A stretch of DNA of 64,000 bases from Candidatus Eiseniibacteriota bacterium (GTDB lineage: Bacteria; Eisenbacteria; RBG-16-71-46; CAZAMP01), in assembly GCA_965224245.1 (NCBI GenBank), contig OZ245046.1:5120001-5184000 (forward strand), written 5' to 3'. Below, one piece after another: positions 1 through 64,000 of this stretch. Both the position numbers and the translations under genes were made by a program. Position 1 is the first letter of the stretch; the number at the start of each line of letters is the position of its first letter. Below the pieces are notes generated by a model. The model was given only the letters and a program-made list of their open reading frames with translations, made no database searches and had not been told where the DNA came from.

Positions 1-1
1 G

Positions 2-1036
2 GCCGTGGATCGTCACGCCGATCTCCTGCGCGCGTCGATCGCGAACGCGGGCAACGACCATCGCCTCGGAGCCAACGAGGCACCGCCGGCGATCATCTCG
101 ATCTTCCTCGGCGACATGCTCAGCGACATCCTCGATCAGCTCGCGCGGGGGCAGGCGCGTTCGACGAAGAAGGGCGGCTCGCTGAACCTCGGCGCGCACA
201 CGCTGCCGCAGATTCCCCGTCACTCGGGTGACCGCAACCGCACGAGCCCGTTCGCGTTCACCGGCAACAAGTTCGAGTTCCGCGCGGTCGGGTCGTCGGC
301 CGCCGTCGCGTGGCCGAACACGGTCATCAACACGATCGTGGCCGAGGCCGTCGACATCGTCGTCACCGATCTCGAGAAGCGCGCCGGCAAGAACCCCACC
401 GAGAGGAAGCTCGAGCAGGCAGTCCGTGCGGTCCTGAAGGACGTCGTGCGCAAGCATCGCCGCATCGTGTTCGACGGCGACAACTACTCGACGGACTGGC
501 ACGCCGAAGCCGAGAAGCGGGGTCTCCCGCACCTGCGCACCACGCCGGACGCCTACGCGGCGTTCAAGACCCGTGCGGCGCAGGCGCTGTTCCGCAAGTA
601 CGGCGTCCTGAACGCGCGCGAGTACAAGGCGCGCGTGGAGGTCCTCGTCGAGCGGTACAACAACGTGATGCAGATCGAGGCCCGCACGCTGCTCCGGATG
701 CTGCGCACGCAGGTGCTGCCCGCATGCCTGCGCTGCCAGGGCGAGCTGGCCGACATCGTCATGTCGAGCGAGGCCGCCGGTGCGAGGACGTTCGGAGCGC
801 GGCGCACGTTCGACACCGTGGCCGCGCTGTGCGCCGACCTGGAGTCGGAGTGCGACGTGCTGGCGACGGCCCTGGACGAGCTGCCCGACGGCGGAGACGC
901 CTGCAGCAAAGCGATCATCGACACGTTGATCCCGGCCATGCGAGCGGCACGGACGACGGCCGATGCGCTCGAGGGATACGTGTCAGACGACATGTGGCCG
1001 TTCCCGAGCTACGCGGAGCTGATGTTCGTCAAGTAG
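2..1036 (+). CDS. Glutamine synthetase type III, C-terminal part (5' truncated by window edge)
   Basis: Motifs ANAGNDHRLGANEAPPAIISIFLG, DRNRTSPFAFTGNKFEFRAVGS and terminal WPFPSYAELMF are typical of GSIII. Confidence 0.95.
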   Translation, partial: AVDRHADLLRASIANAGNDHRLGANEAPPAIISIFLGDMLSDILDQLARGQARSTKKGGSLNLGAHTLPQIPRHSGDRNRTSPFAFTGNKFEFRAVGSSAAVAWPNTVINTIVAEAVDIVVTDLEKRAGKNPTERKLEQAVRAVLKDVVRKHRRIVFDGDNYSTDWHAEAEKRGLPHLRTTPDAYAAFKTRAAQALFRKYGVLNAREYKARVEVLVERYNNVMQIEARTLLRMLRTQVLPACLRCQGELADIVMSSEAAGARTFGARRTFDTVAALCADLESECDVLATALDELPDGGDACSKAIIDTLIPAMRAARTTADALEGYVSDDMWPFPSYAELMFVK

Positions 1037-1386
1037 GACCCGCGATCCCGCCGCGGCGACCGTCGCCGCGGCGCGCCAGAAGGCGGCCCCGCCCGGGGTG
1101 GGCGAGGCCGCATTCGTCGAGGCCGGGTTGAGACGGAAGTGCGAGGCGGTTGGGGACTACATCTGTTTCGGGTCCAGGCGCGGGCCGTGGTCTGGGACCG
1201 ATGAGACGGCGAACCGGTGGGGACGAACGGTGGGGAGCCGCGCCAGCCGTGCGGGAAGTGTAGAACGAAACGCCCGCTCGCGATGCAGGGATACCGATCG
1301 AAAGTGAGCATTCGTGGTGCGAACGGTCGAGGTCGTCCGACGGTGGTCGGGTGGAGCCGATGCCGGGCGATCCTCTCGGGCGAGAC

Positions 1387-1415
1387 GCCCCGCTCCCGAC
1401 GAGCGGGAGCGGGGC
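1387..1415. terminator. GC-rich hairpin, probable intrinsic terminator downstream of the PEP-CTERM gene
   Basis: Perfect 12-bp inverted repeat GCCCCGCTCCCG-acgag-CGGGAGCGGGGC between convergent genes; no clear U-tract. Confidence 0.5.
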
Positions 1416-1443
1416 TGGACGTGATCCCGTCGACGCTTCCGGC

Positions 1444-1794
1444 TCAGCGCATGCGGCGCCGCGCGTGGACGGCGAGTCCCGCGAGCCCCAGGCCGATCAG
1501 TGCGACCGAGGCGGGCTCGGGAATCGGCCTGGCTCCGCCGGGCGACGCCGCGACCAGGAGCCGGTTGCCCGTCTCCTCGCCTCCCAACGTCACCCGATCG
1601 CCGAGCGCCCCGAGCGCCCCGAGCGCCGGCTCGGCGTGCGGCTCATCCAGGCGACCCTCGTAGCCAGCCTCCGCCGGCGCTCCGCCGGGATGACTCGCGA
1701 GCTCACAGACGTACGGTGCCGCGCCGGCCGTCGACGCGGTAGCGGCGCTCAGTCCGACGACCAGCATCAGTCGCCCGAGCGATGTCACGTGCAT
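1444..1794 (-). CDS. Small PEP-CTERM sorting-domain protein
   Basis: N-terminal signal peptide (…TASTAGA); C-terminus IPEPASVALIGLGLAGLAVHARRRMR = PEP motif, TM helix and basic tail. Confidence 0.85.
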   Translation of the reverse strand: MHVTSLGRLMLVVGLSAATASTAGAAPYVCELASHPGGAPAEAGYEGRLDEPHAEPALGALGALGDRVTLGGEETGNRLLVAASPGGARPIPEPASVALIGLGLAGLAVHARRRMR

Positions 1795-2200
1795 GATGTC
1801 AATCCTTCCTCGAGCCGACCGCGCCGGTGCTCCCGGCCGATCGACCGCGTCCCGATGTCGTGTCCTGCTACGGTGCGTGCGATGTCGTGGCTCCTTTCCG
1901 AGCGCTGCGGGCGCTCTCGGGGCAACTCGTCGTGCGGCAGGCCGACGTCACCCCCGAAGGGGTGTCAGGAGTACGGATCGCGCGTGCGAGTTCCGGCGGC
2001 GAACGCTCCGTTCGATCGTCCAAGTGATGTTGGATCAATACGTTGACAGCGATCGTGGGCGTCGTCTCGCGGTCGCGGCAGCGTCTCGCGGCATCTGTCT
2101 AGACGCCGTGACACCGGAGAAGGTCACATGAGGATCTCGTGTGGGGGCCGACGCCGGCGCGGTCGAGAGAGACCGGGCCGGTGCGTCGGAGCGGGGGTGT

Positions 2201-3916
2201 CTAGCTGGCGCGCACCAGTCGCACCGATCCCGCAACGCGGCCGTCGACCCGGATGCGGACGAAGTACACGCCGGCTCCGACGCGAGCGCCGCGCGTGTCG
2301 TCGCCGTTCCAGCTCAGCTCGGTGACGCCTCGGGTCACGGCGAGCCCGACGGCGAGTCGCCGCACGAGTCGTCCCTGCGCGTCCACGACCTCCGCCGACA
2401 CGCGTGCGTCGGTGTCGAGGTCGAACGCGATGCGGGCCACGTCGCCCGACGGGTTTGGCGTCAGCAGACGGAGCGCGATCGCATCGGCGAGATCGACGCT
2501 CGGGTCACCCACCGCGATCACGGCCTCCGCCTCGTCGGAGAAGATCGACTCGTTGAAGTCGGTGTCGTAAGCCGACACCGAGACGAGAAAGGCGTCCGTG
2601 GTCGGCAGGCCTCCGATCGAGAACTCCTGGACGGGACCGGCGTCGAGACCGGCGTCCAGCACGTCGTAGTAGAACGTCGAGTCGACGCCGGCGCGTCTCA
2701 GCGCCACCCGGTAGCCCGCCAGGTCGGGCGCGGTGGTGACGCTCGGCCAGGTCACGTTCAGGTTGCCGTCGCCCAGATCCTCGACGCTCGGCATCGACGG
2801 TCGCTCCGGGGCCAGGGCGAGGTTCGCGAACGCGGCCAGGTTGAGACGCGTGACGCGTGCGAGGTAGGGGAAGTTCATGTACTCGATCAAGTCGTCACCG
2901 TTGTGCTGGTGCCCGACCGACCCATCGCCGACCCCGTCCTCGTTGGCCTCGGTGAACCGCGCGGCCGCGAAGCCCCGATTCCCGAAGGGGATGTGATCGC
3001 CGCCGCGTCCCGGGCGGTCCTGGCGCAGGATCATCGTCACCTCGAACTCGCTCATGTACCGCAGCCCGGCCAGCTTGATCGCGCGCGCGAGCTGGCGGCT
3101 CGACGACGTGTCCGGTCCCCGCGAGAAGTGACGCACGCTCATCGAGTCGACGATGACCGGCTCCCCGTCCGGACAGGCCGGGTTCGCACAGCCGACGATG
3201 TTGCCGACGATGTCGTTGGTGACCATGCCGTCGAGGCGAAGTCCGCTCGTGTCGGCGAACACCGCGTAGCGCGTCGAGCCGATCAGTCCGTTCTCCTCAC
3301 CGGTGAACGCGAGCAGGAGGAGGCTCGCGTCGAGGTCGGTGCCGGCGAGAACCCGGCTCATCTCGAGAACGGCGGCCACGCCGCTCCCATCGTCGTTCGC
3401 CCCCGGCGCCGCCGAGGACGCGTCGCAGTTGTCGACGATGCGCGAGTCCATGTGTCCGCTGACCAGGAAGTGTCGTTCGGGCTGGAGCGTGCCCACCTTG
3501 TCGTTGACCACGTTGCGATGCGTGGTCGTGAACATGCACGTCTGCGCGACGAACGAGAAGTAGCTCGGCGCCATGTTGCTGCCGGGTGTGGAGGCGTGCG
3601 CGTCGAAGCGGCTGCGGATCCAGCGTCGCGCGGCACCGATGCCCACGGTGGACGAGACCGTGTCCGAGTTCATGTGCCGCGTGTGGAAGCCGACCAGCCG
3701 CTGCACGTAGCTCTGGAGGCTGTCGGCGGAGACGTCTTCGAGGAGCGCGGCGATCGTGGGGTTGGCGGGCAACGAGCTCGAGAACGGCGTTCCCCTGGAC
3801 ACGGCGTCGCCGTCACCTGCGGTGCGGGTTCCTCCAGCCCGGATGACCAGAGAGGTCGTGATGACGGCGGCCACCACCAGGATCATGCGTGTGCGAGCTG
3901 AACGACGTTCCACCAT
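2201..3916 (-). CDS. Secreted M28 family metallopeptidase with C-terminal FlgD-Ig/T9SS-A-like domain
   Basis: SGHMDS, APGANDDGSG, FTGEENGLIGS, GGDHIPF motifs; tail PNPS…DAQGRLVRRL…WNGDD…GVYFVRI. Confidence 0.9.
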   Translation of the reverse strand: MVERRSARTRMILVVAAVITTSLVIRAGGTRTAGDGDAVSRGTPFSSSLPANPTIAALLEDVSADSLQSYVQRLVGFHTRHMNSDTVSSTVGIGAARRWIRSRFDAHASTPGSNMAPSYFSFVAQTCMFTTTHRNVVNDKVGTLQPERHFLVSGHMDSRIVDNCDASSAAPGANDDGSGVAAVLEMSRVLAGTDLDASLLLLAFTGEENGLIGSTRYAVFADTSGLRLDGMVTNDIVGNIVGCANPACPDGEPVIVDSMSVRHFSRGPDTSSSRQLARAIKLAGLRYMSEFEVTMILRQDRPGRGGDHIPFGNRGFAAARFTEANEDGVGDGSVGHQHNGDDLIEYMNFPYLARVTRLNLAAFANLALAPERPSMPSVEDLGDGNLNVTWPSVTTAPDLAGYRVALRRAGVDSTFYYDVLDAGLDAGPVQEFSIGGLPTTDAFLVSVSAYDTDFNESIFSDEAEAVIAVGDPSVDLADAIALRLLTPNPSGDVARIAFDLDTDARVSAEVVDAQGRLVRRLAVGLAVTRGVTELSWNGDDTRGARVGAGVYFVRIRVDGRVAGSVRLVRAS

Positions 3917-4110
3917 GCGGGCCCCCTTGCTGGCGAATCCGGCCGATCGAGAGTGAACTTCGTTCGAAGTCTACCAGCTCGGCCGGAACCGCGGGGGCGC
4001 CCGCCGGGGCCGGCGCTCGGATCGGCATCCCCGGCGGGCGCCCGCTCCGGCTTGACGCGACGGTCGAAAGCCCGTATCGGTCCCCGCGCACCGCCGGCGA
4101 GACGAGGGCC

Positions 4111-4875
4111 ATGCAAGCGAACTCCGGGACCCGCGCGAACGCGCACACATCGATCGTGATCTATACCGACGGGGCCGCCTCCGGCAACCCGGGCCCCGGC
4201 GGGTGGGGGGCGATCGTGCGCTGCGGGGACGATCACGTCGAGGAGCTGGGCGGCGGGGCCGCCCACACCACGAACAACCGCATGGAGATGACGGCCGTCA
4301 TCGAAGCGCTGCGCTTCGCCGCCGATCGTCCGGGACCGGTCGTCGTCTATAGCGATTCCACATACGTCATCAAGGGCATCACCGAGTGGATCGACGGGTG
4401 GAAACGCCGCGGCTGGCGCACGTCCGGCGGCGAGCCGGTCGCGAACCGCGAGCTCTGGGAGGCCATCGACGAGCTCGTCCGGGCCCGGGGACGTGCGATC
4501 CGCTGGGTGTACGTGCGGGGGCACCGCGGCGTCCCCGGCAACGAACGCGTCGACGAGATCGCGGTGGCGCACACGCGCGGAGAGGCTCCGTCTCTCTATT
4601 CCGGCCCCGTCGCGGCGTACGGCATCGATCTGACGGGACCCCCACCGAGCGCGTCGACCGGATCGTCGACGTCGCGCGCGTCGCGCCGAGGGGCGGCATA
4701 CAGCTATCTGAGCCTCGTGAACGGCGTGCTCCGTCGTCACGCGACCTGGGCCGCATGCGAGGCCCGCGTCAAGGGGCGGAGCGGCGCCCGGTTCAAGAAG
4801 GCCATGACGGCCGCGGAGGAGGCCGACATCGTGCGCGGCTGGGGCCTCGATCCGGGCCAGCTCCCGCCGCGCTGA
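4111..4875 (+). CDS. rnhA: Ribonuclease HI with C-terminal viroplasmin/hybrid-binding-like domain
   Basis: IYTDGAASGNPGPGGWG, TTNNRMEM, DSTYV, WVYVRGH…GNERVD; start reassigned to ATG 4111. Confidence 0.92.
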   Translation: MQANSGTRANAHTSIVIYTDGAASGNPGPGGWGAIVRCGDDHVEELGGGAAHTTNNRMEMTAVIEALRFAADRPGPVVVYSDSTYVIKGITEWIDGWKRRGWRTSGGEPVANRELWEAIDELVRARGRAIRWVYVRGHRGVPGNERVDEIAVAHTRGEAPSLYSGPVAAYGIDLTGPPPSASTGSSTSRASRRGAAYSYLSLVNGVLRRHATWAACEARVKGRSGARFKKAMTAAEEADIVRGWGLDPGQLPPR

Positions 4876-5010
4876 CGCGGTCTTGCCGTGGACGCTCGGC
4901 CCGTCCATGGGCTACCCTTACCCGTTTCGCAGGCGCCGCCCCCATCCGTCCAAGCGCTTGCCATGAAGACGCATTCCCATGAGCCCCATGAGCGACGTTC
5001 GGAGGGTCCG

Positions 5011-7107
5011 GTGAGCCAGAGCACGATGACGCCCGCGAATCCGTTCCTGAACCTCGAACCACCGGTGCCCTTCGATCAGATCGGGCCCGCCGACGTGGCG
5101 CCCGGGATCCGCGCGCTTCTCTCCGAGCTGGATCGGGAGCTGGAGCAGGTCGAGCGCTCGTCGACGGCCACCTGGGACGGTCTCGTCGTGCCGATCGACC
5201 GTTTGCGCGACCGGTTCGAGGTGGCCTGGGGCGTGGTGGGCAACCTGCTGTCCGTGAGCAACAGCGAGGAGCTCCGCGCGGCGTACAAGGACGTCCTGCC
5301 GGTGATGGTCGCGTTCTCGCTCCGGCTGAAGCAGAGTCACCCGCTGTTCGAGCGGCTGGAGCAGCTGTCCGGCGGCGATGCGTGGCACTCGCTGAGCGCC
5401 TGCCAGAAGCGGATCGTCGAGTCGCTGTTGCGAGAGATGCGCCACGCCGGCGTCTCGCTGGAGCCCGCGGTTCGTACCGAGTTCAGCGCGGTCGAGCGGG
5501 AGCTGGCCGAGCTCGGAACCCACTTCGGAAACAACGTGCTCGACGCGACGAAGGCGTTCGAGATGACGCTCACCACCGCGGAGGAGGTCCGCGGGCTCCC
5601 CGACACCCTGCTCGGCATGGCCGCGTCGTCGGCGCGCAAGCACGGGCATCCGAGCGCGACCACGCGAGGGGGACCGTGGCGAGTCCCGCTGAACGAGGCG
5701 TACGTCTCACCGTTCCTGACACACAGCGAGCGGCGCGACCTCCGCGAACGCGTCTATCGGGCCCTGGTCACACGCGCGAGCACGGCGCCGACCGACAATC
5801 GCCCGCTCATCGAGCGCATTCTGAGGCTCCGCGGCGAGCAAGCCCGCCGGCTCGGCTACGACACGTACGCCGAGCTGAGCATCGCCAACAAGATGGCGCC
5901 GAGCGTGACGGCCGTGCGCGAGGCGCTGGGCGAGCTGCGAGACGCCGCGTACGACGTGGCCCATCGCGAGTTCGACGAGCTGGCCGCGTTCTCCAGCGCG
6001 CACGGTGGCCCGAATCGCGACCAGATCAAGCAGTGGGACGTCTCGTTCTGGCTCGAGCGGCTGCAACAGACCGAGCTCGGCTTCGCCGACGAGGATCTCC
6101 GCCCCTACTTTCCGTTGCCGCGTGTCCTCGACGGGCTCTTCGCGGTGGCCAAGCGACTGTTCAACATCGACGTCGAGGCCCGGCCGGGCGGGGCTCCCGT
6201 CTGGCACGATGACGTCCGGTACTTCGACGTGCGCCGAGACGGCACGGTCGTCGCGTCGTTCTACCTGGATCTCTTCGCGCGGCCCGGCGTGAAGCAGCAG
6301 GGCGCGTGGCAGTCGGGCATCTTCAACCGCTCGCGCAACTCTCACGGTCGCCGTGATCTCAGGACGCCGGTGACGGTGATGGTCTGCAACCAGGCGCCAC
6401 CGGTCAGCGGCCGCCCCTCGCTGATGAAGCTGGGCGAGGTTCGGACGCTCTTCCACGAGTTCGGCCACGCGCTGCATCACATGCTCACGTCCGTCGACAC
6501 CGGGCTCGCGGCCGGGACCTCCGGCGTGGAGTGGGACGCAGTCGAGCTGCCGTCGATGTTCATGGAGAACTGGGTCTTCCAGCCGAACGTGCTGCGCGAG
6601 CTCTCGTCGCACGTCGAGACCGGCGAGTCGTTGCCGGAGGAGTGGATCGAGAAGATCGTGGGCTGGCGCCGCTATCGGAGCGCGCCGCGTCTGCTCCGCC
6701 AGGTGTGCCTCTCGCTGACCGATCTCGAGCTGCACGATACGTACGATCCGGACGGCCCCGAGCGTCCCATGGACGTCTTTCGCCGGGTCGCCCGCGAGAA
6801 CAGCATCCTGGCACCGCTTCCCGAGGACGTGTTCCTCTGCGCGTTCGGTCACATCTTCTCGGGCGGCTACGCGGCCGGCTACTACAGCTACCTCTGGGCC
6901 AACATCATGAGCGCCGATGCGTTCTCCGCCTTCGAGGAGGCCGGACTCGAGGACACCGACGCGATCGCGTCCACCGGCCGGCGCTTTCGCGACACCGTCC
7001 TCGCGCTGGGGGGCAGCGTCTCGCCCGCCGAAGTCTTCGAGCGCTTCCGGGGACGGGCGCCGAGCACCGACGCACTGCTCAGACACCTCGGTCTGGCGTC
7101 GAGCTGA
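5011..7107 (+). CDS. prlC: Oligopeptidase A (M3 family)
   Basis: TLFHEFGHALHHML, WDAVELPSMFMENW, GGYAAGYYSYLWA; GTG at 5011 preceded by GGAGGG. Confidence 0.92.
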   Translation: MSQSTMTPANPFLNLEPPVPFDQIGPADVAPGIRALLSELDRELEQVERSSTATWDGLVVPIDRLRDRFEVAWGVVGNLLSVSNSEELRAAYKDVLPVMVAFSLRLKQSHPLFERLEQLSGGDAWHSLSACQKRIVESLLREMRHAGVSLEPAVRTEFSAVERELAELGTHFGNNVLDATKAFEMTLTTAEEVRGLPDTLLGMAASSARKHGHPSATTRGGPWRVPLNEAYVSPFLTHSERRDLRERVYRALVTRASTAPTDNRPLIERILRLRGEQARRLGYDTYAELSIANKMAPSVTAVREALGELRDAAYDVAHREFDELAAFSSAHGGPNRDQIKQWDVSFWLERLQQTELGFADEDLRPYFPLPRVLDGLFAVAKRLFNIDVEARPGGAPVWHDDVRYFDVRRDGTVVASFYLDLFARPGVKQQGAWQSGIFNRSRNSHGRRDLRTPVTVMVCNQAPPVSGRPSLMKLGEVRTLFHEFGHALHHMLTSVDTGLAAGTSGVEWDAVELPSMFMENWVFQPNVLRELSSHVETGESLPEEWIEKIVGWRRYRSAPRLLRQVCLSLTDLELHDTYDPDGPERPMDVFRRVARENSILAPLPEDVFLCAFGHIFSGGYAAGYYSYLWANIMSADAFSAFEEAGLEDTDAIASTGRRFRDTVLALGGSVSPAEVFERFRGRAPSTDALLRHLGLASS

Positions 7108-7135
7108 GCATTCCCGCCGATCGGAGTCGATCGCG

Positions 7136-7921
7136 ATGACCGAAGCCTCGGAATCGCCGACGGGTATCGTGCGCCGCTTCGCGTTGCGGACCGAGGAAGC
7201 CGTGCTCGCACACGGCGACTTTCGCGGGCTGTTCGCGGTCTACGAGGCGCACGTTCACCGCTGGGAGTCGATTCCCGATCCCCTGTGTCTGATCATGATG
7301 CGTCAGGCGCTCGGAGGAGCGGCGCTGCACCTGTCCTGCCGGCCGCGGGATCAGATGACAGCCTGGACGATCAACATCGCCCGGCCGCCGCTCAACGTGT
7401 TCGTGGCCGGAAACAGTGCGGACTCCACCGTGGTGGGACGGGTCTACACCGAGGACGTCAGCACCGCGGGATCGAGCCGCCTCTTCGTGGAATCCCGGCG
7501 ACCGCACGGCAAGTCCAATCGCTCGATGATCGACGTCACCGGGTACGACGTCCTCCAGATCTTCGAGCAGTACTACGAGCAGTCCGAGCAGAACCCGGCC
7601 CGGTTCTTCGAGTTCAACGAGACGGAGTTCGTGATGGTGCTCGCGATGCCCGGTGCCGATCCGGACTGGCTGGCGGCGCTGGACCGCGAGCGCGTCAAGA
7701 GCATCCTCGACGCCGGTCCGAGCCCCATCGACACCCAGGAGTTCACGTTCCGCTGCGGCTGCGATCACGATCGCATGGTCCAGGTCGTCCATGGCATGTT
7801 CAAGGAGGATCCGACCGAGCTGTTTCAGGGAGACGCCAACGTCGAGGTGAGCTGTCCACGCTGCGGTCGCCGGTGGACGCTCGACCGGGACGAGTTCGAC
7901 GAGCTTCAGGAGGACGCATGA
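7136..7921 (+). CDS. hslO: Hsp33 family redox-regulated chaperone
   Basis: C-terminal zinc ligands FRCGC…CPRC and YYEQSEQ motif; start at ATG 7136. Confidence 0.8.
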   Translation: MTEASESPTGIVRRFALRTEEAVLAHGDFRGLFAVYEAHVHRWESIPDPLCLIMMRQALGGAALHLSCRPRDQMTAWTINIARPPLNVFVAGNSADSTVVGRVYTEDVSTAGSSRLFVESRRPHGKSNRSMIDVTGYDVLQIFEQYYEQSEQNPARFFEFNETEFVMVLAMPGADPDWLAALDRERVKSILDAGPSPIDTQEFTFRCGCDHDRMVQVVHGMFKEDPTELFQGDANVEVSCPRCGRRWTLDRDEFDELQEDA

Positions 7922-10122
7922 TGCGGCCAATTCGAGTCCGACTCGCGCTCGCCGTGGCGCTGCTCGCGGCATCCCCGGTGCACGCGTTCGACGGCGAGCC
8001 GGCGGTGATCGATTCCGAGACGCTCCGGATCACCGAGCTCGAGGATCGCCGCGAGAGCGGACCCGAGCTGCGCACGTACCTCGGGAGCCCTCGGGCGCAC
8101 GTCCGCGCTCGGGCCGCGCTGGCGGCCGGTCGCATCGGACACCCCGCCGACGTCGCCGCGCTCTCGGAGATGCTCGCCGATCCCGACGTGACCGTCCGCC
8201 GCGCCGTCGTCTTCGGGCTCGGTGAGATCGAGGACTCGACGGCCGCGATGCCCCTCGCAGAGCTCCTGACGTCCGGACGCGAGACCGATGCGCGCGCGCG
8301 GGCGTTCGCGGTGGAGGCGCTGGGCAAGCTCCGATGGGGCGCCGAGGCCTGCCGGCACGCCATCGACGACGCGGACGCCGACGTGCGCGCGCGGGCGCTC
8401 CTGGCCGCCTGGCAGATTCCTGTCCCCGCCGTCACCGACCGCGCCGTCGCCGCGCTGGACGACGCGGACGCTCACGTGCGATGGGCCGCCGCGTACGCGC
8501 TGATGCGGCTCGCCGGTGCGCCGGCGTCCGGGGCGACGCCGATCGCCAGCGCAGCCGCGCTCTCGCCTGCCGAGCGCCGCCGCGTGGGCGACGCGCTGGC
8601 GGGGCTGGTCGGCGATCCCGATCCCGAGGTTCGCACCGTCGCGATCCGGGGTCTCCGGCGCGCCGGCAGCCCCGAGGTGACGGCCCTTCTCGTCGATCGC
8701 ATGCGCGACAGCGACTGGCGCGTACGCGTGGAGGTCGTCCGCGCGCTCGGCTCCGACGTGGACGCCGGCGGCGGTGCCGGCGCGAACGCGGACGACGGCG
8801 CGGCCGGAGATCCCGCCGCGGTCGGCTCGACGACGCGCTCGATCGACGTGGACGCGATCGCGCCGCTTCTGGCTGATCCCCACCCGAACGTGCTCGTGGA
8901 GGCCGTGGGGCTGCTCGCGACCGTGGGCGACGACTCCACGGCGTTCGCCCGTCTCGCCGGCTTCTCCCGCTCGCCCGACGACCGCGTGAGCATCGCCGCG
9001 TTCGACGCAATGCTGGCCCGCTGGAGCGACGCGGACAGCCTGGATGCGGCCGCGCGGGAGCGCGTCGGCGCCGAGATCGACGCGATGCGCCGGCGCAGGG
9101 CCTGGGCGGCCCGGGCGGCGGTGATCGGCGCCCTGCCGCTCGTGGAGCGATGGGATGCCGAGCGCGCAGGCCAGCTCGCCCGGGACCTCGTCTCCGATCG
9201 CGATCCGCGGGTGGCCAAGCTCGCGGTCGGGGACCACCTTCGCCATCTGGCCGGCGCGGCGTCGGGACCGCTCTGGTCTCGGGTGGGCGGAGAGGTCTCG
9301 TCGCTCACGCGTCACGACGATCCGATGGTGCGACTGATGGCGCTCTACGGGACGTCGGCGCTCTTCCAGGCGGACTCGGTCTACGCGCCCACCGACGACG
9401 ACTGGACCCGCTTCGCGACCACGCTGGACGACGTCTACGAGGTGTCTCGCCAGGTCGACTCGCTGACCGACGTGCGAGAGGCTGTCGTGGACGTCGCCGC
9501 GAACTGGCTCGATCGCCCCGCGTATCGCGACGTCGTGCAGAAAGGGATCGACGACTCGAACTACGTCGTTCGCCGGGCCGCCCTGGGGGCGCTGGAGAGC
9601 GGCGGGATCGACTCGCCGCGTCAGGCCGAGCCGGTGGTGTCGCGGTACGGATCCGGGACGATGCGACAGATCCTCGAGTGGGCGAACTCCGATCACTGGG
9701 CGGTCTGGGATACCGAGTCGGGACGCATCGTGGCCAAGCTCTTCTCCCGCGACGCCCCGCTCACGTGCTGGAACCTGCTGGAGCTGGCGAACGCCGGGTT
9801 CTACGACCAGGGCGCGTGGCATCGCGTGGTGCCGAACTTCGTCCTCCAGGACGGCTGCCCGCGCGGTGACGGATGGGGCGGACCGGACTGGCAGATCCGC
9901 TGCGAGATCAACCCGAGGCGCTACGCGGCCGACCGACTCGGCATGGCGCTCTCGGGGAAGGACACCGGTGGCAGTCAGTACTTCTTCACGCACTCCGCGC
10001 AGCCGCACCTCGACGGGCGGTACACGGTGTTCGGCGAGATCGTCGAGGGCGCCGAGGCGGCCGCCCGCGTCACGCAGGGGATGCGGATTCGCAGCGTGCG
10101 CGTGCTCGACGTCGCGCCCTGA
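7918..10122 (+). CDS. Secreted HEAT-repeat protein with C-terminal cyclophilin-type peptidyl-prolyl isomerase domain
   Basis: Signal peptide; many D-x-D-x-x-VR-x-x-A HEAT repeats; HRVVPNFVLQDGCPRGDG, GMALSGKDTGGSQYF, PHLDGRYTVFG; ATGA overlap with hslO. Confidence 0.88.
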   Translation: MMRPIRVRLALAVALLAASPVHAFDGEPAVIDSETLRITELEDRRESGPELRTYLGSPRAHVRARAALAAGRIGHPADVAALSEMLADPDVTVRRAVVFGLGEIEDSTAAMPLAELLTSGRETDARARAFAVEALGKLRWGAEACRHAIDDADADVRARALLAAWQIPVPAVTDRAVAALDDADAHVRWAAAYALMRLAGAPASGATPIASAAALSPAERRRVGDALAGLVGDPDPEVRTVAIRGLRRAGSPEVTALLVDRMRDSDWRVRVEVVRALGSDVDAGGGAGANADDGAAGDPAAVGSTTRSIDVDAIAPLLADPHPNVLVEAVGLLATVGDDSTAFARLAGFSRSPDDRVSIAAFDAMLARWSDADSLDAAARERVGAEIDAMRRRRAWAARAAVIGALPLVERWDAERAGQLARDLVSDRDPRVAKLAVGDHLRHLAGAASGPLWSRVGGEVSSLTRHDDPMVRLMALYGTSALFQADSVYAPTDDDWTRFATTLDDVYEVSRQVDSLTDVREAVVDVAANWLDRPAYRDVVQKGIDDSNYVVRRAALGALESGGIDSPRQAEPVVSRYGSGTMRQILEWANSDHWAVWDTESGRIVAKLFSRDAPLTCWNLLELANAGFYDQGAWHRVVPNFVLQDGCPRGDGWGGPDWQIRCEINPRRYAADRLGMALSGKDTGGSQYFFTHSAQPHLDGRYTVFGEIVEGAEAAARVTQGMRIRSVRVLDVAP

Positions 10123-10344
10123 GCGCGGGGCTCGTCGAGAGGCCGATCGGCCTGCCGAACCAGGGAACACATTGCGCCATCTGGGGTTGACGTGATCGGG
10201 CGCCACAGCTGCGCGCCCGCCGGGAATGTGGTATCTGTTTGGAACTTCGATGCCCCTCCGCACCGGGAGGGGACATCTCGATCGGCGACCGCGACGCTAC
10301 CCCCTGCGATCCTGCGGCCGGACCCGACTACTGGAGATGACGCC

Positions 10345-11160
10345 ATGAAGCAGAAGACGGACGATGCGCCCCTCTCGGCGTACGAGAAAGCCGCGGAACA
10401 GGGTGTCGACCCGAGGTGCATTCCCAAGAACCTCGATGGCCCCCCCCCGGTCGGTGACGACATCGTCGCACCCGACTATCCCGACTCCGATCACGAGTCC
10501 TGGCAGTTCCTCTTCGATCGCCAGATGACCCTCCTCGAGGACAAGGCCAGCGAGGCGTATCTGGACGGCGTGTCGCTGCTGGGCATGACGCGCGAGAGGA
10601 TCCCCTCGCTGGCGGCGATGAGTCGCCGGATGAAGCAGGCCACGAACTGGGAGCTCGCGCGCATTCCCGGGCTCCTTCACGAGCGTGACTTCTTCACGCT
10701 CCTCTCGAAGCGGCAGTTCCCGTCCACCGACTACATCCGGGGCAAGGACGAGCTGGACTACACGCCGGCGCCCGACTGCTTCCACGACATGTTCGGCCAC
10801 ATGCCCATGATCACCGAGCCTGCCTTCGCCGACTTCTACCAGGAGCTGGGTCGCGCCGCGCTGAAGGCCGAGGGGCAGGATCGAGTGAGCCTCGAGCGCT
10901 TGCACTGGTTCACGGTGGAGTTCGGGCTCATAAGGGAGGACGCCGGTAATCGCATCTTCGGCGCGGGGATCCTGTCGTCCAAGAACGAGGTCGGGCATGC
11001 GCTCGGTCCCGACGTCGAGAAGATCCCGTTCGACCCGTTCCGCGTCATCGAGCAGGAGTACGAGGTCTGGCACCTTCAGCCCACGCTGTTCGTGCTCGAC
11101 TCGTTCGAGCAGCTCGTCACCGGGTTTCGCGAGTGGGCGCGAAGCCGCAACCTCCAGTAG
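10345..11160 (+). CDS. phhA: Phenylalanine 4-monooxygenase
   Basis: LDYTPAPDCFHDMFGHMP, WFTVEFGLI, FGAGILSS iron-ligand motifs; ATG 10345. Confidence 0.9.
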   Translation: MKQKTDDAPLSAYEKAAEQGVDPRCIPKNLDGPPPVGDDIVAPDYPDSDHESWQFLFDRQMTLLEDKASEAYLDGVSLLGMTRERIPSLAAMSRRMKQATNWELARIPGLLHERDFFTLLSKRQFPSTDYIRGKDELDYTPAPDCFHDMFGHMPMITEPAFADFYQELGRAALKAEGQDRVSLERLHWFTVEFGLIREDAGNRIFGAGILSSKNEVGHALGPDVEKIPFDPFRVIEQEYEVWHLQPTLFVLDSFEQLVTGFREWARSRNLQ

Positions 11161-11184
11161 CTCGCCGAGGAGTCCACGACACCC

Positions 11185-11973
11185 ATGCGATGTCACGAGG
11201 TCGACTACCGCATCCACGGCGACGACATGCAGATGGTCGAGGTCGAGCTCGACCCCGGGGAGACGGTCATCGCCGAGGCCGGCGCGATGAACTTCATGGC
11301 CGACGGCATCACGTTCGAGGCCAAGATGGGCGACGGCTCGAAGCCCGACGAGGGGCTCTTCGGAAAGCTCCTCAACGTCGGCAAGCGCGTGCTCACGGGG
11401 GAGTCGATCTTCCTGACGCACTTCACGCACCAGGGCTCGGGCAAGAGCCACGTGACGTTCGCCGCGCCCTACCCGGGCAAGGTCATCCCGCTGGACATGG
11501 CGGCCATCGGCGGCGAGATCGTCTGCCAGAAGGACTCGTTCCTGTGCGCGGCCCTCGGCACCGAGGTCTCGATCGCGTTCAACCGGCGACTGGGCACCGG
11601 GTTCTTCGGTGGCGAGGGGTTCATTCTTCAGCGGCTCCGCGGCGACGGCATGGCGTTCCTGCACGCGTGCGGCACGATCGTCGAGAAGGAGCTCACCGGT
11701 GACCGGCTCCGCGTGGACACCGGCTGCCTCGTCGGGTTCACGCCCGGGATCGACTACGACATTCAGCGCGCGGGCAATCTGAAGTCGATGTTCTTCGGCG
11801 GAGAGGGGCTCTTCCTGGCCACGCTCACCGGGCACGGTCGCGTGTGGCTGCAGAGCCTGCCGTTCTCGCGGCTCGCCGATCGGATTCTCGCGCACGCCCC
11901 GCGCGCCGGGGGCTCCCGCAAGGGCGAGGGCTCCGTGCTCGGCGGCCTCGGCGATCTGATCGGCGGAGACTGA
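11185..11973 (+). CDS. TIGR00266/AIM24 family protein
   Basis: [51 protein letters not shown]. Confidence 0.9.
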
Positions 11974-12016
11974 CGCGCGGCGCGGCACTCGCGTCCACTC
12001 CGGTGGAGGAACGACG

Positions 12017-12745
12017 GTGACGAACGACCTGATGGAGCGGGAGCTCGGCCTCGTCGAGCTCCTCGGTGCGACGTTCGCGACCGTCCGCCGCAACTTCGCG
12101 ACCTTCGGACTCATCGCGCTGCTGCCGTTCGTGCCGATCTTCCTCCAGTACCATCTGATGCCCGCCTTCTCCATGGACGTGAACGTCCTCGACCACCTCG
12201 GATCGCTCTACGGCGTGTTGCTCCTGCAGTGCCTGGTGATGCCGTTCGTGTACGGCGCGGTGGCCGGCATCACCGAGGCCGACGTTCACGGCAACGAGCT
12301 CACCGCCGGCGAGGCCCTCCGGGTGGGCGCGCTACGCTGGCTCCCGCTGGTGATCACCGGGATCATGTACTGGTTGGTGACGTTCGTGGGGATGCTCCTG
12401 CTGTTGATCCCGGGCATCGCGGCCCTGGTCTACTTCGGACTCTGCTGGCCGGCGGTCGCGCTACGCGGGTACGTCGGCGTCGACGCCATGCGCGCGAGCT
12501 GGGAGCTGGTGAAGGATCGCTGGTGGCGTGCCTTCGGGTTCTACCTGCTTCTCTCGGCCATCTTCTGGACGACGTCGTTGTTGCTCCTGCCGGTGACGCT
12601 CTTCGCGCCCCCGACGATCGCGTCGTTCGTCTCGTCCGCGGTGTCGGCGTTCTGGCAGGTGGTGATGATGACGGGCATCACGTTCTTCTTCCTCAACCAC
12701 GACTACCTGCAGAACGGCACCCACGTCTCGGACGTCGTCGCCTGA
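12017..12745 (+). CDS. Hypothetical multi-pass membrane protein
   Basis: About 5-6 hydrophobic segments; LLLIPGI…AMRASWELVKDRWWR pattern of a widespread uncharacterised membrane family; GGAGGA RBS. Confidence 0.7.
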   Translation: MTNDLMERELGLVELLGATFATVRRNFATFGLIALLPFVPIFLQYHLMPAFSMDVNVLDHLGSLYGVLLLQCLVMPFVYGAVAGITEADVHGNELTAGEALRVGALRWLPLVITGIMYWLVTFVGMLLLLIPGIAALVYFGLCWPAVALRGYVGVDAMRASWELVKDRWWRAFGFYLLLSAIFWTTSLLLLPVTLFAPPTIASFVSSAVSAFWQVVMMTGITFFFLNHDYLQNGTHVSDVVA

Positions 12746-12771
12746 CCCCGGTGCCGGGCACCGACCCCTCC

Positions 12772-13390
12772 GCCCGCTCCGCGAGGCCGTGACCTCCGCC
12801 TCGCACCGCCGCCGAAAAGCGCGTCCGTCCCGCCAGAACTCGGTCCGATGCCCGGTACATCAGACACGAAGACGATGCAGGGACGACAGAAACCAGTTAC
12901 CAGACAGGGAGTTACGAGATGGCGATCTACTTGCAGTTCGACGGGATGACCGGAGAGGTCACGGCGGCGGGTCACGAGGGCTGGATCGAGCTCGAGTCGT
13001 TCAGCTGGGGTGTCGGCCGCGGGATCATCATGCAGACCGGAGCCAGCAAGGACCGCGAGGCGTCGGCGCCGTCGCTGTCGGAGGTGACGGTGACCAAGCA
13101 GATGGACGAGACGTCGCCGTACTTCTTCACCGAGGCGTGCGTGGGCAAGGGCAAGACGGCGACGATCCACTTCGTGAAGACCGGCGAGGAGCTGGAGACG
13201 TACATGGAGTACGTGCTGAGCGACGTGATGGTGTCGGGGTACTCGGTGTCGTCGGGCGGGGATCGCCCGGCGGAGTCGATCTCACTGAGCTTCACGAAGA
13301 TCGAGACGAAGTACACGCCGTACGACGACGCGCACGCGGCCACGGCGCCGATCCCGGCCGGCTACAACCTGGCCACCGGCAAGATGGTCT
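12772..13390 (+). repeat. Direct repeat copy 1 (~619 bp: hcp leader plus hcp CDS)
   Basis: Near-identical to 13696-14314 at an offset of 924 bp; three leader substitutions and at least one synonymous CDS substitution seen. Confidence 0.95.
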
Positions 13391-13392
13391 AG
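12919..13392 (+). CDS. hcp: Hcp family type VI secretion tube protein (copy 1)
   Basis: MAIYLQFDG…GHEGWIELESFSWGV…VTVTKQMDETSP…ESISLSFTKIE…GYNLA; 157 aa. Confidence 0.93.
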   Translation: MAIYLQFDGMTGEVTAAGHEGWIELESFSWGVGRGIIMQTGASKDREASAPSLSEVTVTKQMDETSPYFFTEACVGKGKTATIHFVKTGEELETYMEYVLSDVMVSGYSVSSGGDRPAESISLSFTKIETKYTPYDDAHAATAPIPAGYNLATGKMV

Positions 13393-13565
13393 GGCCACTG
13401 CTCCTGACGCGCGTCCCTCGGGGCGCGCGCGGCCCCTCTCCCGGGGCGGGACCCCGCGACACCTCGCCACACACAAGGTCCCGCCCCGGTCTTCGCTCTC
13501 CCCGCCCCGCTTCGGTGACACCGCTCCACCGTCATTGACCTTCCCACGTGCTTCGATCGCCGCCC

Positions 13566-13620
13566 GACGCCACCGGTGCAACGCCACCAGGCCAACGCCA
13601 CCAGGGCAACGCCATCGCCC
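13566..13620. repeat. Degenerate 14-bp tandem repeat, ~4 units
   Basis: GACGCCACCGGTGC / AACGCCACCAGGCC / AACGCCACCAGGGC / AACGCCATCGCCC. Confidence 0.8.
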
Positions 13621-13695
13621 GGGTCACGTCCGAGCTCACGACCGAGCCGATCGCGCGCCCGGAGCGGAGGCGGTCCGGATCCGGACGCACGTCGT

Positions 13696-14314
13696 GCCCG
13701 CTCCACGAGGCCGTGACCTCCGCCTCACACCCCCGCCGAAAAGCGCGTCCGTCCCGCCAGAACTCGGTCCGATGCCCGGTACATCAGACACGAAGACGAT
13801 GCAGGGACGACAGAAACCAGTTACCAGACAGGGAGTTACGAGATGGCGATCTACTTGCAGTTCGACGGGATGACCGGAGAGGTCACGGCGGCGGGTCACG
13901 AGGGCTGGATCGAGCTCGAGTCGTTCAGCTGGGGTGTCGGCCGCGGGATCATCATGCAGACCGGAGCCAGCAAGGACCGCGAGGCGTCGGCGCCGTCGCT
14001 GTCGGAGGTGACGGTGACCAAGCAGATGGACGAGACGTCGCCGTACTTCTTCACCGAGGCGTGCGTGGGCAAGGGCAAGACGGCGACGATCCACTTCGTG
14101 AAGACCGGCGAGGAGCTGGAGACGTACATGGAGTACGTGCTGAGCGACGTGATGGTGTCGGGGTACTCGGTGTCGTCGGGCGGGGATCGCCCGGCGGAGT
14201 CGATCTCACTGAGCTTCACGAAGATCGAGACGAAGTACACGCCGTACGACGACGCACACGCGGCCACGGCGCCGATCCCGGCCGGCTACAACCTGGCCAC
14301 CGGCAAGATGGTCT
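13696..14314 (+). repeat. Direct repeat copy 2 (~619 bp: hcp leader plus hcp CDS)
   Basis: Matches 12772-13390; diverges at the stop codon (TAG vs TGA). Confidence 0.95.
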
Positions 14315-14316
14315 GA
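13843..14316 (+). CDS. hcp: Hcp family type VI secretion tube protein (copy 2, protein identical to copy 1)
   Basis: Translation identical to 12919-13392. Confidence 0.93.
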   Translation: MAIYLQFDGMTGEVTAAGHEGWIELESFSWGVGRGIIMQTGASKDREASAPSLSEVTVTKQMDETSPYFFTEACVGKGKTATIHFVKTGEELETYMEYVLSDVMVSGYSVSSGGDRPAESISLSFTKIETKYTPYDDAHAATAPIPAGYNLATGKMV

Positions 14317-14559
14317 CGCCGGAACCCCCGGGCGGCGCGCCACCCCCGGCGCGTCGCTCGCCACGACATCGATCCCACCACACCGCCCTCCCCCGAGAGC
14401 CGGGGTCCGTCCGACGGGACGAGCCCCGGCTCCCTCCTTGCCCCCGAGGCGAGGTCGCCGGTGCCGAATCCAGCTGTGCGATTCCATTCCCCGGGCCCGT
14501 TACCTGGATGAAGGCCGAGCAGGGTACGACATCCAACCCCGATGGGAGACGGACGAAAG

Positions 14560-15027
14560 ATGGGCATGTATCTGAAGTACGAGGGCGTCGAGGGGCCGAT
14601 CACGGCCAGCGACTACAAGGGCTGGATCGAGATCGACTCGTTCGAGTTCGAGGTGAAGCGCGGTGAGTATGTCATGCTGGGAAACGGCACCAACAAGGCC
14701 ACGAGCATCACCGGGGCCAAGATGACCAAGAAGGCCGACGGTGCGACCACGGCCCTGATGCGCGAGGCGTTTCGCGGCGCCGTGCGCGAGGATGCCCGGG
14801 TCCGGTTCGTCACCGGCGGCGAGCTCGTCGATCCGTACCTGGAGTTCGACTTCGATCGGGTAGTGCTGGCGTACTACGCCATCGAGACCGTGAACGGCGC
14901 CCCGGTCGAGACGTTCGTCATGGAGTACGAACGGCTTCGATCCACCTACACCCCCCGGGACGCGACGGGCAAGCTCGACGCGCAAATTCCGGCCGGCTAC
15001 GACCTGAAGGCGGGCACGCCGCTGTGA
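14560..15027 (+). CDS. hcp: Divergent Hcp family protein (copy 3)
   Basis: MGMYLKYEGVEG…YKGWIEIDSFEF…MTKKADGAT…ETFVMEY…IPAGYDLKAG aligns end-to-end with copies 1 and 2. Confidence 0.85.
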   Translation: MGMYLKYEGVEGPITASDYKGWIEIDSFEFEVKRGEYVMLGNGTNKATSITGAKMTKKADGATTALMREAFRGAVREDARVRFVTGGELVDPYLEFDFDRVVLAYYAIETVNGAPVETFVMEYERLRSTYTPRDATGKLDAQIPAGYDLKAGTPL

Positions 15028-15056
15028 GACGACGGCGGCCGCGCGGCTGTCGTCTC
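15026..15056. terminator. Hairpin between convergent hcp3 and thrS
   Basis: GAGACGACGGC … GCTGTCGTCTC inverted repeat with one G-U pair. Confidence 0.5.
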
Positions 15057-15097
15057 CGCGGGACGAACGGTCGGCACGTCGCGCTCGGTGATGAGCG

Positions 15098-17167
15098 TCA
15101 GACGCCGGACGTGACCGCCGTATCGGACATCAGCTCCCGCCGCGCGATCTCGCCGGTGAGCGCGACCACGAACTCGTCCAGCGGTCGCGCGCCCAGATCG
15201 CCCTCGCCTCGACGCCGCACCGACACCGTGCGGGCGTCACGGTCGCGTCCGCCCACGATCAGGAGATACGGGATCCGCATCTCGGAGCCGGCCTTCACCT
15301 TCGCGGTGACCCGCTCGTCGCTCTCGTCGATCTCGGCGCGGACGCCGGCGTCGATCAGCGTCCGGAACACCTCGCGCCCGTAGTCGGTGAACTTCTCGCT
15401 GACCGGCAGCACGCGCGCCTGCACCGGCGCCAGCCAGGCGGGGAACGCCCCCGCGAAGTGCTCGATCAGGATGCCCACGAACCGCTCGAACGATCCGAAG
15501 GGCGCCCGGTGGATCATGACCGGTCGATGCGGCTTGTTGTCCGGGCCGATGTACGACAGATCGAACCGCTCGGGCAGGTTGTAGTCCACCTGCACGGTCC
15601 CGAGCTGCCACTCGCGTCCGATCACGTCGCGGGCCACGAAGTCGATCTTGGGGCCGTAGAACGCCGCCTCGCCGGGCTCCATGGTGTACGGCGCGCCCAG
15701 GGTCTTCGCCGCCGCCTCGCACGCGGCCTCGGCGCGAACCCACTTCTCGGCCTCGCCGGCGTACTTGTCGCTCTCGGGGTCGCGGAGGCCGACGCGCACG
15801 CGATAGTCGTGCATGCCGAGCGTACCCAGGATCAGCTTCACGAGGCTCAGACAGCCCAGAAGCTCCTCGGCGACCTGGTCCTCGGTGCAGAAGAGGTGCG
15901 CGTCGTCCTGGGTGAACCCGCGGACGCGGGTCATGCCGCTCAGCTCGCCCGACTGCTCCCAGCGATACACCGTCCCGAACTCGGCCAGCCGGATCGGCAG
16001 ATCACGGTAGCTGTGCGGCTCGTTCGCGTAGATCTTGATGTGGTGCGGGCAGTTCATGGGCTTGAGCAGAAACCCCTCGATGTCGCCGGTGCGCATGTCG
16101 TTGCACAGCTCGGCGCACGAGCAGCTCCTCTCGACCATGTCCCGCAGGTGTTCGCCGTGCACGAGCGGCGGATACTGGCTGTCCTGGTAGTACGGGAAGT
16201 GACCGGACGTCTTGAACAGATCCAGCTTGCCGATGTGGGGCGTGTAGACCTGACGGTAGCCCTGCTTGACGAGCTCGGCGCGTATGAACTCCTCGAGCTC
16301 GCGGCGGATGACCGCGCCGTTCGGCTTCCACAGGATGAGCCCCTGGCCCACCGCCTCGTCGATGTGAAAGAGTCCGAGCTTCTTGCCGAGCACGCGGTGA
16401 TCGCGCCTCCTGGCCTCCTCGATCGCCTCGAGGTGTGCCGCGAGCTGTCGCGGGTGCGGGAACGCGGTCCCGTAGACGCGGGTCAGGCTGTCCGAGTCGG
16501 CATCGCCGTGCCAGTACGCCGACGCGAGCGACATGACCTTGTACGCCCCGATGCGTCCGGTGCTGGGGACGTGCGGTCCGCGGCAGAGATCCTCGAAGTC
16601 GCGGCCCGGCTCACCGGTGGCGTACCAGGACAGCGCGTCGGAGCCGGCCTCCACCGCGCGCTCGGCGTTGTCGAGCTTGTACTTCGAGCCCTCGTCGCGG
16701 AGCTTCCGCATGCCTTCGTCGACGGGGAGCTCGTACCGGGTGAAGGCGCGATCCTCGGCGATGATCGCGGCCATCTCCTTCTCGATGGCGTCGAAGTCGT
16801 CCGAGCTCAGCGGGCGCGCATCGGGGATGTAGATGTCGTAGTAGAACCCGGTGTCCACGGGGGGGCCGTACACGAGGAGCGCGTCCGGAACGAGGCGCTG
16901 GATCGCCTCGGCCATCACGTGGGCGGCGCTGTGTCGCACGAGGAAGAGAGCGTCGTCCGAAGGGGTGTCCTTCGGACCGCCGGGCGTCACGATGGAGAGC
17001 TCCGCGTCGGTGTCGATCGGACGCGAAAGGTCGGTCAGCTCTCCGTTGACGCGGGCACCGATGGCGGCCTTGGCCAGCCCCGGGCCGATGTCGGCCGCCA
17101 CGCGGGCGGCGCTCACCGGTGCGTCATACTCGCGGACGGTTCCGTCCGGAAGTGTGATGCGCGGCAT
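15098..17167 (-). CDS. thrS: Threonine--tRNA ligase
   Basis: MPRITLPDG (TGS domain), RHSAAHVMA, DLCRGPHV, KPMNCPHH, RVRGFTQDDAH, GEAAFYGPKID, HRAPFGSFERF; ATG 17167 with GAGGAG RBS. Confidence 0.97.
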   Translation of the reverse strand: MPRITLPDGTVREYDAPVSAARVAADIGPGLAKAAIGARVNGELTDLSRPIDTDAELSIVTPGGPKDTPSDDALFLVRHSAAHVMAEAIQRLVPDALLVYGPPVDTGFYYDIYIPDARPLSSDDFDAIEKEMAAIIAEDRAFTRYELPVDEGMRKLRDEGSKYKLDNAERAVEAGSDALSWYATGEPGRDFEDLCRGPHVPSTGRIGAYKVMSLASAYWHGDADSDSLTRVYGTAFPHPRQLAAHLEAIEEARRRDHRVLGKKLGLFHIDEAVGQGLILWKPNGAVIRRELEEFIRAELVKQGYRQVYTPHIGKLDLFKTSGHFPYYQDSQYPPLVHGEHLRDMVERSCSCAELCNDMRTGDIEGFLLKPMNCPHHIKIYANEPHSYRDLPIRLAEFGTVYRWEQSGELSGMTRVRGFTQDDAHLFCTEDQVAEELLGCLSLVKLILGTLGMHDYRVRVGLRDPESDKYAGEAEKWVRAEAACEAAAKTLGAPYTMEPGEAAFYGPKIDFVARDVIGREWQLGTVQVDYNLPERFDLSYIGPDNKPHRPVMIHRAPFGSFERFVGILIEHFAGAFPAWLAPVQARVLPVSEKFTDYGREVFRTLIDAGVRAEIDESDERVTAKVKAGSEMRIPYLLIVGGRDRDARTVSVRRRGEGDLGARPLDEFVVALTGEIARRELMSDTAVTSGV

Positions 17168-17332
17168 GTGACTCCTCGTTCTCGTGGGCCCGTCCGAGGC
17201 CGGGCGCAGGGTAAAAGGTGTGAGATTGTAGCCGCTCTGCGCTCGTTCTGGCAAACTGCGAGCACGTCCCGCGGGGCTCTCGCTCGCGGTGACGCTGCTC
17301 ACGCCCTTCCAGACTCCCACAGAGGTCGCGCC

Positions 17333-18064
17333 GTGAATCCCGTGCTCGAGCTGATGTCGGACCACCGATCGGTCCGCGCGTTCACCGACGAGCCCGTCTC
17401 CGACGAGGTCGTCCGCCGCGCGGTGGGCGCCGCCCAGATGGCGGCCACGTCCAGTCACATCCAGGCATACGCGGTCGTCCGCGTGGTCGATCCCGAGGTC
17501 CGATCCGAGCTCGTGACGCTGACCGGGGGGCAGCGGTACGTGGCGTCCTGCGGGGCGTTCCTCGTGATCGCCGGCGACGTCCGTCGCCATCGACTGGTCG
17601 CCGAGCGCGCGGGTGTGGACAACGTCCAGAACCTCGAGACGTTCCTTCTCGCCGTCGTCGACGCGTCGTTGTTCGCGCAGAACCTCGCGCTGGCCCTCGA
17701 GTCCGAGGGGCTGGGCATCTGCTACATCGGGGGACTGCGCAATCGACTTCCCGAGGCCGATCGGCTCCTCGGACTGCCCGACGGCGTGTGGCCCCTCTAC
17801 GGGCTGTGCGTCGGTGTGCCCGAGACGCGTCCCGGGAAGAAGCCCCGTCTTCCGATCGACGCCGTCTACGCGGTCGGGCGCTATCCGGCCGACGAGAGCA
17901 TGCGCCGGCACATCGAGGCGTACGACGCCGAGATGGCCGACTATTACGCCGGAAGAGGGCTCGACGGGCGAACGTGGTCCGGGGGGATCGAGCGGCGATT
18001 CGCCGCCGCAAGTCGCGGGCACCTAGCCGGGTTCTATCGTGCGAAGGGTGCTCGTCTGGAATGA
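17333..18064 (+). CDS. NADPH-dependent nitroreductase (NfsA/FRP family)
   Basis: HRSVRAF, AATSSHIQAY, VDASLFAQN, GICYIGGLRN, KPRLP; GTG 17333 at the 3' end of long ORF 15458-18064. Confidence 0.9.
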   Translation: MNPVLELMSDHRSVRAFTDEPVSDEVVRRAVGAAQMAATSSHIQAYAVVRVVDPEVRSELVTLTGGQRYVASCGAFLVIAGDVRRHRLVAERAGVDNVQNLETFLLAVVDASLFAQNLALALESEGLGICYIGGLRNRLPEADRLLGLPDGVWPLYGLCVGVPETRPGKKPRLPIDAVYAVGRYPADESMRRHIEAYDAEMADYYAGRGLDGRTWSGGIERRFAAASRGHLAGFYRAKGARLE

Positions 18065-18542
18065 GCGTGCTCTGGCTCGTGCCACCGCTCGCTGCGCTCC
18101 TGATCGCGTGCAGCCTTGCGGGCGCACCGGAAGCGACGGCAGCCGCGGAAAGCCGCGTTGCCGTGGACTCCAAGCTCATCGTCTCGCCGCGGATCGTGCC
18201 GCGAGGCGGTGCCGGGCCGTGAAGAGCCGCCGAACCCCCATGCGCGCTGCGCCGCCGCCGGATCGTCTCTCGAGCACGACTACATCACCCACGAGCTGAC
18301 TGTGACCCGGCTCGATGGCTACACCTACGAGGACGCGGGCACTGATCGCCCGCAGCGTGGAGGCGGAGCCGCGCGGGTCGGTGATCACCAGGGCGCCCCG
18401 ACGCGTGCTGATCGACCTCCGCGGCGGTGAGTGCTCCACCGGTCGTCGGCTCCTGCGACGTGCGGCACCGGTTTCGGGCGCGTATGGGGTTCCCACGCAA
18501 CTGGACACCACCGCGTCGTTCGTCTCCGAGATCGGGATCTGA
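18061..18542 (+). pseudogene. Possible degraded gene for a secreted/lipoprotein
   Basis: ATGA-coupled start with signal-like MSVLWLVPPLAALLIAC, then protein-like fragments in changing frames (HDYITHELTVTRLDGYTYE; RVLIDLRGG…TTASFVSEIGI). Confidence 0.3.
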
Positions 18543-18745
18543 TCGCGTACGCCGCCTGGGGATCCCAACGACCTGCCCATCGGCGCGCCCTGTCGTAGGG
18601 TCGGTGGCTGGGGCGGCGTTCTATCTGGCGATGCCGTACCTGAGTTGATCGGTTCTGGTTGTGGGGGATCCGTTATCGTCCCTGAGCCCGGGAGACTCAC
18701 CGGAAAGCCGCCGAAGCCGAAAAAGTCTCCCGCCGCGGTCCCGAC

Positions 18746-18762
18746 TGATATACTATATATCA
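18746..18762. promoter_or_regulatory. AT-rich palindromic operator-like site
   Basis: TGATATA-CTA-TATATCA perfect 7-3-7 inverted repeat ~65 bp upstream of ATG 18829. Confidence 0.55.
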
Positions 18763-18828
18763 TCTGTAGCCGATGCGTATCTCATCTATGAGATCGAATC
18801 AATCGAAGCTCCGCCCAAGGATCCCAAG

Positions 18829-19359
18829 ATGGAGAATGACCAACAGCCTGTCGTCACCGGCGAGCCTCAGCCCCCAGCGAGATCTTCGACACCGCAGTCG
18901 GTGCATGCCAATGCGGATCCCCCTTCCTCGCCGGCTCCGGAGGGCTCGCCGTCTCGTGTGACCGAAGCGGCGCCGCAGTCGCCGGCGTCGCCAGCTGTGG
19001 ATCCCACGCAGGACGAGATCAGGACTCGTCTCGCCCGACTCCGTCGGGCCGAGCGCACGCACGAGATGCTGATCAATCTAACGGATGTCGGCCGGATCGC
19101 CTTCGGCCTGCTCGTACTCCTCGTATGTCTCTGGGTCCTGATCTCGAACGTGGCAAGCAACGGCGGGGCCGGTCCTCGTCCCACCGATACTCTGATCAAA
19201 GACAGTGTGAATCAGGGAGCCATCGGGGTCGGATCGACCGGAGTCGTCGGCTTTCTGACGAAGGTCCGGAACAGCCGCAACGAGGATCTCAACACCGTTC
19301 GGGCCGAGATCCGGCAATACATGGAAATGCTCAAGGAACAAGCCAATGCCAACAGCTGA
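18829..19359 (+). CDS. Hypothetical membrane protein (Pro/Ser-rich N-terminus, 1-2 TM helices, coiled C-terminus)
   Basis: Open frame; hydrophobic IAFGLLVLLVCLWVLI; overlaps the start of the next gene. Confidence 0.55.
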   Translation: MENDQQPVVTGEPQPPARSSTPQSVHANADPPSSPAPEGSPSRVTEAAPQSPASPAVDPTQDEIRTRLARLRRAERTHEMLINLTDVGRIAFGLLVLLVCLWVLISNVASNGGAGPRPTDTLIKDSVNQGAIGVGSTGVVGFLTKVRNSRNEDLNTVRAEIRQYMEMLKEQANANS

Positions 19360-20749
19360 GGCACCCCGAACCCGCCACAGGAGTACCCCGTGCGATTCAC
19401 GACGAGCCGAGTCGTTGATCGAGAAGGCCCGACAGCAGCGCATTGCGGCGATATTCTTTGCGGTTCAAGGGCTGATCAGCGCGGGTTACATCGCGTATAT
19501 CCTGGCCTACATCGACGTCGTACGGCAGTTCACGACCGAGGAGAGCGCTCAAGTGGTGAGCCTCGTCATCCTCGGTGTCAGTTTCCTCTTCGAGGCCATC
19601 TTCGAGATCCCGGCGGGACGTGTCTCGGACCGCAGGGGGCACCTGGCCACCGTGCGGCTTAGTCTAGGTTGGTACACGGTCCACGCGCTGCTCTACGTCG
19701 TGGCCGCCGTAGCCGCCTCGACCGCGCTACCCATAGCCATGGGTTTGCTCCTGATAGGAGCCGGCGAACTCGCACTGCGCGGCGGGATTGCGCTCGAGAG
19801 CGGTGCATTGTCGAGTTGGTTCGTCACGTCGATGCGGTCCGCAGGCTACCGCGGTGAGCTTGCGGGCTACATGGCGAAGCGGAGACTGGTGACGAATCTC
19901 GTCTGGTTGGTTGTGGGCGGCCTGGTCCTCACGGCGTTGGACTCGCTCGGACCGTGGCGGCTCTACTTTCCGTTCATCATCTCGGCGGTCATGTACGCGT
20001 CCGCTCTGGTCGTCGCCCGAGCATTCGCACGTTCGGCAAAGCGGGAGAGCAGCGAGCTCTCCGCCCACGCCGGCTCTTTCCGGTTGGGACTCCGGCAGAT
20101 TGGATCGAACCGTATCCTGCGCGGCGTCATCGTCACACACACCGTGTTCTGGACGCTCGGGCTACTCCTTCTCTACTACTTCAAGGTCCCACTGGAGCCC
20201 CTGCGGGATGAGCCTGTACCGATCAGCTTCTCGACGGCGGCGATCTGCGCCTGGGCTTGCATGTTGGTGATGCGAACGCTGGCTTCGTACACGATGTCTT
20301 CGGTATCGGAGCGGTTGCTCTCGAGGTACAGGCTGGTGATCTACATCGCCGGTCAGCTACTGATGGCGGGGCCGGTTTTCTTGATCGCCTCGACCTTCAA
20401 CGGCCAGCCGATGGACACGCCGCGCGCACTCATCATCTTCTTCTTGCTCCTGGCCGTGACGCGGTTCGGCCAAGAGATCTGTAAGCCGCTCGCGTTGGCT
20501 TGGATACATGAGGTGATCGGGTCTCCCGGTAACGAGGAACTCGAGCACAATCGAGCGACGATCGAGTCGATCGTCGAGGCAACCAGCGTCCTGGGCATGG
20601 TAGTGGTCGCGGGCATGGCGCTGCTTTCGATGCTCGATTGGGTGCCTTTTGGGAAGGACGAGACCGTGATCCCGATCATGGCCGTGGTTGGGCTCGCGAT
20701 CGTCGCCGTGAACATCCCGATGTCATTGATGGCACTGCGCCGGAAGTGA
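19346..20749 (+). CDS. Divergent MFS transporter
   Basis: About 12 TM segments; FEIPAGRVSDRRG (MFS motif A-like) and ALESGA…SW. Confidence 0.8.
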   Translation: MPTAEAPRTRHRSTPCDSRRAESLIEKARQQRIAAIFFAVQGLISAGYIAYILAYIDVVRQFTTEESAQVVSLVILGVSFLFEAIFEIPAGRVSDRRGHLATVRLSLGWYTVHALLYVVAAVAASTALPIAMGLLLIGAGELALRGGIALESGALSSWFVTSMRSAGYRGELAGYMAKRRLVTNLVWLVVGGLVLTALDSLGPWRLYFPFIISAVMYASALVVARAFARSAKRESSELSAHAGSFRLGLRQIGSNRILRGVIVTHTVFWTLGLLLLYYFKVPLEPLRDEPVPISFSTAAICAWACMLVMRTLASYTMSSVSERLLSRYRLVIYIAGQLLMAGPVFLIASTFNGQPMDTPRALIIFFLLLAVTRFGQEICKPLALAWIHEVIGSPGNEELEHNRATIESIVEATSVLGMVVVAGMALLSMLDWVPFGKDETVIPIMAVVGLAIVAVNIPMSLMALRRK

Positions 20750-20773
20750 TGGGCGCGAGCCACGCGCCCATCA
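20747..20773. terminator. Hairpin between convergent genes
   Basis: TGATGGGCGCG-agcca-CGCGCCCATCA perfect 11-bp stem. Confidence 0.55.
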
Positions 20774-20838
20774 GCTCGAAGGACCTGAGGTCGTTCGCCA
20801 AGCTGGATGCTGCAGCTCGTGCGACGGTGCATCCCTTC

Positions 20839-21231
20839 TCAGAGCCGGTTTCGCTCCTCTTCGAGCTTCGCGAGGCGCCGCTCGCCGAGGCGCAGGGAGA
20901 TCTCGCTGGCCAGATCGTGTGCCAGCTCGCGGTGCTCGCCCTTGATCCGCAGCTTCACCTCTCCCCGCCGGCTGGTCGGGATCGACTCGATCGCGTCGAG
21001 GCGCGTGGCTCGGATCACCAGATGCGTCTTCCAGAACCGCTTCTCGACCGAGACGTCACCGATGGCGTCCAGCGGGAGCTCGACGTGCGTGGCCGCGCTC
21101 TTGACGACGCCGATGAAGGCGTCCCGCGTCTGAAACTCGAGCACGAGGACGTCGTTCTCGAACCGGGCGATGCCCTCGCACTCGGCGAAGCCCTCGTACA
21201 CGTCGTCCAGACTGAACGGAATGACACTCAT
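20839..21231 (-). CDS. Hypothetical protein (130 aa, possibly PH-like fold)
   Basis: Globular-looking MSVIPFSLDDVYEGFAECEGIARFE…LEFQTRD…; host-like codon usage; upstream ORF extension is antisense noise. Confidence 0.7.
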   Translation of the reverse strand: MSVIPFSLDDVYEGFAECEGIARFENDVLVLEFQTRDAFIGVVKSAATHVELPLDAIGDVSVEKRFWKTHLVIRATRLDAIESIPTSRRGEVKLRIKGEHRELAHDLASEISLRLGERRLAKLEEERNRL

Positions 21232-21463
21232 CGCGTCGACCCTCGCTTCCAAGGCACGAGACCGTGACACGGTCGAGTATACGTCAGCGGCCCGGGGAGG
21301 TGTGAGGGCGCTGGAGTGAGCCTCGGGTGTGGACGTCCCCGAGACCGCAGCGCCGAACGTGTCCGGCGTGGGCGCAGATGATCGGTGGGCCTGCGGTGCG
21401 GGGCGACACCGTGCCGCCCCGCGAGATCGAGCCCGCCGAGATCGCCTCACCGGTCGTTCCACA

Positions 21464-24400
21464 TCATCGGACGACGACCACGCGCCCCCCAGTGGTGGAT
21501 CGACCGGCACGGAGCCGGTAGTAGTACACGCCAGCCGGGACGACCTCGCCGCGGTGGTCACGGCCATCCCAGCGAAGCGACCTGGGCCCCGGGTCCGAAC
21601 GGGCATCGGTCTCGAGCACGCGAACGAGTGCGCCGCCGACGTCGAACACGTCGCAGCGGACCGGCCCGGACTCGGCCGTCGAGAAGCGGATCGACGTCGA
21701 CACCCGAAACGGGCTCGGCACCGCCCGGGCGCCGAGCCGCCGCGCGGCCGGGGCCGCCACCTCGGGACCGTGGAGGAGCGCATCTCCGCGGATCCACACG
21801 TCGCCGAGCACGCCCCCGGCGTCGCCTCCGAGCACGACGAGCCCGCGACCGGGTACCACGTCCGCGCTGTGGAGCCGTCTGGCGACCGGAGAGACCTCGT
21901 CGTCCAGTAGCTCCCACGACGTCCCGTCGCTCAGCCACGCGTCGGACAGGTACAGGCCATCGGCCACGCCGCCGTGGACGTAGACGACGTCGCAGTCCGC
22001 GTCGTACGCCATGCGGTGGTGTCCCCGGGCGCTCGGCCCCGCGGTCCCGAGGCTCGTCCAGGTCGCGCCGTCGTAGCTCCAGTGTGCATCGCTCTCGTCG
22101 CCGCCCGGGAGGATCCCGCCGAACATGTGGATGTGTCCCCGGGCACTCGCGTACACCATCTGATGCCCGGACCTGGAACCCGGGGGGCTCGACTGGATGA
22201 CGCGCGTCCACGTCACGCCGTCGTACTCGAACGTGGAGTCGGATCGCCCCGAGCCGCTGTCACCGCCGTAGAGCACCGTCACGCCCCGCGCTGCATCGTA
22301 CGCGAGGCCGACGCTGCGAAGCGCCGGGCCGGTGTCGGTGACGTACGTCCAGCTCTCCCCGTCCCACTCCCACGTGTCGTCGAGGTTCCCGCTCGCGCCG
22401 CTGCCGGAGATCATCACGATCACCTCCCGCACGGCGTCGTAGACCATCGACGCGGAGGAGCGCGCCGGCGGGCGAACCGCGGGCATCCGCTCGGACCACG
22501 CCTCGCCGCTCCAGACCCACGTGTCGTCGAGACGGCTGGTGCCGTCGAACCCGCCGAACAGGACGAGCTCGTCGCGAGCCGCATCGTACGCGGTCGCATG
22601 TCCGGAGCGTGGGCTGGGTCCGGCGGCCCGTTCCGTCCACACCGGCATGCCGAGGCATCGCTCTGCGCTGTCGCAGTGCTCGGGCAGGATCGCGAGCCCC
22701 TCGGCGGTGGCCACGTAGAGGTTCTCGCCAAACGTGACGAGATCCGTCGGCACCCAGGCGATCGCGGCCGCTCCGATCCGCTGAACGGCGGCCGGGTCGC
22801 CGACGTCGAGGACCTCGATCCCGCGATCGTGGTTCGTGTTGGCGCCGTAGCTCACGTATGCGACGTCGCCGTCGATCGCGACCCCCACAGCTCCGGCCGG
22901 CGTGCGATACGTGTCGACGAGCACGGGCGCGAGCGGATCGGAGACGTCGATGATCTGAAGTCCGAGGTACCCGTCCGCGATGAACGCCGTCGAGCCGACC
23001 ACCTCGATGTCGTGCGCCTCCGCGTCGACCCACGTCAGTCCCGCAACATGCAGCGGAGCCGATGGATCACCGACGTCGACGACCTCGAGGCCACCGTTTT
23101 CGCGTGCGACGTAGGCCATCGTCCCGACGACGTCGACACGCCACGCCTGACCCGGAACCGCGGCACTCCCGACGATTGCGGGTGCGTTCGGGTCACTCAC
23201 GTCGATGACCTGGAGATCACCGAGATCGTCCGCGACGTACGCGTACGTGCCGACGACGTCGACACCGGCGGCGCTCCCCGGGGTGACCACGGACCCGAGA
23301 GCGACCGGCGTCAACGGGTTGCTCACATCCAGGATCACCAGACCTTCCGCGAGCGCCGCGACGTAGGCCAGCGGTCCGACGATCTCGACATCGCTGGCGG
23401 ATGCCGGCGACGCCGCCTCGAGGAGCACGGTCGGTGCGGTCGGGTCGGAGACGTCCACGATCGCGAGCCCCTCGGCAGGTGTGGCCAGGAACGCGTTGTC
23501 GTCGACGACCGCGACCGCGTACGCTGACGTGTATGCGTCGATGAACCCGACGGGCTCGACCGCCACCGGAGGTGCCACGTCGAGGGTCTCGACGTGCCCC
23601 TCGTCGTGGGGGTAGTTCACGGTGACGTACACGGTGCCGGATGCGACGTCGATGCCCCGTCCCATCTCGCCCAGCACGTCGACCTCGTACGCCACCTCCG
23701 GAGCGCTCGGGTCGGTGACGTCCATGATGCAGATCCCTCCGGCCAGCGCTGCGTACACGATGCCATCGGACACGGCGACGTCCACGACGTCGGATGTCCC
23801 CGGCAGGCTTCCGAGCGCGGTCGGGTTCGTCGGATCGGATACGTCGAAGGTCTCGAAGAAGTACACGCCCGCGACGTACGCGATGTCGCCGTCCAGCACG
23901 ACATCGCGCCCGATACCGGCCAGGGGCACGCTGCCGATCTCGTACGCGAGCGCGGGGTCGGAAGCCTCGATGACGTGAAGGGTCCCGCTCTGGGTGGGCA
24001 CGTAGACGAGCGAGCCGGACACCGCCAGCCCGACCGTGTACGCGTCGACGAACGGAACGGTGGCCACCTCCGTGGGCGCATCCGGATCGCTCACGTCGAA
24101 GACGTGGAGGCCGTCGGAGAAGTCCGCGACGAAGGCGGCGGTGCCGGAGACCTCGACGTCGAACGCATCGCCCGGGGTCGCGCTCACGCCCCGCAACGTC
24201 GGCGCCGCGGGGTCGGAGACGTCCACGATCCGGAACCCCGCCGGGCCGTCGCCCACGTACGCGAGGCCGCCCACGACGTCCACGCCGAACGCCCAGCCCG
24301 GCGTGTCCACCGACCCGACGACCACGGGGGCCGTGGGGTCGGTCACGTCCAGGATCACGAGTCCTGCTTCTGCCGCAGCCACGTACGCGAGGTCGCCGCT

Positions 24401-24610
24401 GACGACGATGTCCTCGACGTCCGTACCGAACAGTGCCTGGCCGACCCGGTGTGCGTACGCACCGTAGTCGATGCACTGGGCGCCGGCGTCCCGCGGCAGG
24501 CTCAACGGGAGAACGCCGACACCGAGAGCCACGATCCAGGTCCGGGCGGCTCCGAGGGAGCATTCGCGAACACGCGCCAGTGGCGCGACGCGACGTGTGT
24601 GCTGGCTCAT
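21464..24610 (-). CDS. Large secreted protein: LVIVD repeats, Kelch-like repeats and FlgD-Ig/T9SS-A-like tail
   Basis: More than 12 repeats of AYVA…GL.I.DVSDP..P; Kelch-like YDAAR…VLFGG…DDTW.W repeats; tail PSPF…WDGRD…GVYY. Confidence 0.9.
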   Translation of the reverse strand: MSQHTRRVAPLARVRECSLGAARTWIVALGVGVLPLSLPRDAGAQCIDYGAYAHRVGQALFGTDVEDIVVSGDLAYVAAAEAGLVILDVTDPTAPVVVGSVDTPGWAFGVDVVGGLAYVGDGPAGFRIVDVSDPAAPTLRGVSATPGDAFDVEVSGTAAFVADFSDGLHVFDVSDPDAPTEVATVPFVDAYTVGLAVSGSLVYVPTQSGTLHVIEASDPALAYEIGSVPLAGIGRDVVLDGDIAYVAGVYFFETFDVSDPTNPTALGSLPGTSDVVDVAVSDGIVYAALAGGICIMDVTDPSAPEVAYEVDVLGEMGRGIDVASGTVYVTVNYPHDEGHVETLDVAPPVAVEPVGFIDAYTSAYAVAVVDDNAFLATPAEGLAIVDVSDPTAPTVLLEAASPASASDVEIVGPLAYVAALAEGLVILDVSNPLTPVALGSVVTPGSAAGVDVVGTYAYVADDLGDLQVIDVSDPNAPAIVGSAAVPGQAWRVDVVGTMAYVARENGGLEVVDVGDPSAPLHVAGLTWVDAEAHDIEVVGSTAFIADGYLGLQIIDVSDPLAPVLVDTYRTPAGAVGVAIDGDVAYVSYGANTNHDRGIEVLDVGDPAAVQRIGAAAIAWVPTDLVTFGENLYVATAEGLAILPEHCDSAERCLGMPVWTERAAGPSPRSGHATAYDAARDELVLFGGFDGTSRLDDTWVWSGEAWSERMPAVRPPARSSASMVYDAVREVIVMISGSGASGNLDDTWEWDGESWTYVTDTGPALRSVGLAYDAARGVTVLYGGDSGSGRSDSTFEYDGVTWTRVIQSSPPGSRSGHQMVYASARGHIHMFGGILPGGDESDAHWSYDGATWTSLGTAGPSARGHHRMAYDADCDVVYVHGGVADGLYLSDAWLSDGTSWELLDDEVSPVARRLHSADVVPGRGLVVLGGDAGGVLGDVWIRGDALLHGPEVAAPAARRLGARAVPSPFRVSTSIRFSTAESGPVRCDVFDVGGALVRVLETDARSDPGPRSLRWDGRDHRGEVVPAGVYYYRLRAGRSTTGGRVVVVR

Positions 24611-24745
24611 GAGATCCTCCTGACGCCGTCCGCTGTCGGCGCAAGCGGGCGCGCGACGCGGTCACGGTCTCTGGAGAATCGAGCGCAAACACGCCCCGAA
24701 ACCCGACACGGGGATCAGCGAAACCGGTAACACAATGTCAGTGAG

Positions 24746-26452
24746 TCAAATACGGGCCTGGAAGGTGTAGAGCCGGTGGTATCGCCCGCCGGCGGCGATG
24801 AGCGCCTCGTGGGTGCCCCGCTCGACGATGCTGCCGTCCTCGATCACGAGGATCTGGTCGGCCCGCCGGATGGTGCTGAGGCGGTGGGCGATCACGAACA
24901 CCGTGCGGCCGCGCATCAGCTGCTCGAGGCTCTCCTGGATGTAACGCTCGCTCTCGGTGTCGAGGTTGGACGTGGCCTCGTCGAGGATGAGCACCCGAGG
25001 ATCGGCGAGAACGGCCCGCGCGATCGCCACGCGCTGGCGCTGTCCGCCGGAGAGCTTGACGCCGCGCTCGCCGATCACCGTGTCGAGCCCCTCGTCGAAG
25101 TCGGTGGCGAAGTCGTTCACGTACGCGGCCTCGGCGGCGGCGATCACCTCGTCGCCGGGCGCGCCGGGACGTCCGAAGGAGATGTTCTCGCGGATCGTAC
25201 CCTCGAAGAGGAAGTCGTCCTGGAGCACGACCGCGAGCTGGCGCCGGTAGCTCCCGAGATCGATCGTCGCCAGGTCGACACCGTCCACGGTCACCCTCCC
25301 GCGCGTGGGGACGAGGAACGAGGCAGCGAGGCCGGCCATCGTCGTCTTGCCGGACCCCGAGCTTCCCACGAGCGCGGTGACGGTGCCCGGCGGCGCCTCA
25401 AACGAGATGTCCTGCAGCACCTCGCGCTCGGCCTCGTACGCGAACGAGACGTCGTCGAACACGATGCGCCCGTCCACGGGGCCGATCGACACCGTGCGGC
25501 TCGCGTCGTCGCTCTCGCGGAGCTCGCGCAGCACCTCCTCGGTGCGATCGAGCCCGGCCATGGATTCGGTGAGCTGGGTCCCGATGCCGGCGATCTGGGC
25601 GATCGGGCTGACCAGGAACGCCAGGTACATCGTGAACGCGAAGAAGTCGCCCACCGTCATCTCGCCCGCCATGATGAGCCGTCCGCCCAGTCCCATGATC
25701 AGGATGCTCGCGACCCCCATCAGCAGGGTCGCGGACGCGGTGACGAGGCTCGTGGCGGTCAGGCTCCTGGCCACGTTGCGAAAGAGCCGCATCGCGCCGT
25801 CCACGAAGATCCGCTTCTCGGACTCCTCGGCGTGGAAGCCTTTGATCACGCGCACGCCGCCGAGCGACTCGGTCAGGCGTCCGGTGACGTCGGCGCGGAT
25901 CTTGCCGCGCTCGCGGAAGATCGGCCGGATGGCCTTGAAGGCGTATGCCGACACGCCCGAGAAGATCACGAGCGGCACGATCGCGACCAGCGTCATCTGC
26001 GCGTTCAGTCGAAGCAGGATCACGAACGCGGCGATCGCCGTCAGGAGACCGCCCACGAGCTGCACGAGACCGGTGCCCACGAGGTTCCGGACCCCTTCGA
26101 CGTCGGACATGATGCGGGACACGAGCACGCCCGACTTCGTGTCGTCGAAGTAGCTGACCGGAAGATGGATGACGTGCGCCTGCACCTCGGTCCGGAGCTC
26201 CGCGATCAGCCGGTGTGCCTCGACCGCGAGAAGCCGTGTCAGCGCGAACGAGGTCACGGCCTGGATGGTGATCGCCAATCCGACCACCCAGAGGAGCTTC
26301 CAGAGGAGCACGGTGTCGGAGTGCGCCACCACGTCGTCGATGAAGATCTTGGTCGAGCCGGGGAGCACGAGGCCCATGGCTCGGTTGACCGTGATCAGCA
26401 CCAGGCCGACCAGGAGCCGTCCGCGTCGGGGCCAGATGAACCGGCGAAACAC
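24746..26452 (-). CDS. ABC transporter, fused permease/ATP-binding (exporter type); true start may lie upstream at 26581
   Basis: 6-TM domain, Walker A GSSGSGKT, LSGGQRQR, ILDEATS, IAHRLST. Confidence 0.95.
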   Translation of the reverse strand: MFRRFIWPRRGRLLVGLVLITVNRAMGLVLPGSTKIFIDDVVAHSDTVLLWKLLWVVGLAITIQAVTSFALTRLLAVEAHRLIAELRTEVQAHVIHLPVSYFDDTKSGVLVSRIMSDVEGVRNLVGTGLVQLVGGLLTAIAAFVILLRLNAQMTLVAIVPLVIFSGVSAYAFKAIRPIFRERGKIRADVTGRLTESLGGVRVIKGFHAEESEKRIFVDGAMRLFRNVARSLTATSLVTASATLLMGVASILIMGLGGRLIMAGEMTVGDFFAFTMYLAFLVSPIAQIAGIGTQLTESMAGLDRTEEVLRELRESDDASRTVSIGPVDGRIVFDDVSFAYEAEREVLQDISFEAPPGTVTALVGSSGSGKTTMAGLAASFLVPTRGRVTVDGVDLATIDLGSYRRQLAVVLQDDFLFEGTIRENISFGRPGAPGDEVIAAAEAAYVNDFATDFDEGLDTVIGERGVKLSGGQRQRVAIARAVLADPRVLILDEATSNLDTESERYIQESLEQLMRGRTVFVIAHRLSTIRRADQILVIEDGSIVERGTHEALIAAGGRYHRLYTFQARI

Positions 26453-26577
26453 GTGGCGGACGTTCGAGAGCGAGGCGCGCGGGTCCGAGGGGGGCTCACG
26501 GTCGCCGGATGGCGCGGGAGCATCGGAGGGCGGCGGACCGGTCCGGGCGGTCGCGGCGGCCGGCGCGCGTGACGAAC

Positions 26578-28167
26578 TCAGCGGAGGCGGACCACGGTGC
26601 CGGGAACGCTGGCGCCGCCGGTCGTGACGCGGGTGTAGTAGATGCCCGGTGGCGCGACGAGTCCGACCGCGTCGCGGCCGTCCCAGACGATGCCGGCGCT
26701 ACCGGTGCCCGTGAGCGTCCGGACGTGACGTCCACCGACCGAGAAGAGCTCGACGCGCACGTCTGCCGTGTCGCCGCCGGGCGGCACCAGCATCGTCGAC
26801 GCCCGGAACGGATTGGGCACCGCCCGCGTGACTGCGGCGCCCGCCGTCGCGACATCGGGTGCGGCCACCGTCGTGACGTACACGAGCGTCGTGTTCAGGT
26901 TCACGCGGCCGTAGCCGTAGTAGTCGTCGCGACCGGGGAGATCCTGGGCCGGAGAGCCGACCTCGTCCTCGGCGCCGGCGATCAGGAACGTGCGGAACAC
27001 GTCGTGCGTCATGGCCGGGTCGAGCGCCCGGGCCAGCGCCGCGATGCCCGACACGATGGGCGTCGCCGCCGAGCAGCCCGAGAAGAGATCCCGGTCGTCG
27101 ACCTCGCTGCCGTAGGCGACCGTGATGACGCTGTTGCCAGGCGCGACCACGTCGAGGCTGGCCCCGGTGGCCGAGGAGCCGGAACGCCAGTCGTCGTCGC
27201 GCGTCCAGCCCACCGAGATCGTGTGCGGCGACGCGCCGGGCCACGTGTCGTCGGCGCCACCGATCCCATCGTTGCCACCGCAGGCGACCAGAATGGCCCC
27301 GTTGTCCCGTGCGCCGGCCAGCGCGTCCTCGAGCGCGGTGACGTTGGGGTAGTTGATCAGGCTCATGTTCACGACGTCCACGTCCCGGCTCGCGACGTAG
27401 TCCAGCGCCTGGATGAGGCTGAACGTGGTTCCGATGAGGTTCTCGTCGAGAACGCGCACCGGCATCAGCGAGCAGCCGTGGTCGACCCCGGCGACCCCGA
27501 AGTCGTTGTCGGCGTCGGCGGCCAGCAGTCCGGCCACGTGAGTTCCGTGCCCGTGGAGGTCGTTGGGATTCGGATCGGTGTCGACGAAGTCGAAGCCGGC
27601 GACGATGCGCCCGGCGAACTCCGGATGATCCAGCTCGATGCCGGAGTCCAGCACCGCCACGACGACGTCGCCCGAGCCGCGCGTGATCTCCCAGCCCTCG
27701 GTGGCGTCGATGTCCGCATCGGCCTCGCCGCCGGACTGACCGGTGTTGTCGAGGTGCCACTGCTCGTCGAAGTAGGTGTCGCCGGGGAGGATCTCGCCGC
27801 CCGTGCCCGTGTAGTTGGGCATCGCGGAGACCACGAGCGGATCGCGCTCGAGCGCATCCAGCGTCGCCATGAAGTCGCGCCCCTCGGGCACGCTCACGAG
27901 GGCCAGCGATCGCGGCGGGTGAGTGCGCTCCAGCGTCACCCCGACCCGGTCGGCCACGTCGTGAACGACGGACTCGGAAGGCGATCCGGCGAACGAGACG
28001 ATGATCTCGTCATGGACGTATGGGTAATCGAGGATCTCGGTCGCCGACGCGGACCCGGCAGCGAGCGCGGCGATCGCGACGGTCGTCGTGAGGCATGAGT
28101 ACATCGACAAGATCAGCCTCCCCGGAATGTCGATCGGCGAGCCAGCGGGCAATGTTGCATGGAGCAT
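26578..28167 (-). CDS. Secreted S8 subtilase with FlgD-Ig/T9SS-A-like tail (start uncertain, 28167 or 28104)
   Basis: Catalytic triad VAVLDSG, HGHGTHVAG, FSGCSAATP; tail PNPF…WDGRD…GIYY. Confidence 0.9.
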   Translation of the reverse strand: MLHATLPAGSPIDIPGRLILSMYSCLTTTVAIAALAAGSASATEILDYPYVHDEIIVSFAGSPSESVVHDVADRVGVTLERTHPPRSLALVSVPEGRDFMATLDALERDPLVVSAMPNYTGTGGEILPGDTYFDEQWHLDNTGQSGGEADADIDATEGWEITRGSGDVVVAVLDSGIELDHPEFAGRIVAGFDFVDTDPNPNDLHGHGTHVAGLLAADADNDFGVAGVDHGCSLMPVRVLDENLIGTTFSLIQALDYVASRDVDVVNMSLINYPNVTALEDALAGARDNGAILVACGGNDGIGGADDTWPGASPHTISVGWTRDDDWRSGSSATGASLDVVAPGNSVITVAYGSEVDDRDLFSGCSAATPIVSGIAALARALDPAMTHDVFRTFLIAGAEDEVGSPAQDLPGRDDYYGYGRVNLNTTLVYVTTVAAPDVATAGAAVTRAVPNPFRASTMLVPPGGDTADVRVELFSVGGRHVRTLTGTGSAGIVWDGRDAVGLVAPPGIYYTRVTTGGASVPGTVVRLR

Positions 28168-28318
28168 ATCACGTTCGGGGCGGGTCCGCGTCTCCGGGGT
28201 TCCGGTCGAGGGCTGCCCCGATCGGGGCGGATCAGGCCGACCGATCCCGTCGCGCCCCTGGGACGGGCCACGATGCGACGTTGACGTGCGTGGCCCACGG
28301 AACGGAGACTCGGCGATC

Positions 28319-29002
28319 ATGAACGTGTCGATCCTGATCGTCGAGGACGATCCTCGCATCGCCGAGCTGGTCTCGAAGAACCTCGACTCGGCCGGGTTCG
28401 TGTGTCACGTCACGCACTCCGGTGACGATGCGCTCGCCCAGTTCGAGGCCAGACGGCCGGATCTCGTCGTTCTCGACATCATGCTGCCCGGAATGGATGG
28501 CCTCGAGATCACGCGGCGCCTCCGACGGCATTCCGACGTGCCCATCCTGATGCTGACCGCGCGTGCGGGCGAGGGCGACAAGGTCCTCGGATTCGAGCTC
28601 GGGGCCGACGACTACCTGACCAAGCCCTTCAGCACCCGCGAGCTGGTCGCACGGGTCCGCGCCCTGTTGCGCCGCACGTCGGCGGGCGGCCGGACCGGGG
28701 TGATCCGGCGCGGCGATCTCGTCGTGGATCCCGACCGGCGGGAGGTTCGCCGCGGCGACGAGGTCGTGCCGCTGACCACGCTGGAGTTCGATCTCCTCCT
28801 GGTGATGGCGACCCGGCCGGGGCGCGTGTTCTCGCGCGAGGCGCTGCTCTCCCATGTCTGGGGCTACGATCGCGTCGTGGACGGCAGGTCGATCGACAGC
28901 CTCGTGAGCCGGCTGCGCCGAAAGCTGGAGGCCGATCCCGGGCATCCGACGTACGTGCAGACCGTCTGGGGGGCCGGGTACCGCTTCGCGGACGTTCCAT
29001 GA
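28319..29002 (+). CDS. OmpR/PhoB family response regulator
   Basis: [27 protein letters not shown], winged-helix [10 protein letters not shown]. Confidence 0.95.
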
Positions 29003-30501
29003 GAGTCCTCTTCCGCTCGCCGAGCCTGTTTCTGACGCTGGCCGGTGCGTTCCTCGGAGCGCTCGCGATGACCGTGCTGGCCATGGTGGTCGCGCTGTCG
29101 GCCATCGTGAAGCCGTGGATCGATCGGTCGATGTCCGATCGCGCGCGACTCGATCTCCAGGCCGTCGCGGCCGAGCTCGGTAGCCTGCCCCCCGGCAGCG
29201 GCGAGCGAGAGGTCGCGGCGGTGCTGGCCCGACACGGCCGAGAGCCCGCGCCCGGCATCGGCCAGCACGACGTCCGGCTGGTGGTGTACGTGGATCGGGC
29301 CGGACGCCTCGTGCACCCCGGTCCGGTTCCGGGGAGCGTGCGACCCGTCCTGGAGCGCGAGCTCGGCGTCACGCTCCCGGCCTTCCCGCGCGGTCCGCGT
29401 GGACGCGCGGGCCGGGGCGGGTCACGTGACAGCCTGATCGCCGGTGGTCGCGGGGGACGCCCGGTCGAGTGGCGGCTCTGGGCCCGGCTCGCCCTCCCGG
29501 AGACCGGCCCGTTCCCGGGCGAGCTGGCGTCGTTCGGCCCCGACGTGCCCGATCGCCTCTGGCCGCGCGGGCTCCCCCGGCCGTTCGTGATCCTGATCCC
29601 GATCGCCGTCCTGGTCTCGATCGGGGTGGGGCTCCTGGTGTTCCGCGCGATCGTGGCCCGTCTGCGCGTGCTCGAGGCCCTGGCCGGGCGCGTCGCCGAG
29701 GGCGATCTGAGCTCTCGTGCCGGCGAGCTCGGACGGGACGAGATCGGCCGCCTGGCGGCCCGGTTCGACGCGATGACAGCCGCCCTGGCCGAGGCGCGCG
29801 AGCGGGTGGACGCCAGTGACCGCGGCCGCCGCCAGCTTCTGGCCGACATCACGCACGAGCTGGCGACGCCGCTCACGTCGATCCGCGGCTACGCCGAGAC
29901 GATGCTGGACGCCGGGGTCACGGTCTCCGACGACGAGCGGCGGACGTACCTCGGCTACGTGCTCGAGGAGGCGCAGCGGATGGACGTCCTGATCCAAGAT
30001 CTTCTGGATCTGACGCGTCTGGAGGCGGATGCGGCTCCACTCGACGGCGTGCGGCTCGACTGGACCGAGCTGTGCCGCCACACGGTCGCGCGTTTCGGGT
30101 CCCGCTACCGGGCTGCCGGCCGGCACCTCGAGTGGTCGGGCGACTCGACCCCGATCCCGGTCGTGGCCGAGGGACGGCGTCTGGAACAGCTCCTGGACAA
30201 CCTCCTGGCGAACGGCCTCCGGCACGTTCCGGAGGGCGGCCATGTGTGGGTGAGCCTGACCGACGGAGTGACCCACGCCACCCTGACCGTGTCCGATGAT
30301 GGGCCGGGGATCCCAGAGGCCGATCTGCCCCGGGTGTTCGAGCGGTTCTACCGCGCCGACCCCGCCCGGGCGACCCCGGGGACCGGCCTGGGGCTTGCGA
30401 TCGTCAAGCGAATTGCCGAACGTCATGGAGGACGCGTGTGGGCCGAGGGACGTGTACCCTCCGGCGCGTGTATTCAGGTGGAGCTTCCGAAAGCCCCGTG
30501 A
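28999..30501 (+). CDS. HAMP-domain sensor histidine kinase
   Basis: Two TM helices, HAMP (DEIGRLA), H-box [11 protein letters not shown]-box NLLANG, G-boxes DDGPGI and GTGLGL; ATGA overlap with the regulator. Confidence 0.95.
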
Positions 30502-30561
30502 TCGGCCCGATCGCGTCGATCGACTCGATCGTGTCGATCGGCTCGATCGCGTCGATCGTCT
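30499..30561. repeat. 9-bp tandem repeat x7, each unit containing GATC (six with CGATCG)
   Basis: tGATCGgcc CGATCGcgt CGATCGact CGATCGtgt CGATCGgct CGATCGcgt CGATCGtct. Confidence 0.85.
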
Positions 30562-30643
30562 CCTCCGACGGTCGATCGGGGATCGGCAGCGGGGCGGATC
30601 CCCCGGAAGCACCATCGCACATCGATATCAGGAGGAAGACGTC

Positions 30644-31294
30644 ATGAAGCGGATCGTGATCGTATCGTGCATTGTGGCGGTGGCGGTGGCGAGCTTCGGG
30701 TGTTCGTCCAAGAAGGGCACCGGCGCGCTGATCGGTGCCGGGGCCGGTGCCGCGGCCGGGGCGGCGATCGGGAACAACAACGGCAACACCGCTCTCGGCG
30801 CGATCATCGGCGCCGCGGTCGGCGGTGCGGCCGGCGCCGCGATCGGCTCCTACATGGACAACCAGGCCGAGGAGCTCGAGCAGATCCCCGGCGCGCGCGT
30901 CGAGCGCGTCGGCGAGGGCATTCACATCGTGTTCGACTCGGGCATCCTGTTCGCGGTGGATTCGTCCGACCTGACCGGTGAGGCGAAGGGCAACCTCGGG
31001 CGCATGGCGACCGTGCTCAACAAGTACCCCGACACCGAGCTGCGCATCGAGGGCCACACCGACAGCACCGGCGAGGACGCGTACAATCAGGCGCTGTCGC
31101 GGCGTCGCGCGCAGTCGGTCAAGAGCTACCTAGGCGCGAACGCCGTGCGCTCGGCCCGCATGGTCACGTTCGGCTACGGCGAGTCCGCGCCGGCGGCCGA
31201 CAACTCGACGTCGGCCGGACGGGCCCAGAACCGCCGCGTCGAGGTGGCCATCGTGGCCAACGACGAGCTGAAGGAGCGCTACGGCGCGGGCTAG
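30644..31294 (+). CDS. OmpA family lipoprotein with glycine zipper
   Basis: AGGAGG RBS; lipobox SFGC; GALIGAGAGAAAGAAIG zipper; GHTDSTG…NQALSRRRA…NRRVE. Confidence 0.93.
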   Translation: MKRIVIVSCIVAVAVASFGCSSKKGTGALIGAGAGAAAGAAIGNNNGNTALGAIIGAAVGGAAGAAIGSYMDNQAEELEQIPGARVERVGEGIHIVFDSGILFAVDSSDLTGEAKGNLGRMATVLNKYPDTELRIEGHTDSTGEDAYNQALSRRRAQSVKSYLGANAVRSARMVTFGYGESAPAADNSTSAGRAQNRRVEVAIVANDELKERYGAG

Positions 31295-31311
31295 CACGTC
31301 GCTGTTCCGAG

Positions 31312-31354
31312 ATCCGTCCGGGTGACCCATCCTCTCGCGTCACCCGGGCGGGAT
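31312..31354 (+). terminator. Probable intrinsic terminator after the OmpA lipoprotein gene
   Basis: CCGTCCGGGTGAC … GTCACCCGGGCGG stem followed by GATTT. Confidence 0.55.
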
Positions 31355-31367
31355 TTGCGAGCTGGAC

Positions 31368-31388
31368 GTCACATCTCTGTCACATCTC
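31368..31388 (+). promoter_or_regulatory. OmpR/PhoB-type tandem direct-repeat box
   Basis: GTCACATCTCT-GTCACATCTC, 11-bp period, upstream of the Spy/CpxP-like gene. Confidence 0.6.
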
Positions 31389-31514
31389 GAGCGTACAACT
31401 CACCGACGACGGGGGAGGGAGGACCCTCCATCCCCGGCGCCTCGCGTACAACGAGTACAACGAGACGGTGGATCGGTGGCGGTGCCGCCGGTCCCGCTGA
31501 CAGGAGAGCCCACG

Positions 31515-32738
31515 ATGCGACGATCCACTCCACTCACCATGCTGGCGACGCTCGCCACGGCCGCTACGTTTGCGCTCGCGACCCAGGGCTGTGACGAGTC
31601 CGACGCCGATTCGGCCGTGTCGCCGGTCGATGCCGATCGGCTCGGCCAGTCGTCCTCCGCGGCGATCGGCGCGCCCGCGCTGCCGACGCTGGCCGATCTG
31701 GACGCGCGCCTCGACCTGTCCGACACGCAGGAGACCGCGCTGGCCGCGCTGCTGGCCGACTGGGCCGAGACGCGGGACGCTCGCGGTCCACGTGGCCCAC
31801 GCGGTGATCGACCGCACGACGGTGGTCCCGGCTACGGACGTCGGGCTCGCGCCGGCGGAGCGGACTGCCCGACCGATGATGCCATGCTCCGCCGTGGTCG
31901 CCGCGACGGTTGCGGCGAAGGTCGACCCGACGGGGCCGGGGGTCAGGGAGGTCCCGGACAGGGCCTCGGAAGTCCCGGCCACGAACGTCCGATGGTGACG
32001 TTCCTGACCGGCTCGGCTCCGGTGCTGAGCGACGCGCAGATGCTCGCACTCGTCACGTTCCTGGTGGAGTGGCGCGACGCGGCTCGCGACGAGTTCGAGG
32101 GCACGGGTCCCGGCTCTGGACACGGCGGCCCCGGCCGCGGCGGTCCCGGTCGGATGCTCCTCCTCGGAGGCTCGCTCCGCGACCTCGAGCTGACCGCCGA
32201 CCAGCGCACGGCCGTGCGCGAGCTCGTGTCGACGTCGGCCGAGGCGTTGCGGGAACTCCTCGAGAGCGTCGCGAACGACGCGATCACCGCCGAGGCGCTG
32301 CGCGACGCCGCCAAGGCCGTGTCCGCCGAGTTCGACACCGCGCTCGCGGATCTGATCGGCGCCGAGGCGTTCGCGACCGTTCTCGAGTCGCGCCTGGAAC
32401 ACCTGGCCACGATGGCCGAGCACCGGATCGATCGACTCGACGACATGGCCGAGCGTCGCCTCGAGCATCTCACGGCGATCCTGGAGCTGGACGAGGACCA
32501 GGTCGCGTCGGTGGGCGCGATCCTCGAGGCCGCGGTGGCGAGCATGGCCGCGACGCTCCAGTCGCTGGCCGACGGCTCGATCGATCAGTGGGACGCGATG
32601 TATGCGGCCTACGTGACCGCGAACGAGGTCGCCGAGTCCATCGCGCAGGTTCTCGACACCACTCGGGCGGAGCTCTTCGCCGCACTCCGGGATCTCGTCC
32701 CGATGCACGGGGGACCCGGTCCGCGCGGACGGCTCTGA
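31515..32738 (+). CDS. Lipoprotein with multiple Spy/CpxP-like LTxxQ helical repeats
   Basis: AGGAG RBS; lipobox TQGC; motifs LDLSDTQ, LSDAQ, LELTADQ, LELDEDQ; Gly/Pro/Arg-rich linkers. Confidence 0.7.
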   Translation: MRRSTPLTMLATLATAATFALATQGCDESDADSAVSPVDADRLGQSSSAAIGAPALPTLADLDARLDLSDTQETALAALLADWAETRDARGPRGPRGDRPHDGGPGYGRRARAGGADCPTDDAMLRRGRRDGCGEGRPDGAGGQGGPGQGLGSPGHERPMVTFLTGSAPVLSDAQMLALVTFLVEWRDAARDEFEGTGPGSGHGGPGRGGPGRMLLLGGSLRDLELTADQRTAVRELVSTSAEALRELLESVANDAITAEALRDAAKAVSAEFDTALADLIGAEAFATVLESRLEHLATMAEHRIDRLDDMAERRLEHLTAILELDEDQVASVGAILEAAVASMAATLQSLADGSIDQWDAMYAAYVTANEVAESIAQVLDTTRAELFAALRDLVPMHGGPGPRGRL

Positions 32739-33126
32739 GCCGAACCCAGGACGCCCAGCCCCCGATCCCCGGGCGCCGCGGCGCCATCGACCTCCGGGTC
32801 GGTGGCGCCGCCTTTCGTCATGAAGGCCGACGCGGCGCGGAGATCCCCGTCGGGGCCGTTTGATCCCTGCACGGCGCGCAGTGATAATGTCGCTGGTACC
32901 CTCATCCGGACGAGCGAAACGGGTCCGTGCAGATCACGCGTGTCCTGACGAAGGTTCGGCGGCGATGCCGGTGCCCTCGAGCGCCCGTGCTCCCCCTCGT
33001 GGACGACGAGCGAGCCGATTCCGTCGAGGACGAGGCAGCCCGTGCGCGATCGGGAGCTCGTGACCCCGAGTGAGTGCTCGAGGAGGCCGAGACAAACGGA
33101 CCGTGCGAGGGAGGTGGGAGCGCCCC

Positions 33127-33732
33127 GTGTCGTCGTATCGCACGCTGGGCTCGGAGAGCCGACTCGAGATTCCGAAGATCAAGGGCTCTCGCTTCATCGC
33201 CACCTGCGTCCCGGTGGCCGACGCCACCGGGGCGAGCGTGGCGCTCGAGCGGATCCGCCGGGAGCTGTACGACGCCCGTCACCACTGCTCGGCCTATCGC
33301 CTGGGGCGCTCGACCGACGTGTTCCGCGCCGACGACGACGGCGAGCCCTCGGGATCGGCCGGCCGTCCCATCCTGCGTGAGATCGACGCACGCGATCTGG
33401 TCGACACGCTCGTGATCGTGACACGCTACTTCGGCGGGACGAAGCTCGGGGTGGGTGGGCTCGTTCGCGCGTACGGGTCGGCCGCCGGAGCGGCGCTCGA
33501 TGCCGCGGATGTGCGCACGATCGTCATCACGCAGCGCGTGACGGTCCGGCACGCCTACGAGCTCTCGAGCGCGATCGCGGCGGCTCTGGCCACGACCGGC
33601 CACCAGCCGGTGGCCGTGGAGTACCTGGAGGTCGTCACGCTGGCGTTCGACATCCCGGTCGGGGACGTCGAGCGCTTTCGCACCGAGGTCGTGAACCGCA
33701 CGGCGGGACAGGTCGAGATCGACGTCGCGTGA
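33127..33732 (+). CDS. YigZ/IMPACT family protein
   Basis: IKGSRFIA, ARHHCSAY, DDGEPSGSAGRPIL, VTRYFGGTKLGVGGLVRAY. Confidence 0.93.
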   Translation: MSSYRTLGSESRLEIPKIKGSRFIATCVPVADATGASVALERIRRELYDARHHCSAYRLGRSTDVFRADDDGEPSGSAGRPILREIDARDLVDTLVIVTRYFGGTKLGVGGLVRAYGSAAGAALDAADVRTIVITQRVTVRHAYELSSAIAAALATTGHQPVAVEYLEVVTLAFDIPVGDVERFRTEVVNRTAGQVEIDVA

Positions 33733-33864
33733 TCGGCCACGCGGGCGCACCACGACCGACCCCACGGCGGAGCCTGGTACGCGCTCACGCCGTGCGGTAA
33801 CCTCCACGCTCGCGTCCGCACGTTCAGCGTTTCGTGCGCTTGCACCCGATGTTGCGAGAGGCCG

Positions 33865-34689
33865 ATGTCGATCTCGTTCTCAGAGCGCCTCGATCACGCG
33901 ATCACGTCACGGAAGAGCCATCTCTGCATCGGGCTCGACCCCAACCCCGAGCGGATGGCCATTCCCGACGTCACGGCGTTCAATCGCGCCATCGTGACCG
34001 CGACCGCGGACGCGGCCTGCGCCTACAAGCTCCAGCTCGCGTTCTACGAGGCCGGCGGGTCGGACGGCATTCGCAGCCTCGAGGAGACGGTCGCGTTCAT
34101 CCGCACGGAGGCGCCCGGCGTCCTCGTGATCGGCGACGGGAAGCGGGGTGACATCGGATCCACCGCGACCGCGTACGCGAGGGCCATGTTCGAGACGTGG
34201 GGTTTCGACGCGGCCACCGTCAACGCCTACCAGGGACGCGACGCGATCGAGCCGTTCCTCGCGTACGAGGGACGCGGCGCGTTCGTCCTCTGCCGGACGT
34301 CCAATCCCAGCTCGACCGAGCTCCAGGAGCTCTCCGTGTCGCGCGACGGCCAGCCGGTGCTGCTCTACCGGCACGTGGCCGAGCTCTGCGAGACGTGGTC
34401 GGCGGGTCGGGGCAACGTGGGGCTCGTCGTGGGGGCGACGGCGCCCGAACGGCTGGAGGAGCTGCGCGATCGTCACCCCGAGATGCCGTTCCTGGTCCCC
34501 GGCATCGGCGCGCAGGGGGGCGACGTGACGCGCGTGATGCGCGTGGCCGCCAGCGCGGCCGGACGCGGGGTGATCCTCAACTCGTCGCGTCAGATCCTCT
34601 ACGCGTCGAGCGACCCCGACACGTTCGCGAATGCCGCGCGCCGCGTCGCGCTGGCCACGCGCGAGGAGATCACGCGCGCGCTCGGCTGA
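33865..34689 (+). CDS. pyrF: Orotidine-5'-phosphate decarboxylase
   Basis: LCIGLDP, DGKRGDIGST, RTSNP, GLVVGAT, LVPGIGAQGG, NSSRQI. Confidence 0.95.
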   Translation: MSISFSERLDHAITSRKSHLCIGLDPNPERMAIPDVTAFNRAIVTATADAACAYKLQLAFYEAGGSDGIRSLEETVAFIRTEAPGVLVIGDGKRGDIGSTATAYARAMFETWGFDAATVNAYQGRDAIEPFLAYEGRGAFVLCRTSNPSSTELQELSVSRDGQPVLLYRHVAELCETWSAGRGNVGLVVGATAPERLEELRDRHPEMPFLVPGIGAQGGDVTRVMRVAASAAGRGVILNSSRQILYASSDPDTFANAARRVALATREEITRALG

Positions 34690-34772
34690 CGACACTCACC
34701 GTCACGCGGAAGGTGTCGGCCGGGCGCTCGCGCGGCGCTCGCCGGCGAGGCGCCGGCTCCGGGTCGATCCGT

Positions 34773-35450
34773 TCAGAGTCCCGCCGCCCTCAGCGCGGAG
34801 CCGTCGCCCGTCTCGAGCGCGGGGACCAGCTCGCAGAGCCGCTTCTTCAACGCGAGCCGGGCGCGGTTGACGCGGCTTCGCACCGTGCCGCCCGGGATCG
34901 CGAGCACGTCGGCGATCTCGCCGTACGCGAGGCCCTGCAGATCGCGCAGCACGAGGATCTCCCGATGATGGGGGGCGAGGTCCTCGATGGCGCCGCGCAC
35001 GAGCGCCGCGGTGTCGCCGCGACTGACCGTCTCGTCCGCCAGCGGTCCGTCGTCCTCGAGCTGGAACGTGTACCCGTCGTTCATGCCGGTGACCGGGTCG
35101 ATCGGCATCGATGCGCCCTGCCGTTTCACGCGGCGCAGCTCGTTGCGTGCGATGTTCAACGCGATCGTGTGCAGCCAGGTCGTGAAGCGAGCCGTCGCGC
35201 GGTACCTCCGGCGATGGCGGAAGACACGCACGAAGACCTCCTGGCTGAGCTCCTCGGCCCGATCGCGGTCGCGCACGACCCGCGCGATCAGGTTGATCAC
35301 GTGGGCGCCGTGACGATCGACCAGCGCCCGAAACGCCGCGTCGGAGTCCTCGGCGCAGAGGGCCATGAGCTCCTCGTCGCTCGTGGTCGAGAAATCGAAA
35401 CGCCGCTCGCGCGCCGGGGCGCGTGGGATGGCGAGAATGTTGTCGCTCAT
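34773..35450 (-). CDS. ECF sigma-70 family factor (paralog 1)
   Basis: Region 2 AEELSQEVF…FTTWLHTIALN; region 4 LRDLQGLAYGEIA…GTVRSRVNRAR; AAGGAG RBS. Confidence 0.93.
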   Translation of the reverse strand: MSDNILAIPRAPARERRFDFSTTSDEELMALCAEDSDAAFRALVDRHGAHVINLIARVVRDRDRAEELSQEVFVRVFRHRRRYRATARFTTWLHTIALNIARNELRRVKRQGASMPIDPVTGMNDGYTFQLEDDGPLADETVSRGDTAALVRGAIEDLAPHHREILVLRDLQGLAYGEIADVLAIPGGTVRSRVNRARLALKKRLCELVPALETGDGSALRAAGL

Positions 35451-35496
35451 GACAGGCTCCTTGTGTCGAGGTGGAGTGCCTCGCCGTCACGAGGTA

Positions 35497-35511
35497 TCAA
35501 GGGGCGTGCCG
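35497..35511 (-). promoter_or_regulatory. Possible sigma54-like promoter variant upstream of ECF paralog 1
   Basis: Minus strand CGGCACG-CCCC-TTGA (GG-N10-GA rather than GG-N10-GC), with an AT-rich tract at ~35527-35553. Confidence 0.35.
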
Positions 35512-35733
35512 AAAGCCGGCCAAGGTCGTAAATAGCTGTAAATATGGTATTTAGGGAACCGGAAGCGAACAAGCGTCGAACGGCGGTTCGCATCGTTGCA
35601 TCACCTGCGTGTGACGCGGATGCCACAGGTGGGGCGGGGATGCGATGCCGGCCGCGCGGGTCCCGGAAGGACCTCCGCCCGCCTCTTCACAGCGGGAGAA
35701 CGAGCAGGGGACGGAGGTCCGGGAGTCCGGTGG

Positions 35734-37056
35734 CTACGGCAGCACGGTGAGGCGGCGTGTCGTGGTCAGACCGGTGGTCGAGACCCGCACGAAGTACACG
35801 CCCGGGCTCACCGACCGACCCCGGTCATCGAGCCCGTTCCAGACCACGGACCGTGCGCCGGCGTCCTCGACGCGGTCGATCAGCGTCCGGTGACGGCGGC
35901 CCGCGACGTCGTAGACGCCGAGCGAGACGCGGCCGGCCTCGGCCAGCACATACGAGATCTCCGCGCCGGCGCGCGTCGGGTTGGGCGCCATGCGCGAGAT
36001 GTCGACCGGCGGGACCGACACGTCACCGACACTCACGACGGCGTCCAGGTCGACGCGGAAGCCTCGGATCGCGAAGGAGGGGTCGAAGCCCCAGCCGACG
36101 ATCACGCGTCCGTCCGCGGAGACGCCGGTGGCGGTGGCGAGCGTCCAGCCCTCGGCCCCGGTGATGCCCTCGGCCGCTAGATAGTCGTCGAGGCGCTGCA
36201 GCCCCGCGCCCTCGATCCAGATGAACGCGGCACGGTCTCCACCGAAGCCGGACCAGCCCACGATGACCGAGCCGTCGTCGCTCACGTCGGTCGCGCTCGA
36301 GCGCCAGTTGAAGCCCGCGAGGCCGCCGATCGACTCCACGGCCGATCCGCCGATCCAGCGGTAGGCGTCCGAGGTGGCGGTGCTGCCGCCCACGACGACC
36401 GAGCCGTCCGGCGTGGCCGCCTGCGCCTCGCCCACCGGGATCGAGGACGCGTCGACCAGCAACGTCTGCACGCCGTCGACCCAGATCGCCCCCTGACGGA
36501 AGCCGTCGCTGGCATCCTGCCAGCCCACGATGACCGTTCCGTCCGCGGAAACGTTGTTGGCCCGCGAGCTGCGGTCGGCGACCGTGCTGCCCAGATCGAC
36601 CCAGCCGGTGCTCTCTTCCCAGGCGATCGCGTGCGCGCGGCAGCCCGGCACCCAGCCGAGTCCGACGATCGCGGAGCCGTCGCCGTCGACGCCCCACGCG
36701 CTGCTCAGGAACGCGTCGCACGAGGCGCCGCCGGGCACGAGGCCGAGGCTCGTCCATCCGTCGACACGGTTCCACCGGGCGGCGGTCTGGAGGCCGCCGT
36801 CGTCGATCGTGCCCACGACGGTCTGCCCGTCGTCGGTGATTCCCGAGCCCTCGAGACCGCCGATCAGCTCCACACCGCCCGACGCGGTCCAGAGAAACGC
36901 CTGGCCGGTCGATGTGGACGTGCCGACCACGGTGTCGCCGTCGGGCGTGCAGCCGTCGGGGAACAGGTTCAATCCGAGGTCTTCGAAGGGTGTGGCCGCC
37001 ACGGTCGTCGGGAGGATCCAGACGGCGGCGATCGAGAGGATCATACGAGCTTTCAT
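35734..37056 (-). CDS. Secreted HAF-repeat protein with FlgD-Ig/T9SS-A-like tail
   Basis: Signal peptide MKARMILSIAAVWILPTTVAA; repeats A..VS.DG.VIVG…AF.W; tail PNPT…WNGLD…GVYFVRV; AGGAG RBS. Confidence 0.88.
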   Translation of the reverse strand: MKARMILSIAAVWILPTTVAATPFEDLGLNLFPDGCTPDGDTVVGTSTSTGQAFLWTASGGVELIGGLEGSGITDDGQTVVGTIDDGGLQTAARWNRVDGWTSLGLVPGGASCDAFLSSAWGVDGDGSAIVGLGWVPGCRAHAIAWEESTGWVDLGSTVADRSSRANNVSADGTVIVGWQDASDGFRQGAIWVDGVQTLLVDASSIPVGEAQAATPDGSVVVGGSTATSDAYRWIGGSAVESIGGLAGFNWRSSATDVSDDGSVIVGWSGFGGDRAAFIWIEGAGLQRLDDYLAAEGITGAEGWTLATATGVSADGRVIVGWGFDPSFAIRGFRVDLDAVVSVGDVSVPPVDISRMAPNPTRAGAEISYVLAEAGRVSLGVYDVAGRRHRTLIDRVEDAGARSVVWNGLDDRGRSVSPGVYFVRVSTTGLTTTRRLTVLP

Positions 37057-37174
37057 CGCGTGACTCCTGAGACGCGGAGTCCTCGGCGTCTGGACTCCGC
37101 GCCGGTTGTGGGCCGCGCGCGCTGACCGAGGTGTCCGGCCACCGCGCTCGCCAGAGAGCGTAGCACAACTTCCC

Positions 37175-37215
37175 AAGAACTCCGAGAATTCTCTAAGAGA
37201 ATTTCCAGAGTTCTT
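37175..37215. promoter_or_regulatory. 41-bp AT-rich imperfect palindrome in a divergent intergenic region (probable operator)
   Basis: AAGAACTCCGAGAATTCTC-TAA-GAGAATTTCCAGAGTTCTT; arms pair at 16 of 19 positions. Confidence 0.65.
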
Positions 37216-37329
37216 TTTCCGAGATCCCGACGCGTGTGTTACGCTCGGCGGCGCGGGCGGACGGAGGTCCGTGATCGCCGCAAGCGATTGAACCAAAATC
37301 GATTGAAATCCAACCCAGGGAGACGTCAC

Positions 37330-38586
37330 GTGACCGACGCCGGGCTCTCGGCCACTCGGCCGGCCTCCGACGCCGACATCGATGCCCAGATCAAGACGGT
37401 GGCCGAGGACCTCCGCGAGACCCTGAGCGCGGTCGCGGTGGGGGTCACCGGCGCCGCGATCCGCCCGGCCCGCCTGGTTCGAGATCTCGGCATCGACAAG
37501 AGCCTCGCCAGCCGCCTCGCACGCGGGCTCCGGGCGTCGACCGCGTACGAACTCATCCACTTCCTGCCGGCACCCACCGGGCTCCGGATCTACCTCCGCG
37601 CGGCCGCGCAGGCGGGAGTCCCGCGTGCGCTGACCGCCCGCGCGGAGCGCGCGGTCGACGCGTTCCAGGCGCTGCTCGATGGGCTCCCCGGCGGACGAGC
37701 CGCCCTCGACACGCTGATCTCGGCGTCGGTCGCCGAGGTTCGAGACCGGAGCGAGCGCAGCGCGAAGCAGGCCGTCTATCGCGGGATGAGCACGCTCCTC
37801 GGCTTCCACTGCGATGCCATCACGTCGACGCTGATCTTCTTCCCGTCCGAGCGGTCCGACCGCGTGGATGCCGTCGAGGTCAGCCAGCGACGCGGCATCC
37901 GCCGGCTGCGACCGAGCACGCCGGTCGCGCTGTTCAGCGTCGCCATGGATGTGAAGGGCGAGGCGGACGGCGAGCTACCCGTTCTGGAGACGATCGACGG
38001 CGGGCGCAACGTCCGGGATCCCCGGCGCTACCTGCTGCCGGGTCACTCGAGCGATCCGCTACCGGATCTCGACCTCATCGAGGAGAACGGACATCTCGTG
38101 TTCGGACTCTCGGACGACACGATCTCGCTGCACCATCCGGTGACCGTGGCGTCGATCCTCGTCGTGCGGCGTGGCTGGCCACGCTACCGCGATGAGACCG
38201 CGCCCGACGCCGCGCGCACGTACCTCCTGCACTATCCCTGCAAGCGGGTCGTCCGAGAGGTCTACGTCCACGACGAGATCTACGTGGGCGCGAATCCGGA
38301 CGTTCGCTTCGAGTTCCCGAGCCCGAGGGGCTCGCGTACGGCTCGACCCACCGGCAAGGCGGCCCGGCTGAACACGCTCGACGTGGTGTGTCCGATCGAG
38401 CAGCTCGGAGTCGGGATCACGCGCGGGGCGGTCCCCGGTCTGCCCGGACACGCCGAGATGGTCCGCGATGCGTTCGCGCTGGCCGGCCTGGACGCGACGC
38501 GGTTCCGCGGCTACCGCACGGATTTGGCCTACCCGGTCCCGATGACGACGATGGGCTGGTGGATCCCGGTCCCGGAGCGACGCTGA
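37330..38586 (+). CDS. Uncharacterised ~418-aa protein with N-terminal HTH-like motif (putative regulator)
   Basis: RPARLVRDLGIDKSLASRLARGL resembles a helix-turn-helix; GTG 37330 after GGGAG; host-like codon usage. Confidence 0.7.
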   Translation: MTDAGLSATRPASDADIDAQIKTVAEDLRETLSAVAVGVTGAAIRPARLVRDLGIDKSLASRLARGLRASTAYELIHFLPAPTGLRIYLRAAAQAGVPRALTARAERAVDAFQALLDGLPGGRAALDTLISASVAEVRDRSERSAKQAVYRGMSTLLGFHCDAITSTLIFFPSERSDRVDAVEVSQRRGIRRLRPSTPVALFSVAMDVKGEADGELPVLETIDGGRNVRDPRRYLLPGHSSDPLPDLDLIEENGHLVFGLSDDTISLHHPVTVASILVVRRGWPRYRDETAPDAARTYLLHYPCKRVVREVYVHDEIYVGANPDVRFEFPSPRGSRTARPTGKAARLNTLDVVCPIEQLGVGITRGAVPGLPGHAEMVRDAFALAGLDATRFRGYRTDLAYPVPMTTMGWWIPVPERR

Positions 38587-38637
38587 CGACGGCCGCTCCA
38601 CGGAATCGAGATCATCGCCCGAGGGCGAGTGCCAGGC

Positions 38638-39054
38638 TCAGGCCCACGGATCGTAGGTGCCGAAGCTCCACACGTGTCCCTCTAGATCGCGGCACGTGTA
38701 GCCGCGGCCGCCATAGTCCTGGTCCACCAGCGGCAGGATCACGCGCGCGCCCGCGGCGACCGCGCGAGCATGGTGCGCGTCAGCATCGTCCACGACCACG
38801 TACGACGACTGCGTGTTGGCGCCGTCGGGTCCGTCGGGCGGTCGCACGACCTGTCCGAAGGAGTCGTCCAGCGCCGAGCCGAGCATGATCATGCTGTTGC
38901 CGAAGCGAAGCTGCGCGTGGGGCACGGTCCCGTCCGGCCCCGGGACCACGAGATGGCGCTCGAAGCCGAAGGCCTCGCAGAGCCAGTCGATCGCGGCGTG
39001 GGCATCACGATAGCGGATCCCCGGGATGACCCTGGCGTATCCGGACTTGCTCAT
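38638..39054 (-). CDS. VOC/glyoxalase family protein
   Basis: YRDAHAAIDWLCEAFGF, HAQLRFG, DQDYGGRGYTCRDLEGHVWSFGTY. Confidence 0.92.
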   Translation of the reverse strand: MSKSGYARVIPGIRYRDAHAAIDWLCEAFGFERHLVVPGPDGTVPHAQLRFGNSMIMLGSALDDSFGQVVRPPDGPDGANTQSSYVVVDDADAHHARAVAAGARVILPLVDQDYGGRGYTCRDLEGHVWSFGTYDPWA

Positions 39055-39225
39055 GCTGGTCCCTCCTCGCTCACGGGATGCGCGGCGTGCCCCCGCACAG
39101 TAGAGTGCGGACGCGTGTCACGCAGGTGACGTCCCCGGCCGGGGACGATGATCGCCCGAACGGCCCCGGTAGGTCCAGCGGCCCGCGGCGGCGACACGCG
39201 CGCAGGCTCTCGACCCGGAGGTGCG

Positions 39226-40489
39226 GTGAACGACGTCGGGTATCTGATCATCGCCGCCGCGGTTCTCGCGTTCGCGCTCGGGGCCCGTACCCTGTCGCGA
39301 TCGGTCGTCACCGCGCCGATGGCGTTTCTCGTCGTGGGGCTCCTGCTGTCGGAATCGGGGCTCGTGCGGGGCGAAGGTGCCGAGCGCCTGCTGCACGTCC
39401 TCGCCGAGGCGACGCTGGTACTGGTGCTGTTCTCCGACGCCGCCCGGATCGACCTCCTCGCGCTCCGGCGAAAGCACGTGTGGCCGATGCGCATGCTCGT
39501 GATCGGCCTGCCGACTGGCGGTCGTCCTGGGGACGGTGGCCTTTCGCGTGCTGCTGCCGGACTGGTCGGTGTGGTCGGTGGCGCTGCTCGCCGCGATCCT
39601 GGCCCCGACGGATGCGGCCCTGGGGCAGGCCGTCATCACCAACCGCAACGTTCCCGAGCGGGTCCGGCGCGCGCTGACAGTGGAGAGCGGTCTGAACGAC
39701 GGGCTCGCGCTCCCCATCGTCTTGCTTTTCGGCTGTCTCGCGTCCGCGCACGCGGCCGGCGACCAGAACTGGCCGCTGTTCACGCTCGCACAGCTCGCGC
39801 TGGGTCCGGTGGCCGGCGTCGCGGTCGGGTACACCGGGGCCAGGCTCCTTCGAGGCGCGTCCGACCGTGGGGCGACCGATGCGGCGTACGAGGGCATCGT
39901 CGTGCTCGCGCTGGCGGCCCTGGCCTACCTCGCCGCCACGGCGATCGGCGGGAACGGCTTCATCGCGGCGTTCGCGGCCGGTCTCGCGTTCGGTCACGCA
40001 GTCGGTGGCCGGTGCCGGTTCGTCTTCGAGTTCGCCGAGGCCGAGGGCAACGCACTCGTGCTGGTCACGTTCCTGGTGCTCGGCGCGTCGCTCCTGCCCG
40101 ACGCCATCGCGCGCGCCGAGCCGGGCGTGGTCGTGGCCGGGATCGTGAGCCTGGTCGCGGTTCGACCGCTGGCGATCTGGCTGTCACTGCTCGGCACGGA
40201 CGCCGCGCCGATCACGCGACTGTTCTTCGGCTGGTTCGGTCCGCGCGGCCTGGCCTCGGCGCTCTTCGCGCTCCTGATCGTACCGCAGCTGGATGCCGAG
40301 ATGGCCGACGCCGTGCTCGCGGCGGCCGTGCTCGTGGTCGGGATCAGCGCGGTCTTGCACGGCATGACGGCGGCCCCCGCCGCGGTCTGGTACGGACGGC
40401 ACGTGCGTGGCGGCGGCGACCGCCCGGAGACGATGCCGATCGAGTCGAGCGCGATGCCGCTGCGCCACGACGCATCGCGTCGATCCTAG
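39226..40489 (+). pseudogene. CPA1/NhaP-type cation:proton antiporter interrupted by a 1-nt insertion at ~39514
   Basis: 5' part (LAEATLVLVLFSDA…RMLVIGLP) and 3' part (LAPTDAALG, VESGLNDG, GWFGPRGLAS) are in different frames; CTG CCG a CTG GCG restores the frame if the 'a' is removed. Confidence 0.85.
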
Positions 40490-40507
40490 CAGCGCCCCTG
40501 CGGCGCG

Positions 40508-41254
40508 CTACCGGTAGGCCGGGTTGTCGAAGTCGAACCGACAGCCGGCCTCCCACTCCGAGCGCTGGTTCCCGTGCGCCGGAATGCCGCCCGCGTCCTT
40601 GAGCATCCGGGCCATGTGCATCAGGTTCCAGGTCATGAACGTCGTGTTTCGATTGGTGAAGTCGTTCTCGGGACCGCCGGATCCCTCGTCCAGGTAGGAC
40701 GGGCCGGGACCGGCCTCGCCCAGCCAGGCCGCGTCGGCCTGCGGCGGGATCACGTAGCCGAGGTGCTGGAGCGAGTAGAGGATGTTCATCGCGCAGTGCT
40801 TCGCGCCGTCCTCGTTGCCGGTGATCAGGCAGCCGCCGACCTTCCCGTAGTCGGCGTACTGGCCCTGTGCATTCAGGATGTGTGAGTTGGCGTAGAGCCG
40901 TTCGATCACCTGCGTGCACACCGACGTCTTCTCGCCGAGCCAGATCGCGCTGCCGATCACGACGATGTCGGCCGCGGTGACCTTCGCGTAGAGCCGGGGC
41001 CACTCGTCTGTGTCCCAGCCGTGCTCGGTCATGTCACCGTAGATTCCGAACGCGATGTCGTGGTCCACCGGACGCACGAGCTCGCACGAGATGCCGTTCT
41101 TCTCCATGATCCCCATGGAGATCCGGATGAGCCCCTCGGTGTGGGACAGCTGTGGGGTCTTCTTCAGCGTGCAGTTCAGGAACAGCGCGCGGAGATCGGA
41201 GAAGTCCCACCGACTCCGGCTGCACAGATCGAGCTGCCTCTCGTTCAGGCTCAT
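40508..41254 (-). CDS. Flavodoxin-fold NAD(P)H-dependent oxidoreductase (FMN reductase family)
   Basis: LNCTLKK…SHT, ADIVVIGSAIWLGE, GKVGGCLITGNEDG; ATG 41254 with AGGAGG. Confidence 0.88.
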   Translation of the reverse strand: MSLNERQLDLCSRSRWDFSDLRALFLNCTLKKTPQLSHTEGLIRISMGIMEKNGISCELVRPVDHDIAFGIYGDMTEHGWDTDEWPRLYAKVTAADIVVIGSAIWLGEKTSVCTQVIERLYANSHILNAQGQYADYGKVGGCLITGNEDGAKHCAMNILYSLQHLGYVIPPQADAAWLGEAGPGPSYLDEGSGGPENDFTNRNTTFMTWNLMHMARMLKDAGGIPAHGNQRSEWEAGCRFDFDNPAYR

Positions 41255-41301
41255 CACCGCCTCCTGGCTCAGGCCACCGACTCCGGCTGGACCCGACCAG
41301 G

Positions 41302-41847
41302 TTACACGCTCACCCGGCCCGCGCGAAGTCCGCGAGCGCGGCACACCGGATCCAGCGCCGCACGCCAGATACGACGCTTTTCGGCGCGCGAGATGGCGGC
41401 GTGCGCGGGGCTGGTCGAGGGCAGGCGGCGATGTCGGATGTCGCGATGCGTGCTCAGTGTCGGCAACACGTGACGCCGATAGTGGGTCTCGGCCGTCGCA
41501 CCGTTGAACAGCACGTCGCTGATCGCCGGGTGGGACGCGAGGAATCCCTCGATGTCGTTCGCGGTGACGGACCCGCCGTCGATCGCCGAATCGAGGCTGC
41601 CCCGCCGCGCGCACGAGGCCAGCACGTCCCAGAGCGCGAGGCCCCCGGCCCTCACGGCGGTCACCCGGACGTCGTAGGGCGAGTCGGGGTCGATGCCGAG
41701 GACGTCACACACGATCGGCCAGAACGCGTTTCGCGGGTGGGCGTAGTACTGACCGGCCTCCAGCGAGGCCACGCCGGGCATGCTTCCCAGGATCAGCACC
41801 CGGGCGAAACGGTCGCCGATCGGGGGGAAGCTACGAACGACCGTCAT
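41302..41847 (-). CDS. Uracil-DNA glycosylase superfamily, DNA-deoxyinosine glycosylase-like
   Basis: LILGSMPGVASL…QYYAHPRNAFW, LWDV, GSLDSAI, LPSTSPA. Confidence 0.9.
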   Translation of the reverse strand: MTVVRSFPPIGDRFARVLILGSMPGVASLEAGQYYAHPRNAFWPIVCDVLGIDPDSPYDVRVTAVRAGGLALWDVLASCARRGSLDSAIDGGSVTANDIEGFLASHPAISDVLFNGATAETHYRRHVLPTLSTHRDIRHRRLPSTSPAHAAISRAEKRRIWRAALDPVCRARGLRAGRVSV

Positions 41848-42055
41848 CGCGCTCGGTGCGGGTGAGCGTTGCCACGATCATCGAGCCGACCGCCGCGAAC
41901 GTCAACGACCAGAGCGCGAGTCCGGCCCAGTTGCCGGGGGTCGAGAACAGCGATGCCAGGGACGTCGTCTCTCGATCGAGCAGTCCCAGGCCGATTGCCG
42001 CCAGCAGGCTGGTGCAGGCGACGATCACGTACCGGCGGCGACTGTGCATGGCCAT
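41831..42055 (-). CDS. Small two-TM hypothetical protein
   Basis: Two hydrophobic helices; GGAG RBS; tightly packed with neighbours. Confidence 0.5.
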   Translation of the reverse strand: MAMHSRRRYVIVACTSLLAAIGLGLLDRETTSLASLFSTPGNWAGLALWSLTFAAVGSMIVATLTRTERDDGRS

Positions 42056-42076
42056 CTCCCGGGGACGAGCCCGACG

Positions 42077-42391
42077 CTACTGTGAGCTCTCGGTGGAGCT
42101 GTACGTGTACGACGACACCCGGCCGCCCGCGTCGAAGCTGATCTTCAGGTCCTTCGCCCGGGGCGTGCCGAAGAGCGCATACCGGTAGTGTGCATAGGTC
42201 CACGTGCGTTCGCCGTCCTCGACTCCCGTCCGCCACGGGTCGCCGAAGAGACGCTGCACGTCCGCCTGCGTCGTCTCGCCGATCTTCAACACGGTGACCG
42301 GCTCGGACGCGAAGTCGTGTCCGACGGTCGCGCAGGCGGAGAGCCCCGCGACCGCGAGCGGGAGGGCACAGCGGAGGATGCGAGGGCGCAC
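42077..42391 (-). CDS. SmpA/OmlA (BamE-like) domain lipoprotein
   Basis: Lipobox LSAC; LKIGETTQADVQRLFGDP…WTY; GTG 42391 after GGAAAGGAG. Confidence 0.8.
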   Translation of the reverse strand: MRPRILRCALPLAVAGLSACATVGHDFASEPVTVLKIGETTQADVQRLFGDPWRTGVEDGERTWTYAHYRYALFGTPRAKDLKISFDAGGRVSSYTYSSTESSQ

Positions 42392-42490
42392 ACGAGCTCC
42401 TTTCCACGATCGTGATCGGGTCCAGCCCCGGATGGCGCACGGCATGTTTGCGTCGATGCCGTGAAACCGAGGTGAGCCGTGATCCTACGC

Positions 42491-43162
42491 TCAGAGGCCG
42501 ATCGCGTCGAGGTCCAGTCCGGACTCCCGCTCCGCGAGCTCGGGTACCAGCTCGCAGAGACGCTTCCGTAGCGCCAGCCGGGCGCGGTTGACGCGACTGC
42601 GGACGGTGCCGCCCGGGATGGCCAGCACGTCGCCGACCTCCTCGTAGGAGAGCCCGCGAATGTCGCGCAGGATCAGGATCTCCCGGTGGATCGGGGGCAG
42701 GTCGTCGATCGCCCGGTGCACGAGACGAGCGGTGTCGTGCTGCTGCATCTGCCGGTCGGCGGGCACGTCGTCCTCGTTGGGCAGGTGCAGCGTGCCCGAC
42801 TCGTTGGTGCCGGTGACGGGATCGATCGGCACGCTGGAGCCCCGTCGCTTCATCGACCGGAGCTCGTTGCGCGCGATGTTCAGCGCGATGGTGTACAGCC
42901 ACGTGTAGAACTTGCCCACGCGGCGATACGTCCGGCGGTGCCGGTGCACTCGTACGAAGACGTCCTGCGCGAGGTCCTCGGCCCGGTGGCGGTCGTTGAT
43001 GACCCGGGTGATCAGCCCGACGATCTTGGCCGAGTACCGGTCGACCAGGACGCGAAACGCGTCATCGGACCCGCCGGCGCAGGCCTCCATGAGGTCCTCG
43101 TCGCTCTGGACCGAGAGCCCGGGCGGGGCGGGGGTCGGAAACGGGATGATGTTCGTCGTCAT
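42491..43162 (-). CDS. ECF sigma-70 family factor (paralog 2)
   Basis: AEDLAQDVF…FYTWLYTIALN; LRDIRGLSYEEVG…GTVRSRVNRAR; ATG 43162. Confidence 0.93.
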   Translation of the reverse strand: MTTNIIPFPTPAPPGLSVQSDEDLMEACAGGSDDAFRVLVDRYSAKIVGLITRVINDRHRAEDLAQDVFVRVHRHRRTYRRVGKFYTWLYTIALNIARNELRSMKRRGSSVPIDPVTGTNESGTLHLPNEDDVPADRQMQQHDTARLVHRAIDDLPPIHREILILRDIRGLSYEEVGDVLAIPGGTVRSRVNRARLALRKRLCELVPELAERESGLDLDAIGL

Positions 43163-43210
43163 GCTCCACGTTGCTCCTCGGTAGGGGTCGGAGTCGAGCC
43201 CCAACACTGG

Positions 43211-43239
43211 TTAGACAGCGATGCAGGGTGGAACGTTCC
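43211..43239 (-). promoter_or_regulatory. SigmaE (RpoE)-like ECF promoter upstream of ECF paralog 2
   Basis: Minus strand GGAACGT-N16-GTCTAA, close to the RpoE-type consensus GGAACTT-N16-(G)TCNAA. Confidence 0.6.
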
Positions 43240-43327
43240 GGAAGATTTGGGGTACACATGCTAACTGATTTGCTCGTAATCTGTTGAATGGATCGAGGGG
43301 GCGGACCGCCCCGGAAGGAGGACGAGA

Positions 43328-43738
43328 ATGAGCGTCCAGGAACGGATCGACGCGTTCTTGAACGGTGCGCCCCACGCCGTCGTCGGTGCCTCGCGCGATC
43401 GATCCAAGTACGGCAACAAGGTGCTTCGCGTCTACATGCAGGCCGGTCGCGAGGTCTACCCGGTCAACCCGACCGGGGGCGAGATCGAGGGGCTCACCGC
43501 GTACGCGTCACTGGATGCGGTCCCCCCGCGTGTGCACGGCGTCTCGATCATCACGCCGGCGAGGGTCACCGAGAAGGTGGTCGAGACGGCCGCGGAGCTG
43601 GGTATCCAGCACGTCTGGATGCAGCCGGGGGCCGAGAGCGACGCGGCCGTGGCCAGGGCCGAGGAGCTGGGTCTCAGCGTGATCTCCGGCGGACCGTGCA
43701 TTCTGGTCGTGCTCGGGTATCGCGAGCAGCACACCTGA
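43328..43738 (+). CDS. CoA-binding protein (YccU-like)
   Basis: AVVGASRDRSKYG, VYPVNP, VWMQPGAES, GPCILV. Confidence 0.9.
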   Translation: MSVQERIDAFLNGAPHAVVGASRDRSKYGNKVLRVYMQAGREVYPVNPTGGEIEGLTAYASLDAVPPRVHGVSIITPARVTEKVVETAAELGIQHVWMQPGAESDAAVARAEELGLSVISGGPCILVVLGYREQHT

Positions 43739-43784
43739 GGCGGTCCCGACGCGCGACCGAGGTGGATCCGGCCGCGTCGGCGGC

Positions 43785-44600
43785 TCACCCCTCGATCGCG
43801 GCCTCCAGCACGGCGCGATGGCGAGCCATCCAGGCCGCGCTCCGCGTCCGCCACGTGATCGCCCAGAGTGACGACGCGTCGAGAGTCTCGGCGGTCACCG
43901 AGCCGTCGATGGCCTGCTGCGCGGCGTCCTGGATGGCGAACTCGATCATGAGCTCCACGAAGCCCGACCGATCGGCGCCGCTCAGGCCGTAGCCATCGAG
44001 GAGCAGCCGCGCCTGCCGCGCCCGACGCTCGGGCGACTCGAGCCCCTCCTTGCGCGCAACGTCGTCGTCGAAGAGCCGCGCGTTGAGCCAGCATGCCTGC
44101 GCGAGCTCCACGTCCCGGTCGACGGGCCCGGCCACCTCCCAGTCGATCAGTGCGACCGGGCAGCCGTCGCGCGCCACGATGTTCCAGGGCGCGGGGTCCC
44201 CGTGACCGACCACGCGCGCCGAGCCGCCGAGCGATCGGCCGAACCACGGGCGCCACGCGGCGTCGGGACCGGGATCGAACGTGGCGGTCGCGTCGTGGAG
44301 GCGGCGCAGCATCCGACCCACCGCGTGGATCGAGGCGTCGCTCCACGCCTTGGCGACCGTCTCCCCCTCGATGTAGTACAGCGCCTCGCACCCTCTGCCG
44401 TCGAAGCCATCGCCGACGAGACGAGGTGAGCCGGCGAATCCGGCCTCCTCGAGATGCCTCAGCAGCGCGTGGACCGAGGGTGTCCACGGGCGGACGTCCC
44501 GCAGGACGACGTCGTCTCGACGGGCGACGCGGCTGCGACCGCCGCCGTGGAGCTCGACCTCGGAGGTGTCGGGCTCGCGGCGTTCGGCTGGATTCGACAT
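43785..44600 (-). CDS. Aminoglycoside phosphotransferase (APH)-fold kinase
   Basis: VHALLRHLE…GSPRL, GHGDPAPWNIV, ALIDWE. Confidence 0.85.
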   Translation of the reverse strand: MSNPAERREPDTSEVELHGGGRSRVARRDDVVLRDVRPWTPSVHALLRHLEEAGFAGSPRLVGDGFDGRGCEALYYIEGETVAKAWSDASIHAVGRMLRRLHDATATFDPGPDAAWRPWFGRSLGGSARVVGHGDPAPWNIVARDGCPVALIDWEVAGPVDRDVELAQACWLNARLFDDDVARKEGLESPERRARQARLLLDGYGLSGADRSGFVELMIEFAIQDAAQQAIDGSVTAETLDASSLWAITWRTRSAAWMARHRAVLEAAIEG

Positions 44601-44717
44601 GCGATGCTCCATTACGGCCGGTGGCGGCGGCGGACGGCCGTCGTCGCCCGCTCCCGTGGGATCGACAACCCCACAAGGATCGGCACGCGTGCCCGAGAAG
44701 TTGACCCCGGCGACCGA

Positions 44718-46658
44718 TCAGCGCGCGGACAGGGCGCGCGTCACGAGCTTCTCGGCCCCTCCGGCGGCCACGAGCTCCTGGGGTACGCGACCCAGCGCCG
44801 CGAACGCGAACTCGCGACCGTCGCAGCGCACGATCGAGTCCCGGAAGTCGACCTCGATGTCGCCGGCCACGATCGTCGGCGCGTCCGGGGTCGGATGCTC
44901 GGCTCGGAGGTGCTCCACCAGCTCGGGGCACTCGAACACCGGGAAGCCGTTGTTGAACGCGTTCCGCTTGTACGTCTCCGAGAAGCTGATGGCGATCACG
45001 CACGGCACCCCGCGGTACGCGAGGGCGGTCGCCGCCTGCTCCCGCGAGGAGCCGGTGCCGAAGTTGCGACCCCCGACGATGACGTCACCCCGCCGGTATA
45101 CCTCGCCGAAGCGGGGATCGTGGTTCTCGAACACCACCTTCGCCATCTCCTCGGGCGTCATGTCGTCCTGGTACGTCCACTTTCCGGCGAAGATGCCGTC
45201 GGTGTTCAGGTTGTCGGCCGGCATGAGGAGCGCGCGGCCCGAGACCGTCTCGGGGAAGCCGTCGAGGATCTCGACCGTGTTCGCGGCGCGCGGCTTCGGT
45301 GCGCTCACCGATGCCGACTTCCGCGCCGGCGTGACGGCGAACCGCGTCGGAGACGTGATGTATCCGGCCACCGCCGACGCCGCGACGACCGCCGGCGAGC
45401 CCAGATACACCTCGGCCTCGCGGCTCCCCATGCGTCCCTTGAAGTTCCGGTTCGTGGCGCTGATGCCGACCTCGCCGTCCTCGATCGTGCCGGCGCCGAG
45501 GCCGATGCAGGGTCCACACCCCGACGGCAACGGGATCGCGCCCGCGTCGGTGAGGCTCTTCCACGTGCCGTCCGCCTCGGCGACGGCCTGGATCTCGGCC
45601 GACGCGGCGGCGAAGTAGAACTCGACGCCGTCGGCCACGCGCTTGCCGCGAACCACCGCCGCGGCGTCACGCAGATCCTCGAGACGCGCGTTCACGCAGC
45701 TCAGGAGGTAGGCCTTCTGAATGGCGACACGCTTCGCCTCGATCTCCGGGATCGACGTCATCGTCTTGACGTGGTTGGGCCCCGACACGTGCGGGATCAC
45801 GGTGGCGAGATCCAGCTCCAGCTCGGCGGCGTACGTCGCGTCGACGTCGGCCTCGAGCCGCTCGGTGTACCACGCATCGACGTGGTTGCGCGTGTACCGG
45901 TCGGTCCGGCCGGCGCGAGCGAACGCATCGGCCCGGCTGCGGAGATAGTGGCCGAGCACGGCGTCGAACGGGAACACGCCGGCCAGCGCGCCCCACTCGG
46001 TGGTCATGTTCGCGATGCTCATGCGCTGGTCCATCGTCAGACCGGCGATGCCGTCGCCGACGAACTCCACGGCGTGGTTCAGCACCTCGTCCTGATTGAA
46101 CAGACCGCAGAGCGCGATGATGACGTCTTTGCCCACCACGCCGGGCCGGAGGGTGCCGGTGAGACGGACCCGCGCGATCTTCGGGACCTGCCACCAGGTC
46201 TGTCCCGTGGCCCAGATCGCCGCCGCGTCGGTGCGTACGACCGGTGTTCCCAGTGCGGCCGCGGCGCCGTACAGATTCGAGTGGGAATCCGAGCCCACGA
46301 CCAGGCTGCCGGGCGTGACGTATCCCTGCTCGACCATGACCTGATGGCTGATGCCCGTGCCCGCAGGATGGAAGTCGATTCCGTGAGTCGTCGCGAACGC
46401 CTCGATCCTGGCGTACTTGGCCAGGTTCGCCTCGGACCGGTTCTGGATGTCGTGATCGATCGCGAAGACCGGCTGCCGCGGGTCGTGCACGCGCGTGGCC
46501 CCGATCGACTCGAACTTGGGGATGACCGCACCGGTGTTGTCGTGCGTCATCACGTGCTTCGGGCGGATCGTCACGTAGTCCCCGGCGTGGACGCGCTCAC
46601 CCTCGGCGAGACCGACGGCGTAGCGGGTGACGATCTTCTCGACGAGGGTCTGACCCAT
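44718..46658 (-). CDS. lysF: Homoaconitase, single-chain fungal Lys4/LysF type
   Basis: QTLVEKIV, MTHDN, DHDIQN.SE.NL.KY, SDSHSN.YG, LGTPVVRTDAA.IWATG.TWWQ, SC.N, CGPCIGLG, SATNRNFKGRMG; fused small-subunit domain NLNTDGI…NFGTGSSREQA. Confidence 0.85.
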   Translation of the reverse strand: MGQTLVEKIVTRYAVGLAEGERVHAGDYVTIRPKHVMTHDNTGAVIPKFESIGATRVHDPRQPVFAIDHDIQNRSEANLAKYARIEAFATTHGIDFHPAGTGISHQVMVEQGYVTPGSLVVGSDSHSNLYGAAAALGTPVVRTDAAAIWATGQTWWQVPKIARVRLTGTLRPGVVGKDVIIALCGLFNQDEVLNHAVEFVGDGIAGLTMDQRMSIANMTTEWGALAGVFPFDAVLGHYLRSRADAFARAGRTDRYTRNHVDAWYTERLEADVDATYAAELELDLATVIPHVSGPNHVKTMTSIPEIEAKRVAIQKAYLLSCVNARLEDLRDAAAVVRGKRVADGVEFYFAAASAEIQAVAEADGTWKSLTDAGAIPLPSGCGPCIGLGAGTIEDGEVGISATNRNFKGRMGSREAEVYLGSPAVVAASAVAGYITSPTRFAVTPARKSASVSAPKPRAANTVEILDGFPETVSGRALLMPADNLNTDGIFAGKWTYQDDMTPEEMAKVVFENHDPRFGEVYRRGDVIVGGRNFGTGSSREQAATALAYRGVPCVIAISFSETYKRNAFNNGFPVFECPELVEHLRAEHPTPDAPTIVAGDIEVDFRDSIVRCDGREFAFAALGRVPQELVAAGGAEKLVTRALSAR

Positions 46659-46953
46659 GTGAAAGCGTGCTCCTCTCTGGCCCCGAGAACTCCTGGATCC
46701 ACGTGACGGGAATACTACGCTCAGTCACGAGAGCAGGTCACGTCGCGCCGAAGTTGTTGCCGTTTGAGGTCATCCCGACCGCCATCGTTCTCCGTCAGCC
46801 CCGAGTGTGATTCCGATCGTCCCGCCGCGCCTCACGATCGGAATGGGGCGCGGCCTCGCGATCGATCCTCGGCTCGCTTCCGATGCCGCGCACGTCGATC
46901 AATGTTCGATCAGGGATGGCGCGACCCAGGCGCCTCCGAGCTGGAGTGATCCC

Positions 46954-49911
46954 ATGCACACGTCTTCTGTCATTCGGGTACGGCCTTCCGGCCTCCTGGC
47001 CCTGGGGGCCCTGTTCGTCGCGGGGGTGGCGGTGGCCGGCCCCCGCCTGTCCGATCGGGCTCCGGACGACGTCCCGTCGCGGGACGTGATGGCGGCGATC
47101 TCGCGTCCGGATCCATCCGTCCTGCCTCCCCATGGATACGGGAGCCTCGTCCGTCTCTTGATGCAGAACCGGACGGACGTCCGGTCGGGGCTCCTGACCG
47201 AGGCCGAGGCGGCGGCCCGCGGAGGCACCGCGATCGCGGGGAGCCGGGCCTTTCCCGTGTTCCCGTTCCTGTACGACAACACGGGGTCCGCGCCCTTCTC
47301 GCAGGACGACCTCGAGGATCAGCTCTTCACCGGCCCCTGGCCCACGGGAACGATGAAGGAGTACTACGAGGAGGTGTCCTACGGGCTGTTCTCGGTGACC
47401 GGTCACGTGGAGGACTGGTTCACGCTGGACCACGACGACGACTACTACGAGGGCTTCAACAACGGCCTCGACGTGGACGGGAACGTCTACGAGGCGATGG
47501 TCGACATCCTCGATGACCGGGATCCGGGTCTCGACTTCGGTCTCTGGGACAACGACGGTCCGGACGGCGTGCCCAACTCCGGCGACGACGACGGCTACGT
47601 GGACTTCATCATGTTCGTGACCCCCGACCCGAGCGGCGCCTGCGGGGACAACGACAACATCTGGTCCCACACCTGGTTCCTCAGCGGGTGGGGTACCCAC
47701 TACGAGACCGACGACGCGGCCGCCGCCGCGGGGGTGGCCAACATCCGGATCGATCACTACTTCATGTCCGCCGGCATCGACTGCACGCTGCCCCGGCAGC
47801 GCGGCATCGGCACGCACTGTCACGAGTTCGGGCATGCGCTGGGGCTGCCGGACCTCTACGACACCGATGGTGGCTCCGAGGGCATCGGCGACTGGGGCCT
47901 GATGGGCAACGGCAACAACAATACCCAGGATCGTCCGGCTCACTTCACGGCGTTCCACAAGGAGCGCCTGGGATGGCTGCATTACTACGACGTGACCCAG
48001 GACGCCACGCACCTCTGCGTGCCGCCGGTGGAGACTCATCCGGCCGCGGTGCGGCTGTGGACACACGGCCGCGTGGGTGACGAGTACTTCCTGGTCGAGA
48101 ATCGCCAGCAGATCGGATTCGACGACCAGGTCCACGGCACGGGGTTCGTGATCTATCACGTGGACGAACGCGTGTACGCGGCCAATCTCCACGACAACGC
48201 CGTGAACACGGACGAGGCGCACAAGGCCGTCGACGTGGAGTGCGCCGACGCCACCACGGCCGCCCACGTGGCCGACGCCGACGACCTCGACCGGCGTGCG
48301 AACGAAGGCGACGCGGGTGACGTGTGGTGTCCGGCGACGGAGGACACGTTCGACGACACGAGCGTGCCCGACACGCGATCGTGCTCCGGCGGATCCACCG
48401 AGGTCTCCATCCAGAACATCGACGCCTGCACCGGCGTCGTGTGCGCCGACTTCAACGTGGGGAGCGCCTACGTGGCCGATCTCTGCATCCGTGATTGCGT
48501 GAGCGACGGCTGCGACGAGCTCTCACTCTGCGAAGGGTGGTGGGGGAGTCCCGACATCTGGATCGACAACGACGGCGACGGCGTCAGCGATCTTCCGGCC
48601 GACGCCCTCGAGAACGACCTCTGGTTCCGCATCCGGAACGTCGGGCCGGAGCCCCTCAGCGACGTCACCGTGAGCCTCTACTACGGGGACCCGGCGATGG
48701 GTCAGCTCTGGCCGTCTTTCGGTACCTTGATCGAGTCCCGATCGGTGACGTCGATCGACGTGGGTGAGGTGGTGGAGGACTACGTTCCGTTCGTCTATCC
48801 AGCACCGCCGGTCTACGTGGATCACTACTGCATCGGCGCGGTGGTGACACACGAGCTCGACCCGCAGAACAGCGAGTACCCGCCGAACGACAACAACGTG
48901 GCGCAGGTGAACCACCAGGTGCTCGTGAACCGAGCAGGCGGAAGCCTGCTGGCCGCCGGCTGCGGTCCCTTCGTCGAGAAGTCGCGCATCCTGCTGCACG
49001 CCCCGGACGACTACGCGCACGCGGTCGTACGGCTCGGTACGCCGCCGACGTTCGCCGACTACTCGATCCCGCCGGACTGGACCGTGAGCTTCGACCCGGG
49101 ACCTTACGACATCTACGGGACACCCGTGCCGTTCAACCTGACGGTGGAGTCCACGGAAACGACCCACCGTCAGATGGCGCGCATCCCGCTCACGCTGTGG
49201 GATCTGCAGCAGGGCCGCGCGATCGGTGGCGTTCTGATGAACTACGTGATCGACTGCTCCGCACCGAAGCAGGTCGGGGGCCGCGGCGCCGAGTGGCTCT
49301 CTCCGCACGGTGATTATCTCATCGGACCCACCGTGCTCGTGGAGTGGGATCGAGTCACCTCGGACGAGGACGGAGAGCCCGAGATCATCACGCACTACGA
49401 GGTGCAACGCTCGGATGATCACGGTACGCCGTGGACGACCGTGGAGCGCGTGGCGGTGGACGCGGAGCTGGAGATGCCGTGGTTTCAGTGGTACGACGAT
49501 CTCACGAAGACCTGCGACGTCGAGTACTACTATCGTGTACGCGGCGTGGACGCGGCCGGGTCGGTCGGCGCTTACTCCGCGACCATGACGCTGGCTTGCG
49601 AGCCCTTGGACGTGGCGGACACGCCCGGCGCGGTCGGATGGCAGCTCGACGCCGGCACGCCGAACCCGTTCCGGGGGCCGACGGAGATCCGGTACGGGGT
49701 TCCGGTGGCAGGGCCGATCCGACTGGACGTCTTCGACGTGCACGGGCGCCGCGTGCGATCCCTGGTGAACGGCGTCCGGGAGGTCGGTGAGTTCGCCGTG
49801 ACGTGGGACGGCCGCGACGACGGCGGTCGGGACGTGGAGCCGGGGATCTACTTCCATCGTCTCCGCGCGGGCGAGACGACCCTGACCCGGAAGACGACCC
49901 GGGTCGAGTGA
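46954..49911 (+). CDS. Secreted M6 (immune inhibitor A-like) metalloprotease with FlgD-Ig/T9SS-A-like tail
   Basis: YYEEVSYG, DNDGPDG.PNSGDDDG, IWSH, HEFGHALGLPDLYD, EYFLVENR; tail PNPF…WDGRDD…GIYF. Confidence 0.92.
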   Translation: MHTSSVIRVRPSGLLALGALFVAGVAVAGPRLSDRAPDDVPSRDVMAAISRPDPSVLPPHGYGSLVRLLMQNRTDVRSGLLTEAEAAARGGTAIAGSRAFPVFPFLYDNTGSAPFSQDDLEDQLFTGPWPTGTMKEYYEEVSYGLFSVTGHVEDWFTLDHDDDYYEGFNNGLDVDGNVYEAMVDILDDRDPGLDFGLWDNDGPDGVPNSGDDDGYVDFIMFVTPDPSGACGDNDNIWSHTWFLSGWGTHYETDDAAAAAGVANIRIDHYFMSAGIDCTLPRQRGIGTHCHEFGHALGLPDLYDTDGGSEGIGDWGLMGNGNNNTQDRPAHFTAFHKERLGWLHYYDVTQDATHLCVPPVETHPAAVRLWTHGRVGDEYFLVENRQQIGFDDQVHGTGFVIYHVDERVYAANLHDNAVNTDEAHKAVDVECADATTAAHVADADDLDRRANEGDAGDVWCPATEDTFDDTSVPDTRSCSGGSTEVSIQNIDACTGVVCADFNVGSAYVADLCIRDCVSDGCDELSLCEGWWGSPDIWIDNDGDGVSDLPADALENDLWFRIRNVGPEPLSDVTVSLYYGDPAMGQLWPSFGTLIESRSVTSIDVGEVVEDYVPFVYPAPPVYVDHYCIGAVVTHELDPQNSEYPPNDNNVAQVNHQVLVNRAGGSLLAAGCGPFVEKSRILLHAPDDYAHAVVRLGTPPTFADYSIPPDWTVSFDPGPYDIYGTPVPFNLTVESTETTHRQMARIPLTLWDLQQGRAIGGVLMNYVIDCSAPKQVGGRGAEWLSPHGDYLIGPTVLVEWDRVTSDEDGEPEIITHYEVQRSDDHGTPWTTVERVAVDAELEMPWFQWYDDLTKTCDVEYYYRVRGVDAAGSVGAYSATMTLACEPLDVADTPGAVGWQLDAGTPNPFRGPTEIRYGVPVAGPIRLDVFDVHGRRVRSLVNGVREVGEFAVTWDGRDDGGRDVEPGIYFHRLRAGETTLTRKTTRVE

Positions 49912-50220
49912 GCGCGCGGTGGGGGTCCACGTCGCCGGGCGTGTGAGCCGCCATCCGTGGCGGCTTCGGTGGCACGAGCCCGAACGACGCGTGTATCATG
50001 CACGAGCGGATGCCGATCGCCTCAGAATGAGGGTCGTGGGCCCGACGTTCGTCGGTCCCCGACCGGACGACGCCATGGACGCGCCGATGAAGACGATGAC
50101 ATTCCTCGCGAGCGTGTCCATTCGTTCACCTCGGCCACGGCTCGTGGTGGTCGCTGGCAGCGCGTGCGCCTGGTCACCCGGGGTGCCGGGCTTCGGCTCG
50201 ATGGCGGGCGGCGACGTCCG

Positions 50221-51573
50221 ATGACGCGCGGTGTGCTCCACCACGCCGCGCGATACCCGAGCGCGTGGCTCCTGATCGTCGTCGCCGTCTTCTCTGCGCT
50301 CTCGGCATTCGCGCGATCCGATCGCGCACCGGGCGCCGACTTCTATCAGTTCTGGGTCGTCGGGCAGTCCATTCGCGCCGGAGGCCCCCACGACGTGTAC
50401 TCGGATGCCGCTCGTCGGCAGCTGGGTGCCGAGGCGCGCAGCCAGGCGCAGTCGGAGCCTGACTCGCGTCGCGAGGTGATCTCGCGTCATCGCATGGTGC
50501 TCGAGACGTACTCGTCCCCACTGCTCTACACGCTCTTTGCCGCCTTCTCCGGCGGATCCTACGACGAGGACCTCCGTCGTCTTCGATGGGGGACGATCGC
50601 GGCCACGGTCGCCAGCCTGCTGGTCTTCGGCATGGCGGTGGGACACGGCTCGACGTCGCTGGCGATCTTCGTCCTCGCGTTCACGGCCTGGTACGGCCCG
50701 CTCGATTCCGAGCTACGGGTCGGCAACGTGAACACGCTCCTGATGCTCGTCGCCGCGGCGATGATCGCGGCGGCGGGCCGCACCCCCCGCGGACGCTGGG
50801 GCGTGATCCGCGGTGTCGCACTCGGCGCCGGGATCGCGTTCAAGCCGACGCTGCTGGGCGTGCTCGGCCTCGTGCTGCTGGACCGGCTGGTCGGCCGGCG
50901 CTGGTGGGACGCGCGGGCCGAGGCGATCGGCGTACTGGTCGGAGTCACCATCGGCGTGGTCGTCGGCGCGATCGGACTCGGTCCCGGCGCGTGGATCGCG
51001 TGGCTCGGGGCACTCGCCACGCTACCCGACACCATCATCGGCATCCAGGCCGGCAACTTCTCCCTCGCACGCCTGGTCGGCGACGCGATCGGAGACGGTG
51101 CCGCACTCGCCGCGCGGGTGGCCGTGGTCTCGGTCGCGTGCGTCGCGACGTGGCGTGCGGCGCGTGCCCGGCGCTCGAACACCGCCCTCGACGGCGTCGG
51201 AGCCGCGCCGGCGGCGCGATCGCCCGATCGAGAGCACGACGTCGCGGTGACCGCGCTCGCCCTTCTGACGACCGTTCTGGTCTCGCGGCTGTCGTGGCTC
51301 CACTACTACGTACTGGCGGCTCCAGCTTTCGTGTATCTGCTGCGACCTCGCGCGTCCTCGGCGTCGATGGGATCGGCCGCGAGCTCGATCACGATCGCGT
51401 TCACGCTGGCGGGGTTCTGCTGCGTGGCCGTGAGCCCGGCCCCGCTGCTCGGCCTCCGGCTGCAGCCCGAAGGGCTCGCCGTGATGACGATCCTGGGCGC
51501 GACGCTTCTGTTCGCCTCGCTGTCCGCCGACCTGCTCGGCGCGAGCCCGCGCGAGGCTCAGCGTAACCGGTAG
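50221..51573 (+). CDS. GT87/DUF2029-like membrane glycosyltransferase (GT-C fold)
   Basis: DFYQFW, YSSP, GNVN, AFKP, GNFSL, SWLHY motifs; multi-TM. Confidence 0.75.
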   Translation: MTRGVLHHAARYPSAWLLIVVAVFSALSAFARSDRAPGADFYQFWVVGQSIRAGGPHDVYSDAARRQLGAEARSQAQSEPDSRREVISRHRMVLETYSSPLLYTLFAAFSGGSYDEDLRRLRWGTIAATVASLLVFGMAVGHGSTSLAIFVLAFTAWYGPLDSELRVGNVNTLLMLVAAAMIAAAGRTPRGRWGVIRGVALGAGIAFKPTLLGVLGLVLLDRLVGRRWWDARAEAIGVLVGVTIGVVVGAIGLGPGAWIAWLGALATLPDTIIGIQAGNFSLARLVGDAIGDGAALAARVAVVSVACVATWRAARARRSNTALDGVGAAPAARSPDREHDVAVTALALLTTVLVSRLSWLHYYVLAAPAFVYLLRPRASSASMGSAASSITIAFTLAGFCCVAVSPAPLLGLRLQPEGLAVMTILGATLLFASLSADLLGASPREAQRNR

Positions 51574-53216
51574 ATGATGTACTCGTCGCGTCCGGCGGGG
51601 CCGATCACGAATGGCAGTGGGCCGACGGCGCTGGAGTAGAAGCCGGCGCCGACGTCCCAGCACGTGGTCTGGATCCAGCGACGGTCCACCGTCACGAGGT
51701 CGATGCGGGAGGCGACTGTCTCATCGGGAAGAAAGACATGAGCGTTGCTGCGAGGGACGACGAGACGATCGCCCCGGACGCCGATGGGCCGGCGGGAGTC
51801 CTCGTGAACGGCGCCGCCCCGTTCCATGTAGTACTGGAAGCCCCAGTGTCCGAAGAACAGTGTCCGCTCTCCGCGGGTGACCGCGAGCGAGCGAGCCGCT
51901 CGGCGAACGTCGTTCGCCCACACCATGTCGCCCCACGCCACGACGGCGGCCACCGCGAACGCCGGCACGAGACGCAGTCCGGAGCGGAAGCGCCGCCAGT
52001 CGATCCGTGCCAGCTCCGGGCGCCGGGCCAGGACGATGGCCATTGCCGGCACCAGAGGCAGAATCGAGCGCCCGTTGTTCGACCAGTTGACGTACGTCGC
52101 GAAGAAGGCGGTTCCGCCGATCCACGCGGCCAGGAGAATGGCCGTCGGCGACCCCCGCTGTCGGAGGACGTCCTCGACCGTGGTCCAGACGACGGCCAAC
52201 CCCGCGAGCAGGAACACACCCAGCTGTAGCGTGTGGTGCCAGCGCGCAATCCGTACGATCCCCGGTGCATCGTACAGGCGCTGGGCGAAGGCGGCGGCGA
52301 CCAGCGCGCTCCCGAGGGTCAGGGCGATCCTCCAGCGCCACGGCCAACGACAGAAGGCGACCGGCAGCGCCACCAGTACGCATCCGCCGAGGAACGCGAG
52401 TCCGACGACGGTCTGATCGACGACCGTGAGCGGAGTGCGTCGTCCCGCGGCGTAGAGCGCGGCCTCGAAGAAGAGCCCGCGTCCGTACATGGCGCGGGTC
52501 AGCATCTCGTAGCCGAGCCACATCCCGAGCGGGAGGGCGAGCGGCGGCAGCCACACCGCCAGGCGTCGGGTCCGGAGGAGCGCGTAGAGCACGAGGAGCG
52601 GCAGCAGCGCCACCGCGAAGTACTTCGTCAGCGCCGCCACCCCGCACAGTGCGGCCGCGAGCACGAGACGACGAAGCGTCCGCCCGTCCGCCGGGTCGCC
52701 ACCCGCCAGGCTGTCGATTCCTCGCATCCACAGCCACAGCGACGGCAACCAGAGTGCGAGCATCGAGACGTCGCACATGATGGTCGTGCTGGACACCAGG
52801 AACGCCGGCGTAGCCGTCGCCACGAGCGCCGCAAGCAGCGGCGCGGCGCCCATGCGTGCGGCCAGGAGATACACGAAAACCATCGAGACGAGCGCCGGCA
52901 CCATGAAGCCGAGATGACACGCGATCTCGGACCACCCGAAGACCGCGGTGACCGCGGCGAGATAGTAGCCCGCCAGCGGGGGGTTCCTCGTGACGTCGAA
53001 CATCGGCGCGGCGTATCCGTACCAGTTCACGTCGAAGCCAAAGAAGTCGCCGGGACTGGCATGGATCTGCCTTGCCAGTGCCAGGAACAGCGTATCGTCG
53101 ATCGTGAATGCCTTGTTCACGAACGGCAGGTGAACCGCCAGTCCGATGACCACGACGAGGAGGAGCTGGCGTCTCGAGCGCGCGACGCCCGTCATGTCAG
53201 CTCCGTCCGCGCTCAC
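51558..53216 (-). CDS. GT39/ArnT(GT83)-like membrane glycosyltransferase (GT-C fold)
   Basis: AFTIDD in first loop, NPPL, MCD, ALTKY, RSILP; multi-TM. Confidence 0.8.
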   Translation of the reverse strand: MSADGADMTGVARSRRQLLLVVVIGLAVHLPFVNKAFTIDDTLFLALARQIHASPGDFFGFDVNWYGYAAPMFDVTRNPPLAGYYLAAVTAVFGWSEIACHLGFMVPALVSMVFVYLLAARMGAAPLLAALVATATPAFLVSSTTIMCDVSMLALWLPSLWLWMRGIDSLAGGDPADGRTLRRLVLAAALCGVAALTKYFAVALLPLLVLYALLRTRRLAVWLPPLALPLGMWLGYEMLTRAMYGRGLFFEAALYAAGRRTPLTVVDQTVVGLAFLGGCVLVALPVAFCRWPWRWRIALTLGSALVAAAFAQRLYDAPGIVRIARWHHTLQLGVFLLAGLAVVWTTVEDVLRQRGSPTAILLAAWIGGTAFFATYVNWSNNGRSILPLVPAMAIVLARRPELARIDWRRFRSGLRLVPAFAVAAVVAWGDMVWANDVRRAARSLAVTRGERTLFFGHWGFQYYMERGGAVHEDSRRPIGVRGDRLVVPRSNAHVFLPDETVASRIDLVTVDRRWIQTTCWDVGAGFYSSAVGPLPFVIGPAGRDEYIIYRLR

Positions 53217-54201
53217 GGAGGCCCGACACGTACAGCATGCCGAGCGCCGCCACCGCCAGTGTGTTCAAGCGGTAGGCCAGCGCGATGATGCCGCCCGGTC
53301 CATCGTCCGTCCCGCCGAAGAGCGCGAGACCATAGAGCTCCGTCAGTGCCAGCTCCGTCGTGCCCAGCCCGGCCGGCGTGATCGGGAGCGCCGCGATCAG
53401 CGACGCGATCGGCATAATCACGAAGTGATTCGACAGCGAGGGCACCGCGGGGGCGATCGCGGTGGCGACGAGCCAGAGCGCGAGCGCAGAGAGTGCATGA
53501 ACGCCCACGCTCATTGCGAAGGCCAGCGCGACGACCCCCGGCGCTCGTCCGAACGCATGAAGTGACGCGATGAGCTGCCCCACGACTCGTCTGAGGCGGG
53601 AGGACGTCTGATCGTCCCTGCGGTCGACGGGTCGGCTGCCGTGCCACTCCCGCCGGGAGAGCATGGTGAGCACCGCTCCGACGAGAAGCGTCGCGAGGAC
53701 GCTCGCACCCGCCACTGCCGGCATCTCCGATCGGATGTGCGGGCTCGCGACGAGTGCCGCACCGACGAAGATCGCGAGACCATACATGCCCACGATGCGA
53801 TCCATGATCACCGACGCCAGCGCCGCGCCGTGGGACCCGGAGCGCCTTCGGCCCAATGAGGCGGCCTTGAACACGTCGCCGCCGGCGCTCCCGAACGACG
53901 CGAAGCTGAACAGGTAGCCGAGAAAGCCCAGACGGAACGCCTCGCGCAGTGTCAGCCGCAGCCCGAGGGCACGGACCAGGCAGCGCCATCGGATGAAGGT
54001 GACCGACACCGCTGCCAGCAGGGTCACGAGCGCCATCGCGAACGTGACCCCGCTCTTCGGCTGATCTCTGAACCGTCGCCAGTCATCCGGGGGGATGGTC
54101 ATGACCACCCAGGCGAGAATGCCGAACGGAAGGAGTAGCTTCAGCGCGGAGATCGCGGCCGCACGCGTGGACGCTCCGGGCGCACGCGGTCGCTCATCCA
54201 C
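53197..54201 (-). CDS. Lysylphosphatidylglycerol-synthase TM/flippase-like domain protein
   Basis: [30 protein letters not shown]. Confidence 0.85.
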
Positions 54202-55000
54202 CGCGAATGCCCTCGTCGGACGCCGCGGATGACGGCACCGTCACGTCGGCATCCGGCACCACGGGCCGGAATAGTGGGCTCTGGTAGAGGCCAGTGCGCC
54301 AGAGGCGATACTCGAGGGAGGTTCGCAACACGCCGATCCCATATCGACATGCGCGGCGCAGTCCGATCGAGCTCGCCTCGGGAAAGTACTTGGTCGGACA
54401 CGAGATCTCCCCCACGCGGAAGCCGAAGGCGAGGCACTGCGTCAACATCTGATTGTCGAACACGAAGTCGTCGGAGTTGCGCTCGAGCGGCAGCGTCTCC
54501 AGGACGCGGCGCGAGAACGCACGATACCCCGTGTGGAACTCGGAGAGCTTCGACGCCAGGAGGACGTTTTGCACGAGCGTGAGCGCCCGGTTCGAGACCA
54601 GCTTGTACAGCGGCATGCCGCCACTTCTGGCCGTCGCGCCGAGGATGCGAGAGCCGATCACGACGTCGTACACGTCGGAGGCGACCATCCCCGCCATCGG
54701 CGTCACGAGCCGTGGCTCATACTGATAGTCGGGGTGCAGCATCACGACGATGTCGGCACCCAGCCCGAGCGCCTCCCGGTAGCACGTCTTCTGATTCGCA
54801 CCGTACCCTCTGTTCTCCGGGTGTACTATCGTATGAATGCCGAGATGGCGAGCGATGGCCGCGGTGTCGTCGTCGCTTCCATCGTCTACCAGGAGACAGT
54901 GGTCGACGATGTCGTGAGGGATGGCGCGGTGCGTCTTCTCGAGCGTCCGTGCCGCCCGAAAGGCGGGCAAGACGACGACGATTCGCTTGGACGCGAGCAT
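54194..55000 (-). CDS. GT2 glycosyltransferase, polyprenol-phosphate glycosyltransferase-like
   Basis: [44 protein letters not shown] 55000. Confidence 0.92.
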
Positions 55001-55182
55001 TGGTGATCCAGATCCTGGAGACGGGACGTCGCGCGACGGCGGAGGGCCGCGATCTCGAACCCGAGGATGATACCAGAGTACTTCAACCGGGGGACGGCTT
55101 CGGCGAACCGAGGCGCGTCTCGCCGTACGCACGCCCTGCGACGAGCCGACCGCGGAGCACTCGCAGTCGAGGATCGACACCC

Positions 55183-56196
55183 ATGAAGCCACGTTCGAAG
55201 AGATCTCACGCGGCGACGCTGGCGGCGTTGGTCGGGCTGGTGGCCGGCTGCGGGTCGCTCACGGGGCGCCACGACGTCGACGACGAGCTGGCACGTGCCG
55301 GGCCCACGACGATCCGGATCCTGGCCACCGCCCGCACCGATGGCGAGACCGATCCCTGTCCGTGACGGTCGGCGCCCGGACAGGGCGGGCTGGCCCGGCG
55401 GGCCACGCTTCTCGACTCGTTGCGGGCAGAGGATCCGGATCTGCTCGTGGTCGACGCCGGCGACTTCTGCGAGCACGATGGGCCGCTCGCGGTGGAGAAG
55501 AGCGCCTTCATCCTCAGCATGATGCAGGAGATGGGCTACGACGCCGTGGCACTGGGTCCGAGGGAGCTGGCGATCGCCGGCGACCTGTCGCACGCGATCG
55601 AGGATACCCGTGGCATCGTTCTCTCGAACGCGACCGACGCCATCGATCGATCACTCTCGCCTGAGCGCCACGTCGTCAAGCAAGTCGGAGGCACGAGAGT
55701 GGGCGTCTTTGCGCTCGTGCAGCCCGAGGCCGCCGGCGGCTCGGCCGCCGACGCCCTCCCCGAGCTCGTCGCCGCCGCCGAGCGCACGTTGCGAGATCTC
55801 CGCGCGGAGCGAGCCGGCTTCACGGTGCTGCTCTGTCAGCTCGATGCCGTGGTGACGGACACGCTTCTCAGACGGATCACAGGCGTGGACCTGGTCGTGA
55901 TGGGAGACACGCCCGTTGCACGCATTCGGGACCGTATCGAGAGCACCGTGCCCCTGGTCGTGTACCCGGGAGGAAAGGGACGCTCAGTGACGATCGTCGA
56001 CGTGAGCGTCGACGCGTCCGGTACCGTCGTCGACGGCCAGGCCCGGATGGTCCTCCTGAACGCGCACATTCCGCTGGATCCGCGAGTCCACGCGCGGGTC
56101 TCGGTCATGAACGCCCGCATCCGGGAGGAGCGGATGCGGATCTTCCGGGAGAGCCGGGGGCTGGGCGACGGTAGAGAGGTGTCGGACGATCCGTGA
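55183..56196 (+). CDS. Probable selenoprotein: UshA/5'-nucleotidase-like metallophosphoesterase-fold lipoprotein with Sec (TGA 55363-55365)
   Basis: Lipobox [30 protein letters not shown]…LLVVDAGD continues in frame into ORF 55420-56196; hairpin directly 3' of the TGA. Confidence 0.8.
55368..55394 (+). promoter_or_regulatory. Candidate bacterial SECIS element
   Basis: GTCGG-CGCCC[GGACA]GGGCG-gg-CTGGC stem-loop starting 2 nt after the UGA, with G at the first loop position. Confidence 0.55.
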
Positions 56197-56335
56197 GTCC
56201 GGCGACCCGCGAGGGCTCGTGGGTCGGTGGCGGGACCGCCTCGATCCGTCTGATGACGGATACCGGTCGGCAGAGGGCGTCCCTCCGGGTGCGGGGTCTC
56301 GCACCCGGAGGTGACGTGACGCGAGGATCAGCTCG

Positions 56336-57973
56336 TCACTTGCCCGGGCACTGGCTGACCACGCTGGAGTCGATGCCCTTGTTGCCGTAGTTCTTGTCGA
56401 AGTACGCCGAGAACTCCGCCGCGAGCTTCTTCGCTCGCGCATCGTACGCGGACGGGTCCTTCCACGTGTTCCGCGGCGCCAGCATCGTCGAGTCGATACC
56501 CGGCACCTCGTTGGGAACGTTCACGTGGAAGAGCGGATCCTCGGTGTACGAGACCTTCTCCAGCGTGCCGTCGAGAGCCGCATGGACGAGGCTCCGCGTC
56601 AGGTTGATGTCCATCCGTGAGCCCTCACCGTACGGGCCGCCGCTCCAGCCGGTGTTGACCAGGTACACGTTGGTCTTGTGCTCCTTCATCTTCCTGCCCA
56701 GGAGCGATGCGTAGTCGTCGGGGTTGCGCGGCATGAACGGCGCGCCGAAGAAACGCGAGAACGCGGTCTGCGGCTCGGTGACGCCGCGTTCGGTGCCCGC
56801 CAGCTTCGAGGTGTAGCCCATCATGAACCACAGCATTGCCTGCGCGGCGTTCAGCTTGGCCACCGGCGGCAGCACGCCGTTCGCGTCGGCGGTCAGGAAG
56901 ATGATGTTCGACGGATGCGTCGAGATCGGCGGCGTCTTGATGTGCTCGAGGAAGCTCAGCGGATACGACACGCGTGAGTTCTCGGTCAGGCGGCCGTCGT
57001 CGACGTCGAAGCTGCCGTCGGCCAGCATGAAGCAGTTCTCGATCAGCGCGCCGTGGGCGAGAGGGTCGGACTTGTGGAACGTGGCGTTCCAGATCTCCGG
57101 CTCCTTGTCTTGACGCAGGTTGATCAGCTTCGCGTAGCAGCCGTTCTCGAAGTTCGCGATGCCGTCGTCGCTCCAGCCGTGCTCGTCGTCGCCGAGGAGC
57201 AAGCGCCGCGGATCGGCCGAGAGCGTCGTCTTGCCGGTGCCCGAGAGGCCGAGGAAGAGTGCACAGTCGCCCGCTTGACCCTCGTTCGCCGAGCAGTGGA
57301 GCGGCAGAATGCCCTGGTCGGGAAGCAGGAAGTTCATGACCGTGAACATCAGCTTCTTGACGCTGCCGGCGTACGCGTTGCCGTACACGAGCCCCAGACG
57401 CCGATCGAAGTCCATCGCGATCGCCATGTTGGAGCGAAGCCGTCCCTGGTACGCGTCGAAGTTGATGCGGTCGTACGGGAGCACCAGGAGCTTGAAGCCT
57501 CGGCTCGCGTAGACGCTGGTCTCGATCTTGTCCGGGATGGGACGGAACATGTTGTCGGTGAAGAGCATCGTGGCCGCCCGATCGGAGACCGTGCGGATCG
57601 GGAGCGCGTACGCAGGATCGGCGCCGACGGTGCGGTCGGTGTAGTACACCGTCTTCTTCATGGCCAGGATCTTCAGCGCGTCGTTCCAGAGGTCGTCGAA
57701 CGTCGACGGCTCCATCGGAATGCAGTTGGGAGAGTCCCAGTCGATCTTGCCTTCGCTCTCGGAGTGGCGAACGATGAACGTGTCCTTCGGGCTGCGGCCC
57801 GTGCAATCAGACGGCGTGAACGTCGCGATCGCACCTCCGGCCGACGCGAACCCTTCCTTGTTGTCCAGGACGTGGCGGATCAGGTTGCGCCGGGGGAGGT
57901 TCGCGTTGACCCCGATGTGGTGTTCGAGCACGCGATCGAGGCCCTTGCCGAGTGTGTCTACCGTGTGTGACAT
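56336..57973 (-). CDS. pckA: Phosphoenolpyruvate carboxykinase (ATP)
   Basis: TGRSPKD, YAGSVKK, LHCSAN, GLSGTGKTTLS, GDDEHGW, NFENGCYAK, LVNTGWSGG. Confidence 0.96.
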   Translation of the reverse strand: MSHTVDTLGKGLDRVLEHHIGVNANLPRRNLIRHVLDNKEGFASAGGAIATFTPSDCTGRSPKDTFIVRHSESEGKIDWDSPNCIPMEPSTFDDLWNDALKILAMKKTVYYTDRTVGADPAYALPIRTVSDRAATMLFTDNMFRPIPDKIETSVYASRGFKLLVLPYDRINFDAYQGRLRSNMAIAMDFDRRLGLVYGNAYAGSVKKLMFTVMNFLLPDQGILPLHCSANEGQAGDCALFLGLSGTGKTTLSADPRRLLLGDDEHGWSDDGIANFENGCYAKLINLRQDKEPEIWNATFHKSDPLAHGALIENCFMLADGSFDVDDGRLTENSRVSYPLSFLEHIKTPPISTHPSNIIFLTADANGVLPPVAKLNAAQAMLWFMMGYTSKLAGTERGVTEPQTAFSRFFGAPFMPRNPDDYASLLGRKMKEHKTNVYLVNTGWSGGPYGEGSRMDINLTRSLVHAALDGTLEKVSYTEDPLFHVNVPNEVPGIDSTMLAPRNTWKDPSAYDARAKKLAAEFSAYFDKNYGNKGIDSSVVSQCPGK

Positions 57974-58406
57974 CGAAGTATCCTCTCGCAGGCTCCAACG
58001 GCGCGCGAGACGTTCGTGCGCGGGGAGCTGACTTGAATGCGCTCGAGTCCCAGAAAGCCGAAGAGCATAGGCGAGCGCTCCGTCGCGCGACAACTTGCGG
58101 AAACCCGAAACGGAATATTCGCCTGTCGCTATGTCAGGGCGGAGTCCGCGAGCGCCATCGGACCCATCGCACCGATCTCGACTCACGTTCACATCCGGCT
58201 CCGACGGCCATGCCGTCCGGGTCACGGTCGAGAGGTGCCCGACGTCCCGGCGCGCGCGGGCGCGCTCACGTGGGGGTCTCGCGGCCCTCGGCCGCGGGCG
58301 GCGATCGGCCGGACAGCGGGCGCGCCCGTGGGCGGCACGACCCGCGCGGGCTCGCGTGGTAGGATCTGTCGCCACCGATCCCGCACACGTGACCAGGAGC
58401 CCCGCC

Positions 58407-59768
58407 GTGACCCTCGAGCAATACGTGAACGACAACCGACGCCGGACGCTGGACGAGCTCGTTGAGCTGCTCCGGGTGCCGAGCGTCAGCACCGATCCCG
58501 CCCGTGCGGCGGACGTGGCGCGCTGCGCGCGTCTCGTCGAAGCGCGCCTCGCCGAGGTGGGGCTGTCCACGCGCATCTACGACACCCCCGGTCATCCGAT
58601 CGTCTACGGCGAGCGGCTGGGCCGCGAGGATCAGCCGACGCTCCTGATCTACGGGCACTACGACGTGCAGCCGCCCGATCCGCTCGCGCGGTGGCGATAC
58701 GGGCCATTCGAGCCGACCCTCGAAGAGGGCCGGCTGATCGCGCGTGGAGCCAGTGACGACAAGGGCCAGTTCTACGCCCTCGTGAAAGGCATCGAGGCCG
58801 CCCGCGCGACCTACGGCGACGTCCCGATCAACGTGAAGGTGCTGATCGAGGGCGAGGAGGAGATCGGGAGCCCGAACCTCGCGCCGTTCGTGCACCAGAG
58901 CCGTGCGCTCCTGGCGTCCGACGTGTGCCTGATCTCCGACGGCGCGCAGTTCGGACCAGGCCAGCCCGCGATCACATATGGGCTCAAGGGGCTCTGCTAT
59001 CTGGAGATGACCCTGACCGGACCCCAGAAGGATCTGCACTCGGGGGGGTTCGGGGGGACGGTGGCCAACCCGGCCAACGTGCTCGCACGCGTCATCGCCT
59101 CCTGTCAGGCGCCCGACGGCACGGTGACGATCCCGGGCTTCTACGACGACGTGGTCCCGATCGACGAGGATGAGCGGGCCCGCATCGCCGCCCTGCCGTT
59201 CGACGAGTCGGTTTACCTCGACGAGATCGGCTCGCCCGCCGCGACCGGCGAGCCCGGATACTCCACGCTGGAGCGCCGGTGGGCGCGTCCGACCTTCGAC
59301 GTGAACGGGCTCTCGAGCGGCTTCACCGGTGACGGGGCCAAGACGGTGCTGCCGTCGACGGCGATGGCGAAGTTCTCGATGCGACTCGTGCCCGACCAGG
59401 ATCCCGATCGCATCGTGCGGCTGGTCACCGCGCATCTCCGGCGGGTCACACCGGAGAGCGTGACCCTGGACGTGAAGCCCTTCCACACCGGGCGACCGAT
59501 TCTCCAGCCGATCGACAGCGAGCCCGTGCGGGCGGCGACGCGGGCGCTCGAGGCGGCGTTCGGCTGCGCGCCGGTGCACGTGCGCGACGGCGGGACGATC
59601 CCGGTCGTGGCCACGTTTCGCGAGGAGCTCGGCGTCGACTCGCTCCTCCTGGGGCTCGGTCAGGCCACCGACAATGCGCACTCGCCGAACGAGCAGTTCG
59701 ACGTCGACGCCTTCCATCGTGGTCAGGTGATGATGGGAGCCCTGCTCCACGAGCTCCGGCGTGGCTGA
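58407..59768 (+). CDS. M20 family dipeptidase
   Basis: YGHYDVQP, ARGASDDKGQ, EGEEEIGS, DLHSG, HSPNE; GTG 58407 after AGGAG. Confidence 0.93.
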   Translation: MTLEQYVNDNRRRTLDELVELLRVPSVSTDPARAADVARCARLVEARLAEVGLSTRIYDTPGHPIVYGERLGREDQPTLLIYGHYDVQPPDPLARWRYGPFEPTLEEGRLIARGASDDKGQFYALVKGIEAARATYGDVPINVKVLIEGEEEIGSPNLAPFVHQSRALLASDVCLISDGAQFGPGQPAITYGLKGLCYLEMTLTGPQKDLHSGGFGGTVANPANVLARVIASCQAPDGTVTIPGFYDDVVPIDEDERARIAALPFDESVYLDEIGSPAATGEPGYSTLERRWARPTFDVNGLSSGFTGDGAKTVLPSTAMAKFSMRLVPDQDPDRIVRLVTAHLRRVTPESVTLDVKPFHTGRPILQPIDSEPVRAATRALEAAFGCAPVHVRDGGTIPVVATFREELGVDSLLLGLGQATDNAHSPNEQFDVDAFHRGQVMMGALLHELRRG

Positions 59769-61146
59769 GACGGACGTCGGGTCGGGCTCCGGTCCGGGCG
59801 AGCACGACCCGCGACCGGTCACGCAGCGGGACGTGCTCCGAACCTGGTGGCCGCTCGCCGCGAGCTGGGTCATGATGGGGCTCGAGATGCCGATGGTCAG
59901 CGCGGTCATGGCCCGGCTCACGAATCCCGAGATCTCCCTGGCCGCGTACGGCGGCATCGTGTTTCCGCTGGCGCTGTTGATCGAGGCGCCGATCATCATG
60001 GTGCTCGCGGCGTCGACGGCGTTGTCGCGGGACTGGCCGTCGTATCGTCGCCTCCGTCGGTTCGTGGTCACCGCCGGCGTCTCGCTCACCAGCATTCACG
60101 TGCTGGTCGCGTTCACACCACTCTTCGACGTCGTGATCGGTGCGCTCGGATCCCCCGAGGAGATCCGTGGCGCGGGTCGTCTGGGGCTCATGATCCTGAC
60201 CCCGTGGACGGGATCGATCGCGATCCGTCGATTCCAGCAGGGCGTGCTCATCCGCTTCGGACGATCGGGTGTGGTGGGAACGGGCACCGTGGTCCGGCTG
60301 CTCGCGAACGCGTCGGTGCTGGCGGTCGGCGTCGCCATCGGCTCGCTCGAGGGGATCGTGGTGGCCGCGGCCGGTGTGTCGATGGGCGTCATCGCCGAGG
60401 CCGTGTTCGTCAACCGGGTGGTGCAGCCCGTGCTCCGCGATCGGCTCCGTCCGGCCGTCCCGGAAGGGGAGCCGCTCTCCTGGCTGGCGCTCCTGCGTTT
60501 CTACACGCCGCTGGCCATGACCCCCCTGCTCGGGCTCCTCGTGCTTCCGATCGGGAGCGCCGCGATGAGCCGCATGCCGAATCCCATCGCGTCGCTCGCG
60601 GTGTGGCCCGTGCTGTCCGGCATCACGTTCACGCTCCGGAGCCTGGGCATCGCGCTCAACGAGGTCGTCGTCGCGCTCCTGGATCGACCGAACGCGGCCT
60701 CCGCGCTGCGCAGCTTCTCGGTGCGACTGGCCGGCGCGAACACCCTTCTCCTGGTGCTGATCGCGGCCACGCCGCTGTCCACGGTCTGGTTTGCGCACGT
60801 GTCGGCGCTGAGTCCGGAGCTGACCGAGCTCGCCAGACGGGTGGTCTGGGTGCCCATCCTGGCGCCGGCATTCGGCGTATTCCAGAGCTGGTACCAGGGC
60901 ACGCTCGTGCACAGTCGCCGGACGCGGGCGATCACCGAGGCGGTCGCGATCAACGTGGCCGTGGTGCTCGTCATCGTGGCGATCGGGATCTCGACGCAGG
61001 CCGTGACGGGCATCTACGTCGGGCTTCTGGCAAACTCGCTGGGACTCGGTGCCCAGATGGCCTGGGTTCGCCACCGGAGCCGATCGGTGCGACGGCGCCT
61101 GTCGGCGACCCCGACGCTGCTCCGCGAGGCACCGTCGGTGACGTGA
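59761..61146 (+). CDS. MOP-superfamily (MATE/ANKH-like) 12-TM membrane protein
   Basis: Two internally similar halves (WWPLAAS…MARL…SLAAY / FYTPLAMT…MSRM…SLAVW; FQQGVLI / WYQGTLV); overlaps the dipeptidase stop. Confidence 0.7.
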   Translation: MAETDVGSGSGPGEHDPRPVTQRDVLRTWWPLAASWVMMGLEMPMVSAVMARLTNPEISLAAYGGIVFPLALLIEAPIIMVLAASTALSRDWPSYRRLRRFVVTAGVSLTSIHVLVAFTPLFDVVIGALGSPEEIRGAGRLGLMILTPWTGSIAIRRFQQGVLIRFGRSGVVGTGTVVRLLANASVLAVGVAIGSLEGIVVAAAGVSMGVIAEAVFVNRVVQPVLRDRLRPAVPEGEPLSWLALLRFYTPLAMTPLLGLLVLPIGSAAMSRMPNPIASLAVWPVLSGITFTLRSLGIALNEVVVALLDRPNAASALRSFSVRLAGANTLLLVLIAATPLSTVWFAHVSALSPELTELARRVVWVPILAPAFGVFQSWYQGTLVHSRRTRAITEAVAINVAVVLVIVAIGISTQAVTGIYVGLLANSLGLGAQMAWVRHRSRSVRRRLSATPTLLREAPSVT

Positions 61147-61177
61147 TGCCTCGCGGTGTCTCCCGGAGTCGGATCTC

Positions 61178-63046
61178 GTGCACACTTCCAGACCGCCAGC
61201 TGAACGATCCGGTCCATCGCGCCCGGGCTCGTGGCCGCGCCTCGCACGCGGGCGAGGCCTCGGCGGAGCGGTGTCGCGACCGGCCTGGCTCGCCCTGCTC
61301 GCCCTTCTCGTCCTCGTCGGCTGGACGTATGCACGCGTGGGGACCCTGGGGTTCGTCTACGACGATCATCGGCTCGTCGAGCTGAACCCCCTCCTCGCCG
61401 AGGGCGCGGACCCGTGGCGGTTCCTGACCACCGGTCTCTCGGGCACCGACGAGTGGAAGCTGTATCGGCCGGTCACCGGGATCTCGTGGTGGATTGATCG
61501 CGCGCTGTTCGGAACCGGCCCGGCTCCGCTCCACGTGATCAACGTGCTCTGGCATCTGGTGGCGGTGCTCGCGCTCGTGTGGTGCGTGAGCGAGCTCGTG
61601 CGCGCCGACCGCGCGACGGACCCGGCAGACGGCCGGGACGTCCGCGACGCGCGGGCTCGATCCCGTCCGGTGCCGCCGGTCGCGCTCGCCGCCGGCGCGC
61701 TGTTCGCGGTGCATCCGCTGAACAGCGAGCCCGTGCTCTGGATCAGTCGCCGGGCCGACCTGATGGTCGGGGGGTTCACCCTTCTGGCGCTGGCCGGGCT
61801 CGTCCGCGGGTGTCGACGGGGCGCGCCCGGGTGGCTCGGCGTGAGCGCCGGGTGCTCGGCCCTGGCCCTGGGCGCCAAGGAGATCGGGCTCGTGCTGCCG
61901 GTGCTCCTCGCGGTGGCCGTGATCGCGCTCCGGGGAGTGGACCGCTGCCGCTGCGTGTCGTGGCTCCTGCCCGCGGCCGTGGCCGGCATGGTCGGTGCCC
62001 TGGCCCTGGTCCGGCTGCGTCTCTTCGGGACGGTGGCCGGGCAGCCGGTGGCGTTCGTCCAGAATCCGCTCAGTGAGCTGGATCTCGGCGAGCGGCTCCT
62101 CGCGGCCGTCGGGCTGGTCGCGCACTACGCCCGTCTCGTCGTGTGGCCGCGACCGATGTCCGCCGACTACTCGTGGCGATCGCTGGAGCTCGGCCCCGTC
62201 TGGAGCGGCCTGGGGATCGGGCTCGTCCTCGCGGCCGTGCTCGCCTTCGTGTGGGGATGGCGACGCTCACGGGCGGTCGCGATCGGCGTCGCGCTTCTCG
62301 TGATCACGTACCTGCCGATCTCCAACGCCGTCGTGCCGATCGGAGCGGCGTTCGCGGAGCGGTTCGCCTACCTCCCGCTCGCGGGGCTGCTGGCGGCGAT
62401 GGCGGCACGGGTCGCCCACGCGGCATCGCGCGTCACACTGGTGCAACGAGCGCCGGACACGGAATCCGGCATCCCCGGAATGCGTGATGCGCGCGCCGGC
62501 GATCGCCTCCGCGGCGCCGTGCGGGGGGGGGTCCTCGTCGTGGCCCTGGCCTCGTGCGCGGTAACGACGCACCGGCGGGTGGACGACTGGCGGACCGACG
62601 GCACGCTCTTCGCAGCGGCGCTCGAGGCCTATCCGCGGAACATCGTCGCGCGAACGTACGTGGCCATCGACGCGCGGAGCGAGGGGCGGCTGGGGGAGGC
62701 CATCGCTCACTACGACCGGATCCTCGAGCTGTACCCCGACTACAGCCTGGCCCGCGTGAACCGGGCGCTCATCGAGCTCGAGCGCGGCAACGCCGCGCGG
62801 GCGGCCAGCGAGATGCGATGGGTGACCGAGCGCGAGCCGGGCCCGGGCGCCGCGCATTACGTGTACGGGCTGGCCGAGGAGCAGCTGGGCCACCTCGACG
62901 CGGCCGAGCGCGAGCTCTGGCTGGCCGCACGCGACCGGCGCACGCGGGGCGATGCGCTCGGCGCCCTGGCCCGTCTGTACCGCCGGCTCGGGGACGAGGC
63001 CGGTCTCCGGCGGGTCCAGCAGGCCCTGAAATCTGGACAGGACTGA
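61178..63046 (+). CDS. TMTC-like GT-C membrane protein with C-terminal TPR repeats (start uncertain)
   Basis: GFVYDD…NP, YRPV, LFAVHPL..EPV.WIS.RADL, KE, LVVWP..MSADYS, AERFAYLP, W…LF, followed by TPRs. Confidence 0.85.
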   Translation: MHTSRPPAERSGPSRPGSWPRLARGRGLGGAVSRPAWLALLALLVLVGWTYARVGTLGFVYDDHRLVELNPLLAEGADPWRFLTTGLSGTDEWKLYRPVTGISWWIDRALFGTGPAPLHVINVLWHLVAVLALVWCVSELVRADRATDPADGRDVRDARARSRPVPPVALAAGALFAVHPLNSEPVLWISRRADLMVGGFTLLALAGLVRGCRRGAPGWLGVSAGCSALALGAKEIGLVLPVLLAVAVIALRGVDRCRCVSWLLPAAVAGMVGALALVRLRLFGTVAGQPVAFVQNPLSELDLGERLLAAVGLVAHYARLVVWPRPMSADYSWRSLELGPVWSGLGIGLVLAAVLAFVWGWRRSRAVAIGVALLVITYLPISNAVVPIGAAFAERFAYLPLAGLLAAMAARVAHAASRVTLVQRAPDTESGIPGMRDARAGDRLRGAVRGGVLVVALASCAVTTHRRVDDWRTDGTLFAAALEAYPRNIVARTYVAIDARSEGRLGEAIAHYDRILELYPDYSLARVNRALIELERGNAARAASEMRWVTEREPGPGAAHYVYGLAEEQLGHLDAAERELWLAARDRRTRGDALGALARLYRRLGDEAGLRRVQQALKSGQD

Positions 63047-63370
63047 TCAGTCTCACCACCGGGCCGCACCGCGTGGCGATTCGAACGACGTTCTCGCTTG
63101 CGCCGCGCCCGGAACCTGACATTCTGTCTCGTGCACGACGTCCGCCGGCCGCGTCGTCGGCGGGTCGGGGCATGAAAGAGGCCCGGGGTGGAAGTGAGTG
63201 CGGATCCGGGTGCCCAAACCGAGACCTTCACTCGTGGCATCCACCCCGGGCCAGGGTCCCCGGTAGCGGCACCAGGTTCCCGTCCGTGGTCCCGACGGCG
63301 CGGGCCGTGCCGGCCCACCACCTATCGGCGACGCTCCGTTCGATCGCTCCGCGCGTGGCGCGCGAGCACG

Positions 63371-64000
63371 CTAGCGCTTCAAGAGCTCACGCTTCTCGAC
63401 CTCTCTCTTCAGCACGTCGCGGTTCAGCACGGTGAACTCCACGCGGCGGTTCTGCGCGCGTCCAGCCGGTGTCTCGTTCGACGCGATGGGCTGGCTCTCG
63501 CCGTAGCCGCGTACGGTGAACTGACCCGCGCGGATGTTCGGGTAGCGGCGAATGAGGTAGTCCAGGACCGCCTGTGCACGGCGCTCCGACAATCCCTGAT
63601 TCAGCTCGACCGAGCCCCGACTGTCGGTGTGTCCGCCGATCTCGATCCGGAGCTCCGGCCACTGCACGAGCGTGCGGCCGATGTCGTCGAGGATCGCGCC
63701 CGACGACTCCTCGAGATCCGCCTTGCCGCTCGCGAAACGGATGTCCGACGACCGGATGACACCGGTGTCGAGGAAGACGGTCTCGGTGGCCGTGATCTCG
63801 ATCGGGCATCCGCGCTCGTCCACCTCGAGGTCGACCGGTGTGTTCGCACACAGATCGATGCCGTCGTAGACGCCGTCGCCGTCCGCATCGGACGGGCATC
63901 CGGTCGCGTCGACGGACGCGCCGCGGGGCGTGTCGGCGCAGCGGTCGATGCCGTCGACGACGCCGTCACCGTCGCCGTCGCGGGGGCAGCCCGACGCATC
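63371..64000 (-). CDS. OmpA family protein with thrombospondin type-3-like Ca-binding repeats (5' truncated by window edge)
   Basis: DGDGDGVVDGIDRCADTP…GCP repeats, then GGHTDSRG…NQGLSERRA…NRRVEF. Confidence 0.9.
   Translation of the reverse strand, partial: DASGCPRDGDGDGVVDGIDRCADTPRGASVDATGCPSDADGDGVYDGIDLCANTPVDLEVDERGCPIEITATETVFLDTGVIRSSDIRFASGKADLEESSGAILDDIGRTLVQWPELRIEIGGHTDSRGSVELNQGLSERRAQAVLDYLIRRYPNIRAGQFTVRGYGESQPIASNETPAGRAQNRRVEFTVLNRDVLKREVEKRELLKR

Follow-up and report, generated by a model that had tools for sequence, protein, structure and literature searches.

A predicted Cys-Pro-Sec lipoprotein of the UshA-like selenoprotein family in Candidatus Eiseniibacteriota

In a 64,000-nucleotide stretch of contig OZ245046.1 from Candidatus Eiseniibacteriota (the window, in which all positions are given unless a genome or locus is named), the gene at 55183..56196 (+) was found from its read-through frame and profile matches to encode a haem-less UshA-like protein of 337 aa with one in-frame TGA, which is almost certainly read as selenocysteine. 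The protein belongs to an already catalogued selenoprotein family; what is new is the proline in its redox loop and a loop that is one residue longer, neither of which was found in any other Sec form. We favour, with a probability of about 0.58, a non-hydrolytic extracytoplasmic selenenylsulfide redox protein that would carry out thiol/persulfide S-S exchange with partners acting in trans. Listings of the family go back to at least 2008, but the papers found assign it no function; it is tabulated as 'COG0737, UshA-like, CxU' (PMC2398784) and as 'UshA-like protein, NF041198, CxU' (PMC13188914). Here, the gene represents a natural domain deletion, a Sec loop under selection without any haem, and it offers a small single-domain construct for studying C-x-U function; it is a modest variant and not a new system.

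The gene starts with an ATG at 55183, passes through an internal TGA at 55363-55365 and ends with a TGA at 56194-56196, in a single frame throughout, with GC3 values of 0.85 on one side of the internal TGA and 0.84 on the other. The gene-caller pieces, which are also the entries of the protein collection, are two fragments of 60 aa (P0019) and 249 aa (P0003). In the read-through protein, GETDPCP-TGA continues in the same frame as [14 protein letters not shown]...DAGD; numbered by residue, DPC59-P60-U61 is followed by [13 protein letters not shown] and then by DAGD. A Shine-Dalgarno-like GAGGA can be read in the sequence at 55169..55173 (+), 9 nt ahead of the ATG, and a scan for promoters and terminators returned 0 of each. 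The N-terminus is composed of the basic segment MKPRSKR, the hydrophobic core [11 protein letters not shown] and the lipobox AG/C23, i.e. the basic N-region, hydrophobic core and lipobox Cys by which bacterial lipoproteins are recognized. By motif reading, the signal peptide with lipobox LVAG/C occupies 55183..55251 (+), Cys23 being encoded at 55249-55251, and the lipobox supports the prediction that the product is an exported lipoprotein; the same pattern is matched by both neighbours in the tree described below. A first-pass annotation had described an exported protein whose lipoprotein N-terminus runs through the TGA of a split gene, and both points were borne out by the single frame and by Cys23.

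Regarding the reliability of the letters, Logan contigs from two runs of one sample matched a 1601-base stretch with 0 differences, where that sample may itself be the source of the window. From a second sample taken in that study, one contig covered 55259-55417, again with 0 differences, including the Cys-Pro-TGA codons; contig X5 spans 55366-55516 only, i.e. without the TGA. None of the sequencing runs listed as containing the sequence was of RNA. Since the letters are identical in these contigs, including that of the second sample, an assembly error is excluded for the internal TGA. It can also be observed that the protein carries two extra cysteines, Cys96 after DAGDF (55468-55470) and Cys218 (55834-55836) at the S/A of the LSH/LSQ motif beside the former metal site; in homologues, Cys lies outside the six commonest residues at each of these columns.

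The C59-P60-U61 motif is located at 55357..55365 (+) with the codons TGT CCG TGA, the TGA being assigned as the Sec codon from the homologue column, and its letters recurring in the second sample. At the U61 column the homologues have Cys or TGA. The genome, which is 97% complete, contains selA, selB and selD above their cut-offs and a tRNA-Sec (selC), and its selD carries an in-frame TGA of its own. The initial claim of a hidden selenoprotein is therefore upheld by the complete selA/B/C/D set, by the homologue column and by covariation in the SECIS, which is described next. The upper hairpin of this element lies at 55391..55405 (+), where a 6-bp stem closed by a GGC triloop (55397-55399) overlaps the L-A-R-R-A codons; it was delimited by pair probability and covariation. 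The stem has a pair probability of 0.95-1.0 in three sequence contexts, and its triloop is 31 nt downstream of the UGA, compared with 25 and 28 nt in two CGU paralogues. In the bSECIS model, the apical loop lies 16-37 nt after the UGA, with G at the first two loop positions (PMC13188914); the GGC loop, 31-nt spacing and 6-bp stem of the target fit this description.

Comparison across the family gave the clearest picture of the element. The set contained 83 motif-bearing homologues from protein-search loci, 49 Sec and 34 Cys forms, the latter reduced to 32 by removal of two spurious ORFs; the selA/B/D loci, the unpublished G053 (L032) and the loci derived from the SECIS pattern itself (L046-L063, L070-L099) had been left out before counting. 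A five-pair stem round a GG/GT triloop was complete in 49/49 Sec forms and in 0/32 Cys forms. The codons GCC CGG MGG were used in 45/49 Sec forms, compared with 0/8 Cys forms that have ARR and 55/1573 ARR peptides genome-wide. Moreover, the outermost of the five pairs joins two wobble positions and occurs as G-C 23 times, C-G 15, G-U 7, U-G 2, U-A 1 and A-U 1, i.e. it is paired in 49/49 rows, where shuffling gave a mean of 25.4 and 0/10,000 shuffles reached this value, a test that overstates significance because the compared rows are related. A 6-bp hairpin with a GG/GT triloop in the same interval follows only 22 of 1927 (1.1%) ordinary-looking TGA stops of the genome, which places that of the target beyond chance. 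Compensatory synonymous changes now define the family SECIS, so that a gene which callers split can be re-annotated reliably. The SECIS-like hairpin first proposed after the UGA was thus retained in part: the small hairpin at 55391-55405 is conserved, but the long hairpin is no more stable than shuffled sequence. The 63 nt after the UGA, folded as a whole, gave z = -0.98 with 31/200 shuffles equally good, and whole-hairpin stability was rejected as SECIS evidence. A second GC-rich hairpin at 55372-55386, with a GGACA loop 12 nt past the UGA, could influence read-through efficiency; it is predicted only when upstream sequence is omitted (P 0.96-0.99 versus 0.02), and it was not taken as the SECIS.

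Among known families, the target falls within the broad UshA-like CxU class (COG0737-like), having the 5'-nucleotidase-like N-domain and the C-x-U/C ahead of GG-x-ARR. Its best NCBIfam match is NF041198 (UshA_like_PCGU), with E 5e-23 over model positions 20-290 of 519 and 81.4 bits against a cut-off of 275, a cut-off that no match in the genome passed, haem-bearing paralogues included. With the CGU forms of this model the target shares the C-x-U before GG-ARR, the degenerate 5'-nucleotidase domain, the export signal and the SECIS. The multihaem region (model positions about 350-517), which the paralogues match at 352-517, is missing, and the P-C-P-U of the target agrees with P-C-G-U at P, C and U and differs at Gly. 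Furthermore, the target differs from the NF041198 forms in lacking the tetrahaem c554 domain, in having six residues from U to GG, and in being a solitary gene away from the lptD-linked locus of the phylum. NF049981 (UshA-like selenoprotein family 2) has the same fold in a haem-less model of 262 positions and was matched with E 5e-16 at 59 bits, below its cut-off of 140; this family is listed with a CxxU motif (PMC13188914), whereas that of the target is CxU. The match to the SoxB thiosulfohydrolase model TIGR04486 reached 40 bits against a cut-off of 550.

The fold assigned by AlphaFold2 and structural matching, at 55297..56151 (+), is the N-terminal (calcineurin-like) domain of a 5'-nucleotidase with a degenerate dimetal site, ending in a linker helix. 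For residues 39-323, the model has a pLDDT of 93.5 and a pTM of 0.92, and the block containing the C-P-U loop, modelled with Cys in place of Sec, a pLDDT of 93. The model matched the 5'-nucleotidase N-domain of 2z1a with Z = 31.9 and an rmsd of 3.0 over 274 residues, and SoxB with Z = 28.0, the UshA/SoxB range being Z 28-32. With UshA/CD73 5'-nucleotidases and SoxB the target has in common this N-terminal domain, DAGD and GG-ARR; unlike them, it has lost the dimetal ligands and the catalytic His, has no C-terminal substrate-binding domain, and carries Cys-Pro-Sec after motif I. The dimetal ligand set of UshA/CD73 is taken to be D-x-H, GD, GNH, H and GHxH, of which the target keeps just the Asp of DAGD. 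On the ligand roles that we presume from the UshA literature, the canonical positions map to R51, D53, D94, P126, Q219, D242 and P244, the catalytic His corresponds to R127, and in the alignment Asp94 alone is kept among the seven, TARTDG standing for motif I and GPRE for GNHE. Sequence and model together show a 5'-nucleotidase N-domain fold without its dimetal centre, and the protein is probably non-hydrolytic, as had been proposed at the outset; D94 as the only canonical ligand kept supports this. Pfam gave 0 families at E 0.1 on the read-through protein, so that the C-terminal substrate-binding domain PF02872 is likewise unmatched, and the haem motif CxxCH is absent. The chain ends past a long helix (262-284) which in a fused homologue (helix 260-295, AlphaFold model with pTM 0.80) continues to the haem domain. 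When residues specific to haem forms were sought as marks of a domain interface, nothing clear emerged beyond P58, A71, G132 and L292. A complex predicted for the tandem Cys/Cys pair of another genome (G016; haem-bearing and haem-less chains with 4 haems) scored 0.03 against a mark of 0.32.

It should be asked which of these features belong to the target and which to the family. The survey used the best 150 of 3147 representative matches, leaving 148 homologues once the target's own fragments were removed. Among these best matches, 108 of the 148 have C-x-C ahead of GG (68 CGC, 40 other, 0 CPC), and CxxCH is absent from 83 of the 108, although fragments may be among these, and splitting of the Sec forms leaves them under-represented. 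Of the 49 Sec forms, 12 are haem-less. The most conserved residues of the family are C59 and C/U61, and Asp91, Gly93 and Glu/Asp128 are conserved as well, whereas the metal-ligand columns vary; at the GNHE column of the 148 homologues, Asn at position 2 and His at position 3 lie outside the six commonest residues, and the sister paralogue, the closest one, has LATARVDG, sharing LATAR-x-DG with the target. Since the metal-ligand columns vary and the haem domain is often absent, both losses are ordinary for UshA-like proteins. The first-pass annotation was therefore right that motif I and GNHE have given way to TARTDG and GPRE and that neither a nucleotidase C-domain nor a haem domain is present, but these features are not peculiar to this gene. 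By contrast, its view that proline is unusual stands: CPC occurs in 0/108 CxC matches, the other 48 of 49 Sec forms have CGU, and among the Sec forms Pro is found solely in the target, which also has six residues between U and GG, compared with four or five in the other 48.

When GTDB, JGI metagenomes and 206 related genomes were scanned with exact patterns, no second C-P-U gene was found; such scans overlook genes with other codons or motifs, so that CPU is 'not found' and not 'absent'. The GTDB scan returned 13 matches, including 3 real UshA-like genes (CTU, CLU and CDU) and three CP matches that were dismissed as chance; all 5 JGI matches were out of frame and were rejected; and the 5 matches in the 206 genomes of the phylum were the target, one CTU gene and three out of frame. 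The middle position of the motif therefore accepts residues other than Gly, as in 40/108 CxC homologues and in the CTU, CLU and CDU Sec loci. These loci (L046, L050 and L053, with C-T-U, C-L-U and C-D-U) use the same SECIS codons, and two of them are haem-less; the CTU match of the phylum scan has a motif string identical to that of a locus from Candidatus Eisenbacteria.

The family is widespread in the phylum. Homologues were found in 60/61 genomes searched, and a Sec-form pattern, which in practice finds CGU, matched 193/206 genomes of the class compared with about 29 for a reversed control, from which a few of the pattern matches are taken to be chance; both tallies include the unpublished G053, although no claim depends on that genome alone. 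The target genome itself holds six paralogues: two with CGU and 4 CxxCH, two with CGC and 4 CxxCH, a haem-less CGC form and a haem-less CDC form. They are located outside the window at G000 C1:2359945+, 2987924-, 2989551-, 5244199-, 5533006+ and 775916-, and two of these form a tandem behind accD-folC-ROK-lptD. A 98-row tree places the target with C1:2359945 of its own genome and L017 of the only other genome of its taxonomic family (support 100/98), both CGU lipoproteins with a tetrahaem domain, and the clade was retained after the motif and SECIS segment had been removed (SH-aLRT 97; quick search on 92 rows, six divergent or duplicate rows being omitted). This placement with two Cys-Gly-Sec tetrahaem genes leads to a conclusion that is well supported by the tree and is its most economical reading, namely that the target is a duplicate of the Cys-Gly-Sec plus tetrahaem c554 gene of the phylum, having lost the cytochrome domain just past the linker helix. 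The end branch of the target is 1.23-1.33 changes per site across both trees, and no close orthologue was found, the best non-self matches being about 35-37% identical. Retention of the UGA and the SECIS over this long branch implies selection on Sec insertion and argues against a pseudogene. Loss of the haem domain recurs across the phylum, whose other families also contain haem-less Sec forms, and the 98-row tree includes sister pairs of a haem-bearing and a haem-less gene in tandem. In the 92-row tree, haem state must have changed at least 22 times and Sec state at least 17 times over the 89 labelled rows, with weak support for several branches. The c554-like domain of the fused relatives (alignment A2, L171:6456-7724 and relatives) has four CxxCH but just three further conserved His, and one haem may thus be open, i.e. 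without a distal His, or ligated by Cys/Sec.

On the favoured redox reading, the former nucleotidase domain would serve as a scaffold on which the C59-P60-U61 loop is displayed next to the emptied active site. Outside the cytoplasmic membrane, Sec61 would attack an S-S bond, either of a protein disulfide or of a persulfide/polysulfide, and Cys59 would resolve the adduct as a selenenylsulfide. Fused relatives, which carry the c554 haem domain, an electron-transfer module, would exchange electrons with their own haems; the target would be recycled in trans, by one of the four haem-bearing paralogues or by a thioredoxin-like protein. Pro60 and the longer loop probably retune the redox potential or the choice of partner. 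This reading is preferred because C59 and U61 are invariant where the metal ligands vary, because the ancestral protein includes a fused electron-transfer domain, and because Mia40 and MccSep provide a precedent. That sulfane sulfur specifically is the substrate is a tentative proposal, which we regard as doubtful. Among the analogues, MccSep (ExtKL) of Geobacter is described as a haem and Sec enzyme that reduces polysulfide (PMC13510729). It resembles the target in being an exported Sec enzyme, and the haem-bearing relatives of the target likewise pair Sec with c-type haems; it differs in being a five-haem protein with a His/Cys haem, whereas the target has none, and the main text of that paper makes no mention of UshA, c554 or nucleotidase (PMC13510729). 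The CPC of Mia40/CHCHD4 is an exposed redox pair and indicates that CxC redox chemistry tolerates Pro, although with its twin CX9C helices, eukaryotic origin and lack of Sec that protein provides an analogy only (PMC8069373). Neither Mia40 nor MccSep is shown to be homologous to the target; MccSep is a functional analogue and Mia40 a motif analogue.

Counted against the redox reading are the outcome of a search of mainly open-access literature, in which neither a functional study of the UshA-like family nor any mention of a CPU form was found, the lack in the target of a haem and of an adjoining redox or sulfur gene, the failure to find a CPU orthologue that would show Pro to be conserved across lineages, and the fact that a Cys-x-Sec pair can equally well bind metal. 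The latter underlies a metal-binding lipoprotein, in which C59 and U61 would ligate a soft metal or Fe-S cluster, possibly aided by Asp94/Glu128 or another monomer; its role would be in sensing, delivery or detoxification, and S-S exchange would not be catalysed. The fold that bears the loop held metals ancestrally, Asp91, Gly93 and Glu/Asp128 are conserved, and the CPC of Mia40 is proposed to hold a 2Fe-2S cluster as a dimer (PMC8069373); however, fusion of the ancestral form to four c-type haems points to electron transfer, and no metal-transport or resistance gene adjoins the target, and we consider metal binding unlikely. A remodelled hydrolase or transferase, with one metal or none and Sec61 as a nucleophile forming a covalent intermediate on a SoxB-like S-sulfonate, a thioester or a phosphoester, is improbable. 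The fold common to UshA and SoxB, the weak SoxB HMM match, Asp94 of DAGD and the retained GG-ARR arginines would fit such an enzyme, but six of the seven canonical ligand positions and the catalytic His, with roles taken as above, are replaced, the columns vary across the family, and the SECIS places its own constraint on the arginine codons.

The long end branch and the low identity of the best matches, together with replacement of the otherwise invariant Gly60 and lengthening of the loop, could also be read as relaxed selection on a decaying duplicate or a true stop, i.e. a relic of the haem-bearing selenoprotein. Such a relic is hardly to be expected to show an intact frame over 337 codons, normal GC3 and a confidently predicted fold, or to have preserved, at about 65% divergence, the complete SECIS together with the lipobox, the ribosome-binding site and most of the near-invariant family residues, and haem-less Sec forms recur elsewhere in the phylum; we regard decay as very improbable. 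Least credible of all is a functional partnership with the divergent glycosylation genes, e.g. redox control of the GT2/PMT system. It arises from the arrangement of the target, which is solitary and lies head-to-head with GT2, LPG-synthase-TM and PMT_2 genes across a 182-nt gap, confirming the divergent transcription claimed earlier. Nonetheless, no glycosyltransferase family was found beside five paralogue loci (30 proteins scanned) or among the recurring neighbour clusters of 16 relative loci, and nothing was found that links the cluster to the target gene.

On its other side, the target is tail-to-tail with a PEP carboxykinase gene, and no redox, sulfur, metal-transport or resistance gene lies beside it. 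The cluster at 49957-55000 is of the lipid-linked glycosylation type, with GT2, LPG-synthase-TM and PMT_2 on the minus strand and GT87 on the plus strand, and is preceded at 46807-49911 (+) by a gene for an immune-inhibitor-A-like M6 peptidase of 1034 aa with a C-terminal FlgD Ig domain. Around relatives of the target a different setting was observed, in a survey of 16 loci chosen by hand from 14 genomes of one phylum. Here, UshA-like genes are repeatedly found downstream of ROK and an lptD-like gene; further downstream, 10/16 loci have a cystathionine lyase-like gene and 7/16 a cystathionine beta-synthase (CBS) gene. Among the neighbour proteins scanned, there were three CBS, two of them over the cut-off, and three lyase-like proteins, all below every cut-off. 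At L165-L168, L172, L174, L175 and L178-L180, from six families of the phylum, UshA-like genes are directly upstream of a CBS and/or lyase-like gene. At L173, the UshA-like copy follows rhodanese and MauE genes; at L053 (Thermodesulfobacteriota), a class-V aminotransferase and a rhodanese are nearby, and the scanned proteins of the other two non-Gly loci include no such sulfur-type neighbour. The same relative loci also hold unrelated genes (accD, folC, ROK, lptD, mgtE), and the CBS and lyase-like genes of the target genome are far from all seven paralogues. Since a single gene order may have been inherited throughout one phylum, the link to sulfur counts as no more than a lead.

Speculatively, and with a probability that we judge to be low, the UshA-like/c554 selenoprotein that most genomes of the phylum encode could be an unrecognized periplasmic persulfide/polysulfide oxidoreductase serving the adjacent H2S-/persulfide-producing CBS/lyase pair, its C-x-U loop closing on the haem without a distal His. 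The haem-less duplicates would then be repeatedly evolved mobile carriers of sulfur or electrons, and C-P-U the selenium-based bacterial equivalent of the Mia40 CPC oxidase on a dead nucleotidase. Separately, seven other in-frame TGAs with a downstream GG/GT-loop hairpin were observed in the genome (G000 C1:4218211+, 4437671+, 4920231-, 5730843-, 2704515-, 308150+ and 2464458+). SelD is among them, two of the seven carry no assignment, and the motifs, as we presume them to be, point to deiodinase-like, TlpA-like, SelW-like and thioredoxin-like proteins.
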